A stretch of 64,000 bases of DNA, from assembly GCA_963768765.1 (NCBI GenBank), contig CAVYJK010000032.1, positions 106,318 through 170,317 of the forward strand, in the 5' to 3' direction. Shown here piece by piece: positions 1-64,000 of this stretch (position 1 is its first letter; every line of letters begins with the position of its first letter). This stretch comes from an uncultured delta proteobacterium. GTDB lineage: Bacteria; Desulfobacterota; Desulfobaccia; Desulfobaccales; 0-14-0-80-60-11. The notes under the pieces are model-generated. The model saw nothing but the letters and a program-made list of their open reading frames with translations, did not search any database and was not told the DNA's origin. The translations under genes were made by a program, and so were the position numbers.

Positions 1-727
1 AGTCCGCTTCCCGGCCGTGCAAGGCCAGGAACCTGCGGGTCTGCTCATCCGCGGGGAAAATGGAGGTGGTAGCCCCCAGCTCCGCCCCCAGGTTGGTGAT
101 GGCGGCCCGCTCGGGCACGCTGAGATGGCGCAGGGCCGGGCCGAAAAACTCCAGGATCTTGCCCCGACCGCCTTTCACGGTCAGGCGGCCCAAAAGCTCC
201 AGGATGACGTCCCTGGCCGAAACCCAGGCCGGGAAGCGGCCCGTCAGGCGCACCCCCAGGATTTCCGGCATGACGAGATAAAAGGGCTGGCCGGCCAGGG
301 CCAGGGCCACGTCCAGACCCCCAGCCCCGAAGGCCAGCATGCCGGCGCCGCCCGCGGTGGGAGTATGGCTGTCGGAGCCCAACAGGGTCTTGCCCGGCAC
401 GCTGAAACTCTCCAGATGCACCTGGTGGGAGATGCCGTTTCCGGGCGGAGAAAAATAGAGGCCGTAGCGGGCCGCGATGGTGCGCAAAAACCGGTGGTCG
501 TCGGCGTTGCGAAAGTCCGTCTGGGGCAGATTGTGGTCCACATAACTCACCGCCACCTCGGGCCGGACCCGGTTCACCCCCATGGCCTCAAACTCCAGAT
601 AAGCCAGGGTGCCGGTGGCATCTTGAGTCAAGGTGTGATCAATCTTCAGACCAACTTCGGCCCCGGCCTCCAACTCCCCGGAAACCAGATGGGCCGCCAT
701 CACCTGCTCGACTATGGTTTTGGACAT
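1..727 (-). CDS. aconitate hydratase family protein, N-terminal part (gene runs off the window start)
   Basis: Not in the ORF track because there is no stop in the window. Reverse translation from ATG at 727 gives MSKTIVEQVMAAHLVSGELEAG..KIDHTLTQDATGT..GKTLLGSDSHTPTAGGAGMLAFGAGG. The IDHTLTQD and GSDSHT motifs are typical of aconitase-family dehydratases. Confidence 0.8.
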   Translation of the reverse strand, partial: MSKTIVEQVMAAHLVSGELEAGAEVGLKIDHTLTQDATGTLAYLEFEAMGVNRVRPEVAVSYVDHNLPQTDFRNADDHRFLRTIAARYGLYFSPPGNGISHQVHLESFSVPGKTLLGSDSHTPTAGGAGMLAFGAGGLDVALALAGQPFYLVMPEILGVRLTGRFPAWVSARDVILELLGRLTVKGGRGKILEFFGPALRHLSVPERAAITNLGAELGATTSIFPADEQTRRFLALHGREAD

Positions 728-1625
728 ATCTATGTTCCCTTCGGGAATGATTATTGGGGGAGGGAGCTAAGGGCCCACGGCCACTTACAATCCCTCCCCC
801 AAGCCCCCACCCCCAATCCCTTAAGGGGTGATTTATGAGGCCGGGGAAGTCGGGCCCCTGGCCCGCCTCCCCCGGCCAACTTACGCGGGTTGGGAGGGGG
901 GTTTGGGGGAGGGCAGGGACTCTTAGTCCCTGGCCCTCCCCCAAATTCCTCATATATTCTATCAGAACATCGGGGCGGTTGCTGCCGATGACGTCCGGGT
1001 TCATGGTCAGGTACGGTTTCACGGTGTCGACACGGTCGATGTTCCAGATACAGACCAGGAGGCCGTGTTCATGGGCCGCGGCCACCAGGTCGGCGGTGAC
1101 GTAGGCGTATTGCAGCACCAGGGCGTCGGCCCGGGCGGCCCGGGCCAGGCCCACAGGGTCCGCGGGGCAGCCCACCAGGAGGGCGCCGGTCCGGAGCCGG
1201 GGCTCGGCTTCCTTCATGGCCTTGATGGCCGGGTGCCAGAAGGAGATGACGCCGGCGTCCCGGAAGGCCCGGCGCTCCCGAAAAAAGCCCAGGAGGGCGG
1301 CCGCGGCCTCCGGTTCCTTCATCTCCACCAACAGGCGGGCCCGGCCCCGGACCAGGTTAAGGGCCTCCTCCAGGGAGGGAATCGCCTCACCCTTCCCGGC
1401 ATCCAGCTTCTTGAGCTCCGTTAGGGTGAAGTCCCTGACCCGGCCCCGGCCGTTGGTGGTGCGCTCTAACGTGGCGTCGTGGATCACCGCCAGGCGGCCG
1501 TCTTTGGTGAGATGCACGTCAAGTTCCACCGCGGCCACCCCCATCTCCAGAGCCCGCCTGAAGGAGCGCAGGGTGTTTTCCGGTTCATAAGCCGGAGCGC
1601 CCCGGTGGCCCATGATCTTAACCAT
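639..1625 (-). CDS. glycerophosphodiester phosphodiesterase (GDPD family) with repeat-derived C-terminal extension
   Basis: MVKIMGHRGAPAYEPENTLRSFRRALEMGVAAVELDVHLTKDGRLAVIHD matches the GDPD signature. Family-like sequence ends near ..PDVLIEYMRN (about position 955). The last ~100 codons read through repeats 756-948 and overlap the aconitase start, so the 3' end is uncertain. Confidence 0.8.
   Translation of the reverse strand: MVKIMGHRGAPAYEPENTLRSFRRALEMGVAAVELDVHLTKDGRLAVIHDATLERTTNGRGRVRDFTLTELKKLDAGKGEAIPSLEEALNLVRGRARLLVEMKEPEAAAALLGFFRERRAFRDAGVISFWHPAIKAMKEAEPRLRTGALLVGCPADPVGLARAARADALVLQYAYVTADLVAAAHEHGLLVCIWNIDRVDTVKPYLTMNPDVIGSNRPDVLIEYMRNLGEGQGLRVPALPQTPLPTRVSWPGEAGQGPDFPGLINHPLRDWGWGLGGGIVSGRGPLAPSPNNHSRREHRYVQNHSRAGDGGPSGFRGVGGRGRSWSED
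756..948. repeat. nested G-rich palindromic repeat elements (C-type copy 756-828; D+B composite 841-948)
   Basis: The C-type ~70-nt unit recurs at 9087-9157 and 37747-37817, and inverted at 34293-34359 and 45307-45373. The composite 841-948 recurs inverted at 45188-45300. Hairpin: GGGGGAGGGCAGGGAC-tctta-GTCCCTGGCCCTCCCCC. Confidence 0.85.
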
Positions 1626-1862
1626 CGAAAACCTTTCTCACTGCCAGCCGCCCAGGGCGGCGGGAAGATACCGATTTGCGGCTGGAGCCGTTAAATAATC
1701 ATATTCCTTAACGTCTCTGAAAGCCAGTTGCCGGGTAATAAAAACCTGGCGAATCTCCTTGCCCGGGTCCCGTTAGCCGGGATTTGGGGCTTGCCCTTTG
1801 CGCCCCCAGGCCATATCGTATATTAGTGAAAGGATGAACGACTGGCAAGGCGGGAGGCGACG

Positions 1863-2270
1863 GTGAGCTGGTACTTCTTTTCCCTGTTGGCCTTGGGACT
1901 GTGGGGGATTTGGGGCTTTTTGAGCAAAGTGGCCACCCAGTTCCTGCCGTCCCCCGCGGTGTATCTCCTTTCCATCTGCGGCCACCTGGCGGTCATCGGC
2001 TACCTGGGGGTGGCGGGTGGGCTGGCCGTGCCCTGGCATCCCCTGGGGGTGGGGGTGGCCCTGGCGGCCGGGGTTTGCATGGCCTTCGGCCTGCTCAGCT
2101 TCTTCCAGGCCCTGGCCGCCGGTCCCGCCACCGTGGTGGTGCCCCTCACCGCCCTCTACCCGGTGGTGACCGTGGTCTTGAGCTGGATCGCGCTGCACGA
2201 AAACCTGGCCCCCCGCCACCTGGCCGGCATCGCCCTGGCCCTGCTGGCGGTGTGGCTGCTGTCCAAATAG
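1863..2270 (+). CDS. EamA-like / DMT-superfamily small membrane transporter
   Basis: 135-aa strongly hydrophobic ORF with about 4 predicted TM segments (MSWYFFSLLALGLWGIWGFLSK..ALLAVWLLSK). GTG start. Confidence 0.55.
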   Translation: MSWYFFSLLALGLWGIWGFLSKVATQFLPSPAVYLLSICGHLAVIGYLGVAGGLAVPWHPLGVGVALAAGVCMAFGLLSFFQALAAGPATVVVPLTALYPVVTVVLSWIALHENLAPRHLAGIALALLAVWLLSK

Positions 2271-2279
2271 GAGCCGACC

Positions 2280-2736
2280 GTGACGGAATCTTCCCAGCCC
2301 CCCGGCCCCCGGGAGGTGCGCATCCTGGCCCTGGACGTGGGCGAGAAGCGCATCGGCCTGGCCGTCAGCGACCCTCTGGGGATCACGGCTCAGGGGCTGG
2401 AGGTCCTGGTGCGCCGGGACCCGGAGACGGACCTGGCCCGGCTCCTGGAGGTGGCCCGGAAGTGGGGCGTCCAGGAAATCGTCCTGGGCCTGCCCGCGTC
2501 ATATGGACGGCCGCCTGGGCCAGGCCGCCCCGAAGATCCTGGAGCTGGCCCGGGAGCTTTCGGCAGCCCTGGGGGTGAAGGTTACCACCTGGGACGAGCG
2601 CCTCACCACCGTGGAGGCCGAACGGGTGCTGCTACAGGCGGACCTGAGCCGCCGGCGCCGGCGCCAGGTGGTGGATCAACTGGCCGCAGTCCTGATCCTG
2701 CAAGGCTACCTGGACCACCGGGGGCGGCGCCCTTGA
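2280..2736 (+). CDS. ruvX: Holliday-junction resolvase-like protein RuvX/YqgF, disrupted by a 1-nt frameshift near 2496 as sequenced
   Basis: The N-terminal part VRILALDVGEKRIGLAVSD..IVLGLP (frame of 2280) continues as RHMDGRLGQAAPK..WDERLTTVEAE in the frame of ORF 2503..2736. Total length is 457 nt (mod 3 = 1). Confidence 0.8.
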
Positions 2737-3017
2737 GTCCAGGGTGGCAATTGCCGTTGCCGACTCCTTCCTGAAAAGAAACGGCTTTCCCGGCACCTCC
2801 CTTCAGTCGTTCCCTCCCTGCCAAATTCTCGGCATTGCCCTAAAAAAACCCGGAAGTGGGGGATATCTTCCGGTCCTGCCCCCATATCTTTTGAAAAATG
2901 GGCCCAAAACCCACTGAGGTGGGTTCCACGGTCCCAGGCTTTTCCTACCCCTTGCAAGTCCGCATCTGGTTTCGGTTTTCCCGGCGCAAATATTTTTTTT
3001 CCAGGAGCGTTTTTTTC

Positions 3018-3047
3018 TTGACATCTCCCTAAAAAGGGGCGTATTTT
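3018..3047 (+). promoter_or_regulatory. candidate sigma70 promoter of the dcw cluster (Pmra)
   Basis: TTGACA at 3018-3023, an 18-nt spacer, then TATTTT at 3042-3047, about 50 nt upstream of the mraZ ATG. Confidence 0.5.
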
Positions 3048-3055
3048 ACCTCGCA

Positions 3056-3090
3056 GTGGTAAAAAGTGGGAGTTAGTGGGGATTAATGGG
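3056..3090 (+). promoter_or_regulatory. candidate MraZ operator: four direct GTGGG-type boxes with exact 10-bp phasing
   Basis: GTGGT at 3056, GTGGG at 3066, GTGGG at 3076 and ATGGG at 3086. They lie between the promoter and the mraZ start. MraZ is known to bind phased TGGGN direct repeats at Pmra. Confidence 0.6.
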
Positions 3091-3096
3091 GGGAGG

Positions 3097-3531
3097 ATGT
3101 TCACCGGTAGCTACTTCCATTTCATGGATAACAAAGGCAGGGTCAGCATCCCGTCCCGCTACCGGGAAATCTTACAGGAACGCAAAGATCGCCAGCTCAT
3201 CCTCACCAATTTCGGGGGCTACATCCTGGCCTTTCCCCAGTCGGAATGGGCGAAAATCGAGGCCAAGTTTGCGGAGCAGCCCCTCTTCCGCAAAGAAATC
3301 AGAGCCTTCCAGCGGTTTCTGATCTCCGGGGTGGAGGAGTGCCCCCTGGACCGTCAGGGCCGCATCCTCGTTCCCCCCAATCTCCGGGACTATGCCAAAC
3401 TCAATCGGGAAGTCTGCCTGGTGGGCGCCATCCGCTGCTTTGAGGTCTGGGACCGCCAGAGCTACGAAACCCACCGGAAACAGTTGGAAGAATCCATTAC
3501 TGAAGAGGTCTTACACGAATTGTTAATTTAA
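3097..3531 (+). CDS. mraZ: transcriptional regulator MraZ
   Basis: MFTGSYFHFMDNKGRVSIPSRYRE.. with a second SpoVT/AbrB-like half (DRQGRILVPPNLRDYA). RBS GGGAGG lies before the ATG at 3097. First gene of the dcw cluster. Confidence 0.9.
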   Translation: MFTGSYFHFMDNKGRVSIPSRYREILQERKDRQLILTNFGGYILAFPQSEWAKIEAKFAEQPLFRKEIRAFQRFLISGVEECPLDRQGRILVPPNLRDYAKLNREVCLVGAIRCFEVWDRQSYETHRKQLEESITEEVLHELLI

Positions 3532-3563
3532 GCGACGACCACAACCCGGTCCATGAACCGGTT

Positions 3564-4433
3564 ATGGTGACGGAGGTGCTGGTGGGTCTCGATTGCCGGC
3601 CTGGCCGCCTGTATGCGGATGGCACCGTGGGTGAGGGGGGGCACGCCGCGGCCATCCTGGACCGCACCGCCCCGGACGGCAAACTTTGGGGGTTGGATCA
3701 AGATCCTGCGGCCCTCGAGGCGGCCGGCGCCCGGCTGGCCCGCCACACCTCCAGATTTCAACTTTTTCATCGCTCGTACACACAATTGGGGGAGCTTCTG
3801 GACACGGCGCAGGTACCGGGGGTAGCCGGAATTCTCCTGGACCTGGGCCTCTCTTCTTATCAACTGCAACAATCACACCGGGGGTTCTCTTTTGCCGGGG
3901 ACGAGCCGCTGGACATGCGGTTCAACCCCGAATCCGGAAGGCCCACGGCCGCCAGGCTCCTGAACACCGCGTCCCAGGAAAAGCTGGAGATGATTTTCCG
4001 GGACTATGGGGAGGAGCGCCGGGCCCGACGCATCGCCCGGCTAGTGGTGCAGACCCGGCGGCGGAAGCCTTTCGAGACCACCCGGCAGTTGGTGGACGTT
4101 ATTGAACAGGCCCAGGGACCCGGGGGGCGCAGGGGGAGACTGCATCCAGCCACCCGGGTCTTCCAGGCCTTGCGCCTCGCGGTTAACCTGGAACTGGAGC
4201 AACTGGCCGAGTTCCTGGAGCAGGCCCCGGCCTGGCTGGAGCCGGGCGGACGCCTGGTGGTTATCTCTTACCATTCCCTGGAAGACCGTCTGGTAAAGCA
4301 GCGGCTGGTCGCCTGGGAACGCGCCGGAGTGATGAATCGCATCACCCGCAAACCTCTTACCCCAACACCGGATGAGGTGAAGAGAAACCCCCGGTCCCGC
4401 AGCGCCAAGTTACGCATCGCCGAAAAAATTTAG
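3564..4433 (+). CDS. rsmH: 16S rRNA (cytosine1402-N4)-methyltransferase RsmH
   Basis: DGTVGEGGHAAAIL..GLDQDPAAL..ILLDLGLSSYQL..ISYHSLEDRLVK motifs. The conserved H-x-P-V-M motif lies upstream of and across the listed ATG, so the true start is unresolved. Confidence 0.85.
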   Translation: MVTEVLVGLDCRPGRLYADGTVGEGGHAAAILDRTAPDGKLWGLDQDPAALEAAGARLARHTSRFQLFHRSYTQLGELLDTAQVPGVAGILLDLGLSSYQLQQSHRGFSFAGDEPLDMRFNPESGRPTAARLLNTASQEKLEMIFRDYGEERRARRIARLVVQTRRRKPFETTRQLVDVIEQAQGPGGRRGRLHPATRVFQALRLAVNLELEQLAEFLEQAPAWLEPGGRLVVISYHSLEDRLVKQRLVAWERAGVMNRITRKPLTPTPDEVKRNPRSRSAKLRIAEKI

Positions 4434-4459
4434 GTTAGTGAACGGGGAGGTAGTGGGGG

Positions 4460-4810
4460 ATGCCCAGCAACTTGACTCTTCGACTGACTGCCGCAGGACA
4501 TGAATTTGTCTCTAAAAACCGCAAGTTGAGCCACCCCTGGCGCCTGGGGAGAATCGTGGTAGGGGCCGTGGTCCTGGCCACCGCCGGGGTGCTGTTCACC
4601 TCCGTCTTTCTGGCCTGGGCCGATCTGCAGTACATCACTCAGAGCTACCAGATCTCTCAGGCCCAGGAGGCCCAGAAACAATACCTGGATCTGAACAACA
4701 AGTTGCGCATCGAGCTGGCCAGCCTCTCGGCCATTTCCCGTCTGGAAAAACTGGCAGCGGAATATGGCATGGGGGCCCCCCAGCCCTCCCAGGTCGTGAA
4801 ACTGCCGTGA
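4460..4810 (+). CDS. ftsL: cell division protein FtsL-like
   Basis: 116-aa protein with a single TM (IVVGAVVLATAGVLFTSVFLAW) followed by a coiled-coil region. It sits at the canonical position between rsmH and ftsI. Confidence 0.7.
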   Translation: MPSNLTLRLTAAGHEFVSKNRKLSHPWRLGRIVVGAVVLATAGVLFTSVFLAWADLQYITQSYQISQAQEAQKQYLDLNNKLRIELASLSAISRLEKLAAEYGMGAPQPSQVVKLP

Positions 4811-6855
4811 GTCCCGGCATCAACAAATGGGTGCGCTTGCGCATCGGCCTGGTGGGCCTGGGCCTGTTTCTCCTGGGCCTGTGGGTCTGCGGCCGGTTTT
4901 TTTACCTGCAAGCCATCCGGGGGCCGCAACTCCGGGAAGAGTCCACCCGGGAGTACCAGAAGTATTGCCCCGTCCTGCCGGTGCGGGGCACCATCCTGGA
5001 CTGCCGCGGCACGGAGTTGGCGGTCAGCACCCGGGTCTCCTCCGTGGTGGCCCACCCAGCCCAGATCAAGAATGCCGACCGTCTGAGCCGGGAGCTGGCT
5101 CCCATCCTGGGCTTCAAGCCCCGAGAACTGAAGGAGATGTTCACCCGGGCCCGTCCCTTTGTCTGGGTCAAACGCCACCTCACCCCGGAGCGGGAAGCCG
5201 CCTTCCTGGCCTGGCAGGCCAAGGTGGAGCAGAAGACCCGGGCCGCCGGGGAGACGGGCCGCCGGGACACAGACCCGATCTATCTCATTCCTGAGGCCAA
5301 GCGTTATTATCCCCAGCTCTCCCTGGCCGGCCAGGTGCTGGGGTTCTGTAACATCGACTGCCAGGGCCTGGAAGGGCTGGAGTTCCAGTTCGACCACGAA
5401 CTTTACGGCAAACCCAAGCAGTACTGGAAGACGATGGACGCCCGGGGCCACATCGTGGACACCGGGGAGAAGGCCTGGGACCCTGAGGTCATGGGCAACA
5501 ACCTGGTCCTGACGCTGGACCGCACCCTGCAGTACATTGCGGAGAAGGAACTGGCCCAGGGAGTGGAAAGGTTTCACGCCGCCGGTGGGATGGCCCTGGT
5601 GGTGCGGCCCCAAACCGGTGAGATCCTGGCCATGGCCCAGGTGCCGTCCCTCGACCCCAACCGCCAGGCCCAATACCCGGAAGAAACCCACCACAACCGC
5701 ATTCTGACGGACTGCCTGGAGCCCGGCTCCACTTACAAGATCTTCATCGCCGCCTCGGCCCTGGACGCCCACGTGGTGAAGCCCACGGACAAGTTACATT
5801 GCGAAAACGGCGTCTGGGTCCTGGGACCCAAGGAAGTGATTCACGACGTGCATCCTTACGGGACCCTGACGGTGCAGCAGGTGATTCAAAAATCCAGCAA
5901 CATCGGGGCCGCCAAGATTGCCACCAAAACGGGCGGACCCCGCCTGGACCGCTACCTGCGGGATTTCGGCTTTGGCCGCAAATCCGGCATCCAGTTTCCG
6001 GGAGAAACCGCGGGCATTTTGAAGAACCTCCGCCTGACCCGTTCGCTCATCGACCGGGCCACCCTGGCCTTCGGACAGGGGGTGTCCGTCACTTCGTTAC
6101 AGATGACCATGGCCCTGGCCGCCATGGGCAATGGCGGGGTCTTGATGGAGCCTCACCTGGTGAAAGCGGTGGTCAATCCTTATGGGAAAATAGTCCGGGA
6201 ATTCCAACCCCACCCCATCCGCCGGGTGCTTTCTCAGCAAACGGCCCAGCAGATGCTGGCCATCATGGAGACCGTGACTCAGCCCGGCGGCACCGCCAAG
6301 GAGGCGGCCCCCGAAGGTTTCACGGTGGCCGGCAAGACCGGCACCGCCCAGAAGCTGGTGGGCCGGACCTATTCCCACAGCAAGTTTAACGCCCTGTTCA
6401 TCGGTCTGATTCCGGCCGACAAACCGGTGCTGGCCATCTCCGTCATCCTGGACGAACCCAAGGGCGCCATCTACGGCGGCGTGGTGGCGGCCCCCATCTT
6501 CCGGGAGATCGCGGCCCAATCGATGCGGGTCCTGGGTTATTACCCCCAAAAGGAATTGGAAAAGGACAAGAACGCCCCGGTGCTGGCCGGCATACTGCCC
6601 ACTCCGGCCCTGGCCGCCCCGGCGCCCCAGCCGGTCGCCTTTACGCCGACCAAGCTGGAGATCCCCAAAGAGCCTCTGAAAGTGATGCCGAACCTGCGGG
6701 GCTATACTATTCGGCAAGTAATCAATCTCTTGCATAAGTCCGGGTTGCGCTGCCGGGTGGAAGGCAGCGGCATGGCCGTGAGTCAGGAGCCGGCGCCGGG
6801 AACCGAGCTCAGCCCCGGCACCAGCTGCCGGGTGAAATTCAAGTCCAATTCCTGA
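4807..6855 (+). CDS. ftsI: peptidoglycan D,D-transpeptidase FtsI (PBP3-like) with C-terminal PASTA domain
   Basis: Transpeptidase motifs STYK (GSTYKIF), SSN (KSSNIG) and KTG (GKTGTA). C-terminal PASTA-like MPNLRGYTIRQVINLLHKSGL. GTGA overlap with the ftsL stop. Confidence 0.9.
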   Translation: MSPGINKWVRLRIGLVGLGLFLLGLWVCGRFFYLQAIRGPQLREESTREYQKYCPVLPVRGTILDCRGTELAVSTRVSSVVAHPAQIKNADRLSRELAPILGFKPRELKEMFTRARPFVWVKRHLTPEREAAFLAWQAKVEQKTRAAGETGRRDTDPIYLIPEAKRYYPQLSLAGQVLGFCNIDCQGLEGLEFQFDHELYGKPKQYWKTMDARGHIVDTGEKAWDPEVMGNNLVLTLDRTLQYIAEKELAQGVERFHAAGGMALVVRPQTGEILAMAQVPSLDPNRQAQYPEETHHNRILTDCLEPGSTYKIFIAASALDAHVVKPTDKLHCENGVWVLGPKEVIHDVHPYGTLTVQQVIQKSSNIGAAKIATKTGGPRLDRYLRDFGFGRKSGIQFPGETAGILKNLRLTRSLIDRATLAFGQGVSVTSLQMTMALAAMGNGGVLMEPHLVKAVVNPYGKIVREFQPHPIRRVLSQQTAQQMLAIMETVTQPGGTAKEAAPEGFTVAGKTGTAQKLVGRTYSHSKFNALFIGLIPADKPVLAISVILDEPKGAIYGGVVAAPIFREIAAQSMRVLGYYPQKELEKDKNAPVLAGILPTPALAAPAPQPVAFTPTKLEIPKEPLKVMPNLRGYTIRQVINLLHKSGLRCRVEGSGMAVSQEPAPGTELSPGTSCRVKFKSNS

Positions 6856-6973
6856 AGCTTACGGAGCCGGGATTCACTCTTGCCAAGAACTGTAAGTTTT
6901 TATAGGATTAAGCTATCAGGCGGTGGGCCATGAGACTGACTTGCCAGCGCATAAAACTCACGTGACCCCGGAA

Positions 6974-7001
6974 GGGCAGGCCTTGGCGCCTGCCCTTATT
7001 T
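6974..7001 (+). terminator. candidate intrinsic terminator/attenuator after ftsI
   Basis: GGGCAGGC-cttggc-GCCTGCCC followed by TTATTT, inside an AT-richer 185-nt spacer. Confidence 0.45.
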
Positions 7002-7040
7002 GCCAGTCAATAACCAGTCCTGGGTAAGAATTGATCGATA

Positions 7041-8675
7041 TTGCAGTTTGCTCGAGACCCGCATCTCGCTTCCGTAAGCCTCAGGCAGCCGGGGTCTCGG
7101 AAACCTGAACCAGCGCGAGGGCCGGTGCCAGAAGATCGCCTTCCCCCCCGGAAGACTTTGAGAGAGCTGCTCAGCGGCCTTAAGGGCTATCAGGTGCTGG
7201 GTGACGACCGCCGGCCCGTGGCCGGGGTGGCTTACCATTCCCGGGAAGTGGTCCCCGGCGGCATCTTCGTGGCCCTCAAGGGCCACCGCACCGACGGTCA
7301 CCTCTTTCTTGCGGCCAGCCTCGAGGAAGGCGCCCAAGTCATCGTCACCGAGCAGGAGACTGCCGCGCCTCCCGGGGTTACGGTGGTTCAGGTGCCCCAG
7401 GCCAGGCTGGCCCTGGCCCATCTCAGCGCCGCCTTTTACGGCCATCCCAGCCGGGAGCTCATCCTGGTGGGCATCACCGGCACCAACGGCAAGACCAGCA
7501 CCACCTATCTCCTGGAGGCCATTCTGAGCTCCGCCGGGCACCGGGTGGGAGTGGTGGGCACCGTCAACTACCGCCTGGGAGAACTTACCTGGCCGGCCCC
7601 GGTGACCACCCCCGAGTCCCTGGATCTGCAAAGAATGCTGCGGGAGATGCGCCGGCACGGGGCCTCCCACGTCTTCCTGGAGGTCTCGTCCCACGCCCTG
7701 GATTTAAGAAGGGTGGACCAGACGGCCTTCGCGGCCGGCGTCTTCACCAACCTTTCCCAGGATCACCTGGACTACCACCGGGACCTGGACGACTACTTTG
7801 CGGCCAAGGCCCGGCTGTTTCTGGAGCTGTTGCCCAACGGCGACCCCTCTGAGGGGCTGGCGGTCCTCAACCTGGACGACCCCCGGGGCATGGCGCTGCG
7901 GGAGGCGGTCAAGGTCCCCACCCTGACCTACGGGCGGCACCCGGAAAGTCAGGTGCGGCCCCTGACGCAGCGGTTCCGCCGGGACGGCCTCACGGTGCGG
8001 CTCGCCACCCCGGCAGGGGAAGTGGAGATCAACTCCCGACTGGTGGGCCCCTTCAATCTCTCCAATATCCTGGCGGCCGTGGCCACGGCCCTGGGATTGG
8101 GCCTGGACCCCGCCACGGTGGCCCGGGGTATTGCCTCGCTCCGCGGGGTGCCGGGAAGGCTGGAGCGCTTCGGCCCGCCGCAGGGCCCCGCGGTGTTCGT
8201 GGATTACGCCCACACCCCCGTGGCGGTGACCCAGGCCCTGGCGGCCTTGCAAACGCTCAACTTTACCCGCCTGATCACCGTGTTCGGCTGCGGCGGGGAC
8301 CGGGACCGCAGCAAGCGGCCCTTGATGGGCCAGGCGGCCGCGGCCGGGTCCCAACTGGTGATCGTCACCAGCGACAACCCCCGCAGCGAGGACCCGGAGG
8401 CCATCATCCACCAGATCGAACCGGGGCTGGCGGCGGCCAGCCTGGCCCCCGTCACCGAGGCCGCGGCCCGGCGGGGGGCGCGCGGCTACCTGGTGGTTCC
8501 CGACCGGCGGGAGGCCATCCGCCTGGCGGTACAGCTGGCCGGACCCGGCGACGGAGTCCTGGTGGCCGGCAAGGGCCATGAAAATTACCAGATCTGGGGA
8601 GCCGAGAGACGCCATTTCGACGACCGGGAAGAAGTTGCCGAAGCCCTGTCAGAATTTTGTAAAGACGATTTGTAA
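7041..8675 (+). CDS. murE: UDP-N-acetylmuramoyl-L-alanyl-D-glutamate--2,6-diaminopimelate ligase MurE
   Basis: GITGTNGKTSTT P-loop, ..DYAHTP.., ..DNPRSEDP.. The start is uncertain: TTG at 7041 or in-frame GTG at 7125. Confidence 0.9.
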   Translation: MQFARDPHLASVSLRQPGSRKPEPARGPVPEDRLPPRKTLRELLSGLKGYQVLGDDRRPVAGVAYHSREVVPGGIFVALKGHRTDGHLFLAASLEEGAQVIVTEQETAAPPGVTVVQVPQARLALAHLSAAFYGHPSRELILVGITGTNGKTSTTYLLEAILSSAGHRVGVVGTVNYRLGELTWPAPVTTPESLDLQRMLREMRRHGASHVFLEVSSHALDLRRVDQTAFAAGVFTNLSQDHLDYHRDLDDYFAAKARLFLELLPNGDPSEGLAVLNLDDPRGMALREAVKVPTLTYGRHPESQVRPLTQRFRRDGLTVRLATPAGEVEINSRLVGPFNLSNILAAVATALGLGLDPATVARGIASLRGVPGRLERFGPPQGPAVFVDYAHTPVAVTQALAALQTLNFTRLITVFGCGGDRDRSKRPLMGQAAAAGSQLVIVTSDNPRSEDPEAIIHQIEPGLAAASLAPVTEAAARRGARGYLVVPDRREAIRLAVQLAGPGDGVLVAGKGHENYQIWGAERRHFDDREEVAEALSEFCKDDL

Positions 8676-8758
8676 AACCGAAAGCAAAGACCTCAAGGAT
8701 GTAAGACAAGGTCTTGTAAAAGATTTTTTAAACGAATATCGATATCTTGAGAGTTTTT

Positions 8759-8796
8759 TCTCCCCCTCCCCTGGCGGGAGGGGCTGGGGGGAGGGA
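8759..8796. repeat. solo L-type G-rich repeat in the murE-murF spacer
   Basis: CTCCCCCTCCCCTGGCGGGAGGGGCTGGGGGGAGGG closely matches 49859-49897 and resembles 15761-15797. Confidence 0.8.
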
Positions 8797-8858
8797 AAAA
8801 ATGCCAAATTTGATAACGTTTCTTGCACTTGTTTAGAATATAAGGACGCTTCCATCTG

Positions 8859-10428
8859 ATGCGCGCCACCTTCACCACTGCCGAGATTCTGGCCGCCACC
8901 GGCGGGACCCTGGTCCAGGACGGGGCCTGGAATACCTGCTGCGGGGTCAGCACCGACTCCCGCACCTGCCAGGCCGGGGAGCTCTTCATCCCGCTGAGCG
9001 GGCGAACGCCACGACGGCCACGAGTTCATCCCCGGGGCCTTGCGCCGGGGGGCGCGAGGAGTGTTGGTGGAGGAGAGCTGGTGTCTGGGGAAGGGGGCCA
9101 GGGGCCGAGGGCCCCACTTACAATCTCCCCCAGACCCACACTCCCAACCCCTTACGGGAAATAGTAGGGGCACGGCGGGCCGTGCCCACCTTGGTCTGCC
9201 CCGCGAAGTAACGGTCATCTCCGTTCTCGACGGCCTTGCCGCCTTAGGAGATTTAGCCCGGGCCTGGCGGGACCGCTTCCAGGTGCCGGTGGTGGCCATC
9301 ACCGGCAGCTGCGGCAAGACCACTACCAAGGAGATGATCGGCGCGGTGCTCTCCCGGTCCTACCGGGTTTTGAAGAACCGGCTGAATCTGAACAACCTCA
9401 TCGGCATGCCCCTGACCCTGCTGGGCCTGGAGGGCAGCCACGAGGCCGCGGTGGTGGAGATGGGCATGAACGCCTTCGGGGAGATCCGCCGGCTGACCCA
9501 AATCGCCGCCCCCACCCTGGGCGTCCTCACCAACGTCCATGCGGCCCACACCGAGGGGGTGGGGGACGTCTCTGGGGTGGCCCGGGCCAAGGGGGAGCTG
9601 GCCGCGGCCCTGGATCACGGCGCCCGCCTGGTTTACAATGCCGATGACCCGTGGCTGGCGTCCCTGGCCGGGAATTTCCCGGGGCCGGCCCTGGGATTCG
9701 GCCTGGCCCCCGGGGCCGGACTCAGGGCCACGGGCCGTCGGACCCTGGAGGGGCTGGGCCAGATGGCCAATCTCCATTTTCAGGGGCGCAGCTGGCCCTT
9801 GAAGCTGTCCGTCCCGGGGCTGCACATGCTGTACAACGCCCTGGCCGCCACCGCGGTGGGGCTGTCCCTGGGGCTGACTCCGAAGGAGACGGCCGCGGCC
9901 CTGGCGGAGTTTCAGCCCATTCACCGGCGCTCCCAGGTGGTCACCCTGAACTCCGGGGTCCACCTCCTCAACGACTGCTACAACGCCAATCCCGGTTCCA
10001 TGGCCATGGCCTTGAAGACCCTGAACGAACTGCGGGGCCGGGGGCGGGCCGCCGCGGCCCTGGCCGACATGCTGGAGCTGGGAGACGCCGCGGCCGCGGA
10101 GCATCGGGAATTGGGCCGGGTGGCGGCCAGTTCGGGGCTGGACCTCCTGGTCGTCTGCGGCAATTTCCGCGGGGAGGTGGCCGCGGGGGCAAAGGAAGCC
10201 GGGCTGGCGCCCCCGCGCCTCGTGGAGGTTTCGAGCCGGGCCGAAGGGGCCAAAGTTTTAAAGGAATTTTTGCAGCCGGGGGACTGGCTCCTGGTGAAAG
10301 GCTCCCGCAGCATGCACATGGAGGGTCTCATCGCCGCCCTGGAGGAAGAGCGTAGGGGCCGGTTGAAACCCGCCCCTACATCGGCTATAACAAGTGCCAT
10401 TAGGGTGCGCCGTGCGCACCCTGCTTAA
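8859..10428 (+). CDS. murF: UDP-N-acetylmuramoyl-tripeptide--D-alanyl-D-alanine ligase MurF; +1 frameshift near 9000-9003, in-frame repeat insertion and repeat-derived tail
   Basis: N-terminal MRATFTTAEILAATGG..ELFIPLSG (frame 1) continues as ERHDGHEFIPGALRRGARGVLVEE in the frame of ORF 9040..10428. AITGSCGKTTTKEM P-loop. Length is 1570 nt (mod 3 = 1). Confidence 0.85.
9087..9187. repeat. C-type palindromic repeat plus GGGCACGGC/GCCGTGCCC hairpin, located inside the murF reading frame
   Basis: 9087-9157 aligns with 756-828 and 37747-37817 (..CCACTTACAATC.CCCCC..CCCAACCCCTTA..). Hairpin at 9168-9187. It is translated in frame as CLGKGARGRGPHLQSPPDPHSQPLTGNSRGTAGRAHLGLPRE. Confidence 0.8.
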
Positions 10429-10455
10429 GCACAGGCGGGACGCCTGTGCCACCAG
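10352..10455. repeat. cluster of three short palindromic hairpins at the murF 3' end
   Basis: GTAGGGGCCGGTTGAAACCCGCCCCTAC (10352-10379; relatives at 36759-36784 and 60681-60730). AGGGTGCGCcgtGCGCACCCT (10402-10422). GCACAGGCGGGACGCCTGTGCCACCAG (10429-10455; near-identical at 23598-23623). Confidence 0.8.
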
Positions 10456-10535
10456 TTAATCAAGACTTTTTGCAATAAAGGTAATGCAAAATGACGGCGT
10501 CGGGCCAACTGTGCCCAACTGGGGGAAAGATTTAG

Positions 10536-11617
10536 TTGCTCTACCACCTCTTATATCCATTAAAGACGGTCTTCGGCGGCTTCAACGTCTTCCGCTACAT
10601 CACCTTCCGGACCATCTTCGCCATTCTCACCGCGCTCATCATCTCCCTGGTGGTAGGAGGCTGGTTCATCCGCAAGCTCAAGGAGTTGCAGGTGGGCCAG
10701 TACGTGCGGGATGACGGCCCCCAGTCCCACTTCTGTAAGTCCGGCACCCCCACCATGGGCGGCCTGATGATCATCTTTGCCATCATGGCCGCCACCCTGC
10801 TCTGGGCCGAGTTGACCAACCCCTATATCTGGCTGCTGATGCTGGTGACCGTCGGCTTCGGCCTCATCGGTTTTTATGACGACTATCTCAAGGTGATCAA
10901 AAAACACAACAAAGGCCTCTCCGGCCGGCAAAAGCTGGTGGTCCAGGCCCTGGTGGCCCTGGCCCCGGCCGTCTGGTTCTACGTCAATCCGGCCTTCGAC
11001 ACCACCCTGACCATCCCGTTTTTCAAGACGGTGCATCCCGACCTCGGATGGTTCTTTATTCCCTTTGCGGTCTTTGTCATCGTGGGGACCGCCAACGCGG
11101 TGAACCTCACCGACGGTCTGGACGGGCTGGCCATCGGCCCGGTGACCATCGCCGCGGTTTTCTACATGATCTTCTGTTACCTGGCCGGCAACTTCAAGAC
11201 CGCCGCCTATCTGCAAATCCCCTACGTGCGGGGGGTGGGGGAGCTGTCCATCTTCCTGGGGGCCCTGGTGGGCGCGGGAGTGGGTTTCCTCTGGTTCAAC
11301 GCCTATCCGGCCCAAGTCTTTATGGGAGACGTGGGGGCCCTGGCCCTGGGGGGCATTCTGGGAACCGTGGCCCTGGCCACCAAGCAGGAGATCCTGCTGG
11401 CCATCGTGGGCGGCCTCTTTGTGGTGGAAGCCCTGTCGGTCATTTTGCAGGTGGGCTTCTTCAAGGTTAGTCCAACGGCCGCCGCATCTTCCGCATGGCC
11501 CCGCTGCACCATCATTTCGAACTTAAAGGCTGGCCCGAACCCAAGGTCATCGTGCGCTTCTGGATCATCGCCATCATCCTGGGGCTGGTGTCGTTAAGCG
11601 CCCTGAAGCTGCGTTAG
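10536..11617 (+). CDS. mraY: phospho-N-acetylmuramoyl-pentapeptide-transferase MraY, frameshifted near 11468-11477 as sequenced
   Basis: [23 protein letters not shown].. The listed ORF tail is out of frame. The conserved C-terminus [36 protein letters not shown] is read in another frame and ends at 11617. Length mod 3 = 2. Confidence 0.85.
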
Positions 11618-11776
11618 TCTTAGTCCTTCTCCGGTGGTCGGAGAAGATTGGGGAGATGTGGGGGGACCTATAACCTGATAAGCGGGATGTTTCCGCACCT
11701 GACCCTTCCCGGGGCCCAGGCCCCGGGAAGGCCGCACCCAACAAGGTCCGCCAGGGGAGTTTAGCTACCAAATAAG

Positions 11777-13135
11777 ATGGACTTTTCGGATAAAAATATT
11801 CTGGTGGTAGGCCTGGCCTGCACCGGGGCGGCCCTGTGCCGCTTTCTGGCCGGCGCCGGGGCCCGGGTCACGGTCACCGACACCGCCCCGGCCGCGGACC
11901 TGGCGGATCGGCGCCGGGAAATCGCCGCTTGCGGGGTGACGGAAGAACTGGGAGTGCCCCAACCCCGGTGGCAGGGTTACGACCTCATAGTGCTGAGCCC
12001 CGGGGTGCCGCCGGAGCTTCCCTGGCTCGAAGAGGCCAGGGCCGCCGGCATCCCGGTGGTGGGCGAGCTGGAGGTGGCCGCCCCTTTCATCCGGCGGCGT
12101 CTCATCGCGGTGAGCGGCACCAACGGCAAAACCACCACCACCACCCTGGTGGGGGAACTGCTGGCGGCCTCGGGCTCGAGGCCCCTGGTGGGCGGCAACA
12201 TCGGCACCCCGGCCCTGGACCTGCTCTCCCGGCAGGAGGAAGCGGACCTCCTGGTCCTGGAGGTGAGCAGCTTTCAGCTGGACACTGCTCCCAGCTTCCA
12301 CCCCCAGGCCGCCGCCCTGCTCAACCTCACCCCGGACCACCTGGACCGCTACCCCGACTTCCGCGGTTATATCGCCTCCAAGGCCGGCCTCTTCCGGCGC
12401 CAGGGGGAGGCCGACCTCCGGGTCCTGAACGCCGACGACCCCCAGGTGGCGGCCCTGGGTCAGGGCGCCGGCCGAGTCTATTATTTTTCCGCCAGCCGCG
12501 CCTTGCCGGAGGGGGCCTGGCTGGAGAACGGCGCCCTGAGGGTGCGGCTTCCGGGCCGCCCGGCAGAGGTCTTTCCCCTGGAGCACATCCGGCTACCAGG
12601 CCGGCACAACCTGGAAAATGTCATGGCGGCCCTGCTTCTGGCCCTGGACGCCGGGGCGGAGCCCCAGGCCTGCCGCCGGGTGCTGGCCTCTTTTAAGGGG
12701 TTGCCCCACCGGCTGGAGCGGGTGGCGGAGATCGGCGGGGTGGAGTTTTACGACGATTCCAAGGGCACCAACGTGGGGGCGGTGGCCTGCTCCCTGGCCC
12801 ACTTCCACCAGCCGGTGATCCTCATCGCCGGGGGCCGGAATAAGGCCAGCGACTTTTCCATGCTCTCGGACCTCATCCGGGAGCGGGTCAAGGCCCTGGT
12901 GTTGCTGGGGGAGACCCGAGACCTGCTGGCCCGGGTCTGGGCGGGTCTGGCGCCCATCCACCTGGCCGCCGACCTGACGGACGCGGTACTCCAGGCCTGG
13001 GAGATCGCCCGGCCCGGGGAGGTGGTGCTCCTGTCCCCGGCCTGCGCCAGCTTTGATATGTTCCGGGACTATGCGCATCGCGGCCAAGTCTTTCAGGCAA
13101 TCGTGGGGGAGCTCGAAGATGCAGAGCGAGGCTGA
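11777..13135 (+). CDS. murD: UDP-N-acetylmuramoylalanine--D-glutamate ligase MurD
   Basis: ILVVGLACTGAA Rossmann N-terminus, VSGTNGKTTTTTL P-loop, and dcw position. Confidence 0.9.
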   Translation: MDFSDKNILVVGLACTGAALCRFLAGAGARVTVTDTAPAADLADRRREIAACGVTEELGVPQPRWQGYDLIVLSPGVPPELPWLEEARAAGIPVVGELEVAAPFIRRRLIAVSGTNGKTTTTTLVGELLAASGSRPLVGGNIGTPALDLLSRQEEADLLVLEVSSFQLDTAPSFHPQAAALLNLTPDHLDRYPDFRGYIASKAGLFRRQGEADLRVLNADDPQVAALGQGAGRVYYFSASRALPEGAWLENGALRVRLPGRPAEVFPLEHIRLPGRHNLENVMAALLLALDAGAEPQACRRVLASFKGLPHRLERVAEIGGVEFYDDSKGTNVGAVACSLAHFHQPVILIAGGRNKASDFSMLSDLIRERVKALVLLGETRDLLARVWAGLAPIHLAADLTDAVLQAWEIARPGEVVLLSPACASFDMFRDYAHRGQVFQAIVGELEDAERG

Positions 13136-14303
13136 AGCGCAGAGCGCGGCGCCGCAGCATTACGACCAGATCCTGATGGTCAGCACCTTTTCCCTGGTGG
13201 CCCTGGGGATGGCCATGATTTTCATCGCCAGCAACGTCATGGCCCAGAGCCAGTACAACGACCCTTATTACTTCGTCAAGCGCCAGGGGATCTACGTCCT
13301 CTTAGGCATCGGGGCCCTGTTCCTGGGGCGCACCATCAACTACCAGAATTACAAGCGCTGGGCTTATCACATCTTGTTCCTCAGCCTCCTCTCCCTGGTC
13401 CTGGTATTTGTGCCGGGCGTCGGCGGCAAAGTCCGGGGCGCGGCCCGCTGGCTGCGGTTGGGGCCCCTCACCTTACAGCCTTCGGAGTTCGCCAAGCTGG
13501 CCATAGCCCTGTTCATGGCCTACTCGCTGGCCCGGAAACAGGAAAAGATGAAGTATTTCGCCATCGGTTTTTTGCCCCACATGGTCGTGGCCGGGGTCTT
13601 CATCGCCCTCATCGGCAAGGAGCCGGACTTCGGCACCGCCATCACCCTGGCGGCCATCGTGTTCACCATGCTCTTCGTGGGCGGCACCCGCCTCACCCAC
13701 ATTCTCCTGGCCCTTTCCGGGGGCGTCTGTCTGGCCGTCATGCTGGTGCTCAGAGACCCCAAGAAATATGACCGCATCCTCTCTTTCCTGGATCCCTGGA
13801 AGCATGGCCAGGACGTGGGCTACCAGCTGAAGCAGTCGCTTTTGGCCATCGGCTCCGGGGGGCTGTTGGGGCTGGGGCCGGGCCAGAGCAAGGCCAAGCT
13901 CTTCTACCTGCCGGACGCCCACACCGACTTCATCCTGTCCATCTTCAGCGAGGAGATGGGCTTCCTGGGGGTCCTCCTGGTGCTGGCCCTGTTTACCATC
14001 GTGGTCTCCCGGGGCATCTGGCTGAGCCTCAAGGCCCCGGACAGTTTCGGTTCCTACCTGGCCCTGGGCCTGACCTTGCTCATCGGGCTGCCCGCGGTCA
14101 TCAACCTGGGGGTGGTGAGCGGCATCTTTCCCACCAAGGGCCTGTCGCTGCCCTTTCTCAGCTACGGGGGCTCGGGGCTCTTGGTCAACCTCCTGGCGGT
14201 GGGGATTCTGCTGAACATCAGCAGTCAAATCAAGCGGCCGGCGGGTCCGCCTGCGGCCCGGCCGGCGTCCCCACCGGCGGCGTCGCCCTCTTCGGAGAGC
14301 TGA
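13119..14303 (+). CDS. ftsW: peptidoglycan glycosyltransferase FtsW (SEDS family)
   Basis: Multi-TM protein with the SEDS motifs ..LQPSEFAKLA.., ..PDAHTDFI.. and ..GLSLPFLSYGGS... ATG at 13119 overlaps the murD end. Confidence 0.9.
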   Translation: MQSEAEAQSAAPQHYDQILMVSTFSLVALGMAMIFIASNVMAQSQYNDPYYFVKRQGIYVLLGIGALFLGRTINYQNYKRWAYHILFLSLLSLVLVFVPGVGGKVRGAARWLRLGPLTLQPSEFAKLAIALFMAYSLARKQEKMKYFAIGFLPHMVVAGVFIALIGKEPDFGTAITLAAIVFTMLFVGGTRLTHILLALSGGVCLAVMLVLRDPKKYDRILSFLDPWKHGQDVGYQLKQSLLAIGSGGLLGLGPGQSKAKLFYLPDAHTDFILSIFSEEMGFLGVLLVLALFTIVVSRGIWLSLKAPDSFGSYLALGLTLLIGLPAVINLGVVSGIFPTKGLSLPFLSYGGSGLLVNLLAVGILLNISSQIKRPAGPPAARPASPPAASPSSES

Positions 14304-14410
14304 GGTGGGTGAAGGTATCCGGGGCCGTCGAGTGGAGGGTTTTCAAGACCCAGCAGCAAGGAAGCTGGTCCTTGCTTGAAAAAAATGGGTTATGATAATC
14401 GAGACTGAAT

Positions 14411-14504
14411 TATCCCCCCCCTTTATAAAGGGGGGATAGGGGAGATTTTCTCTAAACCCTCCAAATCCCCCTAAATCCCCCTTTAGAACAGGGGGACTTT
14501 CGAG
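14411..14504 (+). repeat. double-hairpin C/G-run element (copy 1)
   Basis: CCCCCC-tttataaa-GGGGGG (14416-14435) and TCCCCC-tttagaaca-GGGGGA (14476-14496). Collinear homolog at 21676-21768. Confidence 0.85.
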
Positions 14505-14593
14505 TTACCGGTTAAATTGGCCGACCTTCCTGTCTTAGGCCGATTTAAGCGTATCCGAGTAAGCCCCTCGAAGGGGGGAACCAGGGGAATCCC

Positions 14594-15688
14594 ATGGATC
14601 TCAGGGTGGTAATCGCCTCAGGCGGCACCGGGGGCCATCTCTTCCCCGGCATCGCCGTGGCCCGGGAATTCCAGGCCACGGAGGGCGCCACCGTCACCTT
14701 CCTCACCACCCCCAAGGCCGTCTCCACCCGGATCCTGGAACACCACGGGTTCCCCTGGGAAGCCATGGAGAGCCGGGCCCTGAAAGGGGAAGGGCTCTGG
14801 GCCCGGCTGCGCGCCCTGTTGAGCCTGCCGGGCGGCGTGCTCCGGGCCCGCCGGCGCCTGAAGATCCTGAACCCCCACCTGGTGCTGGGCATGGGGGGCC
14901 ACACCTCGGGGCCCGTGGGGGTGGCGGCCTGGACCCTAAGGATTCCCCTGGCCCTGCACGAGCAAAACGCCATCCTCGGGGCCACCAACCGCTATTTGGC
15001 CCGCCTGGCCGGCCGGGTGTTCGTGTCGTTCCCCGAGACCATGAGTTATCTATCTCCCGGCCTTTCGGTCTGGACCGGCAACCCCATCCGGGAGGAATTC
15101 TTTCAGCCGCGCCCGCCCCGGCCACCGGAGCCCTTCACCGTGCTGGTCACCGGCGGCAGCCAGGGGGCCCACCATTTGAACGTGGAGGTCCTGGCGGCGC
15201 TGCCAAAGCTTACGGACCTGAAGGAGAAGCTGCACTTTCTGCACCTCCCCGGGGAGGCGGATCGGGAACAGGTGGAGGCGGGCTATCGTGAGAATGGCTT
15301 TGCCGCGGAGGTGATGGCCTTCTCGCCCGAGATGCCGGAGTTGATGGCCCGGGCCCATCTGATCGTCTGCCGGGCCGGGGCCTCCACCCTGGCGGAGTTC
15401 GCCGCGGTGGGCCGCGCCGCCTTGCTCGTGCCCTACCCTTTTGCGGCCAACAACCACCAGGAGCACAACGCCCGGTTCCTCATGGAGGCCGGGGCCGCAG
15501 AGCTGATTCTAAATAAAGAATTTACCGGAGAGCTATTCGCTGGTAAGATACGGCAGTTCCTGGAGCAGCCCGAAACCCTGAAACGCATGGAGGAGGCGTC
15601 CCGCCGCCTGGCCAGGCCCCACGCCGCCCGGGACATCGTCCAGGGGTGTTTGGAGCTTATTGGGGTAAATTTAGCACAAGCACAATAG
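14594..15688 (+). CDS. murG: UDP-N-acetylglucosamine--N-acetylmuramyl-(pentapeptide) pyrophosphoryl-undecaprenol GlcNAc transferase MurG
   Basis: IASGGTGGHLFPGIAVA N-terminus, ..VTGGSQGA.., ..CRAGASTLAE... Confidence 0.9.
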   Translation: MDLRVVIASGGTGGHLFPGIAVAREFQATEGATVTFLTTPKAVSTRILEHHGFPWEAMESRALKGEGLWARLRALLSLPGGVLRARRRLKILNPHLVLGMGGHTSGPVGVAAWTLRIPLALHEQNAILGATNRYLARLAGRVFVSFPETMSYLSPGLSVWTGNPIREEFFQPRPPRPPEPFTVLVTGGSQGAHHLNVEVLAALPKLTDLKEKLHFLHLPGEADREQVEAGYRENGFAAEVMAFSPEMPELMARAHLIVCRAGASTLAEFAAVGRAALLVPYPFAANNHQEHNARFLMEAGAAELILNKEFTGELFAGKIRQFLEQPETLKRMEEASRRLARPHAARDIVQGCLELIGVNLAQAQ

Positions 15689-15760
15689 CTTATTGAGAAG
15701 TTTATAAGAGGTTAAGTTTAATTATTAATCCGAGTATCAAATAGATGGCTTCTTTTAACT

Positions 15761-16182
15761 CCCTCCCCCTTGATGGGGGAGGGTTGGGGTGGGGGTGGCG
15801 AAAAAAATTAGGGATAGAACGACCAAGATTTCAAGGGTCATAAGAAAGAGGGCAACCGACGCCGAAAATCGTCTTTGGTATCATCTGAAAGGCAAGCAAT
15901 TAGAGGGTGTAAAGTTTAGAAGACAAGAGCCCATCGGCAATTTTATTGTTGATTTCGTCGCCTTTGAAAAACGCCTTGTTATAGAAATAGACGGCGCTCA
16001 ACACGCCGAAGAAAATGAAAAAGACCAGGACATGCGGCGAGATGAGTGGCTCAATAGCCAGGGATTCAGGGTAGTAAGGTTTTGGAATAATGAAGTTCTG
16101 CAGAATCTGGAAGGGGTGCTGGAAACGATTAGAACCAACTGCTTACGCCACCCTCCCCTGACCCCTCCCATCAAGGGAGGGG
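15761..16182 (+). mobile_element. candidate TIR-bounded unit carrying the DUF559 endonuclease gene
   Basis: The left repeat is CCCTCCCCCTTGATGGGGGAGGGTTGGGGTGGGGGTG (15761-15797). Its reverse complement is CACCCCCACCCCAACCCTCCCCCATCAAGGGGGAGGG. That matches the right end CCACCCTCCCCTGACCCCTCCCATCAAGGGAGGGG (16148-16182). No transposase is present, so mobility is inferred only. Confidence 0.45.
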
Positions 16183-16190
16183 AAAAATAA
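15789..16190 (+). CDS. DUF559 (Vsr-like, PD-(D/E)xK-fold) endonuclease-domain protein
   Basis: RATDAENRLWYHLKGKQLEGVKFRRQEPIGNFIVDFVAFEKRLVIEIDGAQH..GFRVVRFWNNEV is the classic DUF559 pattern. Both ORF ends lie within the inverted repeats. Visibly AT-richer than the flanks. The start may be GTG at 15795. Confidence 0.8.
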   Translation: MGVAKKIRDRTTKISRVIRKRATDAENRLWYHLKGKQLEGVKFRRQEPIGNFIVDFVAFEKRLVIEIDGAQHAEENEKDQDMRRDEWLNSQGFRVVRFWNNEVLQNLEGVLETIRTNCLRHPPLTPPIKGGEK

Positions 16191-16269
16191 AGAGCACTAC
16201 TAAATTTTGAGTTTGGTTGCTCAAAAGTTCTTTTAATGTCAATCTTAGATAATCATGAGAGCTTTTCTT

Positions 16270-16306
16270 CCCTCCCCCTCGATGGGGGAGGGTAAGGGTG
16301 GGGGTG
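16270..16306 (+). repeat. third L-type repeat copy, immediately upstream of the EVE gene
   Basis: CCCTCCCCCTCGATGGGGGAGGGTAAGGGTGGGGGTG, in the same orientation as 15761-15797. It ends 4 nt before the ATG at 16311. Confidence 0.85.
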
Positions 16307-16310
16307 AAGG

Positions 16311-16748
16311 ATGGCCTTTTGGATTTTCAAAAGTAATCCTGATCTTTTCAAATTAGATGAACGGTTGCAAGATCCTGAACCTCTAACGACCTGGAAAGTT
16401 TCACGATACAGAGATAAGATTCATACTGGAGATATAGCTTTTATCTGGCGCACAGGTTCTAAGCGAGGAATCGTCGCTGTTATGGAAATTACGAGTAAAC
16501 CTTTTGAGATGTATGAACTAGATCATGAACAAAAATACTGGGAAATTCCCGACACTAAATTAATTTTCCGTGTTCTTGGTACCTTCAAGCATCGTAATTT
16601 TCCTTGGATTTCTTATCGGAAATTAAAACAAATTCCAGAACTTCAGAATTTATCTACATTCCATGGTTTTCAGAAAAACACCACCTTTCCCGTTACAGAG
16701 CCAGAAGGCATGATATTGATGAAACTTATCGAATCGACATCAACATAA
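16311..16748 (+). CDS. EVE (PUA-like) domain protein
   Basis: MAFWIFKSNPDLFKLDE..W.VSRYRDKIHTGDIAFIWRTGSKRGIVAVMEITS..FPVTEPEGMILMKLI fits the EVE/PUA-like pattern. One of the most AT-rich stretches of the dcw region. Confidence 0.65.
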   Translation: MAFWIFKSNPDLFKLDERLQDPEPLTTWKVSRYRDKIHTGDIAFIWRTGSKRGIVAVMEITSKPFEMYELDHEQKYWEIPDTKLIFRVLGTFKHRNFPWISYRKLKQIPELQNLSTFHGFQKNTTFPVTEPEGMILMKLIESTST

Positions 16749-16770
16749 TAATTTTAAATATTTTAAAGAA

Positions 16771-18186
16771 ATGATGTTTTACTCAAAATTAAAATTCACC
16801 TACCACTTCATCGGCGTCGGGGGCATCGGCATGAGCGGCCTGGCGGAGCTCCTGGTGCGCCAGGGGCACCGGGTCAGCGGCTCGGACCTGGCGGCCAACC
16901 CTCTGACCCGGCGCCTGGAAGAGCTGGGGGTCCGGTTTTATGAAGGCCACCGCCCGGAGCACCTGGGGGACGCCCGCATCGTGGTCCACTCCACCGCGGT
17001 CAAGGAAGGCAACCCCGAGCTGGCCGCGGCCCGGGCCCGGGGCCTCACGGTGCTGCGCCGGGGCCAGCTGCTGGCCCACCTCATGCGCGGCCACTTCCAG
17101 ATCGCCGTCACCGGGGCCCACGGCAAGACCTCCACCACCGCCATGACCGCGGCCATCCTGCGGGCCGGGAATCTCGACCCCACCGTGGTGGTGGGGGCCC
17201 AGTGGGAGAGCCTGGGTTCCAACGCGGTCCTGGGCCGGGGCGCCTACTTCGTGGCCGAAGCCGACGAGAGCGACGCCTCCTTTGCCTATATCACGCCACA
17301 AATTACCGTAATCACCAACCTGGACCGGGAGCACCTGGACTTTTACCGGGACCTGGACCACATTAAGGAAACTTTTGCCAAGTACCTGTGGGACCTGCCT
17401 CAAGGGGCCCGGATAGTGGCCTGGGGCGACGACCCGCACCTGGCCCCGCTGCTTAAGAGCCAGCCCCATGAGGTGTTGACTTACAGCTTGCGGGCTGAGG
17501 CCGCGGACTTTTGGGCCACAGACCTGGAATCCCGGGGCTTCGGGTCCCGGTTCCGCCTGTTCCACCGCGGGCGGGAGCTGGGCGCTCTCGCCCTGCCCCT
17601 GGCCGGGTGCCACTACGTGCTCAACGCCATGGCCGCCTGTGCGGTGGCGCACATTTTGGGAGTGGAACTCCCGGCCTGGCGGACTGGGCTGGCCGGACTG
17701 GGACAGATACACCGCCGCTGCCAGGTGAAGGGCGAAGCCGGGGGGGTCCTGGTGCTGGACGACTACGGCCACCACCCCACGGAAATCGCCACCACCCTGG
17801 CCTCTCTGGCCCAGGCCTTTCCGGAGCGCCGCCTGGTGGTGGCCTTTCAGCCCCACCGCTATAGCCGCACCCGGGCTCTGCTGCCGGAGTTCTTCCCGGT
17901 CTTCCACCGGGCCTCCCTGGTGTTCGTCACCGAAATCTACAGCGCTGGGGAGGCGCCCCTGGACGGGTTGAGCGGGCGGGCGGTCTATGAAGGCATCCGC
18001 CAGAGCGGGCATGGGGCCGTTTATTTCGTTGAAGATAAGACGGCCGTGGCCGATAGTATCTTAAATCACCTCAACGCCGGGGACCTGGTCCTGACCCTGG
18101 GGGCGGGAGACATCTGGAAAACCGGGGAAGAGCTGCTGGCCCGCCTGAACCAGGAGCGGGCCGCTCCCGGGGTGGCTGAGCTATGA
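16771..18186 (+). CDS. murC: UDP-N-acetylmuramate--L-alanine ligase MurC
   Basis: HFIGVGGIGMSGLAELL, VTGAHGKTSTTAM P-loop, DDYGHHPTEI. Confidence 0.9.
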   Translation: MMFYSKLKFTYHFIGVGGIGMSGLAELLVRQGHRVSGSDLAANPLTRRLEELGVRFYEGHRPEHLGDARIVVHSTAVKEGNPELAAARARGLTVLRRGQLLAHLMRGHFQIAVTGAHGKTSTTAMTAAILRAGNLDPTVVVGAQWESLGSNAVLGRGAYFVAEADESDASFAYITPQITVITNLDREHLDFYRDLDHIKETFAKYLWDLPQGARIVAWGDDPHLAPLLKSQPHEVLTYSLRAEAADFWATDLESRGFGSRFRLFHRGRELGALALPLAGCHYVLNAMAACAVAHILGVELPAWRTGLAGLGQIHRRCQVKGEAGGVLVLDDYGHHPTEIATTLASLAQAFPERRLVVAFQPHRYSRTRALLPEFFPVFHRASLVFVTEIYSAGEAPLDGLSGRAVYEGIRQSGHGAVYFVEDKTAVADSILNHLNAGDLVLTLGAGDIWKTGEELLARLNQERAAPGVAEL

Positions 18187-19085
18187 GGAAAAAGGCCGTG
18201 CCGCGAAACACCCGCCTCGTGCCTCAACGCCCGGTCAAAAAGGCCCGCTTCTTCTCCCGGGGCCAGCCCACGAACATCTACCGCCGGAACCGGCAGGGCG
18301 GCGGCGGCAAAAAATCCTGGCTAAGCCTCATTCTCGTCTTCCTGGGAGTCCTAGGATTGATGGGCCTCTGTCTGGGTTTGGTATTCCTCTATCATCAACT
18401 CTTGACCTGCTCGGTGTTTTGCATTAAAGATATCAGCAACATTGAAATCGAGGGAACGCACCGGCTCACTCCCGAGGTGGTCCTCCGTCTGGCCAAACTG
18501 GGCCCCGATACCAACCTCCTGGCCCTCCGGCCCGGCCAGGTGGAGCGGACCTTGCTGACCCATTCCTGGATTGCCCGGGCTGAGCTGACCCGAAAATGGC
18601 CCCACCGGCTGCACCTCAAGATCCAGGAACGCCAGCCGGTGGCCCTGGTCCAGTTGGGAGAGGAACTCTATTACGTGGGTCGCCAGGGGAATCTGTTTAA
18701 GCCCATGTCTCCCGGGGATCCGCACAATTTTCCAGTAATCACGGGGTTGGCGCCGGAGCATTTCCGCTTGGTGGAAGGCGCCATGCCGGAGATTTTGGCC
18801 CAGGCCTTTCAACTGCTGGAGGTGCTCAAAGGTGCCTCGCCGCCCCTGAACCTGGAAAATATTTCCGAGATCCATGCGGACTTGGAGCGGGGCTTTTCCA
18901 TCTACGCCAATGGGCTGGGAGGCGCCCTGGAACTCGGCTTTAAGGATTATTCCCTAAAATTGGAAAAATTCGCCCAGATCTGGCCCGTGCTGACCCAAAA
19001 AGGCTACGCCGCCAGAATCGGGCGCATCAATCTCGACTATCCCCAGCGGGTGCTGATCACCCTCAAGGGCATGGAAGAGAACTGA
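18183..19085 (+). CDS. ftsQ: cell division protein FtsQ (POTRA domain)
   Basis: Basic N-terminus, one TM (LILVFLGVLGLMGLCLGLVFLY), then a POTRA-like IEIEGTHRLTPEVV. ATGA overlap with murC. Confidence 0.8.
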   Translation: MRKKAVPRNTRLVPQRPVKKARFFSRGQPTNIYRRNRQGGGGKKSWLSLILVFLGVLGLMGLCLGLVFLYHQLLTCSVFCIKDISNIEIEGTHRLTPEVVLRLAKLGPDTNLLALRPGQVERTLLTHSWIARAELTRKWPHRLHLKIQERQPVALVQLGEELYYVGRQGNLFKPMSPGDPHNFPVITGLAPEHFRLVEGAMPEILAQAFQLLEVLKGASPPLNLENISEIHADLERGFSIYANGLGGALELGFKDYSLKLEKFAQIWPVLTQKGYAARIGRINLDYPQRVLITLKGMEEN

Positions 19086-19097
19086 CAGGATGGAAAT

Positions 19098-20348
19098 GTG
19101 CCTCAAGACCTGATCGTCGGCTTGGACATCGGTACCACCAAGATTTGCGCCGTGGTGGGGGAAGTGCGGGACAACCAGGTGGATATCGTGGGCCTGGGCC
19201 AGGCCCCCACCGCCGGGGGCCTGCGCAAGGGGGTGGTAGTCAACATTGAAAACACCGTCCGCGCCATCCGCAGAGCGGTGGAAGAAGCAGAAACCATGGC
19301 CGGCTGCGAAATCCGCTCCGTTTACGCCGGAGTGGGCGGCGGCCAGACCAAGGTGATCGACAGCCAGGGCATCATCGCCATCAAGGACCGGGAGGTGACC
19401 CCGGCGGACGTGGACCGGGTCATCGACACGGCCCGCACCGTGGCCATCCCTTCCGACCGGGAAGTGATCCACACCCTGGTCCAGGATTTCTTGATCGACG
19501 GCCAGGACGGCATCAAAGACCCGGTGGGCATCCACGGGGTGCGCCTGGAGTGCAAGGTCCACATCGTCACCGGCGCCATCCCTGCCCTCAATAATATTAT
19601 GAAGTGCGCCAACCGGGCCGGCCTGGAAGTCAACGGCATCGCCCTGCAGACCCTGGCGGCGGGGGAGGCGGTGCTCACCGACGAAGAAAAGGAACTGGGG
19701 GTGGCCCTCATCGATTTCGGCGGCGGCACCACCGACCTGGCCATCTTTGCGGAAAACGCCCTCCGTTACAACTTCGTGCTGCCCGTGGGGGGCAACAACC
19801 TCACCAACGACATTGCCGTGGGGCTCCCCACCTCGCTCAACCACGCCGAAGACCTGAAGAAGCACTACGGCTCCTGTCTCAACGTCCTGGAGGACCCCCA
19901 GGAGATCCTGGAGGTGCCGGGCCTCACCGGCCGGGAAACCCAAAGCATTGCCCGGAGCAAACTTGCCGAGATCATTCACGTGCGGGTGGCGGAGATCATC
20001 ACTCTTTTGGGCAAAGAGGTCCAGCGGGCCCGGTTCGCCCATCCTCTGCACTCCGGCGCCGTGCTCGTGGGCGGCACCGCGTTGGTGGACGGTCTGCCGC
20101 AGCTGGCCGCCGAAGTCTTCAACATGCACACCCGCATCGGTTATCCCATGGGGGTCAGCGGCCTCATCGACGTGATCCACGACCCCTCCTACGCCACCGG
20201 CGTGGGCCTGGTGCTGTACGGTTTCCGGTCGCAACAGAAGGCCCAGCGCGGCACGCCCGAGCGCTGGCCCGCGGCCCGCTGGTCCGGCCGCCCATCCGGC
20301 GGCGGCTTCTGGAGCCGGGTCAAAAAATGGTTCCGGGAAGTGGTATGA
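19098..20348 (+). CDS. ftsA: cell division protein FtsA
   Basis: VGLDIGTTKICAVVGE, ..IDFGGGTTDLAIF.., and a C-terminal amphipathic helix FWSRVKKWFREV. Confidence 0.9.
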   Translation: MPQDLIVGLDIGTTKICAVVGEVRDNQVDIVGLGQAPTAGGLRKGVVVNIENTVRAIRRAVEEAETMAGCEIRSVYAGVGGGQTKVIDSQGIIAIKDREVTPADVDRVIDTARTVAIPSDREVIHTLVQDFLIDGQDGIKDPVGIHGVRLECKVHIVTGAIPALNNIMKCANRAGLEVNGIALQTLAAGEAVLTDEEKELGVALIDFGGGTTDLAIFAENALRYNFVLPVGGNNLTNDIAVGLPTSLNHAEDLKKHYGSCLNVLEDPQEILEVPGLTGRETQSIARSKLAEIIHVRVAEIITLLGKEVQRARFAHPLHSGAVLVGGTALVDGLPQLAAEVFNMHTRIGYPMGVSGLIDVIHDPSYATGVGLVLYGFRSQQKAQRGTPERWPAARWSGRPSGGGFWSRVKKWFREVV

Positions 20349-20391
20349 ATCAGCCAAACATGTTAAGATGATTCCCGAGGGGGTTTACAAG

Positions 20392-21597
20392 ATGAAGATT
20401 CAATTGGTCCCCAACGAATTGTCGGCAAAGATCAAGGTCCTGGGAGTGGGCGGGGCCGGCGGCAACGCGGTCAACGACATGATCGCCTCCCAGATGGTGG
20501 GGGTGGACTTCATCTCGGCCAATACCGACGCCCAGTCCCTGGAACGCAGTCTGGCGCCCGTCAAGATCCAGTTGGGGACCAACGTGACCCGGGGCCTGGG
20601 GGCCGGGGGCGACCCCGAAGTGGGGCGCAACGCCACCCTGGAAGAAGGCGAACGCCTCAAGCAAGTCCTCCAGGGGGCCGACATGGTGTTCATCGCCGCG
20701 GGCATGGGCGGCGGCACCGGCACCGGCGGCGCCCCGGTGGTGGCCGAACTGAGCCGGGAACTGGGGGCCCTCACCGTGGCCGTGGTGAGCAAACCCTTCG
20801 AATTCGAAGGCAAGATGAAGCGGCGCCTGGCCGAAAGCGGCATCGAAGAGCTGCGCCGGGTGGTGGACACCATCATCACCATCCCCAACGACCGCCTCTT
20901 TTCCCTGAGTTCCAAAAATTCCCGCATCAAGGACGTCTTCGGCATGGCCAACGAAGTCCTGGGCTTTGCGGTGCGGGGCATCTCCGACCTCATCATGGTG
21001 CCCGGCTTCATCAACGTGGATTTCGCCGACGTGCGCACCGTCATGAAGGAGCGGGGCATGGCCCTGATGGGCACCGGCATCGCCAACGGCGGCAACCGGG
21101 CGGCGGACGCGGCCCACAAGGCCATCTCCAGCCCGCTGCTGGAAGACATCTCCATCCGGGGCGCCCGGGGCATCCTCATCAACATCACCGCCACCCCCGA
21201 CATCTCCATGGAGGAGTTGAAGGAGATCTGCGGCATCGTCCAGGAAGAGGCCCACGAAGACGCCATCATCAAGTGGGGCCTGGTCTATGACGAGAGCCTG
21301 AACGAGGAGATCCGGGTGACGGTCATCGCCACCGGCATCGGCAAGCGCTTGGAAGCCCCGGCCGCGGACCTGGGGGCCTGGTCCCAAACCCCCCAGGGCC
21401 AGCCCGAAGACCTGGAGATCCCCACCATCCTGCGCCAGACCCCCGCGGACCCCACCCGGCCCGCCGCCGAAAGCAAGCCCGCGGAGAAACGGTCTTTTGG
21501 AGTCATCGGGGCCAAAAAATACATCGTCCACCCCGACCTGCAATACGAGGAGAACGAACTGGACACCCCGCCTTTCCTGAGAAAGGAGCAAAACTGA
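20392..21597 (+). CDS. ftsZ: cell division protein FtsZ
   Basis: IKVLGVGGAGGNAVN and GGGTGTGGAPV tubulin signature. ATG at 20392 has the RBS GAGGGGG 8 nt upstream. ATG at 20368 is also in frame but lacks an SD. Confidence 0.9.
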   Translation: MKIQLVPNELSAKIKVLGVGGAGGNAVNDMIASQMVGVDFISANTDAQSLERSLAPVKIQLGTNVTRGLGAGGDPEVGRNATLEEGERLKQVLQGADMVFIAAGMGGGTGTGGAPVVAELSRELGALTVAVVSKPFEFEGKMKRRLAESGIEELRRVVDTIITIPNDRLFSLSSKNSRIKDVFGMANEVLGFAVRGISDLIMVPGFINVDFADVRTVMKERGMALMGTGIANGGNRAADAAHKAISSPLLEDISIRGARGILINITATPDISMEELKEICGIVQEEAHEDAIIKWGLVYDESLNEEIRVTVIATGIGKRLEAPAADLGAWSQTPQGQPEDLEIPTILRQTPADPTRPAAESKPAEKRSFGVIGAKKYIVHPDLQYEENELDTPPFLRKEQN

Positions 21598-21606
21598 TTA
21601 AAAAAC

Positions 21607-21635
21607 GGTTTTGGGTTTTGGGTTTTGGGTGGGGG
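21607..21635 (+). other. telomere-like G3T4 tract (canonical G-quadruplex motif)
   Basis: GGTTTTGGGTTTTGGGTTTTGGGTGGGGG lies 10 nt after the ftsZ stop. It is followed by the hairpin GGGGCGTGAtttaTCACGCCCC (21632-21653). Confidence 0.6.
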
Positions 21636-21675
21636 CGTGATTTATCACGCCCCTTCATTAATCTCCGGGGGATAA

Positions 21676-21768
21676 TTACCCCCCTTTTCTAAAGGGGGGC
21701 AAGGGGGGATTAAAAATCCCATTAAAATCCCCCTAAATCCCCCTTTAACAAAGGGGGACTTTAAATTG
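21676..21768 (+). repeat. double-hairpin C/G-run element (copy 2)
   Basis: CCCCCC-ttttctaaa-GGGGGG and TCCCCC-tttaacaaa-GGGGGA. It shares ..AAATCCCCCTAAATCCCCCTTTA..GGGGGACTTT with 14411-14504. Confidence 0.85.
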
Positions 21769-21813
21769 CTCCTGCAAATGCTACCTTTGCTCCCGTCCTG
21801 ACCGGTTTCCCCT

Positions 21814-23568
21814 ATGTCCGCCCGGATCAAAACCCGCCTGCAAGAACTTCTGTCCCAGGAAAAGGGGGCGGTGGTGCGGGAATGGGGGGCGTCCTGGCCC
21901 ATCGCCCTGGTCTACCCCCAGATCTACCCCGTGGCCATGGGCAACCTGGGGTTCCAGGCCATCTACCACCTCCTCAACCGGGCCCCCGGCCTGGTGTGCG
22001 AGCGGGCCTTCCTGCCCACCCCCGAGGAGTGGCAGGAGCACCGGCGCACCCGTACCCCGATCCTTACCCTGGAGTCCCAGCGGCCGCTTACCGATTTCGC
22101 CGCGGTGGCCTTTTCCATCTCCTTTGAGGCCGACTACCCATACGTGCTGCAGATTCTGGCCGGCGCCGGGATTCCCTTGCGAGCCGCCGACCGGGGGCCC
22201 GGGGACCCCCTGGTGCTGGCCGGCGGGGTGGCCACCTTCCTCAACCCCGAGCCCCTGGCCCCCTTCGTGGACGCCTTTTTCCTGGGGGAGGGGGAAGCCG
22301 GGGCCGCGCCCTTCTTCCAGTTTCTCGCCGAAGGCCCCCCCGCCGGGGACCGCCTCCAAATGCTGCGGGAACTGGCCCAAACCGTGCCCGGCACCTATGT
22401 GCCCGCCGGCTACCGCCCCGTCTACCAGGCCGACGGCACCCTGGCGGCCTTTGAGCCCCAGGCCGGCTACCCCGAGCGAGTGACTGCCCCCCACCTGCCG
22501 GAGTTGGCCCCCTACCCTACCCACAGCCACCTTCTGGCCCCCCAGAGCGAGTGGGGCGAGATGTTCCTGGTGGAGACGGGCCGGGGCTGCTCCCGGGGCT
22601 GCCGCTTTTGCGCCGCGGGCTTCGTCTACCGCCCACCCCGGGAGCGCCCCTTAGAGGAGCTCTGGGCCCAGGTCCAGCGAGGCCTCATGGAAAAGCGCAA
22701 GGTGGGCCTGGTGGGGGCCGCGGTCTCCGACCACCCGGCGGTCAAGGAACTGTGCCGCCGGGTCCTGGCCGCCGGCGGCCACCTGGGCATCAGTTCGCTT
22801 AGGGCCGATTCCGCCGACGCCGAGCTTTTTGGGCTGCTGGCCCAGGGGGGCGTGCGCAGCGTGGCCCTGGCCCCGGAGGCCGGGAGCGAGCGCCTGCGCC
22901 GGGTCCTCAACAAGGGCCTCACCCAGGAGGACCTGGCCCGGGCCGCTCTGGCTCTCGCCCAATCCGGCATTCCCCAATTGCGCCTCTACTTCATGGTGGG
23001 CCTCCCCACCGAGACCCGGGAGGACGTCGCCGAAATCCCCCGCCTGGTGCGCTACCTGGAACACCGGGTGGTGAAGGAGAGCGCCGGCAAGAGGCGCCTG
23101 GGCCTCATCACCCTGAGCCTGTCGTCCTTCGTCCCCAAGCCCTTCACCCCCTTCCAATGGAGTCCCTTCACCGAGGTGCCGGAGCTGAAAAAGCGCTTGA
23201 AGCTGGTGACCCGGGAGTTCCACGGCGTCAAAGAGGTGCGGGTGCACACCGACCTGCCCAAGTGGGCCTACGTCCAGGCTGTGATCGCCCGGGGCGACCG
23301 CCGGGTGGGGGACCTCTTGCTGGCCGCCCACGAGCAGGGCTGGAACCGGGCCCTTCAGGAAAGCCCCGTCAACCCGGACTTTTTTACTCTCCGGGAACGG
23401 CGCCCGGATGAACTCTTCCCCTGGGACTTCATCGACCACGGCCTGAAGAAGGACTACCTCTGGGAAGAATACCAGCGGGCCCTGGAAGAAAAGGAGACCC
23501 CGCCCTGCCGGCCCCTGGTCTGCAAACGGTGCGGGATTTGTAAGGGGGAGGAGGGCGAAGAGAACTAG
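21814..23568 (+). CDS. radical SAM protein (B12-binding-like N-terminal region; TIGR03960-like)
   Basis: ETGRGCSRGCRFCAAG contains the CxxxCxxC cluster motif. 584 aa. Confidence 0.75.
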   Translation: MSARIKTRLQELLSQEKGAVVREWGASWPIALVYPQIYPVAMGNLGFQAIYHLLNRAPGLVCERAFLPTPEEWQEHRRTRTPILTLESQRPLTDFAAVAFSISFEADYPYVLQILAGAGIPLRAADRGPGDPLVLAGGVATFLNPEPLAPFVDAFFLGEGEAGAAPFFQFLAEGPPAGDRLQMLRELAQTVPGTYVPAGYRPVYQADGTLAAFEPQAGYPERVTAPHLPELAPYPTHSHLLAPQSEWGEMFLVETGRGCSRGCRFCAAGFVYRPPRERPLEELWAQVQRGLMEKRKVGLVGAAVSDHPAVKELCRRVLAAGGHLGISSLRADSADAELFGLLAQGGVRSVALAPEAGSERLRRVLNKGLTQEDLARAALALAQSGIPQLRLYFMVGLPTETREDVAEIPRLVRYLEHRVVKESAGKRRLGLITLSLSSFVPKPFTPFQWSPFTEVPELKKRLKLVTREFHGVKEVRVHTDLPKWAYVQAVIARGDRRVGDLLLAAHEQGWNRALQESPVNPDFFTLRERRPDELFPWDFIDHGLKKDYLWEEYQRALEEKETPPCRPLVCKRCGICKGEEGEEN

Positions 23569-23597
23569 GATTGTGGGGAAGGAGGCCAGGGGCCTTC

Positions 23598-23690
23598 CAC
23601 AGGCGAGACGCCTGTGCCACCAGCCCCTGCGCTTAAAAAAAACTTCCCCAAACCCCTTAAGTTTTGGTGGCACAGGCTTCCAGCCGGTGC
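23598..23690. repeat. palindromic hairpin pair
   Basis: CACAGGCGAGACGCCTGTGCCACCAG (near-identical to 10430-10455) and GGCACAGGCTTCCAGCCGGTGC. Confidence 0.75.
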
Positions 23691-23785
23691 TTTCTTTACC
23701 CGTTCCCAAGCGGGAGATTGGGAACCAGAGGAAAAAAGCCCGGCGGGACCAGGCTGGAATCCACTGAATAATAGGGGCGTCTCTG

Positions 23786-24307
23786 CTACACCACCTTGGC
23801 CCCCAGGACCCGCTGCATGTGTTTCAGGGCGAAGGCGTGGGCCTCGGGGTCGAAGTCCGCCACCCCGTCCCGGTAAACCAGGGTGGGCAGGTCCCGGTCG
23901 AAAAGTTCCTTGACGGTCTCCATCACGCAGATGGAGGTGCAGACCCCCACCACCTCCACCCGCGCCACCCGCTCTTTTTGCAGGATCTCATCCAGGTTGG
24001 TGCGGGCAAAGGCGCTGTAGCGGGTCTTTTCCACCCGGTAATCGCCCGGCTTTAGCGGCAGTTCCGGAATAACCTGGGCCCCCCAACTGCCCTTGACGGC
24101 ATGGGGGGCGAAGTGCTTGAACTCCCGGTCATCTGAAGCATGGGCGTCGCAGATAAAGACCACCACCCCGCCCTGGGCCTGGACTGCCTCGATTTTGGCG
24201 GCCACAAAGGGGATGATGGCCCGTCCCCGGGCCCCTACATACAAGGCGCCCTGGGGGTCGATGAAGTCATTCAACATGTCCGCCACGATCAACGCGGTTT
24301 TGCCCAT
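23786..24307 (-). CDS. isochorismatase-family cysteine hydrolase (nicotinamidase-like)
   Basis: ALIVADMLNDF.., ..VVFICDAH.., ..VVGVCTSICVMETV (catalytic Cys context). Confidence 0.8.
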   Translation of the reverse strand: MGKTALIVADMLNDFIDPQGALYVGARGRAIIPFVAAKIEAVQAQGGVVVFICDAHASDDREFKHFAPHAVKGSWGAQVIPELPLKPGDYRVEKTRYSAFARTNLDEILQKERVARVEVVGVCTSICVMETVKELFDRDLPTLVYRDGVADFDPEAHAFALKHMQRVLGAKVV

Positions 24308-24420
24308 GGTGGTGGCCTCCGGAGAGCGGCATGCAGCAGATTGTCAAAAGATAATGGCTGGTGGGGGGTAAGGCAAGGGGAAGACATTGGTAAGGCGCCG
24401 GGCGCACCATAAGTGTTATC

Positions 24421-24572
24421 GGCAGGGTAAGTCGGGGCCGCAGGTCCCGCCTTACTCTGCCCCTTATGCGGGTTGGGGGAGGGTCATTAGCCTTTGGCTA
24501 ATGACCCAGATATGTAAAAATGGGCCGTAGGCCCATTCGGGCAGGGCCGTTGGCCCTGGCCCCCTCCCCAAT
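24421..24572. repeat. composite palindromic repeat block
   Basis: The D-type arm GGGTAAGTCGGGGCCGCAGGTCCCGCCTTAC..CCCCTTATGCGGGTTGGGGGAGGG has relatives at 841-900 and, inverted, at 45240-45300. Inner hairpins: TCATTAGCCtttGGCTAATGA and ATGGGCCgtaGGCCCAT. Confidence 0.75.
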
Positions 24573-24574
24573 TC

Positions 24575-25177
24575 CTACACAAACAGGGTGATATCCGCGT
24601 CCGCGGCGTAGTCCAGGAAGGTGCCGGCCCCGGCGAACTCCAGGCCGTCGATGAGGTCCTCTTTCTTGATGCCCAGGACATCCAGGGTCATCTGGCAGGC
24701 GATGAGCTTAACCCCGTTTTCCTTAGCCAGGTCGATGAGATCCGGGATGGTGGGGACCCCGCCCTTTTTCATCCAGTCCTTCATCATCCAGGAGGCCATG
24801 CGGGTCATGCCGGGCAGCACCCCCACGATGTTGGGCATGGGCACCGGCATGGCCGGGTTGGCCAGGGGCGGGATCTTCAGATCCCGGTACTTCTTCTTGT
24901 TGACGATATCAAGCCCGTAGAAGCTGAAAAAGATGGCCGCCTCCATGTCCATGGCCGCCGCGGTGGTGGCCAGGATCAGGGGGGGATAAGCCATGTCCAG
25001 GGTGCCTTTGGTGGCGACGATGGCCACCCGTTTGGGGCGGGTCACATCCAGGCCCTGGCGTTTCAATTCCGCGGCCACCTGAAGGCGCACTTGCTCGGTG
25101 ATGAAGTTTTCCAACTCCGGGGTCAAGGCGAGGCCGCCGGCCGCGGCCGCGACTGCGGATTCTTCCTTCTTAGCCAT
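24575..25177 (-). CDS. DsrE/DsrF/DrsH-like family protein (DsrE2-like, about 200 aa)
   Basis: RVAIVATKGTLDMAYPPLILATTAAAMDMEAAIFFSFYGL..IACQMTLDVLG fits the DrsE_2-type pattern. Last gene of the tusA operon. Confidence 0.7.
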   Translation of the reverse strand: MAKKEESAVAAAAGGLALTPELENFITEQVRLQVAAELKRQGLDVTRPKRVAIVATKGTLDMAYPPLILATTAAAMDMEAAIFFSFYGLDIVNKKKYRDLKIPPLANPAMPVPMPNIVGVLPGMTRMASWMMKDWMKKGGVPTIPDLIDLAKENGVKLIACQMTLDVLGIKKEDLIDGLEFAGAGTFLDYAADADITLFV

Positions 25178-25191
25178 AATCTCTTACCTCC

Positions 25192-25365
25192 CTACCACCA
25201 GGAGATTACCTGGTCATGATTCAGCACCAGGTCCAGCAGGCGGTCATAATCCACCGGCTCCTGGTACAGGGAAAATTCCTGGGCCTCCCGGTCCCGGGAG
25301 GTGATGGCCACCAACTCCTTGGTCTCCTCATCCGGCGGATGCCGGTATACGTGTAGAATCTTCAT
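25192..25365 (-). CDS. 57-aa hypothetical protein in the TusA/DsrE operon (possible DsrH/TusB-like)
   Basis: Below the ORF-track cutoff as a separate gene. MKILHVYRHPPDEETKELVAITSRDREAQEFSLYQEPVDYDRLLDLVLNHDQVISWW. GAGGAG lies directly upstream, after the TGA of the preceding gene. Confidence 0.55.
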   Translation of the reverse strand: MKILHVYRHPPDEETKELVAITSRDREAQEFSLYQEPVDYDRLLDLVLNHDQVISWW

Positions 25366-25373
25366 AGCTCCTC

Positions 25374-25658
25374 TCAGAAGGGAATGACGACGTCCTGCTC
25401 CCTTAGCAGCTCTCCCATGTCGGCCAGGCTCAGGTAAGCGAAGCCGTGCTTGGCCACGTTGGCCGGGTGGTTGCTGAAGCGCCGGCCCTCCATTTCGTCC
25501 AGGAAACCCAGGTTGTCGGTGAAGGCCTCGTCCAGGGCCACTTCGTAGTCCAGGACCAGGTAAGTCACCTGGTGGTCCTCCAACAGGCACCCCAGGCTGG
25601 AGCGCAGGGCCTCGTACTGCCGCTGGGGCTGCCGGGCCAGTACCGCGACTTTTTTCAT
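25374..25658 (-). CDS. DsrE/F/H-fold-like small protein (94 aa)
   Basis: MKKVAVLARQPQRQYEALRSSLGCLLEDHQVTYLVL... GGAGG RBS 11 nt upstream. Operon context. Confidence 0.5.
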   Translation of the reverse strand: MKKVAVLARQPQRQYEALRSSLGCLLEDHQVTYLVLDYEVALDEAFTDNLGFLDEMEGRRFSNHPANVAKHGFAYLSLADMGELLREQDVVIPF

Positions 25659-25674
25659 CTTGAGCCAAACCTCC

Positions 25675-25980
25675 TTACAACACCAGGTAGTGGGGGTAAT
25701 CTTCCAGCATTTCCGCGTGCTTGGCCTGGGTGGCGAAATCCTTGAACCCCAGGCCCGGCACCTCCCCCTTAAGGCCGTGGGCCCGGAAGCTCACCTCGCA
25801 GAGGGCCAGTTTGGCCCGGCCGGCCAGCTGGCCGAAGCGGGGGTCCTGGGTGAGCAGCACCCCGTCCCCGGTGAGGAAGACCACCACCGGCACGGCGTGC
25901 CTTTCCGCGGCCCCCACCAGTCCCAGGAGGTGGTCCAGGGAATCCCTGGTGGCTACCAGTATTCCTAAAGGTCCTTTCAC
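25675..25980 (-). CDS. DsrE/DsrF-like sulfur-relay family protein (101 aa)
   Basis: GILVATRDSLDHLLGLVGAAERHAVPVVVFLTGDGV..ALCEVSF. GTG start 10 nt after the tusA stop. Confidence 0.6.
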   Translation of the reverse strand: MKGPLGILVATRDSLDHLLGLVGAAERHAVPVVVFLTGDGVLLTQDPRFGQLAGRAKLALCEVSFRAHGLKGEVPGLGFKDFATQAKHAEMLEDYPHYLVL

Positions 25981-25990
25981 GGTGTCCGCC

Positions 25991-26227
25991 TCATTTCTTC
26001 TGGAGATAGAAATGGAAGACCTCGCCTTCCTCTTCCACTCCCAGGTAGGTGTTGCCGGTGCGGGCCGCCCAGCTGGGCAGGTCGTTCTTGGAGCCGGGGT
26101 CCGTGCCCACCACTTCCAGGACCTGGCCGCTGGCCAGCTCCGCCATGGCCTTCTTGGTTTTGAGCAAAGGCAACGGACAGGCGTCCCCGCGGCAATCCAG
26201 GGTCCGCTGGGGGGTGAATTTACTCAT
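25991..26227 (-). CDS. tusA: TusA-like sulfurtransferase
   Basis: LDCRGDACPLPLLKTKKAM contains the CPxP active-site motif. 78 aa. Confidence 0.85.
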   Translation of the reverse strand: MSKFTPQRTLDCRGDACPLPLLKTKKAMAELASGQVLEVVGTDPGSKNDLPSWAARTGNTYLGVEEEGEVFHFYLQKK

Positions 26228-26398
26228 GCGCTGCTCTCCTTAAAGATGGGTTTGGTTATTAATTGCGGCCTGCCAGATAGCCGGTTTCCGGGCGCCAGGC
26301 CGGGACTTCGGGGGCGGCGCCCCGTGCCCTTCAGGCTACGGGGGCCCTCCCCTTTGGGCCACCTGGAGTCCAACTGAAACTGGAACCTCGAAACTCTT

Positions 26399-26710
26399 TC
26401 AATCTTCCAGTTTGCAGAAAAGTTCCCGGGTTATGGCAATGAGGTCCAGGAGGCGCGGGTTCCGCAGGCGGTAGAAAACCTGCTGCGCCACCCGCCGGGA
26501 CTCCAGGATCTCCTTGTCCTTGAGCAGGTTGAGGTGCTGGGAGATGCTGGACTGGCTGACTCCCACCGCCTTTTCCAATTCCTGCACCGAGCGCTCGCCG
26601 TCACCCAACAGGTTGATGATCATCAGCCGGATGGGGTGAGCCAGGACCTTGAGGCACCGGGCCGCTTTCTCCAGTCGTTCCTGTATATATTGATGATTCA
26701 TAATATTCAT
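26399..26710 (-). CDS. ArsR/SmtB-family transcriptional regulator
   Basis: CLKVLAHPIRLMIINLL..SVQELEKAVGVSQSSISQHLNLLKDKEIL wHTH. The start is set at MNIMNHQ (ATG 26710) because the predicted promoter lies inside the longer ORF. Confidence 0.85.
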   Translation of the reverse strand: MNIMNHQYIQERLEKAARCLKVLAHPIRLMIINLLGDGERSVQELEKAVGVSQSSISQHLNLLKDKEILESRRVAQQVFYRLRNPRLLDLIAITRELFCKLED

Positions 26711-26720
26711 ATATGCTGAT

Positions 26721-26748
26721 ATTCTAACCCTGGTCAAGAAAATGTCAA
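26721..26748 (-). promoter_or_regulatory. candidate sigma70 promoter of the arsR-tusA operon
   Basis: Minus strand: TTGACA (26748-26743), a 16-nt spacer, then TAGAAT (26726-21). Three direct TTGAC(C/A) repeats lie at 26755-50, 26748-43 and 26737-32. Confidence 0.55.
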
Positions 26749-26859
26749 GGGTCAAGCAAATTTTTTTCCCCCAGTTCCCGCCCTCTGGATATAATAAAAA
26801 AAGTTGACCGCGACACTTAGCCTGCCTTGAAGTCGCGCTCTGACCGCCGGAGGTCGTCC

Positions 26860-26991
26860 ATGCCCAAGAAAGCCATCTGGCTCATCATCCTTTTCACCCT
26901 GCTCTTTATCCTGGGAATCAACACCGGTGATTTGGAGTACCTGTTGAACCTGGGCAACACCATCTGTCTGTCCTGCATCGGGGTCGGATAA
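26860..26991 (+). CDS. 43-aa membrane peptide with C-terminal CxxC
   Basis: Not in the ORF track. GGAGG lies 6 nt before the ATG. MPKKAIWLIILFTLLFILGINTGDLEYLLNLGNTICLSCIGVG. TAATG overlap with the next gene. Confidence 0.55.
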   Translation: MPKKAIWLIILFTLLFILGINTGDLEYLLNLGNTICLSCIGVG

Positions 26992-27896
26992 TGACCAGAT
27001 TCCGGACCCTGGTCCAGACCCTGGTGGCCCTTGGGACCAATGCCTACCTACTTTTTCCCTTTGGCGGCGCCGTAATCTATCAAGGGCCTCTGAAGGCGGT
27101 GTGTCACCCGGGACTCAATTGCTACTCCTGTCCAGGGGCCCTCCTATCGTGCCCCGTGGGCGCGGTGCAGAATTTCATGGCCAGTCTCCGGTTCAGCATG
27201 CCGGGGACCTGGCCCCATTTGGGCACCCTGGTGGTGGGCTACCTGGGGTTCATCGGCACCCTGGTGGGGCGCTTGCCTTGCGGTTGGCTCTGTCCCTTCG
27301 GCTTTATCCAGGATCTCCTCCACAAGATTCCCACTCCGAAGTTTTCCCTGTACCGGCCCCTGCGGTACGTCAAATACGGGGTGCTGGTGGTCCTGGTGCT
27401 GGTCCTGCCCGTCTGGCTGGTGGACGCCTCCGGCCTGGGGCACCCCTGGTTCTGCAAGCTCCTCTGTCCGGCGGGGACCCTGGAAGGGGCCCTGCCCCTC
27501 ATCTTCCTCAAGCCCAGCCTGTGGGCCACCCTGGGTTTCTTTTTCTGGAACAAGCTCACCATCCTGATAATCATCGTGGTCCTGGCCATCCTCATCAGCC
27601 GGCCTTTTTGCCGCATCCTCTGCCCCCTGGGGGCGTTTTACAGCCTGTTTACCCGCATGACCCTGGTGCAGTTGGAGTTCATCGAAGGCAACTGCGTGGA
27701 ATGCGGCTCCTGCGTGCGCAAGTGCCCCACCGGCGTCAAGCCCTTTGAAGAATTCGACAGCCGGGAATGCATCATGTGTCTGAAGTGCCTGGACTCTTGT
27801 CAGTTTGGGGCCCTGTCCTTCGGGGTGCGCCGCCTAAACCACAGGGAGCCGAAGCGGACGACCTCGCCCCTCTATGCTAAGGAAAAAATATCTTGA
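26991..27896 (+). CDS. NapH/MauN-like membrane 4Fe-4S polyferredoxin
   Basis: CYSCPGALLSCP, CGWLCPFG, CKLLCPAG and CRILCPLG membrane Cys motifs, plus the ferredoxin motifs CVECGSCVRKCP and CIMCLKCLDSC. Confidence 0.75.
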   Translation: MTRFRTLVQTLVALGTNAYLLFPFGGAVIYQGPLKAVCHPGLNCYSCPGALLSCPVGAVQNFMASLRFSMPGTWPHLGTLVVGYLGFIGTLVGRLPCGWLCPFGFIQDLLHKIPTPKFSLYRPLRYVKYGVLVVLVLVLPVWLVDASGLGHPWFCKLLCPAGTLEGALPLIFLKPSLWATLGFFFWNKLTILIIIVVLAILISRPFCRILCPLGAFYSLFTRMTLVQLEFIEGNCVECGSCVRKCPTGVKPFEEFDSRECIMCLKCLDSCQFGALSFGVRRLNHREPKRTTSPLYAKEKIS

Positions 27897-27920
27897 CAGA
27901 GTTTTTATTTAATTCATAAT
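27893..27920 (+). promoter_or_regulatory. candidate sigma70 promoter of the IHF/HU gene
   Basis: TTGACA (27893-98), a 16-nt spacer, then CATAAT (27915-20). Confidence 0.5.
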
Positions 27921-27961
27921 ATTCAAGTAATTACACCGGTATAGCCTCAGGAGAATGGGTC

Positions 27962-28255
27962 ATGGCCCTCACCAAGGAAAAATTGATCAGCCGCTTACAG
28001 ACTCAGGTAGGTTTGAGCAAGCAGGAATCCCGCTCAGTGGTGGAACGAGTCCTGGACATCATGAAGGAGACTCTGGCCCAAAGCGAAGACTTGCTCATCA
28101 GCGGTTTTGGGAAGTTCTCGGTGAGGCAGAAGAACGCCCGCCGGGGCAGGAACCCGCAAACCAAGGAAAATCTCATCCTCCGGGCCCGCAAAGTAGTGGT
28201 GTTCAAAACCTCCGGAGTGCTGCGCAACCGCATCAATGGCGACAGTTCCTCCTAA
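27962..28255 (+). CDS. integration host factor / HU-family DNA-binding protein (IHF-alpha-like)
   Basis: MALTKEKLISRLQ..ISGFGKFSVRQKNARRGRNPQTKE. Confidence 0.85.
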   Translation: MALTKEKLISRLQTQVGLSKQESRSVVERVLDIMKETLAQSEDLLISGFGKFSVRQKNARRGRNPQTKENLILRARKVVVFKTSGVLRNRINGDSSS

Positions 28256-28369
28256 GCACTCGCCCCAACCGGCAACCCCTTAAGAAAGGCCCTGTGATCA
28301 CCGTCCGTCCTCATCCTTGCTGGTAGGGAACTTCTTTCAGGGGAACCAGGTCATGGAAGGCGAAGCCGC

Positions 28370-29539
28370 ATGAGGACCCCATTTCAGGGCTTGTGTAGCT
28401 GGTGCTTGAGCCGTCGGACCTTCATCCGCGCCGGCGCCGGCGCCCTGGCCTTGCTGGCCCTACCCTTTCGCCCCGCCGGGGCCCGGGCCCAGGAAATCAG
28501 CCACGGATATCTGAGTCCCCGCCTCGCCGCCTTTTTCCGCAAGCTGCCCCAAGAGATGGTCCAGTGCCAGCTCTGCCCCCGGAACTGCGAGGTCATGCCC
28601 GGCGAGCGGGGCGAATGCGGGGTCCGGGAGAACCGCCAGGGGGAGTATTACACCCTGGTCTACGGCAACCCCTGCGCGGTGCACGTGGACCCCATCGAAA
28701 AGAAGCCGCTGTTTCATATCCTGCCCGGCAGCGCCTCTTTTTCCATCGCCACCGCGGGCTGCAACCTGCACTGCAAGTTCTGCCAGAACTGGGAGATTTC
28801 CCAGGCCCGGCCGGAAAAGACTTATAACCTGGAGCTGCCGCCGGAAAAGGTCATCAATGAGGCCCGGAAGACCCAGAGCCTCTCCATTGCTTACACCTAC
28901 GTGGAGCCCATAATCTTCTATGAGTACATGATCGACGTGGCCCGCCTGGCCAAGGCCGCCGGCATCCTCAACGTTTGCCATTCCGCCGGCTACATCAACC
29001 CGGAGCCCCTGAAAAAATTGACGGAGGTCCTGGACGCGGCCTGCATCGATCTCAAGTCCTTTGAGCCCAAGTTCTACCGGGACCTGGTGGGGGCGGAGCT
29101 GGCCCCGGTGCTGGAGACCCTGAAAACCCTGCGCCGCCAGGGGGTGCATCTGGAGATCGTCAACCTGGTGATCCCCCAGTTCAACGACCGGCCGGAGGCC
29201 ATCACCGGGATGTGCGCCTGGATCCGGGACGAGTTGGGGCCGCTGACGCCCGTGCACTTCTCCCGGTTCTATCCCCTGTACAAGATGCTGAACCATTACC
29301 CCACCCCGGTGAGCACCCTGGAGCAGGCCCGGGAACTGGCCCTGAAAGCCGGCTTGAAGTACGTCTACCTGGGCAACATCCCGGGCCACGAGGCGGAGAA
29401 CACCTTCTGCCACCAGTGCGGCAAAATGCTCATCGCGCGCACCGGCTACCGCATCGGCGAGACCCACCTGAAGGACGGGGCCTGCGCCTTTTGCGGCACC
29501 AAAATTCCGGGCATCTGGAAGAAGCCGCAAGTTACTTGA
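28370..29539 (+). CDS. AmmeMemoRadiSam-system radical SAM enzyme with a twin-arginine-like signal
   Basis: SRRTFIRAGAGALALLALP N-terminus; CQLCPRNC; ATAGCNLHCKFCQNWEIS (CxxxCxxC); C-terminal FCHQCG..CAFCG. Confidence 0.75.
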   Translation: MRTPFQGLCSWCLSRRTFIRAGAGALALLALPFRPAGARAQEISHGYLSPRLAAFFRKLPQEMVQCQLCPRNCEVMPGERGECGVRENRQGEYYTLVYGNPCAVHVDPIEKKPLFHILPGSASFSIATAGCNLHCKFCQNWEISQARPEKTYNLELPPEKVINEARKTQSLSIAYTYVEPIIFYEYMIDVARLAKAAGILNVCHSAGYINPEPLKKLTEVLDAACIDLKSFEPKFYRDLVGAELAPVLETLKTLRRQGVHLEIVNLVIPQFNDRPEAITGMCAWIRDELGPLTPVHFSRFYPLYKMLNHYPTPVSTLEQARELALKAGLKYVYLGNIPGHEAENTFCHQCGKMLIARTGYRIGETHLKDGACAFCGTKIPGIWKKPQVT

Positions 29540-29544
29540 GATGA

Positions 29545-29597
29545 TTTTTTGGGGGGAGGGCCAGGGACTTTTTCGTAAGTGGTCCCTGCCCTCCCCC
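29545..29597. repeat. B-type G-rich hairpin
   Basis: TTTTTTGGGGGGAGGGCCAGGGAC-13 nt-GTCCCTGCCCTCCCCC. Relatives at 905-945, 32501-32545 and 45188-45227. Confidence 0.85.
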
Positions 29598-29617
29598 ATA
29601 CCCCTGGAGCCTCACCC

Positions 29618-30709
29618 ATGGGCTGGCGCTGCGGTATCATCGGCCTTCCCAACGCCGGGAAGACCACCATCTTCAACGCCCTGACCGCCGGGCAGGCCGA
29701 GGTGGCCAGCTATCCCTTCAGCACCATCTCCCCCAACACCGGGGTGGTGCCCATCCCCGACCCCCGGCTGGCGCGCCTGGGAGAGCTGCTCAAACCCCAG
29801 CGCCTCACTCCCGCCACCATCGAATTCGTGGACGTGGCCGGGCTCATCGCCGGGGCCTCCCGGGGGGAGGGGCTGGGAAACCAGTTCCTGGCTGCGATCC
29901 GGGAGGTGGACCTCCTGGTCCACGTGGTGCGGTGCTTCGGTGACACTTCTTGCCCCCACCCCTTATCGGAGCTGGACCCGGTGCGGGACGTGGAAGTGGT
30001 GGAAACCGAACTCATCCTGGCGGACCTGGAGATCCTGGAGCGCCAGCGGGTGAAAACGGAGAAGCGGGCCAAAGCCGGAGACCAGGCGGCCACCCCCTCC
30101 CTGGCCGCCCTGCTCCGGGCGGAGTCCGGCCTCAACCGGGGAAAATGGGTCCGGGACCTGGGCTTGGGCCCCGGGGACCTGGAGCATCTTAAGGCCACCC
30201 CCTTGCTGACCTCGAAACCTTGCCTGTTCGTGGCTAATTTAAGCGAAGAGGAGCTCAACGGCGGCCCTAACTACCAGTCCCTCCTGCAGTTCGCCGCCGG
30301 CCGGGGAGCGCCGGTGGTGCCCATCCTGGGGGACCTGGAAGCCGAACTCCAGGAGTTCAGCCCCGAGGACCGGGGGGAATTCCTGGCCGGCCTGGGCTTA
30401 AAAGAGGCCGGCATCACCCGGTTGATCCGGGAATCCTCCCGACTGCTAAGCCTGGTCACCTTCTACACCATTGTGGGCCCCGAGGTGCGAGCCTGGACTG
30501 TGCCCGCGGGCACGCCGGCGCCCAAGGCCGCGGGCCAGGTCCACTCGGACATGGAAAAGGGTTTCATCCGGGCCGAAGTGATGAGCTTCGACGATCTGGC
30601 CCGATTGGGCACCCCCGCCAGGGTCAAAGAGACCGGCCGCCTCCACGTGGAAGGGAGAGATTACCTGGTCAAAGACGGCGAGATCCTGCTGTTCCGCTTC
30701 CAGCGATGA
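29618..30709 (+). CDS. ychF: redox-regulated ATPase YchF
   Basis: CGIIGLPNAGKTTIFNALT, ..FVDVAGL..GASRGEGLGNQFL.., C-terminal TGS-like IRAEV... Confidence 0.9.
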   Translation: MGWRCGIIGLPNAGKTTIFNALTAGQAEVASYPFSTISPNTGVVPIPDPRLARLGELLKPQRLTPATIEFVDVAGLIAGASRGEGLGNQFLAAIREVDLLVHVVRCFGDTSCPHPLSELDPVRDVEVVETELILADLEILERQRVKTEKRAKAGDQAATPSLAALLRAESGLNRGKWVRDLGLGPGDLEHLKATPLLTSKPCLFVANLSEEELNGGPNYQSLLQFAAGRGAPVVPILGDLEAELQEFSPEDRGEFLAGLGLKEAGITRLIRESSRLLSLVTFYTIVGPEVRAWTVPAGTPAPKAAGQVHSDMEKGFIRAEVMSFDDLARLGTPARVKETGRLHVEGRDYLVKDGEILLFRFQR

Positions 30710-30791
30710 GACCAGGGTCATCGCCGCCAGGCGCGTTTGCTTTTTTCGAAATAATGTGATAAAAAATCATAGGGAAGGGAGGTGGAAAAGG

Positions 30792-31280
30792 ATGTTCGAG
30801 ATTGGCCAGTTGGCCGTTTACCCCGCCCATGGGGTTGGGGTGATCGAGGCTGTCCAGGAACGGAAAGGCTCGGGATCTTCGCAACAATTCTACATCATGC
30901 GCCTTCTGGACAGCAATATGATCATCATGATTCCCACCGGCAATGCCCGCAACATCGGGCTTCGAGATATCATCGACGCCCCGGCGGTGTCCGAAGTTTA
31001 CAAGATCCTGCAGTATCGGCCCATTCGCCTCAACAACCAGACCTGGAATCGCCGCTACCGTGACTACATGGACAAGATTAAAACCGGCTCCCCCTTCAGG
31101 GTGGCGGAAGTTCTCCGGGACCTGACGCTTCTCAAGTCCGAAAAGGACCTCTCCTTCGGGGAGCGCAAGATGCTGGACACGGCCAAGAATCTATTAATCA
31201 AAGAACTTTCCCTGGTAAACAACGAAAAAGAGGACGAAATCGAGGCACAACTTCAGGAGTTGCTGGGAAACGACTCCTGA
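30792..31280 (+). CDS. carD: CarD-family transcriptional regulator
   Basis: MFEIGQLAVYPAHGVGVIEAV..FYIMRLLDSNMIIMIP..VYKIL..W.RRYRDY. Confidence 0.85.
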   Translation: MFEIGQLAVYPAHGVGVIEAVQERKGSGSSQQFYIMRLLDSNMIIMIPTGNARNIGLRDIIDAPAVSEVYKILQYRPIRLNNQTWNRRYRDYMDKIKTGSPFRVAEVLRDLTLLKSEKDLSFGERKMLDTAKNLLIKELSLVNNEKEDEIEAQLQELLGNDS

Positions 31281-31469
31281 ATCTGTTCTCCCCTTTTCTG
31301 CGTTTAAACTAATTGAATTACGGCTCCTGTTCCTCTACTTTAGATATTGGCAAACGGAGGGCGTAATTTTGGCCCTGCCGCCGACGTCAGCGGAGAAGAT
31401 CCCGCCTGGCGACACCGGATACCGTTCGTCCCGCCTTTAATTCTTCCTGCGAAAGGAGGTGAGATCTTA

Positions 31470-32493
31470 GTGCTACAGAAGGTGGTCATTGGGGCCATCA
31501 TGGGGACAATTTGCGCCGTCAGCGGCTACCTCATCGCTTCCCAGATTCCACAGTTCGACCACTTGTGGTGGTCCGGCTATGTCGGGGCCGCAGCCGGGTT
31601 GGCGGCGGCCATCCTGACCCTGGGCCTGGAGCAGGTCATCAAACGCATTCCGCTCAAGACCATTGTGGGCAGCACCCTGGGCCTCTTTGTGGGCCTGGGG
31701 ATCGGCAAACTGGCCAGCTACCCCTTCGACAAGTACCTGGAACTCCCCAACCTGCAAATTCCTTTATATATCTTTTTTTCTGCAATCTTCGGTTATATCG
31801 GCCTGGTGTTGGGGGGCAAAAAGATGTCGGAGGTCAGCACCCCTTATTTCCTGGACCCCACCAGCAAGCCGTCCCGCCTGATCTCTAAAAATCCTGGACA
31901 CCAGCGTCATCATCGACGGCCGCATTGCCGACATCGCGGAAACGGGATTCATCGAGGGCACCCTGGTGGTGCCCAAGTTTATCCTGGAAGAGCTGCAATA
32001 TGTCGCCGATTCGCCCGACGACCTGCGGCGCAGCCGGGGCCGCCGGGGCTTGGATATCCTCAAGCGGCTCCAGCAACACAACCCCCTGCGGGTGGAGTTT
32101 CTGGATGATGACATCCCCACCGCGGCGGGGGTGGATTCCAAACTGGTGGCCCTGGCGCTCAAGCTCCGGGCCAAGGTCCTGACCAACGACTTCAACCTCC
32201 ACAAGGTGGCGGAGCTGCAGGGCATCGAGGTCCTCAACATCAACCAGCTGGCCAACGCCATGAAGCCCGCGGTCCTGCCGGGGGAGAGCCTGCACGTGCA
32301 GATCTTGCGGGAGGGGAAATCCCAGGGCCAGGGCGTGGCTTATCTCGACGACGGCACCATGGTGGTCATCGAAAATGCCCGGCGCTTCATCGGCCGGGAA
32401 GTGGAGGTCGCGGTCACCAGCGTCCTGCAGACTACCGCCGGGCGCATGATCTTCAGTGAAATCAAAAACGGCGGCGCCCTGCGCAAGGTGTGA
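31470..32493 (+). CDS. PIN/TRAM-domain membrane protein (YacL-like), frameshifted at the A5 run 31887-31891 as sequenced
   Basis: GTG at 31470 with the RBS AAGGAGGTG. The TM-rich N-terminal part shifts into [37 protein letters not shown] (PIN) and a C-terminal TRAM ([20 protein letters not shown]). Length mod 3 = 1. Confidence 0.8.
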
Positions 32494-32500
32494 TGACCGT

Positions 32501-32635
32501 TTGAGGGGAGGGCCGGGGGACGCGTGTCCCCCGCCCTCCCCTCAAGCTCCCCTCCCACCCCCCTACATGGGGTTTGGGGGAGAGGGTTTGGGAGAGGGGG
32601 CAGGGGCCGCCTGCCCCTGGCCCTCTCTCCCAAAA
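32501..32635. repeat. two adjacent B-type G-rich hairpins
   Basis: TTGAGGGGAGGGCCGGGGGACgcgTGTCCCCCGCCCTCCCCTCAA and GGGAGAGGGGGCAGGGGCcgCCTGCCCCTGGCCCTCTCTCCCAAAA. Confidence 0.85.
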
Positions 32636-32671
32636 TCTTTCTGACAACAACCTCAAATCGCGTGCGGATTT

Positions 32672-33643
32672 TTGCAATCAGATACCGGCGAGTCTGAAAC
32701 CCTGGCCCTCACCGTGGCGGCCCCGGATGCCGGCGCCCGCCTGGACCAGCTTTTGGCCCGGCGCCTGGGCTGGTCCCGGGCCCGGCTGCAAAAGCTGTTG
32801 AAGTCCGGGCGGGTTTCGGTCAACGGCCACCTGCGGCCCGGGTCTTACCGGGTGCGGGCCGGCGACGCCGTCCTGATGTCGGTGCCGGCGCCTGCGCCCA
32901 GCGTTCTCACGCCGGAAGCCCTGCCCCTCACCATCGTCTTTGAGGACCGGGACCTCCTGGTGGTCAACAAGCCCCCGGGCCTGGTGGTGCACCCGGCCCC
33001 CGGGCACCGTGGCGGGACGCTCTTGAACGCCCTGCTGGCCCACTGCCCGGAGCTCACCGAAATCGGCGAAGTGAGCCGCCCCGGCCTGGTGCACCGTCTG
33101 GACAAGGACACCAGCGGGGTCCTGGTGGTGGCCAAGACGGCCCTGGCGCATGCCTCCCTGGTGCGCCAGTTCCAGGCCCATGAAATCACCAAAAGATACC
33201 TGGCCCTGGTCTGGGGGCGCCTGCCGGCGCCGCAGGGGCAAATCGACAAGGAGATCGGGCGGCACCCCAAAGAGCGCCAGAAGATGACGGTGCACCCCCG
33301 CCGGGGAAAGCACGCCCTCACCTTCTGGCGGGTGCGCCGGGAATTCCCCGGCCCCCTGACCCTAATGGAACTCACCCCCCAGACGGGGCGCACCCACCAG
33401 CTTAGGGTGCACCTGGCCTCGGAGGGCCACCCGGTCCTGGGGGACGCCACCTACGGCGGCGGGGTGAGCCGCCTGGCCGGGGCCCCCAAACTTAAGGGGC
33501 TGCGGCCCCTGGTGCGCCGCCAACTGCTGCACGCCTGGCAACTGGGGCTCACGCATCCCCGCACCGGGGAGACCCTAAGCTGGGAGGCGCCGCTGCCGGA
33601 GGATTTTCAGGCGGTTTTGGATTATTTAGAAAGAATGCCTTAA
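32672..33643 (+). CDS. rluD: RluA-family 23S rRNA pseudouridine synthase (RluD-like)
   Basis: S4-like N-terminus (RLDQLLA..), ..LLVVNKPPGLVVHP.. and HRLDKDTSGVLVVAK catalytic motif. Start uncertain. Confidence 0.85.
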   Translation: MQSDTGESETLALTVAAPDAGARLDQLLARRLGWSRARLQKLLKSGRVSVNGHLRPGSYRVRAGDAVLMSVPAPAPSVLTPEALPLTIVFEDRDLLVVNKPPGLVVHPAPGHRGGTLLNALLAHCPELTEIGEVSRPGLVHRLDKDTSGVLVVAKTALAHASLVRQFQAHEITKRYLALVWGRLPAPQGQIDKEIGRHPKERQKMTVHPRRGKHALTFWRVRREFPGPLTLMELTPQTGRTHQLRVHLASEGHPVLGDATYGGGVSRLAGAPKLKGLRPLVRRQLLHAWQLGLTHPRTGETLSWEAPLPEDFQAVLDYLERMP

Positions 33644-33704
33644 TACAGGCGCAATTACCATGTTAGCAATACCAGAAACCGAATTATCCGTCGGAGGCAG
33701 TGAA

Positions 33705-34202
33705 GTGAAGAAAATTGTTGCTGCTGGGACAATTATTGCAATCTTGGTACTGGGTTACGGCTTAGTGGGTTCAGCGGAATTGCCCGCCACCGCGCCAATG
33801 CCAGAGAAATTTAAGGAACTAAAGGTTATAAAGCCCAACTCCTCTGTCCCCAAAGATGTTGCCGATTTTTCGGGAGAATGGGAAGGGGTATGGAAGTACG
33901 TAGGATCAACGGGAGATTCAATTTTTAAGGGCCTACCCTTTGGGCAGGAGACCCGCCGGGCAAAACTCATTGTCTATGAAGTGTCCTCTGACAAAATAAA
34001 GGTTCTTTATGGGTGGGGCAATAGCCCTTATACTGGCGGCAAGGGGGGCTGGCGATTATTTGATTCCGAGATTAGGGATGAAAATGGGAAAAAGTGCTTT
34101 TCATTCATTGGGGCCGCGAGAGTGGAATTCTATCTGGAGAATGGAATTCTTAAAGGCTCCTCTGATAAAAATTTTGAGGCTGAAATGAAGCGAATCAATT
34201 AA
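33705..34202 (+). CDS. hypothetical signal-anchored/secreted protein, AT-rich orphan
   Basis: GTG at 33705 with GGAGG 7 nt upstream. VKKIVAAGTIIAILVLGYGLVGSA signal-like N-terminus. No recognisable family. Clearly AT-richer than neighbours. Confidence 0.5.
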   Translation: MKKIVAAGTIIAILVLGYGLVGSAELPATAPMPEKFKELKVIKPNSSVPKDVADFSGEWEGVWKYVGSTGDSIFKGLPFGQETRRAKLIVYEVSSDKIKVLYGWGNSPYTGGKGGWRLFDSEIRDENGKKCFSFIGAARVEFYLENGILKGSSDKNFEAEMKRIN

Positions 34203-34220
34203 TATTCGTAGTAAATGTAT

Positions 34221-34359
34221 GGTGGGCACCGCTCACCATAAAACACCGACAGAATGAGGTGGGCCATGGCCCACCCTACACAACTACACAACTTAAGGGG
34301 TTGGGGGAGGGTTTCAGGGAGGATTGTAAGTGGGCCGTCGGCCCCTAGCCCCCTCCCTG
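34221..34359. repeat. hairpins GGTGGGCACCGCTCACC and GGTGGGCCATGGCCCACC plus a C-type repeat (34293-34359)
   Basis: The C-type copy AAGGGGTTGGGGGAGGGTTTCAGGGAGGATTGTAAGTGGGCCGTCGGCCCCTAGCCCCCTCCCTGA is nearly collinear with 45307-45373. Confidence 0.85.
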
Positions 34360-34385
34360 AGAAGGCATTTCCTGAGAGGTTTACC

Positions 34386-35023
34386 TTGCTCAAAGTCGCC
34401 ATCACCGGGGGGGCGGGCTCGGGGAAGAGCACCGTGGCCCGCATGTTTAGGGAACTGGGGGCCCGGTGCTGGACGCCGACGAGGCGGCCCGGCAGGTGGT
34501 GGCGGCCGGGGCAACCCCGCCTGGCAGGAGTTGCGCCGGTTGTACGGCCCGGAATATTTCCGGGAGGACGGCGAACTCGACCGCGCCAAAGTAGCCCGGC
34601 GAGTCTTTGCCGACCCGGCCGAGCGCCGCCTGCTCAACGCCATCATCCACCCCCAGGTGGCCCGGGAAATCAAGAGCCGCCTGCCAGGACTTGGAGGCTC
34701 AAGGCGCACCCCTGGCCCTGGTGGAGGTGCCGCTCTTATTCGAGGCGGGCCTCACGGGGGCCTACGATAAGATAATCGTGGTTGACGTGGACGAAGCGGA
34801 CCAACTTAAGCGTCTTCGGGACCGGGACGGCCGGGAGGCGGAGGAGATCGCGGGGATTATTGAGGCCCAGCTGCCCCTGAAGGATAAAGTTTCCAGGGCC
34901 GATTATGTGGTGGACAACCGGGGAGACTTGAGCACTACCGTGATTCAGGTTAAAATGATCTGGAAAAAACTGCAAAAAATCATCTTGACAGCGGCAGCCA
35001 AAAAGGTTAGCGTCCCTAACTAA
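34386..35023 (+). pseudogene. coaE: dephospho-CoA kinase CoaE, broken by three indels as sequenced
   Basis: (M)LKVAITGGAGSGKSTVARMFRELGA / VLDADEAARQVVAAG / NPAWQELRRLYGPEYF..IIHPQVAREIKSRL / QDLEAQGAPLALVEVPLLFEAGL..VVDNRGDL lie in four successive frames. The shifts are near 34462-66, 34508-13 and 34682-85. Confidence 0.8.
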
Positions 35024-35266
35024 CCTACCTTAAGTTATCCCGGTACAGGCCCGATTAAGTTAAAAAAGTAAGGATACCCCGAACCATCTCCCTGGCTTGA
35101 GTTGAACTTGTCCGCGCCTCTCTTCCGAATCACGGCTGTTGGCCGCCACCGGCCAGGCAAGGAACCTTTGGCTTAAATGCGGTGATTTTACCGCTGCTCC
35201 ACGAAATCATCAAACTTAACCCTACCATCGGTATGGAATTTTCCCATGAGTGGTAAAGAGGAAATA

Positions 35267-36514
35267 ATGAACTTATCCGAACTGAAACACAAAAAGATCA
35301 ACGACCTGGCGACCCTGGCCCGGGACCTGAACGTGGAAGGCGCCGCGGGGATGCGCAAGCAGGAGCTCATCTTCGCCATCCTGCAGGCCCAGGTGGAGAA
35401 GAACGGGGTGATCTCCGGCGGCGGGGTTTTGGAGATCCTGCCCGACGGGTTCGGGTTCCTGCGGGCCCAGGACTACAACTACCTGCCCGGGCCCGATGAC
35501 ATTTACGTCTCCCCGTCCCAGATCCGGCGCTTCAACCTGCGCACCGGGGACACCATTTACGGCCAGATCCGCCCCCCCAAGGAGGGCGAGCGCTATTTCG
35601 CCCTGCTCAAGGTGGAGACGGTCAACTTCGAAGATCCCTCGGTGGCCCGGGACAAGATCCTGTTCGACAACCTGACGCCCCTTTATCCCGACCAGCGCCT
35701 GAAGCTGGAGACGGAGCCGGACAATTACTCCGCCCGCATCATGGACCTGATGACCCCCGTGGGCATGGGCCAGCGGGGCCTCATCGTGGCCGCCCCCAGA
35801 ACCGGCAAGACCATGCTCCTGCAAAACCTGGCCAACAGCATCGCCCAGAACCACCCGGAGGTGGTCCTCATCGTCCTGCTCATCGACGAGCGGCCCGAGG
35901 AAGTCACCGACATGGCGCGGTCGGTGGAAGCCGAAGTGGTGAGCTCCACCTTCGATGAGCCGGCCCAGCGCCACATCCAGGTGGCGGAAATGGTCCTGGA
36001 GAAGGCCAAGAGGTTGGTGGAGCACAAGCGGGAGGTGGTGATCCTGCTGGATTCCATCACCCGGCTGGCCCGGGCCTACAACACGGTGATCCCGGCCAGC
36101 GGCAAGATCCTCTCCGGCGGGCTGGACGCCAACGCCCTGCAAAGGCCCAAGCGCTTCTTCGGGGCGGCCCGCAACATCGAGGAGGGGGGGAGCCTCACCA
36201 TCATCGCCACCGCCCTCATCGACACCGGCAGCCGCATGGATGAGGTGATCTTCGAGGAATTCAAGGGCACCGGCAATATGGAAATTCACCTGGACCGGAA
36301 GCTCACCGAGAAGCGCATCTTCCCGTCCATCGACATCAACCGGTCCGGCACCCGGAAGGAAGAACTGCTGCTGCCGCCGGAGGACCTGAACCGCATCTGG
36401 ATCCTGCGCAAGCTGCTATCGCCGCTCAGTTCGGTGGACAGCATGGAATTTCTGTTGGAGAAGCTCAGGGGGACCCGCAACAACCAGGACTTCCTGGGGG
36501 CCATGAACCGCTAA
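35267..36514 (+). CDS. rho: transcription termination factor Rho
   Basis: [18 protein letters not shown].. (E. coli Rho starts MNLTELK). RNA-binding GFGFLR. Walker [22 protein letters not shown] before the ATG at 35267. Confidence 0.92.
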
Positions 36515-36532
36515 GGCCGGGGGCCTGCCGGT

Positions 36533-36745
36533 TCAAACCCAGGTATTATCCTTTTTGTTCCAGTTTTTCCGAATTTCTTCCTTGTCCTGCTTGGTGGCCC
36601 CGAAGGCCGACTCACAGACCGATTCCCACTTGGGCGGGTCGGAGCGGAAGTCCTTTGCCCGTCCCCAAATTTCTTGACAGCCACCCGCCGGGGCGTTAAT
36701 TTTAGCAAAAGCCTCGTTTCTAACAGATCTTTCCTGTAAGGCCAA
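36533..36745 (-). CDS. possible small hypothetical protein (about 70 aa)
   Basis: Open frame ..NEAFAKINAPAGGCQEIWGRAKDFRSDPPKWESVCESAFGATKQDKEEIRKNWNKKDNTWV, convergent with rho. Only a TTG start is available and there is no clear SD. Weak call. Confidence 0.25.
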   Translation of the reverse strand: MALQERSVRNEAFAKINAPAGGCQEIWGRAKDFRSDPPKWESVCESAFGATKQDKEEIRKNWNKKDNTWV

Positions 36746-36812
36746 TACCGGAGGCGCCGTAGGGGCGGGTTTAACCCCCCCTACAACCCTGACCGGCCAA
36801 AGAGGAGGCCCC

Positions 36813-37739
36813 ATGCAGATACCTGCCCTGCAAACCGTCACCATAGAAGTCCTGGTGGATAACTTCTTTGATGTCTTCGAACCCTCCCGGCCCGGCATCG
36901 TGGAGCGGGTGGTACCCGGCCGCCTGAAGAAGCCCCTGCTGGCGGCCCACGGGCTGGCTTACTTCATCACCCTGACCCGGAACGGCCAGCAGACCCGCAT
37001 CCTCATGGACGCGGCCAACTCGCCGCTCCCCCTGTTCAACAACCTGGAGGCCCTGGAGCACGAACTGGAGGAGATCGACGCGGTGGTCCTGAGCCACGGC
37101 CACCCGGACCACTACGGCGGCCTCTTCGAATTTTTGCGCAAGCGCTCCGGCGCCCCGTTGCCCATTTACCTGCACCAGGACATCTTCCTCCCCAAGGTGC
37201 TCATCACCCCCCGGGGCCGCATCGGCTGGAAGCTGGAGCTGGACCAACTGGTGGCCGCGGGCGTGAAACTCCACGAGAACCGGGGTCCCCAGTTGGTCCT
37301 GGACCAGGCCCTCCTCACCGGCACGGTGGAGGCCACCACCGCTTACGAAAAGCCGCTGCCCAACTTCAAGCGCAAGATTAAAGACCAGGAAGAACCGGAC
37401 CCCTTCAGCGACGAGCAGGCCCTGGTGGCCTATGTGGAGGGCCGGGGCCTGGTGGTGGTGGGGGGCTGCAGCCATCCCGGCATCGTCAACATGGTGAAAT
37501 ACGCCCAGAAACTCACCGGGGTGAATAAGGTGGCCCTGATTATCGGCGGCTTCCACCTCACCGCCGGGGGCGACGAGCTCATCCATAACACCATCGAAGG
37601 GCTAAAAGAACTCAACCCCGAGCTCATCATGGCCGGCCACTGCACCGGTTTCCGGGCCCTGACCAAACTGGCCGTCGCCTTCCCCGATAACTTCATGGTG
37701 AGTTGCGTGGGCACCAAGGTGATGGTGGTGGGCGGATGA
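36813..37739 (+). CDS. MBL-fold metallo-hydrolase
   Basis: VVLSHGHPDHYGG (HxHxDH motif), with ..GGCSHPGIVN.. and ..AGHCTG.. downstream. Confidence 0.8.
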   Translation: MQIPALQTVTIEVLVDNFFDVFEPSRPGIVERVVPGRLKKPLLAAHGLAYFITLTRNGQQTRILMDAANSPLPLFNNLEALEHELEEIDAVVLSHGHPDHYGGLFEFLRKRSGAPLPIYLHQDIFLPKVLITPRGRIGWKLELDQLVAAGVKLHENRGPQLVLDQALLTGTVEATTAYEKPLPNFKRKIKDQEEPDPFSDEQALVAYVEGRGLVVVGGCSHPGIVNMVKYAQKLTGVNKVALIIGGFHLTAGGDELIHNTIEGLKELNPELIMAGHCTGFRALTKLAVAFPDNFMVSCVGTKVMVVGG

Positions 37740-37746
37740 GTGATTG

Positions 37747-37817
37747 TGGGGGAGGGGGCTAAGGGCAAAAGGCCCTTACACCTACAAAAACTCTCCCAAT
37801 CCCGCACCCCCAACCCC
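37747..37817. repeat. C-type palindromic repeat copy
   Basis: GGGGGAGGGGGCTAAGGGCaaaaGGCCCTTACA..CTCTCCCAATCCCGCACCCCCAACCCC aligns with 756-828 and 9087-9157. Confidence 0.75.
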
Positions 37818-38401
37818 CGAGGTTTTATTTTGGCCTGGAAAGTGGGGCTGCAAGCCCCCGGCCCGGGTGGTGGCCGGCCCCATCATCCTGGCCCATCAGC
37901 CGGAGGTTGGAAGAGGCGCAGCTGCTCACCCCATTGAGGAAGGCCTGAGCCCGGAAAACTGGCAAAAAATATCCGCCAGCCGCGGCGGTAAGATCCTCCT
38001 CCTCGCCGGAGGGGACCTGATCTTAACAGAAGACCTGGAGCCTTGACCCAGCGGGGTTTAAATCAGCTCCCCGCTCCGCTCTATCCCCTCCCCTGTTTCT
38101 AGGCCCTGGTTATCCGTGCCCCAAAAAGTTGCATGTCCCTGGATGGATTCTTCCTTAATAGATTGAATCAAGAGAGTATCTAATGTAATGTAGGTGCCCA
38201 ACCGATGGTTTAAACTGAAGACCTTAAAGCTATGAGGAGGTAAAAACCCCGGCCCCCAGGGCAGATGCGCCAATCCCCTCGGGCACCAAGGAGGCGAAAA
38301 GAGATTAAGGAATGCAGCAAAGGACGTTAATGAAGTAAATTATCAGGAGGCTATTGACGGCCTCCTGCAGTAGGACCCCAACTATTTGGAGGAGCGACTA
38401 G

Positions 38402-40270
38402 ATGAAATCAAAAAAGCGACATCTTGGGTTCATAGCCGTCTTATGCCTAGCGGCTGCTCTGGTGCTGGTTCCCGGGTTTACCCGGCAGGCCCAGGCCGCC
38501 TCGGAAGATGTGGCCATGTTCTATGACGACCTGGGCCAGTTAGGCCAATGGTTCGAATATGAGAACTACGGCCCGGTGTGGCACCCCAGCAACGTGGACG
38601 AAAATTGGCGACCCTACACCAACGGGCGCTGGGTACCTACCAACGACGGTTATGTTTTTGAGTCCGAGGAACCCTGGGGGTGGGCCACCTACCACTACGG
38701 CAACTGGATGCCCACCGAGGGGTACGGCTGGGTCTGGGTGCCAGGGGCCACCTGGTATCCCTCCACGGTGGAGTGGCGGACCAGTCCTGAAGAAGCCCCG
38801 GTGGATACTTCTTACGTCGGTTGGGCTCCCATTCCGCCGCCCAACTACGCGCCGCCGCCGTCGTATGCACCGGTGGGGTACGCCCCGGGGGCACCGATGG
38901 GGTACGGCCCGGGGGCACCGGGGGCGAACCTCATCACCGAGCCGTTCTGGATCTTTGCCCAGGCCGCCAGCTTCTTGTTGGGCCTGGGGCAGCCCTATAC
39001 TCCTCAATATTCTTATGGAGGCTGCGGTTGTCTGGCCCCGCCGACCTATGTGCCGACGTTTTTCCCCCAGACAGTCATCGTGCCCATTTATATGACCCCC
39101 ACCTATTACCCGGCGGGCTTTCTCGGCGGCGGCGTCATCGGGGCTTATGCCTGGGGGCCTCCGACCGGATACATCTCCCGGGTCACCAACATCAACCAGA
39201 CAGTGATCAACAATACCATCATCAACAACTCCGCCCACATCACCAATATTCACAACGTCCGGCCGCCCCAACATATTTATGACCGGAACCGTCACCTCAG
39301 GGATATCATGCCGCCGGACCTGGTCAGGGGAACTCGCTTGCCGCCGCCCCACCCCGTCAGCGACATCAGGACAGCCCAGGCCAACCTGGGCAAGCCCAAC
39401 GTCGTGCGGACGCCCAAGGGTGTGGGGCCGGTCAATGCCAATATCCCCAAAGTCCAGCCCGTGTCGCATACACCAGGCAAGGGCATTCCAGGGGCGGGGT
39501 TGCCACAGGGTGCCACCCAGAAGCTGACGCCGCAGATGGAGAGTAAGATCAAGCAAGTGCCCCCCAACCGGCAGATTACGCCGACCAAGGCCATCAAGCC
39601 GACCCTGACCACGGGAGGGGCCCAACCCGGAGTTACCGGCAGAACTGGGCAGGTGCAACCTGGGGTCACGGGCAGACCCGGACAGTTCCAGCCCGGGGTT
39701 ACCGGCAGGACTGTGCAGCCCGGCGTCACCGGTAGGACAGGGCAGGTGCAACCTGGGGTCACGGGCAGACCCGGACAGTTCCAGCCCGGGGTTACCGGCA
39801 GGACCGTGCAGCCCGGGGTCACCGGCAGGACAGGACAGGTGCAGCCTGGAGTTACGGGCAGGACCGTACCGTACGGGGCCACTGGCAGGACCGTGCAGCC
39901 CGGCGGTACCGGCAGGACTGTGCAGCCCGGGGTCACCGGCAGGACAGGGCAGGTGCAGCCTGGAGTTACGGGCAGGACCGTACCGTACGGGGCCACCGGC
40001 AGGACCGTACAGCCCGGCGGCACCGGCAGGACCGTGCAGCCCGGCGGCACCGGCAGGACTGTGCAGCCTGGGGTCACCGGCAGGACCGTACAGCCCGGCG
40101 GCACCGGCAGAACCGTGCAACCCGGGGTCACTGGCAGGACCAGAGCACCTGCCGCCACCGGCAAGGCCGTAAGCCCGGTGGCGCCAGCGCCTAAGCGGGG
40201 CCAGACGTCGGCTCCCCAGCCGCAGTCGAAAAAGCAGCCGGAAAAGAAAAAGCCACCGGAACAGCATTAG
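38402..40270 (+). CDS. secreted W/Y/P-rich protein with a C-terminal QPGVTGRT tandem-repeat region
   Basis: Signal peptide MKSKKRHLGFIAVLCLAAALVLVPGFTRQAQA. W-rich N-domain (WGWATYHYGNW, YGWVWVPGATW) reminiscent of YXWGXW-repeat proteins. About 55 aa of P/Y-rich linker. About 170 aa of 9/11-aa repeats. K/P-rich tail. Confidence 0.75.
   Translation: MKSKKRHLGFIAVLCLAAALVLVPGFTRQAQAASEDVAMFYDDLGQLGQWFEYENYGPVWHPSNVDENWRPYTNGRWVPTNDGYVFESEEPWGWATYHYGNWMPTEGYGWVWVPGATWYPSTVEWRTSPEEAPVDTSYVGWAPIPPPNYAPPPSYAPVGYAPGAPMGYGPGAPGANLITEPFWIFAQAASFLLGLGQPYTPQYSYGGCGCLAPPTYVPTFFPQTVIVPIYMTPTYYPAGFLGGGVIGAYAWGPPTGYISRVTNINQTVINNTIINNSAHITNIHNVRPPQHIYDRNRHLRDIMPPDLVRGTRLPPPHPVSDIRTAQANLGKPNVVRTPKGVGPVNANIPKVQPVSHTPGKGIPGAGLPQGATQKLTPQMESKIKQVPPNRQITPTKAIKPTLTTGGAQPGVTGRTGQVQPGVTGRPGQFQPGVTGRTVQPGVTGRTGQVQPGVTGRPGQFQPGVTGRTVQPGVTGRTGQVQPGVTGRTVPYGATGRTVQPGGTGRTVQPGVTGRTGQVQPGVTGRTVPYGATGRTVQPGGTGRTVQPGGTGRTVQPGVTGRTVQPGGTGRTVQPGVTGRTRAPAATGKAVSPVAPAPKRGQTSAPQPQSKKQPEKKKPPEQH
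39622..40143 (+). repeat. in-frame nested tandem repeat (27- and 33-nt units; higher-order 93-nt and 114-nt units)
   Basis: Units QPGVTGRTV / QPGVTGRTGQV / QPGVTGRPGQF. 39650-39742 is nearly identical to 39743-39835. 39836-39949 is nearly identical to 39950-40063. Confidence 0.9.
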
Positions 40271-40300
40271 GGCCTTTTCTAAGTCTGAGTCTCCTCACCC

Positions 40301-40343
40301 CCCCGGGCTTCCGCCCTCCGGCGGAGGCCCGGGGTTTCCTTTG
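40301..40343 (+). terminator. candidate intrinsic terminator after the repeat-protein gene
   Basis: CCCCGGGCTTCCGCC-ctcc-GGCGGAGGCCCGGGG followed by TTTCCTTTG. Confidence 0.55.
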
Positions 40344-40349
40344 TCCGGG

Positions 40350-40378
40350 TTGAGGACCGGAACCCGACGTGGTATAAT
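40350..40378 (+). promoter_or_regulatory. candidate eno promoter (extended -10)
   Basis: TTGAGG (40350-55), a 17-nt spacer, then TGgTATAAT (40370-78). Confidence 0.55.
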
Positions 40379-40410
40379 GGGTTTTACTTGAAGAGCCGCA
40401 GTCATCTTAA

Positions 40411-41712
<1,302 letters not shown>

Positions 41713-41754
41713 TTTTGGGGGGACCACCACAAGCTGGCTCCACCCTGGTTTTTT

Positions 41755-41823
41755 GTCATCCTGAGCGAACTGCAGGGTCTCCACCGGATAGAAAAACGAG
41801 AGCCTTCGCTTCGCTCAGAATGA
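41755..41823. repeat. long-loop inverted repeat GTCATCCTGAGCGAA / TTCGCTCAGAATGAC
   Basis: 15-nt arms (1 mismatch) at 41755-41769 and 41809-41823. A related GTCACCCTGCGG..AAGAATGAC element lies at 42750-42842. Confidence 0.8.
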
Positions 41824-42018
41824 CATTGCGCGGCAAAGCCGGGTTTTTAAACAACCTGTAATATCCGAGCCCATTGTTCAAACTATATTTAACAAAGATA
41901 TAACTTCTTTTACTTACGCCGACTAATGTTACAGTTTTTTATTTTTGACATATTTTATCGTTGATGTTATTCTGCCGACTAAATTGAAGCGGTTAAGCCG
42001 GCATCAAAGGGGGAGATT

Positions 42019-42603
42019 ATGGTGCGGCGAGTTTGCGGCAGGGGCTTGGCGGCAGTGCTGCTGGCGGCGCTGGTCTGGGGGCTGCCGGTCATGGCCGGGG
42101 CGGCGGAATTTGACCTGAGCCACTTCAACCAGGAATTGGGGCTGCGCTTCGCGTACGGCAAGAATACGCACGGCGCCACCGTTCATCTTTACAGTTTGCT
42201 GCCCCGCTGGGGCATTTTTTTCTTGAAGCCCGGCAAGCAGTTGGGGCCCTTTGGGGCTTCCTTTGTGCTGGAGGGCATCGTCAGCGTGGCCGGCGCCGAA
42301 CAGACCGGCTTTGAACTGGGCTTCACCCCCATGTTAAAGCTCAGCTGCCTCCTGTTTCCCGGGGTCCTGGCCTATGTGGAAGGGGGCGCGGGGATGATCA
42401 CCGAAAGCATCGACAGTCCCGCCCTGGCCCATGCCTTCAACTTTACGCCCCAGGCGGGGGGCGGCTTCGACATCGCCCTGACCCAGCAACTGGCCTTCTC
42501 TGTGGCCTACCGGTTCCGCCACTCATCCAACGCCGGGATCTATAAGGAAAACCCGGCCTTTAACGTCAATTTTTTCCAAGGCGGCCTGGCTTATTACTAT
42601 TGA
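42019..42603 (+). CDS. PagL-like lipid A deacylase / acyloxyacyl hydrolase outer-membrane protein
   Basis: Signal peptide ..LPVMAGAAEF, beta-barrel-like alternating pattern, RFRHSSNAG (H-x-S-N catalytic motif) and a C-terminal aromatic ..GGLAYYY. Confidence 0.65.
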   Translation: MVRRVCGRGLAAVLLAALVWGLPVMAGAAEFDLSHFNQELGLRFAYGKNTHGATVHLYSLLPRWGIFFLKPGKQLGPFGASFVLEGIVSVAGAEQTGFELGFTPMLKLSCLLFPGVLAYVEGGAGMITESIDSPALAHAFNFTPQAGGGFDIALTQQLAFSVAYRFRHSSNAGIYKENPAFNVNFFQGGLAYYY

Positions 42604-42749
42604 TGCTGGTCAGCCGATTTACCGCCCGCAAGGATCCCCGGCCGCCAGCCGGGGGTCCTTATAACTGCCGGCCGCGCCACCATGCCGGGAGCCTTTCCCT
42701 TTAGCCCCGGTTTACCTGCACCACTAACCAACCCAATAATCGCAAGATG

Positions 42750-42842
42750 TTTCAAAACCGGTTCATCCTGTCACCCTGCGGGCAGCGAAGGGTCCGGATG
42801 CTTCGGCTAAGAATGACCTTCTCTGCGGCCGGAGGTTTTGAA
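42750..42842. repeat. 93-nt hairpin element downstream of the pagL-like gene
   Basis: Outer arms TTTCAAAACCGG / CCGGAGGTTTTGAAA enclose GTCACCCTGCGGGCAGCGAAGGGTC..CTAAGAATGAC. Confidence 0.75.
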
Positions 42843-43059
42843 ATAGCTTGTAGAGAAATTTTTCCCTGCAAAGTTCCTCCTATTACTGCGCTCACATTTA
42901 AACAGAAATAACGTTAGGTACTTTTACCTAGGGTAAAATAGGTAATTATGCCAATTGCTTTCTGATCGCTATGGTATTTATTTGATAACCATATTGTATT
43001 TGATGGATTCTGATTGGGTTATTGTGGAAAACGGGGAAACCTGGGAAAGGAGCTATCAA

Positions 43060-43239
43060 ATGTCGATGGTGATTTTCTTCGGAGGATTGGTCATGGGCTT
43101 TCTCATGGGGTGGGTGGCCATGGTGCTGCTCACCATGGCCACCGAAAGGAACCAGCAGGCCCAGTTGGCGGAAGGCCTCATTTTCTGCCAAATAAGCCCC
43201 GGTCAAGATCGAGACCGGGTAGGACATCTGGGCGAATGA
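43060..43239 (+). CDS. 59-aa small membrane protein (hypothetical)
   Basis: AGGAG lies 7 nt before the ATG at 43060. MSMVIFFGGLVMGFLMGWVAMVLLTMATERNQQ... The longer listed ORF (42955) lacks an RBS. Confidence 0.4.
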   Translation: MSMVIFFGGLVMGFLMGWVAMVLLTMATERNQQAQLAEGLIFCQISPGQDRDRVGHLGE

Positions 43240-43441
43240 TGCCGTAAAGACCTGGGAAATTCCGGCACGAAGCCTCAGGCCGCCTCCCGTTGGGGTGGGC
43301 TAACGGATGACCATGGGCTGGCGAGGCGTTTCCGGCCAGTCAAACCTCCTGCATCCTTGCATCTGTGACCCTACCGCCAGGCCTCGTTAAACTCACATCT
43401 TCGCAAGACTTTGAAAAAATCACATTCTTTGGTTTCGGGCC

Positions 43442-43470
43442 TTGACATATCAGTAATAATTATTAACTAA
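43442..43470 (+). promoter_or_regulatory. candidate promoter with a Fur/PerR-box-like perfect palindrome
   Basis: TTGACA at 43442-47. The 12-bp perfect palindrome TAATAATTATTA at 43454-65 overlaps the -10 region, directly upstream of the Fur-family gene. Confidence 0.55.
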
Positions 43471-43480
43471 TAATCACAAT

Positions 43481-43909
43481 ATGGAAAACTTAATCCAAAG
43501 ATTGCGGCACCATCGGATTGCCGTTACCCCCCAGCGGCTGGCGGTGCTGACCATCCTGGAGGATCGCCGGGACCACCCCAGTGCGGAAAAGATTTACCGG
43601 GAGGTGCGGCGCCAACTCCCGGCCATTTCCTTCAACACCGTGTATAAGACCCTGGAGGTCTTTTGTGAGAAGGGCCTGGCCCTCAAGGTGAACCCGCTCC
43701 ACGAGGTGGCCCGCTACGATGGGGAGACCTCCCGTCATGCCCATCTCGTCTGCCGCTGGTGCCACCATATTATCGACCTGCCCTGGGAGCCTGCCGAGGC
43801 CATTCCCTTGCCTGCCGCGGATTTGCAGGGTTTCCGGGTGGAACAGCAATCCCTGACCCTCTGGGGCCTTTGTCCCCAGTGTCACAGCCAAGAAAAGAAG
43901 GAGCAATAA
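43481..43909 (+). CDS. Fur-family transcriptional regulator (PerR-like by context)
   Basis: [43 protein letters not shown]. Heads a peroxide-stress operon. Confidence 0.8.
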
Positions 43910-43910
43910 G

Positions 43911-44039
43911 ATGGCGACGGAAGTTGGACAGGTGTACCGCTGCAAGATTTGCGGCAACCAAGTCAAGGTGTTGGAAGCCGGGGGCGGCGCCCTGGTCTGT
44001 TGCGGCGTGCCCATGAAACTGGAATCAGGCGACAAATAA
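43911..44039 (+). CDS. desulforedoxin (42 aa)
   Basis: Not in the ORF track. [42 protein letters not shown] has the Dx motif C-x2-C..CC. AAGGAG RBS upstream. Confidence 0.8.
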
Positions 44040-44055
44040 GCGGAGGTAAGACTAC

Positions 44056-44550
44056 ATGGAAAAGAGCGTGCAGAATCTGAAAGAGGCCTTTGCCGGAGAA
44101 TCTCAAGCTAACCGCAAGTACCTGGCCTTCGCGGAAAAGGCCGACCGTGAGGGTTACCCTCAGGTGGCCCGGCTCTTCCGGGCCGCGGCCGAAGCTGAAA
44201 CCGTCCATGCCCTGAACCACCTCAGGGCCTTGAAAGCCATTTGGTCCACTGCGGAAAACCTGAAAGAAGCCATCGCCGGCGAAGTGGCGGAGTTCCAGAA
44301 GATGTACCCGGCCATGATCGCCGCGGCCCAGGCCGAAGGCCACAAAGAGGCCGAGCGCACCTTCAATTTCGCCAACGAAGTGGAGAAGGTCCACGCCCAG
44401 CTCTTTCAAAAGGCCCTGAAGACCATGGATAAAAAGGAGCTGGTGGAGATCTTCATCTGCTCCGTCTGCGGCTACACCGTGGAAGGGGAGCCGCCGGACA
44501 AGTGCCCGGTCTGCAACGCGGTGAAGAAGTTATTCAAGCGCATTGATTAA
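44056..44550 (+). CDS. rbr: rubrerythrin
   Basis: Ferritin-like diiron motifs (EAFAGESQANRKY, ETVHA, EVEKVHA) plus a C-terminal rubredoxin-like CSVCGY..CPVCNA. Confidence 0.9.
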   Translation: MEKSVQNLKEAFAGESQANRKYLAFAEKADREGYPQVARLFRAAAEAETVHALNHLRALKAIWSTAENLKEAIAGEVAEFQKMYPAMIAAAQAEGHKEAERTFNFANEVEKVHAQLFQKALKTMDKKELVEIFICSVCGYTVEGEPPDKCPVCNAVKKLFKRID

Positions 44551-44647
44551 ATCTGCTTAAAAATTTCTCTAACCGGCGGGTCTTGGGTTTCGGGTCCATG
44601 AGATTGCCCTTGCGGACTCGAAACTCAAGATCCTGGAGGAGCCCGCG

Positions 44648-45169
44648 ATGAAGCTGTTCCGTTGCCGGATTTGCGGCGATCCCTACCTGGGGAGCGCCCC
44701 GCCCAGCTTTTGCCCGTTCTGCGGCGCGCCCGAGAGATATATGGTGCCCGCGGAGGAATACGTGGACTTGAACGACGTCCCCAATCTCAGCCCCCGGTCC
44801 CGGGAAAACCTGGAAAAGGCCCTGGACCTGGAAGTAAGAAATGCCGCCTTTTATTTCTGCGCCTCCAACTGCGCCCCGGACCCGCTCTCCCAGGCCATGT
44901 TCAAGGCCCTGGCCCGCACCGAATCGGAGCACGCCTCCCTCATCTGCAAGATCCTAAAGGTCCCCAAACCGGAGATCAAGCCGGACGAGAAGGCCTGCCT
45001 GAAGGACCCCAAGGCCAACTTCGGGGCGGCCCATGGCAAGGAGCAAAGGGCGGTGGCCTTTTACGGCCAGTCCGCAGCCGAAGCCGGGGAGGACCGGGTC
45101 AAAGAAGTCTTCACGGCCCTGACGGAGGTGGAAACCTACCACATCGCCCTGTCGGAAACGCGGAAGTAA
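44648..45169 (+). CDS. reverse rubrerythrin (N-terminal rubredoxin-like + ferritin-like domain)
   Basis: FRCRICGD..CPFCGA at the N-terminus, then ferritin-like helices (LDLEVRNAAFY, ESEHA, EVETYH). Confidence 0.8.
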   Translation: MKLFRCRICGDPYLGSAPPSFCPFCGAPERYMVPAEEYVDLNDVPNLSPRSRENLEKALDLEVRNAAFYFCASNCAPDPLSQAMFKALARTESEHASLICKILKVPKPEIKPDEKACLKDPKANFGAAHGKEQRAVAFYGQSAAEAGEDRVKEVFTALTEVETYHIALSETRK

Positions 45170-45187
45170 ATGAGAAAGGCTAATTTT

Positions 45188-45373
45188 GGGGGGAGGGCCA
45201 GGGAGCGAGGCTCCCTGCCCTCCCCCCAAGCCCCCCACCCAACCCGCATAAGGGCCGGGGAAGGCGGGGCCTGCTACCCCGACTTCCCCGGTCTATAAAT
45301 ATCCCATAAGGGGTTGGGGGAGAGCTTCAGGGTGGATTGTAAGCGGGCCGTGGACCCCCTAGCCCCCTCCCTG
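45188..45373. repeat. B-type hairpin + inverted D-type arm + C-type repeat
   Basis: GGGGGGAGGGCCAGGGAGCgagGCTCCCTGCCCTCCCCCC (45188-45227). CCCAACCCGCATAAGGG.. is the inverse of 24463-79. The C-type copy is at 45307-45373. Confidence 0.85.
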
Positions 45374-45389
45374 AACTATCTTCCAAACC

Positions 45390-46139
45390 TTATTCCCCGC
45401 CGCCCTGCAGCAGTTCCAAGGCCTGGCGGGCCGCCCCTTGTTCCGCCTGCTTCTTGGTGCGGCCCTCGCTCCGGGCCAGGGGCCGGCCCAGCAGGGTAAC
45501 CTCCACCAGAAAATGCCTGGCGTGGCCGGGACCGCTTTCCGACAGGAGCTGGTAGGTGGGCGAGGTCTTATACCGGGCCTGGGTGAATTCCTGCAGCGCG
45601 GTCTTGAAGTCCTGCCAGGAGGGGGCGGCCAGGGATTCCAGGTGCGGGGCGAACAGCCGGTGGGTGAAGCCGGCCGCAGCCTTCAGGCCCCCGTCCAAAA
45701 AGACGGCGGCCAGGACGGCTTCCAGGGCGTCGGCCAGGAGCGATGGTTTGTCCCGGCCGGCTTGCTGCTCTTCACCCCGGCCCAGTAAGAGATGAATCCC
45801 CAGGTCCAGTTGCCGGGCCAGGGCGGCCAGCTGCCGGGCGTTCACCAGGGCGGCCCGCCCTCGGGAAAGTTCTCCTTCCGAACTTTGGGGAAAGGAGGCC
45901 AGCAGTAGGTTGCTGACGGTGAGGGAGAGCACCGCATCCCCCAGAAACTCCAGCTGTTCGTTGCTGGGGCCGTCCTCCGGATTCTCGTAGGCATAAGAGC
46001 TGTGGCGCAGGGCCCGGTCCAGCAGGCCGAGGTCCTTGAACCGGTGCCCCAATCTCCGGGCCAGATTCCGGAGTTCCCGCTCTCGTCCCTGAGGTCCCGC
46101 CGCCCCCTGGCGCTTCAATGAAAGATGCTCCCTTCCCAT
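45390..46139 (-). CDS. rnc: ribonuclease III
   Basis: NEQLEFLGDAVLSL signature and a C-terminal dsRBD (..GRTKKQAEQGAARQALE..). Confidence 0.9.
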   Translation of the reverse strand: MGREHLSLKRQGAAGPQGRERELRNLARRLGHRFKDLGLLDRALRHSSYAYENPEDGPSNEQLEFLGDAVLSLTVSNLLLASFPQSSEGELSRGRAALVNARQLAALARQLDLGIHLLLGRGEEQQAGRDKPSLLADALEAVLAAVFLDGGLKAAAGFTHRLFAPHLESLAAPSWQDFKTALQEFTQARYKTSPTYQLLSESGPGHARHFLVEVTLLGRPLARSEGRTKKQAEQGAARQALELLQGGGE

Positions 46140-46302
46140 TCCTCTGGTCTACTGCTCTTTGATTCTATCATGAATCCCCTTTCCTGCTTCAGGACAAATT
46201 AAGGATTTTCGAAGGCAATTTTCGGGTTTTCCCTAATTTTCTTATGTTCATTTTCCATTTAATTTTCTACCATCATTCAAAGAAAATCAGAAAGGGCGGG
46301 AC

Positions 46303-47085
46303 ATGGAAGCCATCGTTCAGGTCATGGAGTCGACCATCGGTGCCCGGGACCCATACACCGTGGGGCACCAGCAGCGGGTAACCCAGATCGCCTGCGCCAT
46401 CGGCAAGGAGATGGGCCTCTCGACTGAACAGCTTCGGGAAATGCGGGTGGCCGGCAGCCTCCATGATCTCGGCAAGGTGGCCGTACCCCTGGATATTCTC
46501 TCTAAACCCGGCAAGCTCACTGACCTCGAATTTGCCATAATCAAGACCCATCCCCAGGTGGGCTACGATATTTTAAAACCCTTAAAATTCCCTACCCTAA
46601 TCAACCAGATCATCCTGCAGCACCATGAAAGGCTGGACGGCTCCGGCTACCCCATGGGCCTAAAGGACAAAGACATCCTCCTGGAGGCCCGCATCCTGGG
46701 AGTGGCCGACGTGGTGGAGGCCATGTGTTCCCACCGTCCCTATCGGCCGGCCCTGGGCCTGGACCAGGCCCAGGCGGAACTCCGCCGGAACCGCGGAAAA
46801 ATCTATGACCCGGAAGTGGTGGGGGTCTGCCTGAAGCTCTTTGATGAGGCCCTGGCGCCCGAGGAGCGGACGGTTCCGGGGCTGGCCCGCCAGCCGGTGC
46901 CGACCCCGAACCCCATCACCGCCAATATTATCGACCGGAACCAGGAGGCCAAGTGGAAGCGGGAGAAGCTGACGGACCTTCTGGACTGGCTCCAAAGTTT
47001 CCCCTTCCAGTCCCGGTTCATCCTCCATTCCGTGGCCGCCTCGTTGGCGGGCTACATGCTGATGGTAAGCAGCCGCGGTTTTTAA
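46303..47085 (+). CDS. HD-GYP domain protein (putative c-di-GMP phosphodiesterase)
   Basis: DPYTVGHQQRVT, SLHDLGKV, HHERLDGSGYPMGL. No receiver or sensor domain. Hydrophobic C-terminal tail. Confidence 0.8.
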   Translation: MEAIVQVMESTIGARDPYTVGHQQRVTQIACAIGKEMGLSTEQLREMRVAGSLHDLGKVAVPLDILSKPGKLTDLEFAIIKTHPQVGYDILKPLKFPTLINQIILQHHERLDGSGYPMGLKDKDILLEARILGVADVVEAMCSHRPYRPALGLDQAQAELRRNRGKIYDPEVVGVCLKLFDEALAPEERTVPGLARQPVPTPNPITANIIDRNQEAKWKREKLTDLLDWLQSFPFQSRFILHSVAASLAGYMLMVSSRGF

Positions 47086-47414
47086 GCAAGAACCCTCCGC
47101 CGCCTGCCCCGGTTACCCCTGCCACGCCGCAGTCTGCCCAGGGGCCCCTCGTAAAGTAAGCCCCCGGGGTTCTTATTCCAGGAACGCCGCCCTATTAGGC
47201 TGTTGAAGATAGATGGCCGGCGTGTCCGCCCCAATCGCAGGGCGCCACCCGGGCATGCTCCCGGGCAGAAATGGCATCAGGGCGCTTGAAGAAAGGGCAG
47301 GTTGATGGGGCTCAGGCTGTCTGGACCGCCTGGGAAGACCTGGCTCCAGAAGAGAACCGCAGGACAACCGCAATCCCTTCCGAGAGCTTTCCTCCCTCTT
47401 ATCCGGCCAGCCTG

Positions 47415-47823
47415 TTAAGAGATAAAGACCACCAGCCGGTTCTTGCGGTCCGCGGTGCGGTAGTACACAATGCTCTCCGCCACCTTGAGCACCCCGTTCA
47501 GATAAGGGGAGTTGCACGACGGGGCTTGAGGGCCCTTGAGGTTGCGGCAGATTCAGGCCGCCGGGAGTGAGGCCGGCCGCGTCGTCTTCAAAGATCAGGC
47601 GCAGCCGGGGACCCTTTTCTTCCAGGGTGACGGCAATGGAGCCGGGCTGGCCCGGACGGTAGATACGGGTGACCAGGTGCAGGAAGATTTCCTCCGCCGC
47701 CAGTTCCAGGTTGCTGCGTCGGGAAGAGGCTACCCTGTGGTCCCTGGCCCACTGGCGGATAAAATCCATCAGAAGCTTCAGGTTCTCCTGACGGTTGCTC
47801 AGGGTCAGACGGGAAGGCATCAT
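47415..47823 (-). CDS. anti-sigma-factor-type Ser kinase (RsbW/SpoIIAB-like HATPase), frameshifted near 47520-47565 as sequenced
   Basis: N-terminal ..NLELAAEEIFLHLVTRIY..IAVTLEEKGPRLRLIFEDDAAG. The family-like C-terminus ..NSPYLNGVLKVAESIVYYRTADRKNRLVVFIS* is in another frame (stop at 47415-17). The 216-aa listed ORF tail looks spurious. Confidence 0.55.
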
Positions 47824-47986
47824 GATAATTATACTAAACCCACGGGATTAGGGTAGCGCCTGTTCGGCGGACTGGAACCATTTGCCATATGATTCGGCAG
47901 GCGAACCGATTACTTGAGGGGCCCGGTAAAAGCAGCCCCCCCGCCACGTCGGGGAGGACGGTGGAGCCTGGCTGCAAAAGGCCGAA

Positions 47987-48541
47987 CTATTTTAACCGGC
48001 CGCTCTTCTTGGGGGCGGGCAGGAAACGGTCCCGCTCGCTGAAGATGCAGCCGCAATACTGCTGCTTGTAGAGGCCCAGCTCTTTGGTTTTGACCGCGCC
48101 TTCGGCCCACCCCTGGCGGAAATCCTCGTAATAGAACGGCACCCCCACTTCCTGGACCACCAGTTGGGCCAGGTCCCGGATCAGTTCATGGTTCTGGAAC
48201 TTGCTGTACAGCAGGGTGGAAGTGAAGGCGTCGAATTTGCCCCCCCGGGCCACCCGGGCGGCGACCGCCAGCCTCAGGTAATAGCAGAAGCGGCAGCGCT
48301 CCGTTTCCCGGAAGACCACGCTTCTTAAAAACTCTTCCAGATTATAGCTACGGTCCCAGATCACCGGGAGCCCGGCATTGGCGGCGTACTCCTCCAGGGT
48401 GGCGGCCCGGCGGGCGAACTCCTGGTAAGGCTGGATGTTGGGGTTGTAGAAAAAGCCGCGCACCTGGTGCCCCGAAGCCCGCAAGGCCTCCAAAGGGTAG
48501 ATGGCGCAGGGAGCGCAGCAGATGTGCAGCAGGATCTTCAT
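47987..48541 (-). CDS. queH: epoxyqueuosine reductase QueH
   Basis: MKILLHICCAPCAIYP.., ..CRFCYYLRL.., ..YCGCIFSE (DUF208/QueH Cys motifs). Confidence 0.85.
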   Translation of the reverse strand: MKILLHICCAPCAIYPLEALRASGHQVRGFFYNPNIQPYQEFARRAATLEEYAANAGLPVIWDRSYNLEEFLRSVVFRETERCRFCYYLRLAVAARVARGGKFDAFTSTLLYSKFQNHELIRDLAQLVVQEVGVPFYYEDFRQGWAEGAVKTKELGLYKQQYCGCIFSERDRFLPAPKKSGRLK

Positions 48542-48544
48542 TAC

Positions 48545-49423
48545 TCAGGTGCGGTGCCCCATTACCCGCTTGGCAACTTGCCCCAGCTCGCCGATGTTGG
48601 CCACCATGGTCACCCCGGCTGCGGTGAGGGCGGCGATCTTGTCCGAGGCCTTGCCGCTGCCCCCGGAGATGATGGCCCCGGCGTGGCCCATGCGCTTGCC
48701 CGGCGGCGCGGTCTGTCCGGCGATGAAGCCGATGACCGGTTTGCTGACGTGGCGGGAGATATAGGCCGCGGCCTCTTCTTCCGCGGTGCCGCCGATTTCG
48801 CCGATGAGCACGATACCTTCCGTCTGGGGGTCGGCCTCAAATAATTTTAACATATCGATGAAGTTGGTGCCGATGATGGGGTCGCCGCCGATGCCCACGC
48901 AGGTGCTCTGGCCGAGGCCCAAGAGGGTGAGCTGGTACACCGCCTCGTAGGTCAGGGTACCGCTGCGGGAGACCAGCCCCATGGGGCCGGGCCGATGAAT
49001 GTGGCCCGGCATGATGCCCACCTTGGCCTGGTCCGGGGAGATGATGCCCGGGCAGTTGGGGCCGATGAGGCGGCAGTCCGAGTCCTTAAGCACCGCCAGC
49101 ACCTTGACCATATCCAGGGTGGGGATGCCTTCGGTGATGCATACCGCCAGCTTGACGCCGGCGGCCGCGGCCTCCAGGATGGCGTCCGCCGCAAAGGCCG
49201 GGGGCACAAAGATCAGCGCAGTGTTGGCTCCCGTCTCTTTAACGGCCTGGGCCACGGTGTTGAAGACCGGGACGGCGTCCATCTTTTGGCCGCCCTTGCC
49301 GGGGGTCACGCCGGCCACCACCTTGGTGCCGTACTCGGCGCAGGCCCGGGCGTGAAACGACCCTTCCTTGCCGGTAATTCCCTGTACCACTACCCGCGTG
49401 TCGTTATTCACCAGAACGCTCAT
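48545..49423 (-). CDS. sucD: succinate--CoA ligase subunit alpha
   Basis: [13 protein letters not shown], ..SRSGTLTYE.., ..[15 protein letters not shown] (phosphohistidine loop). Confidence 0.93.
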
Positions 49424-49452
49424 TGCTCACCCTTTAACTTCGGTTTATTCTT

Positions 49453-49782
49453 TTATTTCTTACCCCAATATTCATGAACTTTTCTTAATTCGCTTATGAA
49501 AAAATTCCAATCGTCATTTCCCGAATATAAATCTAGTTCTCGGGCTAATGTAAAGAAACCTTTCCCTGGAATGTTGTTCTCTTTGTGAATGACTACTGCA
49601 GAAAGCATTGGACGACCATGTTCATGCTCATATGATGAAATCTCACCAAGAATCTCAGAGATCTTGTTCCTATCAGCAGGACTATCCATATCTAAATTAG
49701 CCAAGGGAGCAATTTCACTATAATAAATACATTTTTGCTCCTTAGCTATTGATTTAAGTTTATCGTAAATTACATGATGCAT
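49453..49782 (-). CDS. AT-rich orphan protein (109 aa), possible MGMT/ATL-like winged-helix fold
   Basis: MHHVIYDKLKSIAKEQKCIYYSEIAPLANLD..ISEILGEISSYEHEHGRPMLSAVVIHKENNIPGKGFF. The resemblance to wHTH DNA-binding domains is subjective. The most AT-rich ORF in this part of the window. Confidence 0.45.
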   Translation of the reverse strand: MHHVIYDKLKSIAKEQKCIYYSEIAPLANLDMDSPADRNKISEILGEISSYEHEHGRPMLSAVVIHKENNIPGKGFFTLARELDLYSGNDDWNFFISELRKVHEYWGKK

Positions 49783-49858
49783 TTATAAGATCCCCGTTGT
49801 TGTTGAGCCTCTGAAATCTCTGCAAAATAACCTTCTGACAGAAAAGGGTCTTTATTTC

Positions 49859-49960
49859 TTCCCCCTCCCCTGGTGGGAGGGGGTTAGGGGGAGGGGGATA
49901 ACCCACTGACATTGCAAGAATAATCACCCCCACCCTGACCCTCCCCCATCAAGGGGGAGG
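49859..49960. mobile_element. gene-less L+R inverted-repeat pair (MITE-like derivative of the DUF559-flanking repeats)
   Basis: CCCCCTCCCCTGGTGGGAGGGGGTTAGGGGGAGGGGGAT (49859-97), a 25-nt spacer, then CACCCCCACCCTGACCCTCCCCCATCAAGGGGGAGGGC (49923-60). The latter is nearly identical to the reverse complement of 15761-15797. Confidence 0.5.
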
Positions 49961-50013
49961 GCATAAAAAGAAGTTCCTTATTAGGATTTCTCACATTTTA
50001 CAGAGGTCTCTCT

Positions 50014-50439
50014 CTAACACCCCTTGATCTCCACTTCCGGGTTGAGGGATTTCACCGTGGAGATGAGTTCGTATAACCCCGTCATCTGGCAAATCAGCCG
50101 GATGGTCCCGCCCCGGTGTTTCACGTTGATGAACCCCAGGCTCAGGGGCGCGCCTTTGATGGAAACGAGGTCCCAGGGGGCCACCACGGTGGTTTTGATG
50201 ACGCTCCGAAACTCCAGTAAGTTATCATCCCTCAAGGTAATTTCAAACGGGATTTTCAAATAAACGTACCAAATCCAGAGCAAAATGGCGAGCCAGGGAA
50301 GAGAAAGCCATTTCAGCTCCGGGGGCGAGGCGGCGGTCGCAAATATCCGCACCACCACGCCAACCCCAATGACGGCCAGAAAGATCAAAATGGCCCACAG
50401 GAGAAACTTGACGGGTTTGACCAGCTGATAGATTTTCAT
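50014..50439 (-). CDS. hypothetical 2-TM membrane protein with a soluble C-terminal domain
   Basis: MKIYQLVKPVKFLLWAILIFLAVIGVGVVV..LSLPWLAILLWIWYVYL.., then a beta-rich tail. No family recognised. Confidence 0.5.
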   Translation of the reverse strand: MKIYQLVKPVKFLLWAILIFLAVIGVGVVVRIFATAASPPELKWLSLPWLAILLWIWYVYLKIPFEITLRDDNLLEFRSVIKTTVVAPWDLVSIKGAPLSLGFINVKHRGGTIRLICQMTGLYELISTVKSLNPEVEIKGC

Positions 50440-50553
50440 GGCGCCGTACCCGGATGCCCCATTTTGGGGCCGGGCTCTGCGGGCCGGCACCCCGCACGAG
50501 GTTCAAGCATTAGACCTGAAGGGCACCGGTTACCTGCCTTCGGGCCGAGACCC

Positions 50554-51087
50554 CTAAAGGGCGGCGGCCGTTCCGGGGGCCGCGGCTTCCCGGCAGCTCA
50601 GCTCGGGGCAGGCGGCGCAGCCCGGTTCAGGCGCGGCTGCGACCCCGGTAATCTTTTGCTCATAGACGCCGGCATCGGAACGTTGGCGGCCTCCTCCCAG
50701 CCCCCGGCCCCGCTCGCCCACCTCCGGGGTGATGAGGAAGGGAAAGTAGATGAGGAGCAGGCTGAGGATGAGGAAGGCCAGGCCCACCCGGGTGCGCGTC
50801 CTGGGATCGGGGATGAGCCGTTTAAAGAGGCCCACGATCATGCTCCAGTGGAGGATCAGGTGAATGACCAGCACCGCCAGAAGGGTGAAAGCCAGGTACA
50901 GGTGTACCGTCCCCCAGTCGTGCCGGTCCCAGCCCAGCCAGGTCAGATCCACGTTGCGGCCGTATTTCACCCAGACTTCCCGGCCCGGCGGCAGAGTGTA
51001 TTTCATGAGAAACCCCAGGCCGGCGATGGCCATGAGGCAGACAAACATCAGGGCGTCGATGACGAAATTGATTTTGGGCCTATCCAT
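50554..51087 (-). CDS. DUF4405-domain membrane protein (putative heme-b-binding, cytochrome-like)
   Basis: MDRPKINFVIDALMFVCLMAIAGLGFLMKYTLPPG..WDRHDWGTVHLYLAFTLLAVLVIHLILHW matches the DUF4405 pattern, including the conserved His residues. Confidence 0.65.
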   Translation of the reverse strand: MDRPKINFVIDALMFVCLMAIAGLGFLMKYTLPPGREVWVKYGRNVDLTWLGWDRHDWGTVHLYLAFTLLAVLVIHLILHWSMIVGLFKRLIPDPRTRTRVGLAFLILSLLLIYFPFLITPEVGERGRGLGGGRQRSDAGVYEQKITGVAAAPEPGCAACPELSCREAAAPGTAAAL

Positions 51088-51122
51088 TGCACACCTCTAT
51101 AACCAAGCTCAGAGGGGAGGAA

Positions 51123-51650
51123 TCATTTGCCCCCGGGGCGTCCCGGCCAATAGAGTCCCTGGCCATGGGGATAGACCTCCCGGCCGGGCGGTACGGCCGG
51201 TCTTGCCCCGGTGCGCCAGAGGGGGAGGCCGCTTTCATCCCGCAGCTTCAGGACCCGGTCCCCTTTTTTCACCGACGCGGCAATGATCAAGGGCTTGCCC
51301 CGGGCCATGATCCTAGAGCCCCTCACCTCAACCCGGTCCAGGTCCTTAATTTCGACCCCCTGGCTCTCGACGTAGGAACTGGGTCCGAGGATGACGGTGA
51401 TTGTTTCCCGGTCGGTCTTCAGGCCCAACTGCACCCGCTGGGGCGGCCCTCCCTTCGGGGGCAACGGGGTGATGAAGACCACCAGCCCGCTTACGGTCTC
51501 CACGGTCTTGGGATCATACATGGCGGCGCCGGGGCCGGCCGCGCCCTCCCCGGACGATGGCGACACGCCGGGCTGAGCCAGGGAGGCGCCCGCCAGCAAC
51601 GCCAGGATCAAAATTGCCGATGCCATTTTCAGGACGCTAAGCTTTTTCAT
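51123..51650 (-). CDS. periplasmic small beta-rich protein (MamS/MamX-like or OB-fold-like)
   Basis: Signal peptide MKKLSVLKMASAILILALLAGASLA, then ..VETVSGLVVFITP..VQLGLKTDRETITVILGPSSYVESQGVEIKDLDRVEVRGSR..GKPLIIAASVKKGDRVLKLRDESGLPLW. The family name is from memory only. Confidence 0.5.
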   Translation of the reverse strand: MKKLSVLKMASAILILALLAGASLAQPGVSPSSGEGAAGPGAAMYDPKTVETVSGLVVFITPLPPKGGPPQRVQLGLKTDRETITVILGPSSYVESQGVEIKDLDRVEVRGSRIMARGKPLIIAASVKKGDRVLKLRDESGLPLWRTGARPAVPPGREVYPHGQGLYWPGRPGGK

Positions 51651-51719
51651 TGCTCGATTCCCCCCGCGGGACATGGCGCCTCAGCCGTAGGCTGGCCCTC
51701 GCCCGCAGTTCTCGTTGAC

Positions 51720-52880
51720 TTACTGCACCAGGGCCGCCACCTTTTGGGCCGCGTCCCGCATGTCGGCGGCCACCGTGAACTTAAGGCCGGAGTTTTGCAG
51801 GATCTGCCGGCCCAGCTCCACGTTGGTGCCCTCCAGGCGCACGATGATGGGCACCTTGACCTGCACTTCCTTGACCGCCTCCACCACGCCGTTGGCCAGG
51901 ACGTCGCAGCGCAGGATGCCGCCGAAGATATTGATGAGCACCCCCTTGACGTTGGGGTCGGCCAGGATGATGCGGAAGCCGTTGGCCACCATTTCGGCGG
52001 AGGCCCCGCCGCCCACGTCCAGGAAGTTGGCGGGCTCCGCGCCCGCGGCCTTGATGAGGTCCATGGTGGCCATGGCCAGGCCGGCGCCGTTCACCATGGC
52101 GCCGATGTTGCCGCTTAAGCGGATGTAGTTGAGATGGTGCTTCCGGGCCTCGTGCTCCAGGGGGTCCATCTCCTCGGGGTCCTCCAGGGCCGCCAGGTCG
52201 TGGTGGCGGTACAGGGCGTTGTCGTCCAGGTTGATTTTGGCGTCCAGGGCCAGCATCTCGCCCTGTTTGGTGACCACCAGGGGGTTGATTTCCGCCAGGG
52301 AGCAGTCCAGGGCCGTGAACATGCGGTACAGGTTTTCGATGAAGCTCACCGCCGGGCGGATGAGCTGGGCGCCCAGCCCCACCCCGAAGGCCAGGTTGCG
52401 GGCCTGGTAGGCCATGCAGCCGGTGGTGGGGTTCACCGTTTCCTTGATGATGAGCTCCGGGGTGCGGGCCGCCACCTCTTCGATCTCCATGCCGCCGGCA
52501 GAGCTCATCATGAGCACCGGGTGGCCCGAGGCGCGGTCCACCACGATTCCCAGGTAAAGCTCCTTGTCGATCTCCTGGGCCTGCTCCACCAGGACCTTGT
52601 TCACCACTCTTCCTTCGGGGCCGGTCTGGGGGGTGACCAGGGTCATGCCCAGGATGCGGCCCGCCGCGTCCTCCACTTCCTCCGGGGTGGCGGCGACTTT
52701 GATGCCGCCCCCTTTGCCCCGGCCGCCGGCATGGATCTGGGCCTTCACCACAAAGGGGCCTTCGGCCAGTTCTTCCGCCACGGTGCGGGCTTCCTTGGAG
52801 GTTTCCGCCACGTCGCCCTGGGGCACCGGCACGTGGAACTTTTTAAGCAAATCTTTGCCTTGATACTCGTGGATTTTCAT
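51720..52880 (-). CDS. sucC: ADP-forming succinate--CoA ligase subunit beta
   Basis: MKIHEYQGKDLLKKFHVPVP.., ATP-grasp, ..NIFGGILRCD.. and ..VVRLEGTN... Confidence 0.93.
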   Translation of the reverse strand: MKIHEYQGKDLLKKFHVPVPQGDVAETSKEARTVAEELAEGPFVVKAQIHAGGRGKGGGIKVAATPEEVEDAAGRILGMTLVTPQTGPEGRVVNKVLVEQAQEIDKELYLGIVVDRASGHPVLMMSSAGGMEIEEVAARTPELIIKETVNPTTGCMAYQARNLAFGVGLGAQLIRPAVSFIENLYRMFTALDCSLAEINPLVVTKQGEMLALDAKINLDDNALYRHHDLAALEDPEEMDPLEHEARKHHLNYIRLSGNIGAMVNGAGLAMATMDLIKAAGAEPANFLDVGGGASAEMVANGFRIILADPNVKGVLINIFGGILRCDVLANGVVEAVKEVQVKVPIIVRLEGTNVELGRQILQNSGLKFTVAADMRDAAQKVAALVQ

Positions 52881-53128
52881 GGGAAATCCTTCCTGGCGCA
52901 GGTACGATTTGAAAAGTCAAAGACTTATTAATTTAAACAGAAGAGGCGGGCAGGTTCAAATAAAAATCGGCTCAGCCCCGCAAAATGCCAGAGCCCCGGC
53001 TGCACCCGGCGGGGGGAGGGGCATACCCCTTGGGTGCGCCTTAAAAGCGGGCGGACCTCACCGCCCCGACAAAGATTCCGGTCTCACTGCAACCTGGTAG
53101 AAATCAGGGGCGGTGGCGCGGGAATCCT

Positions 53129-53851
53129 TTAGAGGTTCAAGGTCAGGGTATAAACCTGGCCGCTATCCCGGTCCTGGAGCTGCAGGCGCAGGGCTTGGGG
53201 TCGGCCCGCCTCCCGGGGGAAGAGGATGAGCCCGTAGGCCAGCTCCCCCGGCTTGATGGGAGTATTTTTCAGGTTGCGCCGGGAGAGGTCCTCGGTGATG
53301 CTGCGGGGCACCTGGGTCGCGGTGGCGCCCTGGGCCCCGCCCATGACGGCCCCGGTGGCCGCCCCCAGGGTGAGGCCCCGCAGGGCAAACTCACCGGCGC
53401 CATGTCCCGCCACCACCCCCACCGCGGCCCCGAGGAGGGCCCCGGTGGCGGTGCCCAGCAAGGCTCCCTGGGTGGCGCCCTTCACCGTCTCCTGGAGGCC
53501 GGTGCCCAGTCTTACCCGCTCATAGGCCTCGGTGTCGGAGAGCACCGGGGAGATCTCCTGTCTCTGATTGACGAGAAAGGTCTGAGAGGGCACGATCACC
53601 AGGGTCTGGCCGCCCCGGTTGTCGAAACTCACCTGCACCGGCAGGAGCCCGGCCCGGATGATATTGAAGCCAAAGGCCTGTTGGGCCTCTTCTTCCTTGT
53701 CCCAGGCCCGGGCCGCCACGTAGGCGCCGGCCACCCTTTGCACGTTGGCGGAGGCTTCCGGCAGCTTGTAGGGGGTCACCCTGGGTTCATAGGTGGCGCA
53801 TCCCTGGAAAACCAGGGTCAGGATCAAAACCGAAACGGCAAGGCGATGCAT
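53129..53851 (-). CDS. hypothetical lipoprotein with a Gly-zipper-like segment
   Basis: MHRLAVSVLILTLVFQGC lipobox-like sequence. GALLGTATGALLGAAVGVVAGHGAG glycine-zipper-like stretch. Confidence 0.55.
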   Translation of the reverse strand: MHRLAVSVLILTLVFQGCATYEPRVTPYKLPEASANVQRVAGAYVAARAWDKEEEAQQAFGFNIIRAGLLPVQVSFDNRGGQTLVIVPSQTFLVNQRQEISPVLSDTEAYERVRLGTGLQETVKGATQGALLGTATGALLGAAVGVVAGHGAGEFALRGLTLGAATGAVMGGAQGATATQVPRSITEDLSRRNLKNTPIKPGELAYGLILFPREAGRPQALRLQLQDRDSGQVYTLTLNL

Positions 53852-54030
53852 AGTCATCTCCTGGTTGGGCAAGATCAAAGGCTTTGGGGCAAACCGAATC
53901 TTTGCTAGTCCCGGGCTGGGAGAAGAAGCCTTTCTTCCCCGCTCCTCTTGACCAGGGGGAAACGCGGCTGCTTTTATATATTTAAGATTAAGAAAGGGCG
54001 ATCTTATTAATCTAATTTTGGACCCTTACC

Positions 54031-54813
54031 TTAGGACTTCACCGGCAGAATTATGCGGGTAACTTCCTGGCAGCGCCCCTGGGGGTTGATTTTCAGCAGC
54101 ACCCCCTGGAGCTGGATGTTCTGGGCCGCCACCTTGAAGGGCTGGGGTCGCTGGCTCCAAAAACGCTCCAGGATGATCTCCTTTTTCATGCCGATGACCG
54201 AGTCCACCGGGCCGGTCATGCCGGCGTCGCTGATGTAGCCGGTGCCGCCGGGCAACACCCGCTCGTCCGCGGTTTGCACGTGGGTATGGGTGCCCACCAC
54301 CGCGCTCACCCGGCCGTCCAGGAACCAGCCCATGGCCTGCTTCTCGCTGGTAGCCTCGGCGTGCATGTCCACCAGGATGACCTTGACTTCCCGGGGCAGG
54401 CCGGCCAGGATTTGCTCGACGGTGCGGAAAGGGCACTCCAGGGGGTTCATGAAGACCCGGCCCTCCAGGTTGATCACCGCGGCCCGCTCACCGGCGGCGG
54501 TCTCCACGATGGCGACACCCCGCCCGGGGGTGTCCGGCGGGTAGTTGGCCGGCCTGAGCAGGCGGTCCGTCTCATCCAGGTAAGGGAGAATCTCTTTGTG
54601 TTTCCAGATGTGGTTGCCGCTGGTGAGGAGATCGATGCCCTGGCTCAGGAGCTGGTCCGCCACCTGGGGGGTGATGCCGATGCCGCCGGAGGCGTTTTCG
54701 CCGTTGGCCACCACCAGGTCGATGAAACCGCGATCCACCAGCCGGGGCAGGAGCTCTTCCACGGCGCGCCGGCCCGGCGCCCCCACGATATCGCCGATAA
54801 ATAAAATATTCAT
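54031..54813 (-). CDS. YmdB-like metallophosphoesterase (TIGR00282 family)
   Basis: MNILFIGDIVG..VVANGENASGG.G.., ..GNHIW.., ..DMHAEATSEK.., ..GTHTHVQTAD... Adjacent to rny, as in many bacteria. Confidence 0.85.
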   Translation of the reverse strand: MNILFIGDIVGAPGRRAVEELLPRLVDRGFIDLVVANGENASGGIGITPQVADQLLSQGIDLLTSGNHIWKHKEILPYLDETDRLLRPANYPPDTPGRGVAIVETAAGERAAVINLEGRVFMNPLECPFRTVEQILAGLPREVKVILVDMHAEATSEKQAMGWFLDGRVSAVVGTHTHVQTADERVLPGGTGYISDAGMTGPVDSVIGMKKEIILERFWSQRPQPFKVAAQNIQLQGVLLKINPQGRCQEVTRIILPVKS

Positions 54814-54825
54814 ATAGGCAGGACC

Positions 54826-56389
54826 TTACTTGGCGTACTCCACCGCCCGGGTCTCCCGGATGACGGTGACCTTGATCTGGCCCGGATAAGAGAGGTCCTG
54901 CTCGATCTTTTTGGCCACTTCCCGGCTGAGCAGCACCGCCTCTTCGTCGGTCACCCGCTCGCTCTCGACAATGAGCCGGATTTCCCGGCCGGCCTGGATG
55001 GCGTAGGATTTGCTGATGCCGCCGAAGGACAGGGCCACTTTCTCCAGGTCCTCCAGCCGCTTAACGTAGGTCTCCAGCATCTCCCGCCGGGCGCCGGGGC
55101 GGGCCCCGCTCAGAGTGTCGGCGGCCTGCACCAGCACTTCCAGGATGTTCTCCGGAGGCACGTCTTCGTGGTGGGCCGCGATGGCGTGCACCACCTTGGG
55201 GGACTCGCCGTAGCGCTTGGCCAGGTCCGCGCCGATGAGGGCGTGCACCCCTTCGGCCTCCTGGTCCACCGCCTTACCGATGTCGTGCAGCAGCCCGGCC
55301 CGCTTGGCGTGCTTGACGTTCAACCCCAGCTCCGCAGCCATAATGCCGCAGAGATAGCAGACCTCCACCGAATGCTGCAGGACGTTCTGGGCGTAGCTGG
55401 TGCGGAACTTCAATTTCCCCAGGAGCTTGACGAGTTCCGGGTGGAGCCCGTGGACCCCGGCGTCGAAGGCCGCGTCTTCGCCCGCCTCCCGGATGTTGAC
55501 TTCCAGTTCCTGGGTGACCTTTTCCACGATCTCTTCGATGCGCCCCGGGTGGATGCGGCCGTCGGAGATGAGGCGCTCCAGGCTGCGGCGGGCCACCTCC
55601 CGGCGCACCGGGTTGAAGGCGCTCAGGATCACCGCCTCCGGGGTGTCGTCGATGATGATGTCCACCCCGGTGGCCGCCTCCAGGGCCCGGATGTTGCGGC
55701 CCTCCCGGCCGATGATGCGGCCCTTCATCTCTTCATTGGGCAGCGCCACCACCGACACCGTCTGCTCCGCCACGTAGTCGGAGGCGTAGCGCTTGATGGC
55801 CAGGGCGATGATCTCCTTGGCCTTGCGGTCGGCGTGCTCCCGGGCCTCGGTTTCGATGCGCTTCGCCAACCGGGCGGCATCGGCCCGGATTTCCTGCTCC
55901 ATGGACCGCAGGAGAAAGTCCTTGGCCTCCTGGGCGCTCATCCCGGCCAGCTGCTCCAGGCGGGTATTTTGCTCGGCCAGCAAGTGCTGGTAGCTCTCGG
56001 TCTGGACCTTTAATTCTTCCTCGTGCTGGGCCACCAGCTTGTGCTTCTTGATGAGTTCGGTGTCCCGCTCATCCAGGAGAGTCCCTTTCTTCTCCAGATG
56101 CTCCTCTCGCTGGAGCAGGCGGCGTTCCAGCTGGTTGAGCTCCTGGCGCCGGTCGTGGGTCTCCTTTTCAAAATCCATTTTCATCTGCAGGAGCTGGTCC
56201 TTGGCCTGCAGCTTGGTCTCTTTCTTGATGGTTTCGGCTTCCTTGCGGGCTTCATCCAGGATCTTTTTCCCCAGGGCTCTCCAGGGACTGCTGATTCCGC
56301 TCCTTCACATACTTGTGGTAGAAAAAGCCCGCCACAAATCCGACGATGATGGTGAGGAAGTCCATCAGGATGTACTTTAATATATCCAT
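54826..56389 (-). CDS. rny: ribonuclease Y, frameshifted near 56269-56277 as sequenced
   Basis: N-terminal [40 protein letters not shown].. (from ATG 56389) is in a different frame from [19 protein letters not shown] domain..HD domain (LLHDIGKA). Length mod 3 = 1. Confidence 0.85.
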
Positions 56390-56846
56390 GTGATTGTCCT
56401 TGAGCTTATATCTTTACGGCCGCGCTCCGACGCCTCAGGCGCTAAGGCCGGAGTGGGCCAGGTAGTACAACGTTTAGGCAAATGCAGGCGAGTGGGAGGC
56501 GGCGGCCGGGGGCCGCGGGGGAAAGGTGCGGGCGGAAAGGGGTGAACGGCTACGCTGAGACTGGCTCAGCTGGGAAAGAACAAAGTTTACAGAATTCTCG
56601 GTGGAGGAATGGATACAATCTTATTCGGTATCTTTCGTCCCTTCCTCCTTTGGGCCATCATTCTCTCAGAACTTGCAGAGAGTTAAAAGTCAGAGGCAAA
56701 TTCTACGGGTCAATATTTCTGACCGGTACGTTGATTTGATTCCGCCCGGAATAATTTGTTGTTCCCCTCGCCACTCACCCCATGCCTTATCACTTCCTGG
56801 AAAAGCGGCGTGCTGCCAGGCAGTCAGAACTGCTCCGGCGCTCACC

Positions 56847-57134
56847 TCAGGGTCCAGGGGGAGCGTGCGCCTCTTGCGTTTCCAGCATCTCGATGAGCTG
56901 TCTGGATCGCTGCTCCACTTCGGCTTGGAGTTGCTGGTAGTCCTCCTTGCTCTCCAGGCATTCATATGCCAGGTTAAGTGCGGCCAGGATGGCCAAGTCG
57001 CTCAGGGGGCTGGCAGGAAAGGTTCGCTGCAGTTCCCGCAGTTGTTCATCCAGCAGCCGCGCCACGTGCTGCAGGCTTTCCGGTGTGATACTCCCCCTCA
57101 GGGTAAAGGTGCGCCCCAAAATTTCCACGATCAC
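56847..57134 (-). CDS. zapA: cell division protein ZapA
   Basis: MIVEILGRTFTLRG....LQHVARLLDEQLRELQ..LAILAALNLAYE. Confidence 0.8.
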   Translation of the reverse strand: MIVEILGRTFTLRGSITPESLQHVARLLDEQLRELQRTFPASPLSDLAILAALNLAYECLESKEDYQQLQAEVEQRSRQLIEMLETQEAHAPPGP

Positions 57135-57157
57135 CGGCTTTTGCTCCTGGTCCGGTT

Positions 57158-57436
57158 TTATGCTGATTCTCCCGTATCTAAGATTTCCAGCCGATTCAGG
57201 ATCTTATCGATCCGCTGACGGACCATCTCCCGTTCCCGGGAGACTTTTTCCAAGGCGGCCTGGACTTCTTTGAGAGCCTGTTCCTTGTCGGCCAGGGCGG
57301 CCTGGGTTTCTTTGATAGCCTGTTCCTTGTCGGTCAGGGTTTTTTGTAAGGCGTGGTTGGCCTCCTTCAGGCTGGCCATCTGGCCCAGGACCTTTTCCAG
57401 TTTCTGTTCCAGTACGGTGAAAAGATCGGTAACCAA
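57158..57436 (-). CDS. ZapB-like coiled-coil cell division protein
   Basis: 92-aa all-coiled-coil protein (LEQKLEKVLGQMASLKEANHALQK..) directly upstream of zapA. Confidence 0.6.
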   Translation of the reverse strand: MVTDLFTVLEQKLEKVLGQMASLKEANHALQKTLTDKEQAIKETQAALADKEQALKEVQAALEKVSREREMVRQRIDKILNRLEILDTGESA

Positions 57437-57475
57437 CGCTCTCCCCTCAATCTTTAAATGATTGTGCTTTTGCGG

Positions 57476-59714
57476 TCAGCAAATGTCAAGCATTTTTCCA
57501 GCCTTAGTTGGGGTTAGGGCCTCCTTGAGGCGGGGGGCCAGGTAGGTGTAGCGCCGGACGGGCCGGTCGTTCTTAATGGCCATGGCCAGGGCCCGTTTGC
57601 TGCCCAGGAGCACCACCAGGCGGCGGCCCCGGGTGATGGCGGTGTAAAGCAGGTTGCGCTGCAGCATCATATAGTGGTGGGTGGTGAGCACCAGGAGGAC
57701 CCCGGGAAATTCGCTGCCCTGGGCCTTGTGCACCGTCACCGCGTAGGCCAGGGTGAGTTCCTCCCGCTCACCGGGGTCGTAAGTGACCACCCGCCCGTCA
57801 AAATCCACCTGCAGCTGGCCGGTGGCGGGGACAAACCCGCAGACTACCCCGATATCGCCGTTGAACACCTCCTTGTAATAATTGTTCCGGAGCTGCATGA
57901 CCTTGTCCCGCCGGCGGTAGACCCGGCCGCCCCAGGACCAGCGGGGGCTGTGGGGGTTGAGGTGGCTTTGCAGCTCGTGGTTCAGGTTCTGGATGCCCAC
58001 GGGGCCCCGGTGCATGGGGGTGATGACCTGCAGGTCCTTAAACGGGTCCAGCCCGTAGAGCCGGGGAATTTCCCCGGCCACCAGGTCCAGCAACCGGGCC
58101 TTGATGGCCTGGGGGTCGTCCATCTCCAGGAAAACGAAGTCCACCTTGCCGAGCTTCTGGGACAGAACGGGAAATTCCCCCTGGTTGACGCGGTGGGCGT
58201 TGACCACGATGAGGCTCTCCCGGGCCTGCCGGTAGATCTGGGTGAGGCGCACCACCTTGATGACCCCGGAGTCCATCAAATCTTTGAGGATGTTGCCCGG
58301 GCCCACCGCGGGGAGCTGGTTGGCATCCCCCACCAGGATGAGGCGGGCTTGGGGCGGGATGGCCCGGAGCAGGTGATACATCAGGTAGGTGTCCACCATG
58401 GAGGTTTCGTCCACCACCACCACCTCCGCCCGCAGGGGTTCGGCGGGATTGCGGCGGAAACCCCCGATTTGCGGCGAAAACTCCAGGGCCCGGTGGATGG
58501 TGGCGGCCGGGGCCCCGGTGGTTTCGCTCAGGCGCTTGGCGGCCCGGCCGGTGGGGGCCATGAGAAGGACCCGGGCCCCCAATCCCTGGTAGATATCCAG
58601 GATGCAGCTGACGATGGTGGTCTTGCCGGTGCCCGGGCCGCCGGTGATGATGAGGATCTTTTCCTGGAGGGCCGCGGCCACCGCGGCGTTCTGCTCGGCG
58701 GAGAGCTCGATCTGCCGCGCCCGTTGCACCTGGGACACCAGGTCGTCCAGGTGCAGGGGGGGCGAGGCCCCCCGGGCGGTGGCCAGACGCCCCAGGGCCT
58801 GGGCCACGCCGGTTTCCGCCACCCAGGCCTGCTTCTTGTATACCCCCCGCCCCTGGGGCATCTGCGAGAGCACCACCCGGGCCTCCCGGGCCAGTTGGTT
58901 CAGGGACCGGGCCAGGGGCTCCGCCTTGACCTGGAGCAGCTCCCGGGCCTGGCTCCAGCAACAGGTCTTCGGGGACGTAGACGTGGCCCTCCCCGCCCAT
59001 GGTGTCCAGGACGTGAAGCAGCCCCGCGGCCAGCCGGGCCGGGGCCAGGGGGTCCAGATTGAGGCGGCCCGCCAGGCGGTCCGCGGTTAGAAAACCCAGG
59101 CCCTGGATGTCCAGGGCCAACTGATAGGGGTTGGTGGTGACGATTTCCGCCGCGGCGGCGCCGTACTTCTGGTAAATTTTGGTGGCGTGGGCGAGACCCA
59201 CGCCCAGGCCCTGGAGGGCCACCAGGACCTCCCGCATCTCGACGCGCTCCTGCCAGTCCTGGCGGATCTGCTTGAGCCGCTTGGGCCCGATCCCCGGCAC
59301 CTCCGCCAGCCGCTCCGGGTGGTCATCGATGACCTTCAGGGTCTCGGGGCCGAAATGGGCCACCAGGCGCTGGGCCAGCTCCGAGCCGATGCCCTTGATG
59401 AGCCCGGAGGCCAGGTATTTCTCGATGCCGGCCACGGTGGCGGGCAGCACCGCGTACCACCAGACCACCTTAAACTGCTCCCCCCACTTGGGGTGCATCT
59501 CGTAGGCGCCCTTGAGATGCAGCTGCTCGCCCTCCTGCACGCTGGCCAGGGGACCCACCACGGTGACGGGCTGGCGCCGGCCCTTCACCTTCAGGCGCAC
59601 CACCGCGTAATGGCTCTCCGGGTCGGCGAAGGTGACCCTCTCCACCGATCCCTCCAGGGTTTCCAGGGGTTGGGAGGTGAGCTCAGCCGGAATGGGAGGG
59701 TTGGGATGGGCCAT
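57476..59714 (-). CDS. RecD2-like SF1 ATP-dependent DNA helicase, frameshifted near 58950-58953 as sequenced
   Basis: N-terminal part from ATG 59714 (..VERVTFADPESHYAVVRLKV.., HhH ..VPGIGPKRLKQI..) up to ..HVYVPEDLLLE. It continues in the other frame as ARELLQVKAEPL..ITGGPGTGKTT (Walker A)..VGDANQLP..TVHKAQGSEF. Confidence 0.8.
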
Positions 59715-59772
59715 ATCCAAGGAATGGGGGGAGTCCGAGGGCCAAGGTGGCGCTATTTGCCATGCCGCTGCC

Positions 59773-60054
59773 TCAGACAGGTTTTTCGGCCGGCTCGGTG
59801 AGGATCTTTTGGCTGATCCCCCGGCCCAGGGCGACCCGGCCGCCGTTGACGCCCACAATGATGAGGCCGCGGTTATTTTGCAAGACGTCCACTTCCCGGC
59901 CCAGGTTGAGGCCCAGGGCCAACAGGCGGGCCCGCAGCATCCGGCCGCCCCGGTAGCCGGTGATTCTCACCCGTTTGCCAGCCGGAGCTGTGGCCAGGGA
60001 CTGCTCCTCGAGACCCACTTCGCCCGCCATCAGTTCACCATCCTTTTTTACCAA
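59773..60054 (-). CDS. feoA: FeoA-domain protein
   Basis: ..GKRVRITGYRGGRMLRARLLALGLNLGREVDVLQNN.GLIIVGVNGGRVALGRGISQKI. The start may be the internal ATG at 60030. Confidence 0.65.
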   Translation of the reverse strand: MVKKDGELMAGEVGLEEQSLATAPAGKRVRITGYRGGRMLRARLLALGLNLGREVDVLQNNRGLIIVGVNGGRVALGRGISQKILTEPAEKPV

Positions 60055-60063
60055 GTGGTATCC

Positions 60064-60498
60064 TTAATCCGCCTCCCGGCAGTTGGTGCAGTAACCGTGC
60101 ACCTCCAACTGGTGCCCTTTGATTTGGTAGCCGTAGTCCCTGGCCAGTTGCTCTTCCAGGGGCTTCAGGGCCGGCCCTTGGAACTCCCGGATCTCTCCGC
60201 ATCCCAGGCACCGGAGGTGGTGGTGCTGGTCGTGGCCGTAGATGTGCTCATAGTGCCAGTGGCCGTCGCGGAAATCCACCTCCCGGATGAGACCGCAGTC
60301 GATGAACAGGGGCAGGGCGCGATAGATGGAGGCCTTGGAAACCTTGGCCCCCTTGGTTTTGAGCAGCAGATAGAGCTCGTCCACGTCGAAATGCCCGTGG
60401 ATCGTGAAGATTTCCCGGAGAATCAGCTCCCGCTCCGGGGTGCGCCGCAGGCCCCGCTGGCGGATGTAATCCTGGAATACCTGGATCTCCGATCTCAT
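60064..60498 (-). CDS. fur: Fur-family transcriptional regulator
   Basis: GLRRTPERELILREIF...HFDVDELY..HHHLRCLGCG..CTNC. Confidence 0.85.
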   Translation of the reverse strand: MRSEIQVFQDYIRQRGLRRTPERELILREIFTIHGHFDVDELYLLLKTKGAKVSKASIYRALPLFIDCGLIREVDFRDGHWHYEHIYGHDQHHHLRCLGCGEIREFQGPALKPLEEQLARDYGYQIKGHQLEVHGYCTNCREAD

Positions 60499-60512
60499 AA
60501 GCTACTTTTTTT

Positions 60513-60538
60513 ATTGAGAATTAATTACAATAATATCT
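60513..60538 (-). promoter_or_regulatory. candidate Fur box upstream of fur
   Basis: The minus strand reads GATATTATTGTAATTAATTCTCAAT. This is AT-rich with GATAAT-like hexamers, 15-40 nt upstream of the fur ATG. Confidence 0.4.
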
Positions 60539-60599
60539 TAACCGGCGAAAAAGTCAAGACCAACCTTGGGCCCCGCATGTTTTTGCGAATCGGAGGCCT

Positions 60600-60730
60600 G
60601 GTGGGCTGTGCCCACCCTAGGTCGTGCGGCCTCTGTCCTCTCAGTAGTGTATTCCATCGATGAGATGGTTAGGATCTCCCGTAGGGGCGGGGTCTCTCCG
60701 CCTTATAGGGGCGAGTAAACCTCGCCCCTA
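60600..60730. repeat. palindromic hairpin cluster
   Basis: GGTGGGCTGTGCCCACC (60600-16). GTAGGGGCGGGGTCTCTCCGCC..TAGGGGCGAGtaaacCTCGCCCCTAC (60681-60730). Confidence 0.8.
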
Positions 60731-60924
60731 CAACATCGCCGGGATTTGCTCTTCTGACAACGCCGGGAAATTTGTCAAATAATTTATGGGACGCAACCCT
60801 ATTCTTGGCTGAAGCTGCAAGCTGACTGCTGACAGCTAATTTCATCCCAAGCCTGTCATCTGGCGGTGCCGGCAAAAAACAAGGGAGGCCGATGGCGGCG
60901 GCCTCCCTTGGAACCCAGGGCGGT

Positions 60925-61338
60925 TCAGCGCGCCAGCTGCCGGGCCTTCCGGAAGGCTTCCTGGGCCTCTTTGTCCTTGGCCCGGTCCTGATAAAACTGC
61001 CCCAGATAGTTCCAACCCTCGGCGTAGTCGGGCTTCAATTGGACGGCCTTACGCAGTTCCGCCTCGGCTTCCGCATATTTGCCGTCCCGGGCCAGGGCGC
61101 TGCCCAGGAGGCTGTGGGCTTCGGCCCAATCAGGCTTGGTGGAGACCGCCCGGCGGAAGGATTGCACCGCTTCGGTATCCCGGCCTTCCCCGGCCAGGAT
61201 GAGTCCGGACTTGAGATAATCCTGGGCGGCCTTTTCGGTAAACCCTTTTTCCTTTTCAGCCGCATTGCTGGCCCAAACCTGGGCGCTGCCCAGGGCCAAA
61301 AAGATGGCTAACATTATCGCAACTGTCCATCGACCCAT
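60925..61338 (-). CDS. secreted TPR-repeat protein
   Basis: Signal peptide MGRWTVAIMLAIFLALGSAQVWA, followed by about three TPR-like units (..AEAHSLLGSALARDGKYAEAEAELRKAVQLKPDYAEGWNYLG..). Confidence 0.7.
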   Translation of the reverse strand: MGRWTVAIMLAIFLALGSAQVWASNAAEKEKGFTEKAAQDYLKSGLILAGEGRDTEAVQSFRRAVSTKPDWAEAHSLLGSALARDGKYAEAEAELRKAVQLKPDYAEGWNYLGQFYQDRAKDKEAQEAFRKARQLAR

Positions 61339-61376
61339 GTCGTTCTCCTTGAAGTAAATTTTATGCTCCAGGACCG

Positions 61377-61460
61377 GGTGGCGGGTTTAGAACCCGCCAC
61401 CTCGCAAGTTATCGCCGGAACGCAATTGATGGCGCTTTTCCCGGCGTGATAAATCACGCC
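61377..61460. repeat. two short palindromes
   Basis: GTGGGCGGGtttagaaCCCGCCAC (61377-61400). GGCGTGATaaATCACGCC (61443-60), related to 21632-21653. Confidence 0.7.
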
Positions 61461-61490
61461 GCTACCATCTGCCACCTGCCAACCACCCCT

Positions 61491-62228
61491 TCAGCTCAAA
61501 GGCCCCACCGCGGCCAGGTAGAGAGCCACCTCCTCGATGCCGTCCACTTTCAGGAGCGCTTCCACCTCCTCGTCGAAGAAGGCCCCCACCGGGCAGACCC
61601 CCAGCGTCAGGGCGGTGGCCGCCAGCATCAGGTTCTGGCAGATGTGACCCGCGTCCAGGAAGAGATACCGGATGGCCCTCTCCCGGTATTTCCACATGGC
61701 CCGGTTGAGCACCCCGGTCCAGATGAAGACCACACCCGCGGTGCCTAGAAACTCTTGGCCCAGACCCGCTTCCACCAGTTCCCGGCGGCAGTCCCCGGGG
61801 GAGACGAGCTCCAGGGAGGCGGCCGGCACCTGGTAGTGCCAGATGCCCGGCTCCACCCCTTCCACCCGGTGCACCGCCAGATAGGTTTCCACCGGGTAGA
61901 GGGCCCCGGCGGAAGGGGAAGCCCGCAGCAGCAAATTGCCCGCCGCCGCGGTGATGCCCTGGGTGGCCCACAGGAGGTCGGCCAGCTCTTCCAAGGTCAG
62001 GGGGCGGTGCTGGTAGCGGCGCTCCGAGCGGCGCCGGGCCAGACACTGCCATAGGTCAGCGGTGGTTCCGTCGGCCCGGGGTTTCAGGCTGAGGCGCCGG
62101 GCCGCCTGGGGATACTCCTTGTACGAGGGGGCCCGGGGATAGGCCTGGCCTGGCTCTCCCAGGTCGCGGCGGCGGTAGCGGCTCTCGGTCAGGTAGCGGC
62201 GGCCGCTGCCCGGCGCCTGGGAGTTCAC
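61491..62228 (-). CDS. SagB/ThcOx-family nitroreductase-fold dehydrogenase
   Basis: ..RRSERRY....[44 protein letters not shown].. Confidence 0.75.
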
Positions 62229-63025
62229 AGGGCCCCCTTGGCCCGCTCCTGGCGGGGGCGGTTGCGCTCGTAAATGATCTTCAGGCCCTTCAAAGTAAGG
62301 TAGTCGTCCACCGTGTCGATGCTCTTGGTTTCCGAGGCGATGAGACAGGCCAGGCCGCCGGTGGCGATGACCCGCACCTTATCCCGTCCCAGGGCGTCCT
62401 TGATGCGGGCCACGATGCCGTCCACCAGCCCGGCGTAGCCGTAAATGATCCCGGCATTCATGCTGCTGATGGTGTCCTTGGCGATGATGCTCTTGGGCTT
62501 GGCGAAGATCTCCACCCGGGGCAGCTTGGAGGCCTTGAGGAACAAAGCCTCGCAGGAAATCATCACCCCGGGGGCGATGACTCCGCCCAGATACTCCCCC
62601 TGGCGGGAGACCACGTCGAAGGTGGTGGCAGTGCCGAAGTCCACCACTACGGCCGCGCCGTGCACCTGCTCGAAGGCCGCCACCGCGTTGACGATGCGGT
62701 CGGCGCCCACTTCCCGGGGATTGTCGTAGTGAATGGGCATGCCGGTCTTGATGCCCGGGCCTACCCACAGGGGCCGCACCTTCAAGTAACGCTGGGCGAA
62801 GCCCTCCAGGGTGTTGTTCATGGGGGGCACCACGCAGGAGATGATGAGGTCGATGCCGGGCATGAGCGTCAGCCCCTGGGCCTGGAAGAGGTTGCGCATC
62901 AGGATGCCCAGCTCGTCGATGGTGGCCTCCTTCTCCGTGCGGATGCGCCAGTCGCTCAGAAGTTGGTCATCGTCGTAGACCCCGATGACCATGTTGGTGT
63001 TGCCCACATCCATCACCACCAGCAT
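62225..63025 (-). CDS. coaX: type III pantothenate kinase
   Basis: [17 protein letters not shown].., ..[11 protein letters not shown].., ..[11 protein letters not shown].., ..ATGGLA... Confidence 0.9.
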
Positions 63026-63038
63026 GAGCGTCTCCCTC

Positions 63039-64000
63039 TCAATTCAACTGGATTTCCAGGGTTTGGGCCAGTTCCCGGACCACCTGTTCGATGAACCCCT
63101 GATCCTCGCCTTCCGCCATGATGCGCAGCTTGGGCTCGGTGCCGGAGTAGCGCACCAGCAACCTTCCCTTGGCCCCCAGACATCTCTCGGCCTTATGAAT
63201 GGCCAGACGGGCCTGAGGGAGGGTTTTCAGGTCCTTTTTCTCCTTCACCCTGATATTGAGCAGAACCTGGGGATAGGTCTCCATGAAGCCGGCCAGGTCC
63301 GCCAGGGGTTTGTCCTCCCGGAGCATCACCGCCAGGAGTCTCAGGGCCGTGAGGATGCCGTCCCCGGTGGTGGTGTGGTTCAGGAAGACCAGATGGCCGG
63401 ACTGCTCGCCCCCCAGGTTGTAGCCCCCTTTGAGCATGGCTTCCAAGACGTAACGGTCTCCCACCGGGGCCCGCAGCAGATGGATGCCCTGTTCCTTCAA
63501 GGCCACTTCCAGGCCCAGGTTGGACATGACCGTGGCCACCACGGTCTTACGGTGCAACCGCTCCCGGCGGTGCATATCCAGGGCGCAGATGCCCAGGATG
63601 TGGTCGCCGTCCACGATCTTACCGGTATGGTCCACCATGATGACCCGATCGCCGTCGCCGTCGAAGGCCACCCCCAGGTCGGCCTTCTCCCTTTTCACCA
63701 GGGTGGCCATGCCCTCAGGGTGGGTGGCGCCGCATTTGTGGTTGATGTTCTTGCCGTTGGGCCGCACCCCGATGGAGATGATCTCCGCCCCCAGTTCGCT
63801 GAAGACCTCCGGGGCTACCCGGTAGGTGGCGCCGTGGGCGCAGTCCATCACGATCTTGAGCCCGTCCAGCTCCAGTTCTTTGGGGAAGGTGCCCTTAAGA
63901 AAAGAAATGTAGCGGCCCCGGGCGTCGTCGATGCGAAACGCCTGACCGATCTCCATGGCCGTGGGGCGGGTTTCCTCCACGCCCTGACTGGTCATCAGCA
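63039..64000 (-). CDS. glmM: phosphoglucosamine mutase, C-terminal two-thirds (gene continues beyond the window end)
   Basis: ..[15 protein letters not shown] (Mg site), ..[10 protein letters not shown].., ..[15 protein letters not shown]... The frame stays open to position 64000. Confidence 0.9.

Follow-up and report, generated by a model that had tools for sequence, protein, structure and literature searches.

The closest described counterparts of the repeats analyzed here are the BoxC/PIT/TM_ECO elements, known in E. coli since the 1990s and later counted by the thousands across genomes, where they were tied to genomic instability (Holder et al. 2015, NAR, PMC4666352; earlier work by Bachellier et al. 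and by Hoyne & Maher, as cited there). Their consensus is CCCTCNCCC N3-6 GGGNGAGGG N3 GGGNGAGGG. Triplex formation by TM_ECO has been reported in vitro, not in vivo, and the positions of triplex-motif (TM) loci in E. coli are mostly fixed between strains (PMC4666352). No function, origin or mobilizing activity has been found for these repeats. Holder et al. searched 262 proteobacterial genomes and reported no mobility gene; DUF559, ycjD and endonucleases of any kind are not mentioned in their paper (PMC4666352).

DUF559 is a large protein family for which a structure has been solved (3hrl); it has a representative in E. coli, YcjD, but no known role. The homing endonuclease I-Bth0305I is another member of the Vsr/DUF559 clade within the PD-(D/E)XK superfamily (PMC3424549). 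In the literature that we searched (subscription-only papers outside), no published link between DUF559 and the repeats was found.

Here we describe a locus where the two occur together. Within the window, the 64-kb stretch of DNA analyzed, positions 15760-16183 form a unit of about 425 bp in which a DUF559 endonuclease gene lies between L-type and R-type triplex-motif repeats. Our preferred reading, to which we assign a probability of roughly 0.6, is that this is a selfish unit of the RAYT/REPIN kind built on an unrelated PD-(D/E)XK enzyme.

Structure of the DUF559 unit

The unit sits within the dcw operon and shares its orientation. The features of the locus are as follows.

15689-16770, no strand assigned: low-GC island (about 30-49% GC; window 62% GC) that takes up the whole murG|murC intergenic space in the dcw cluster.
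15760-15803, plus strand: left terminal repeat, an L-type triplex-motif triad (direct reading and alignment).
Parts of the left repeat, plus strand: C-arm 15761-15769, loop 15770-15774, G-arm1 15775-15783, spacer 15784-15786, mirrored G-arm2 15787-15795, then inner extension to GTGGCGAAA.
15789-16190, plus strand: DUF559 / Vsr-like PD-(D/E)XK endonuclease ORF, 133 aa (Pfam PF04480, E 6.6e-41).
16143-16183, minus strand: right terminal repeat, an R-type triad (direct reading and alignment).
Parts of the right repeat, minus strand: C-arm 16175-16182, loop 16170-16174, G-arm1 16162-16169, spacer 16159-16161, mirrored G-arm2 16151-16158, inner extension GTGGCGTAA.
16270-16306, plus strand: solo L-type triad (third copy), forming a divergent pair with the right repeat.
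16311-16748, plus strand: EVE-domain ORF, 145 aa (Pfam PF01878, E 3.4e-14).

Direct reading of the sequence placed the left copy at 15761-15797, where the earlier note had located it, as CCCTCCCCC-TTGAT-GGGGGAGGG-TTG-GGGTGGGGG-TG. The right copy at 16148-16182 is its imperfect reverse complement, as also claimed, and reads CCCCTCCC-TTGAT-GGGAGGGG-TCA-GGGGAGGG on the minus strand. The proposed length of ~35 nt proved slightly short. Local alignment of 15760-15803 with 16143-16183 (z = 12.4 against shuffles) gave an inverted repeat of 41-44 nt, which takes in the inner extensions GTGGCGAAA on the left and GTGGCGTAA on the right. The unit is thereby bounded by terminal inverted repeats in the manner of a TIR transposon or MITE. 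Both repeats overlap the ends of the ORF, as previously observed: the GTG start (15789) falls in the left G-arm2, and the right repeat supplies the last 13 codons (CLRHPPLTPPIKGGE). The left repeat also holds a GGAGG Shine-Dalgarno-like site 6 nt 5' of the start codon.

Each repeat has a pyrimidine arm followed by two purine arms, one complementary to the pyrimidine arm and the next a mirror of that first purine arm. The internal palindrome and run of G-tracts originally described are real, but the G-tracts are a mirror copy of the purine arm rather than mere G-runs. For asymmetric arms, the third arm mirrored the first purine arm perfectly in 134 cases, against 18 in which it was a perfect direct copy, and the mirror was the better fit in 133 cases versus 4 for the direct copy. 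The third-arm base facing G was G at 1619 of 1652 positions, while the base facing A was A (237), T (113) or C (2). These base choices are those of the purine-motif triplex rules; a direct-repeat reading of the third arm fails against the position-by-position mirror rule. Such mirroring, and the use of A or T opposite A, are what a triplex design predicts; a G-quadruplex of the "hairpin plus G-tracts" kind is another possible fold. Computed Watson-Crick hairpins of the repeats ranged from -9.9 to -12.3 kcal/mol with z about -3 (left repeat, -11.7 kcal/mol, z -3.0; right repeat, -9.9 kcal/mol, z -3.1).

The enclosed protein matched two Pfam families only, PF04480 and PF18741. The PF04480 match reached 139 bits against a cut-off of 20.6 and covered profile positions 2-107 of 109. 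The nearest structure was PDB 3hrl, an N. gonorrhoeae protein (E 4e-26), and D55, E66, D68 and H72 occupy positions that are invariant in an alignment of 18 sequences. A marginal profile match was obtained to the Vsr-like homing endonuclease I-Bth0305I (3r3p, E 0.015). Homologues are labelled "very-short-patch-repair endonuclease" in several databases; the Pfam search gave no match to the Vsr family, and no cytosine methyltransferase was present among the immediate neighbours (murG, EVE, murC). The earlier note had seen no transposase in the window, and none was recognized in the unit by Pfam search. Among the best homologues, the closest named ones came from Thermodesulfobacteriota MAGs.

Of the 120 best homologues, 114 terminate in HPPLTPPIKGG, the translation of the right repeat, and this holds down to 57% domain identity; the list may favour tail-bearing proteins because its prefilter works on shared 5-residue words. 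We considered this tail as a conserved protein motif and rejected it, as identical DNA turned up both in non-coding copies and upstream, where it is read in other frames. N-extended homologues read through the left repeat in differing frames, so what is conserved is the DNA. Stop codons in homologues fall before, within or after the tail-encoding repeat DNA. For annotation, this means that C-terminal "PPLTPPIKGGE" or "PSP..GEG" tails are translated repeat DNA and not protein motifs, as are the N-terminal "MGEGWGGG" extensions of called proteins.

Recurrence of the unit and its repeats

We surveyed about 80 independent DUF559 loci from many phyla, comprising 1.22 Mb of DUF559-selected sequence and scanned with domain-only DUF559 patterns. 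The repeat-gene-repeat unit was found in at least 38 of them. Matched inverted triads flanked DUF559 in Planctomycetota, Nitrospirota, Chloroflexota, Thermodesulfobacteriota, Alpha-, Beta- and Gammaproteobacteria, Elusimicrobiota, and others. When strict criteria were applied, no triad was near 18 of the 87 DUF559 matches, and 26 had one on a single side; the repeats flanking the N. gonorrhoeae gene are direct, not inverted.

The earlier note had proposed tabulating what lies between left and right repeats, and the answer was either nothing or exactly one DUF559 gene. Empty convergent pairs (n = 18) had gaps of 10-72 nt. Filled pairs (n = 38) had gaps of 315-456 nt, all with DUF559, and no gap fell in between. 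The L-type/R-type asymmetry of the filled unit was also present in gene-less doublets. The ends of a unit were also matched to each other, with a left-right identity of 0.79 within a locus versus 0.67 between loci (reached in 0 of 2000 permutations). Dispersed triads most resembled the ends of their own locus in 27 of 33 cases, and paralogues sharing one locus carried differing repeat types (L052, L018 and L013).

These data bear on coincidence as an explanation, with a small foreign gene inserted by chance between two of many G/C-rich palindromes. The window does contain several further G/C-rich repeat families, and the murG|murC slot gathers RAYT/REP elements in relatives as well. Such an accident is already contradicted by the recurrence of the layout in dozens of unrelated genomes, the all-or-nothing gaps and the matched ends, to which can be added that the ORF ends are themselves made of repeats. 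We regard it as extremely improbable.

Triads were counted 214 times in the 1.22 Mb of DUF559-selected sequence and once (with no DUF559) in 530 kb of MurC-selected loci. They were about 30-fold denser in DUF559-bearing loci even away from the gene, which suggests that the repeats depend on the gene. The earlier note had allowed that they might be ordinary REP-like elements with no preference for DUF559. The first half of that description holds, as they are REP-like and of the BoxC/PIT/TM_ECO class, yet their association with DUF559 is strong.

Within the 64-kb window, we identified 10 strict triads (0 in 20 shuffles), and the 23-nt repeat core with up to 3 mismatches occurred at three sites versus 0.01 expected. 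All window triads were intergenic except for the two end copies of the unit. Copies beyond the three originally reported were:

8763-8795, plus strand: solo R-like triad between murE and murF.
14416-14496, no strand assigned: probable variant doublet between ftsW and murG, with A/T-extended arms of the CCCCCCTT / AAGGGGGG type.
21679-21758, no strand assigned: variant doublet CCCCCCTTT-TCT-AAAGGGGGG-CAA-GGGGGGATT plus inverted partner, 14-nt spacer.
49861-49961, no strand assigned: gene-less inverted doublet composed of an R-like triad (49861-49895, plus strand) and an L-type triad (49927-49961, minus strand).

The arms of this last doublet have their tails inward around a 31-nt spacer, reproducing the geometry of the DUF559 unit minus the gene.

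The third copy (16270-16306) was correctly reported to precede the EVE gene. It shares 92% identity with the left copy and stops 4 nt short of the EVE ATG (16311). We considered EVE as a functional partner or as a member of the unit via this copy, and rejected both, as no EVE homologue was present in any other DUF559 locus fetched. The EVE ORF is an island neighbour that lies outside any repeat pair and not a conserved partner; in relatives, RQC/HRDC occupies the same slot.

In E. coli, ycjD ends within a right-oriented TM that is intact in strain M7424. The K-12 gene lacks a left repeat, and TM_ECO no. 9 of Holder et al. (PMC4666352) lies about 170 bp downstream of ycjD. Phylogroups bearing ycjD have 18-30 TMs versus 1-13 in those without it, a difference that tracks phylogroup and thus amounts to essentially one evolutionary contrast. 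Some lineages of a D or E background (ST69, ST182) are reported to have ycjD. Recurrence across phyla, with ycjD included, suggests that the partner enzyme missing for the triplex repeats is to be found in the orphan DUF559 nuclease family. A broader proposal is that DUF559 nucleases are the cognate enzymes of BoxC/PIT/TM_ECO repeats, recognize their three-stranded or hairpin fold, and represent a second, independently evolved nuclease-repeat class alongside RAYT/REPIN across most bacterial phyla. This we offer tentatively, at somewhat below even odds.

Possible mobility of the unit and alternative explanations

Empty sites, which the earlier note had suggested seeking in relatives, do exist: presence of the unit differs at the same murG|murC junction. 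One relative (L093) is empty, with only about 45 bp at the junction, two (L091 and L092) have a right-type remnant standing alone, and the site is filled in L001 and in the window. Intergenic nucleotide homology between the window and L001 spans exactly 15760-16194 (82%). As the unit is syntenic in the two at a MurC identity of about 75%, long vertical inheritance is indicated over frequent jumping. A second copy within one genome, on a different contig, was 94% identical to the first (L033 and L057), with homology beginning at the first base of the C-arm. The doublets at L017 are 272-bp internal deletions of a neighbouring element. ORF remnants were restricted to these doublets, with none detectable in short-spacer doublets, including that of the window; a deletion origin is supported for the L017 doublets, not for empty doublets in general.

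Target-site duplications, another feature proposed for inspection, did not appear. No direct repeat flanked the 38 units, whose sole flank feature was a symmetric a-Y-Y preference beside the C-arm. Plasmids were rejected as the usual vehicle (46 of 72,556 plasmid records, most of them chromids or chromosomes labelled in error), as were phages (about 10 close matches in 2.9 million viral contigs). The original suggestion of a TIR-bounded DUF559 unit, perhaps moved by its own nuclease, is supported by recurrence, pair content, presence/absence and homology confined to 15760-16194. As for its description of DUF559 as cargo, the nuclease looks like a resident enzyme rather than a passenger.

If the unit is selfish, as we favour, the nuclease would recognize its own terminal repeats, whether as hairpin, three-stranded fold or duplex DNA, and cut beside them. 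Host recombination and repair would then heal the breaks using other repeat copies as partners, and healing would copy or delete the segment between a repeat pair. The gene would stay between its repeats, gene-less doublets, solo copies and arrays would arise, and repeat-bearing intergenic sites would vary. We infer the action of the nuclease on the repeats, the fold that is read, and the route of copies to new sites. To our knowledge, a hydrolytic PD-(D/E)XK nuclease alone is incapable of strand transfer.

Break repair is also central to homing, in which the repeats and doublets would have spread for other reasons, and DUF559 would cut the doublet spacer and be copied in with the repeats serving as homology arms. 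Consistent with homing, the Vsr/DUF559 clade includes a genuine homing endonuclease (3r3p), the space between the arms is exactly filled by the ORF, and there is neither target-site duplication nor transposase. The asymmetry that empty doublets share with filled units also fits, but the L017 doublets come from a filled element and not vice versa, and the spacer of the empty doublet in the window is unlike the inner ends of the filled unit. That mismatch likewise led us to reject 49861-49961 as the uninterrupted target of the window unit. Homing further leaves the arrival of doublets at new sites unexplained and does not account for the density of triads away from the gene. We consider it unlikely.

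The setting of the unit in the dcw operon, in the orientation of the operon, fits a host function. The repeats would be structural or regulatory (mRNA ends, ribosome-binding sites, replication pause sites), DUF559 would be a housekeeping, structure-specific repair nuclease clearing hairpin or triplex obstacles, and the flanking repeats would autoregulate it. The left repeat does supply the GGAGG site, the unit shows purifying selection and synteny in two lineages (window and L001), and, given the instability seen at TM loci in E. coli, an enzyme that guards them is conceivable. However, as summarized by Holder et al. (PMC4666352, citing Hoyne and Maher), no promoter or terminator activity was observed for PIT/TM elements, nor any link to what neighbouring genes do. 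Our consensus scan likewise gave no terminator or promoter signal at the repeats, and a terminator or promoter role was rejected. Autoregulation also does not predict matched ends, repeat-bounded second copies, deletion-derived doublets, or patchy presence among close relatives. A host function appears improbable.

Comparison with known systems

The Vsr very-short-patch repair endonuclease belongs to the same fold family. Repeats do not typically flank vsr genes, however, and the window gene has neither a Vsr-family match nor an adjacent methyltransferase.

Like IS200/IS605 elements, the unit is tiny, has structured (hairpin) ends rather than simple sequence, and makes no target-site duplication; like MITEs, it has gene-less derivatives with the same ends (L017). 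It differs from both in lacking a Y1, DDE or serine transposase, in having true inverted repeats as ends, and in that a deletion origin of doublets is seen at one locus only. Should the broader proposal on DUF559 and its cognate repeats hold, this element of about 425 bp would rank with the smallest self-contained mobile units known.

With I-Bth0305I, the unit shares the Vsr/DUF559 clade and the character of a selfish nuclease gene that would spread through host repair. I-Bth0305I is encoded within a group I intron of a phage and has a single-copy gene as its target, whereas the window unit has no intron and its candidate target is a dispersed repeat.

Resemblance to RAYT/REP-REPIN systems is broader: a usually low-copy nuclease gene between inverted copies of a genome-dispersed repeat, short-spacer inverted doublets, clusters, paralogue-specific repeat types, and vertical persistence. 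In relatives L092 and L095, the murG|murC slot that holds the unit in the window is taken up by a RAYT with GTAG-REPs, and the RAYT-like ORF of L092 matches PF01797; GTAG-REPs are a separate repeat family in these genomes. The window enzyme is instead a PD-(D/E)XK hydrolase (PF04480) rather than an HUH Y1 transposase (PF01797), without the covalent-intermediate chemistry for strand transfer. Its repeats have a three-arm mirror motif flanked by a(c/t)t-CCC and no GTAG/CGTC tag. If the nuclease acts on the repeats, this would be a second RAYT/REPIN-like nuclease-repeat system, one that differs in its chemistry and possibly has a natural triple helix as its recognition element.

The repeats themselves are closest to BoxC/PIT/TM_ECO (Holder et al. 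2015, NAR, PMC4666352), with which they share the order of three arms (C-rich, loop of 3-6, complementary G-rich, loop of about 3, mirrored G-rich). Both are intergenic, present in many copies per genome, paired as two inverted subtypes, and found at hypervariable loci. The first two arms of the window left copy fit the TM_ECO consensus (CCCTCNCCC / GGGNGAGGG), but the third arm, GGGTGGGGG on the left and GGGGAGGG on the right, does not, which makes the window repeat a sequence variant of the class. If our reading holds, two widespread orphans, DUF559 and the BoxC/PIT/TM_ECO repeats, would explain each other. In contrast to these elements as published, the repeats described here bracket a nuclease gene and extend far outside the Proteobacteria.

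A DUF559 gene within inverted repeats

The GC content of the window is 62%, while the murG|murC gap of its dcw cluster forms a 1.08-kb island of 30-49% GC.

Features of the window (triad, three-arm repeat with a pyrimidine arm, a complementary purine arm and a second purine arm; doublet, inverted triad pair without a gene; solo, single triad)
8763-8795: solo triad between murE and murF
14416-14496: probable A/T-extended variant doublet, strict triads
14594-15688: murG, dcw cluster, upstream border of the island
15761-15795: left repeat, CCCTCCCCC-TTGAT-GGGGGAGGG-TTG-GGGTGGGGG
15789-16190: DUF559 ORF, 133 aa (PF04480, E 6.6e-41)
16151-16182, minus strand: right repeat, CCCCTCCC-TTGAT-GGGAGGGG-TCA-GGGGAGGG
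16270-16306: third copy, 92% identical to the left repeat, 3' end 4 nt short of the EVE ATG
16311-16748: EVE ORF, 145 aa, same low-GC island
16771-18186: murC, dcw cluster, downstream border of the island
21679-21758: A/T-extended variant doublet, strict triads
49861-49961: gene-less inverted doublet, L-type and R-like copies facing inward, 31 nt between

The repeats that the earlier note had placed around the DUF559 ORF were present and overlapped both of its ends, and the third copy reported before EVE was likewise found. With the inner extensions GTGGCGAAA and GTGGCGTAA included, the two sides of the inverted repeat cover 15760-15803 and 16143-16183 and align with z = 12.4 against shuffles. 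Three sites in the window carry the 23-nt core (0.01 expected). Ten strict triads were identified, two of them the unit ends, against none in 20 shuffles. The second G arm of the left repeat contains the DUF559 GTG start, and the right repeat encodes the last 13 codons. As a GGAGG in the left repeat lies 6 nt 5' of the start codon, this repeat may double as a ribosome-binding site, maskable by its hairpin. A housekeeping structure-specific nuclease accompanied by regulatory repeats is, as a full account, improbable.

All family-invariant residues (D55, E66, D68, and H72) are present in the window protein. The closest solved structure is the uncharacterised 3hrl from N. gonorrhoeae (E 4e-26). 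The family profile also matches the Vsr-like homing endonuclease I-Bth0305I (3r3p, E 0.015), and this profile similarity is consistent with published work grouping Vsr, DUF559, and I-Bth0305I. In N. gonorrhoeae (L216), the 3hrl gene lies between direct, not inverted, repeats of ~120 bp (2311-2440 and 2920-3040), each harbouring a degenerate triad, CCCTCTCCC-TGT-GGGAAAGAG-TTA-GAGAGAGGG.

The dcw (murE-ftsZ) cluster is normally one long operon; here, triads occupy four of its intergenic spaces (8763, 14416-14496, 15760-16306, and 21679-21758). The gene-less doublet is housed in a second low-GC patch (49430-50010), flanked by sucD and a membrane-protein gene. It adjoins a 109-aa ORF (49453-49782, minus strand) with no Pfam match, and small foreign-looking genes stand next to triads at two sites in the window. 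Other repeats include GTAG-REP-like palindromes at 34216-34282 and 60596-60623 (e.g. the inverted pair TGGTGGGCACCGCTCACCA ... GGTGGGCCATGGCCCACCCTACA); the window contains no RAYT gene. A ~68-nt family (TAAGGGGTTGGGGGAG..GGGCCGT..CCCCTAGCCCCCTCCCTGA) has two intergenic, ~85% identical members (34293-34360 and 45306-45375), and further G/C-rich palindromes, separate from the triads, cluster at 32500-32640 (GGGGAGGGCCGGGGGACGCGTGTCCCCCGCCCTCCCC and others).

Repeat anatomy and recurrence with DUF559

Folded as single-stranded DNA, the pyrimidine arm pairs with the complementary purine arm in a hairpin of computed energy -10 to -12 kcal/mol (z about -3), and the second purine arm begins 2-3 nt past it. 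The relation between the purine arms was examined in 82 sequences (1.22 Mb), on hairpins whose arms are asymmetric: the third arm mirrored the second perfectly 134 times and repeated it directly without mismatch 18 times; direct copying was not the rule. The mirror was the better fit in 133 cases vs 4 for the direct copy. The internal palindrome of the earlier note stands, and its run of G-tracts is a mirrored purine arm. Third-arm bases facing G were G in 1619 of 1652 positions, and those facing A were A (237), T (113), or C (2). These choices follow the triplet rules for an intramolecular triple helix of the purine-motif type, and the complementary strand carries the corresponding pyrimidine-motif layout.

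The right-repeat peptide HPPLTPPIKGG forms the C-terminal end of 114 of the 120 best homologues, down to 57% domain identity, and N-extended homologues start with MGEGWGGG or PLDGGGLGWGW, the left repeat in two reading frames. Conservation therefore acts at the DNA level. Because the homologue search may have favoured tail-bearing proteins, a second scan of one genome per species used catalytic-domain patterns only. Most of the 80 loci it yielded had DUF559 flanked by inverted three-arm repeats; the loci came from Planctomycetota, Nitrospirota, Chloroflexota, Thermodesulfobacteriota, Elusimicrobiota, Atribacterota, Patescibacteria, Alpha-, Beta-, and Gammaproteobacteria, and others. Under strict criteria, triads lay on both sides of 43 of 87 DUF559 hits, on one side of 26, and on neither side of 18; many members of the family do not show the strict pattern.

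The repeat sequence varied from locus to locus and was matched between the two ends of one locus (left-right identity 0.79 within vs 0.67 between loci, reached by 0 of 2000 permutations). Dispersed triads were closest to the unit ends of their own locus in 27 of 33 cases. Loci selected for DUF559 held 214 triads in 1.22 Mb, vs one strict triad and no DUF559 in 530 kb of control loci picked via MurC. The repeats do belong to a known REP-like class, as the earlier note had considered, but the lack of preference for DUF559 that it coupled to this was not borne out. Coincidence is very hard to credit.

When the contents of convergent pairs were tabulated, as had been proposed, they were either empty (18 pairs of neighbouring triads, gaps of 10-72 nt) or contained DUF559 (all 38 pairs with gaps of 315-456 nt), and nothing else. 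The distribution was bimodal, with no gaps between 72 and 315 nt. A homing gene entering already existing doublets is a possible but unlikely explanation of the DUF559 unit.

Inheritance, copying, and loss

The DUF559 unit occupies murG|murC in the related loci L001-L010 and in the window, followed by RQC/HRDC in the former and EVE in the latter. MurC identity among six related lineages is 71-79% pairwise (87% for one pair), and their murG|murC junctions are not alike. The search for empty sites succeeded: the L093 junction is ~45 bp and repeat-free, and solo right-type copies remain in L091, which retains the inner extension TTACGCCAC, and in L092. The window and L001 share intergenic nucleotide homology only over 15760-16194 (82%), the unit itself, which has long been inherited vertically at this site.

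The L094 junction contains GTAG-REPs only, while two others contain a transposase gene between them.

RAYT-like Y1 transposase with inverted GTAG-tagged REPs (GTAGGGCGGGCACTGCCCGCC) at murG|murC (PF01797, 23.5 bits)
L092: 3300-3745
L095: about 3090-3590

As these elements share a slot with the DUF559 unit, two nuclease-repeat systems use one intergenic hot spot. L001 carries a remnant of the RAYT-like gene's 3' end (4447-4540) and, in the slot taken by EVE in the window, a stand-alone RQC+HRDC gene (4585-5202, 205 aa) enclosed by an inverted GTAG-REP pair (4515-4537 / 5205-5235).

Two copies on different contigs of one Dehalococcoidia genome (L033 and L057) are 94% identical, and their homology begins with the C-arm's first base. 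Gene-less doublets in L017 are tandemly amplified and retain 52 nt from the start and ~25 nt from the end of the adjacent ORF, having lost 272 bp; no ORF remnant was seen in short-spacer doublets, including that of the window. Few plasmids or viral contigs carry the unit. Tandem gene-less doublet arrays resembling BIME clusters lie directly next to DUF559 in L040 (10481-11318), L017 (9460-9890), and L021 (10469-10734), with periods of about 145, 185, and 170 bp, respectively. In L039, the whole unit and ~150 bp downstream are tandemly duplicated (5003-5341 and 5592-5924; 98% over 466 bp).

The earlier proposal of a TIR-bounded, possibly self-mobilised DUF559 unit was largely right; the target-site duplications sought beside the terminal inverted repeats were not found.

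Triplex-motif repeats, ycjD, and RAYT/REPIN systems

The three-arm class has been named BoxC, then PIT elements, then TM_ECO, with the consensus CCCTCNCCC N3-6 GGGNGAGGG N3 GGGNGAGGG (Holder et al. 2015, PMC4666352). That study counted 3610 TM copies in 262 proteobacterial genomes. E. coli MG1655 has 23, with five inverted pairs built from two subtypes. The triple helix formed in vitro and was not seen in vivo, and the motifs were linked to variable loci; by the authors' account, mobility functions were never found near them. Its text mentions neither endonuclease, DUF559, nor ycjD (PMC4666352). Outside subscription-only work, our literature search found no paper tying DUF559 to triplex-motif or any other repeats.

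The 3' end of ycjD, an annotated DUF559 gene, lies inside a right-oriented TM. In E. coli M7424 this TM is intact and the protein ends in ...LSPSPQPSP*, and K-12 has a version shortened by the loss of 12 nt. The reported 12-nt 'insertion' allele of M7424 (L217, 740-800) relative to MG1655 (L171) is the intact form; 3' of ycjD, M7424 also carries a decayed duplicate of the gene's 3' end that has a repeat remnant of its own. TM_ECO no. 9 (Holder Table 1) lies ~170 bp 3' of ycjD, and by rough arithmetic the chance of one of 18 TM loci falling so near is about 0.003.

ycjD occurs in phylogroups A, B1, and C, with eefRABCD in its place elsewhere (PMC12817139). We found it at ≥80% query coverage in 3377 of 5426 complete genomes. 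Strains we take to belong to A/B1/C carried 18-30 TM_ECO copies (UMNK88, with 13, was the exception). Counts were 13 for D, 10-11 for E, 6-7 for F, and 1-2 for B2. When records were sampled at even spacing from the whole genome set, ycjD-positive ones had 17-32 matching places and ycjD-negative ones 2-20. These numbers agree with repeats depending on ycjD but are confounded by phylogeny, which the difference tracks, so they amount to roughly one contrast.

We favour, at a probability of roughly 60%, a partnership of DUF559 nuclease and repeat built like RAYT/REPIN; we are less sure of its mechanism. The nuclease would cut next to cognate repeats, and host recombination between copies would then copy or delete repeat-bounded segments; this fits an enzyme limited to hydrolysis, as well as the lack of target duplications. 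Doublets, solo copies, arrays, and variable neighbours would be the products. Both components were already known, the repeats as a class and the protein as a family; the apparent novelty is that they are paired, and how widely this holds across bacteria. The likeness to RAYT/REPIN lies in a low-copy nuclease gene within an inverted pair of the genome's own scattered repeat family.
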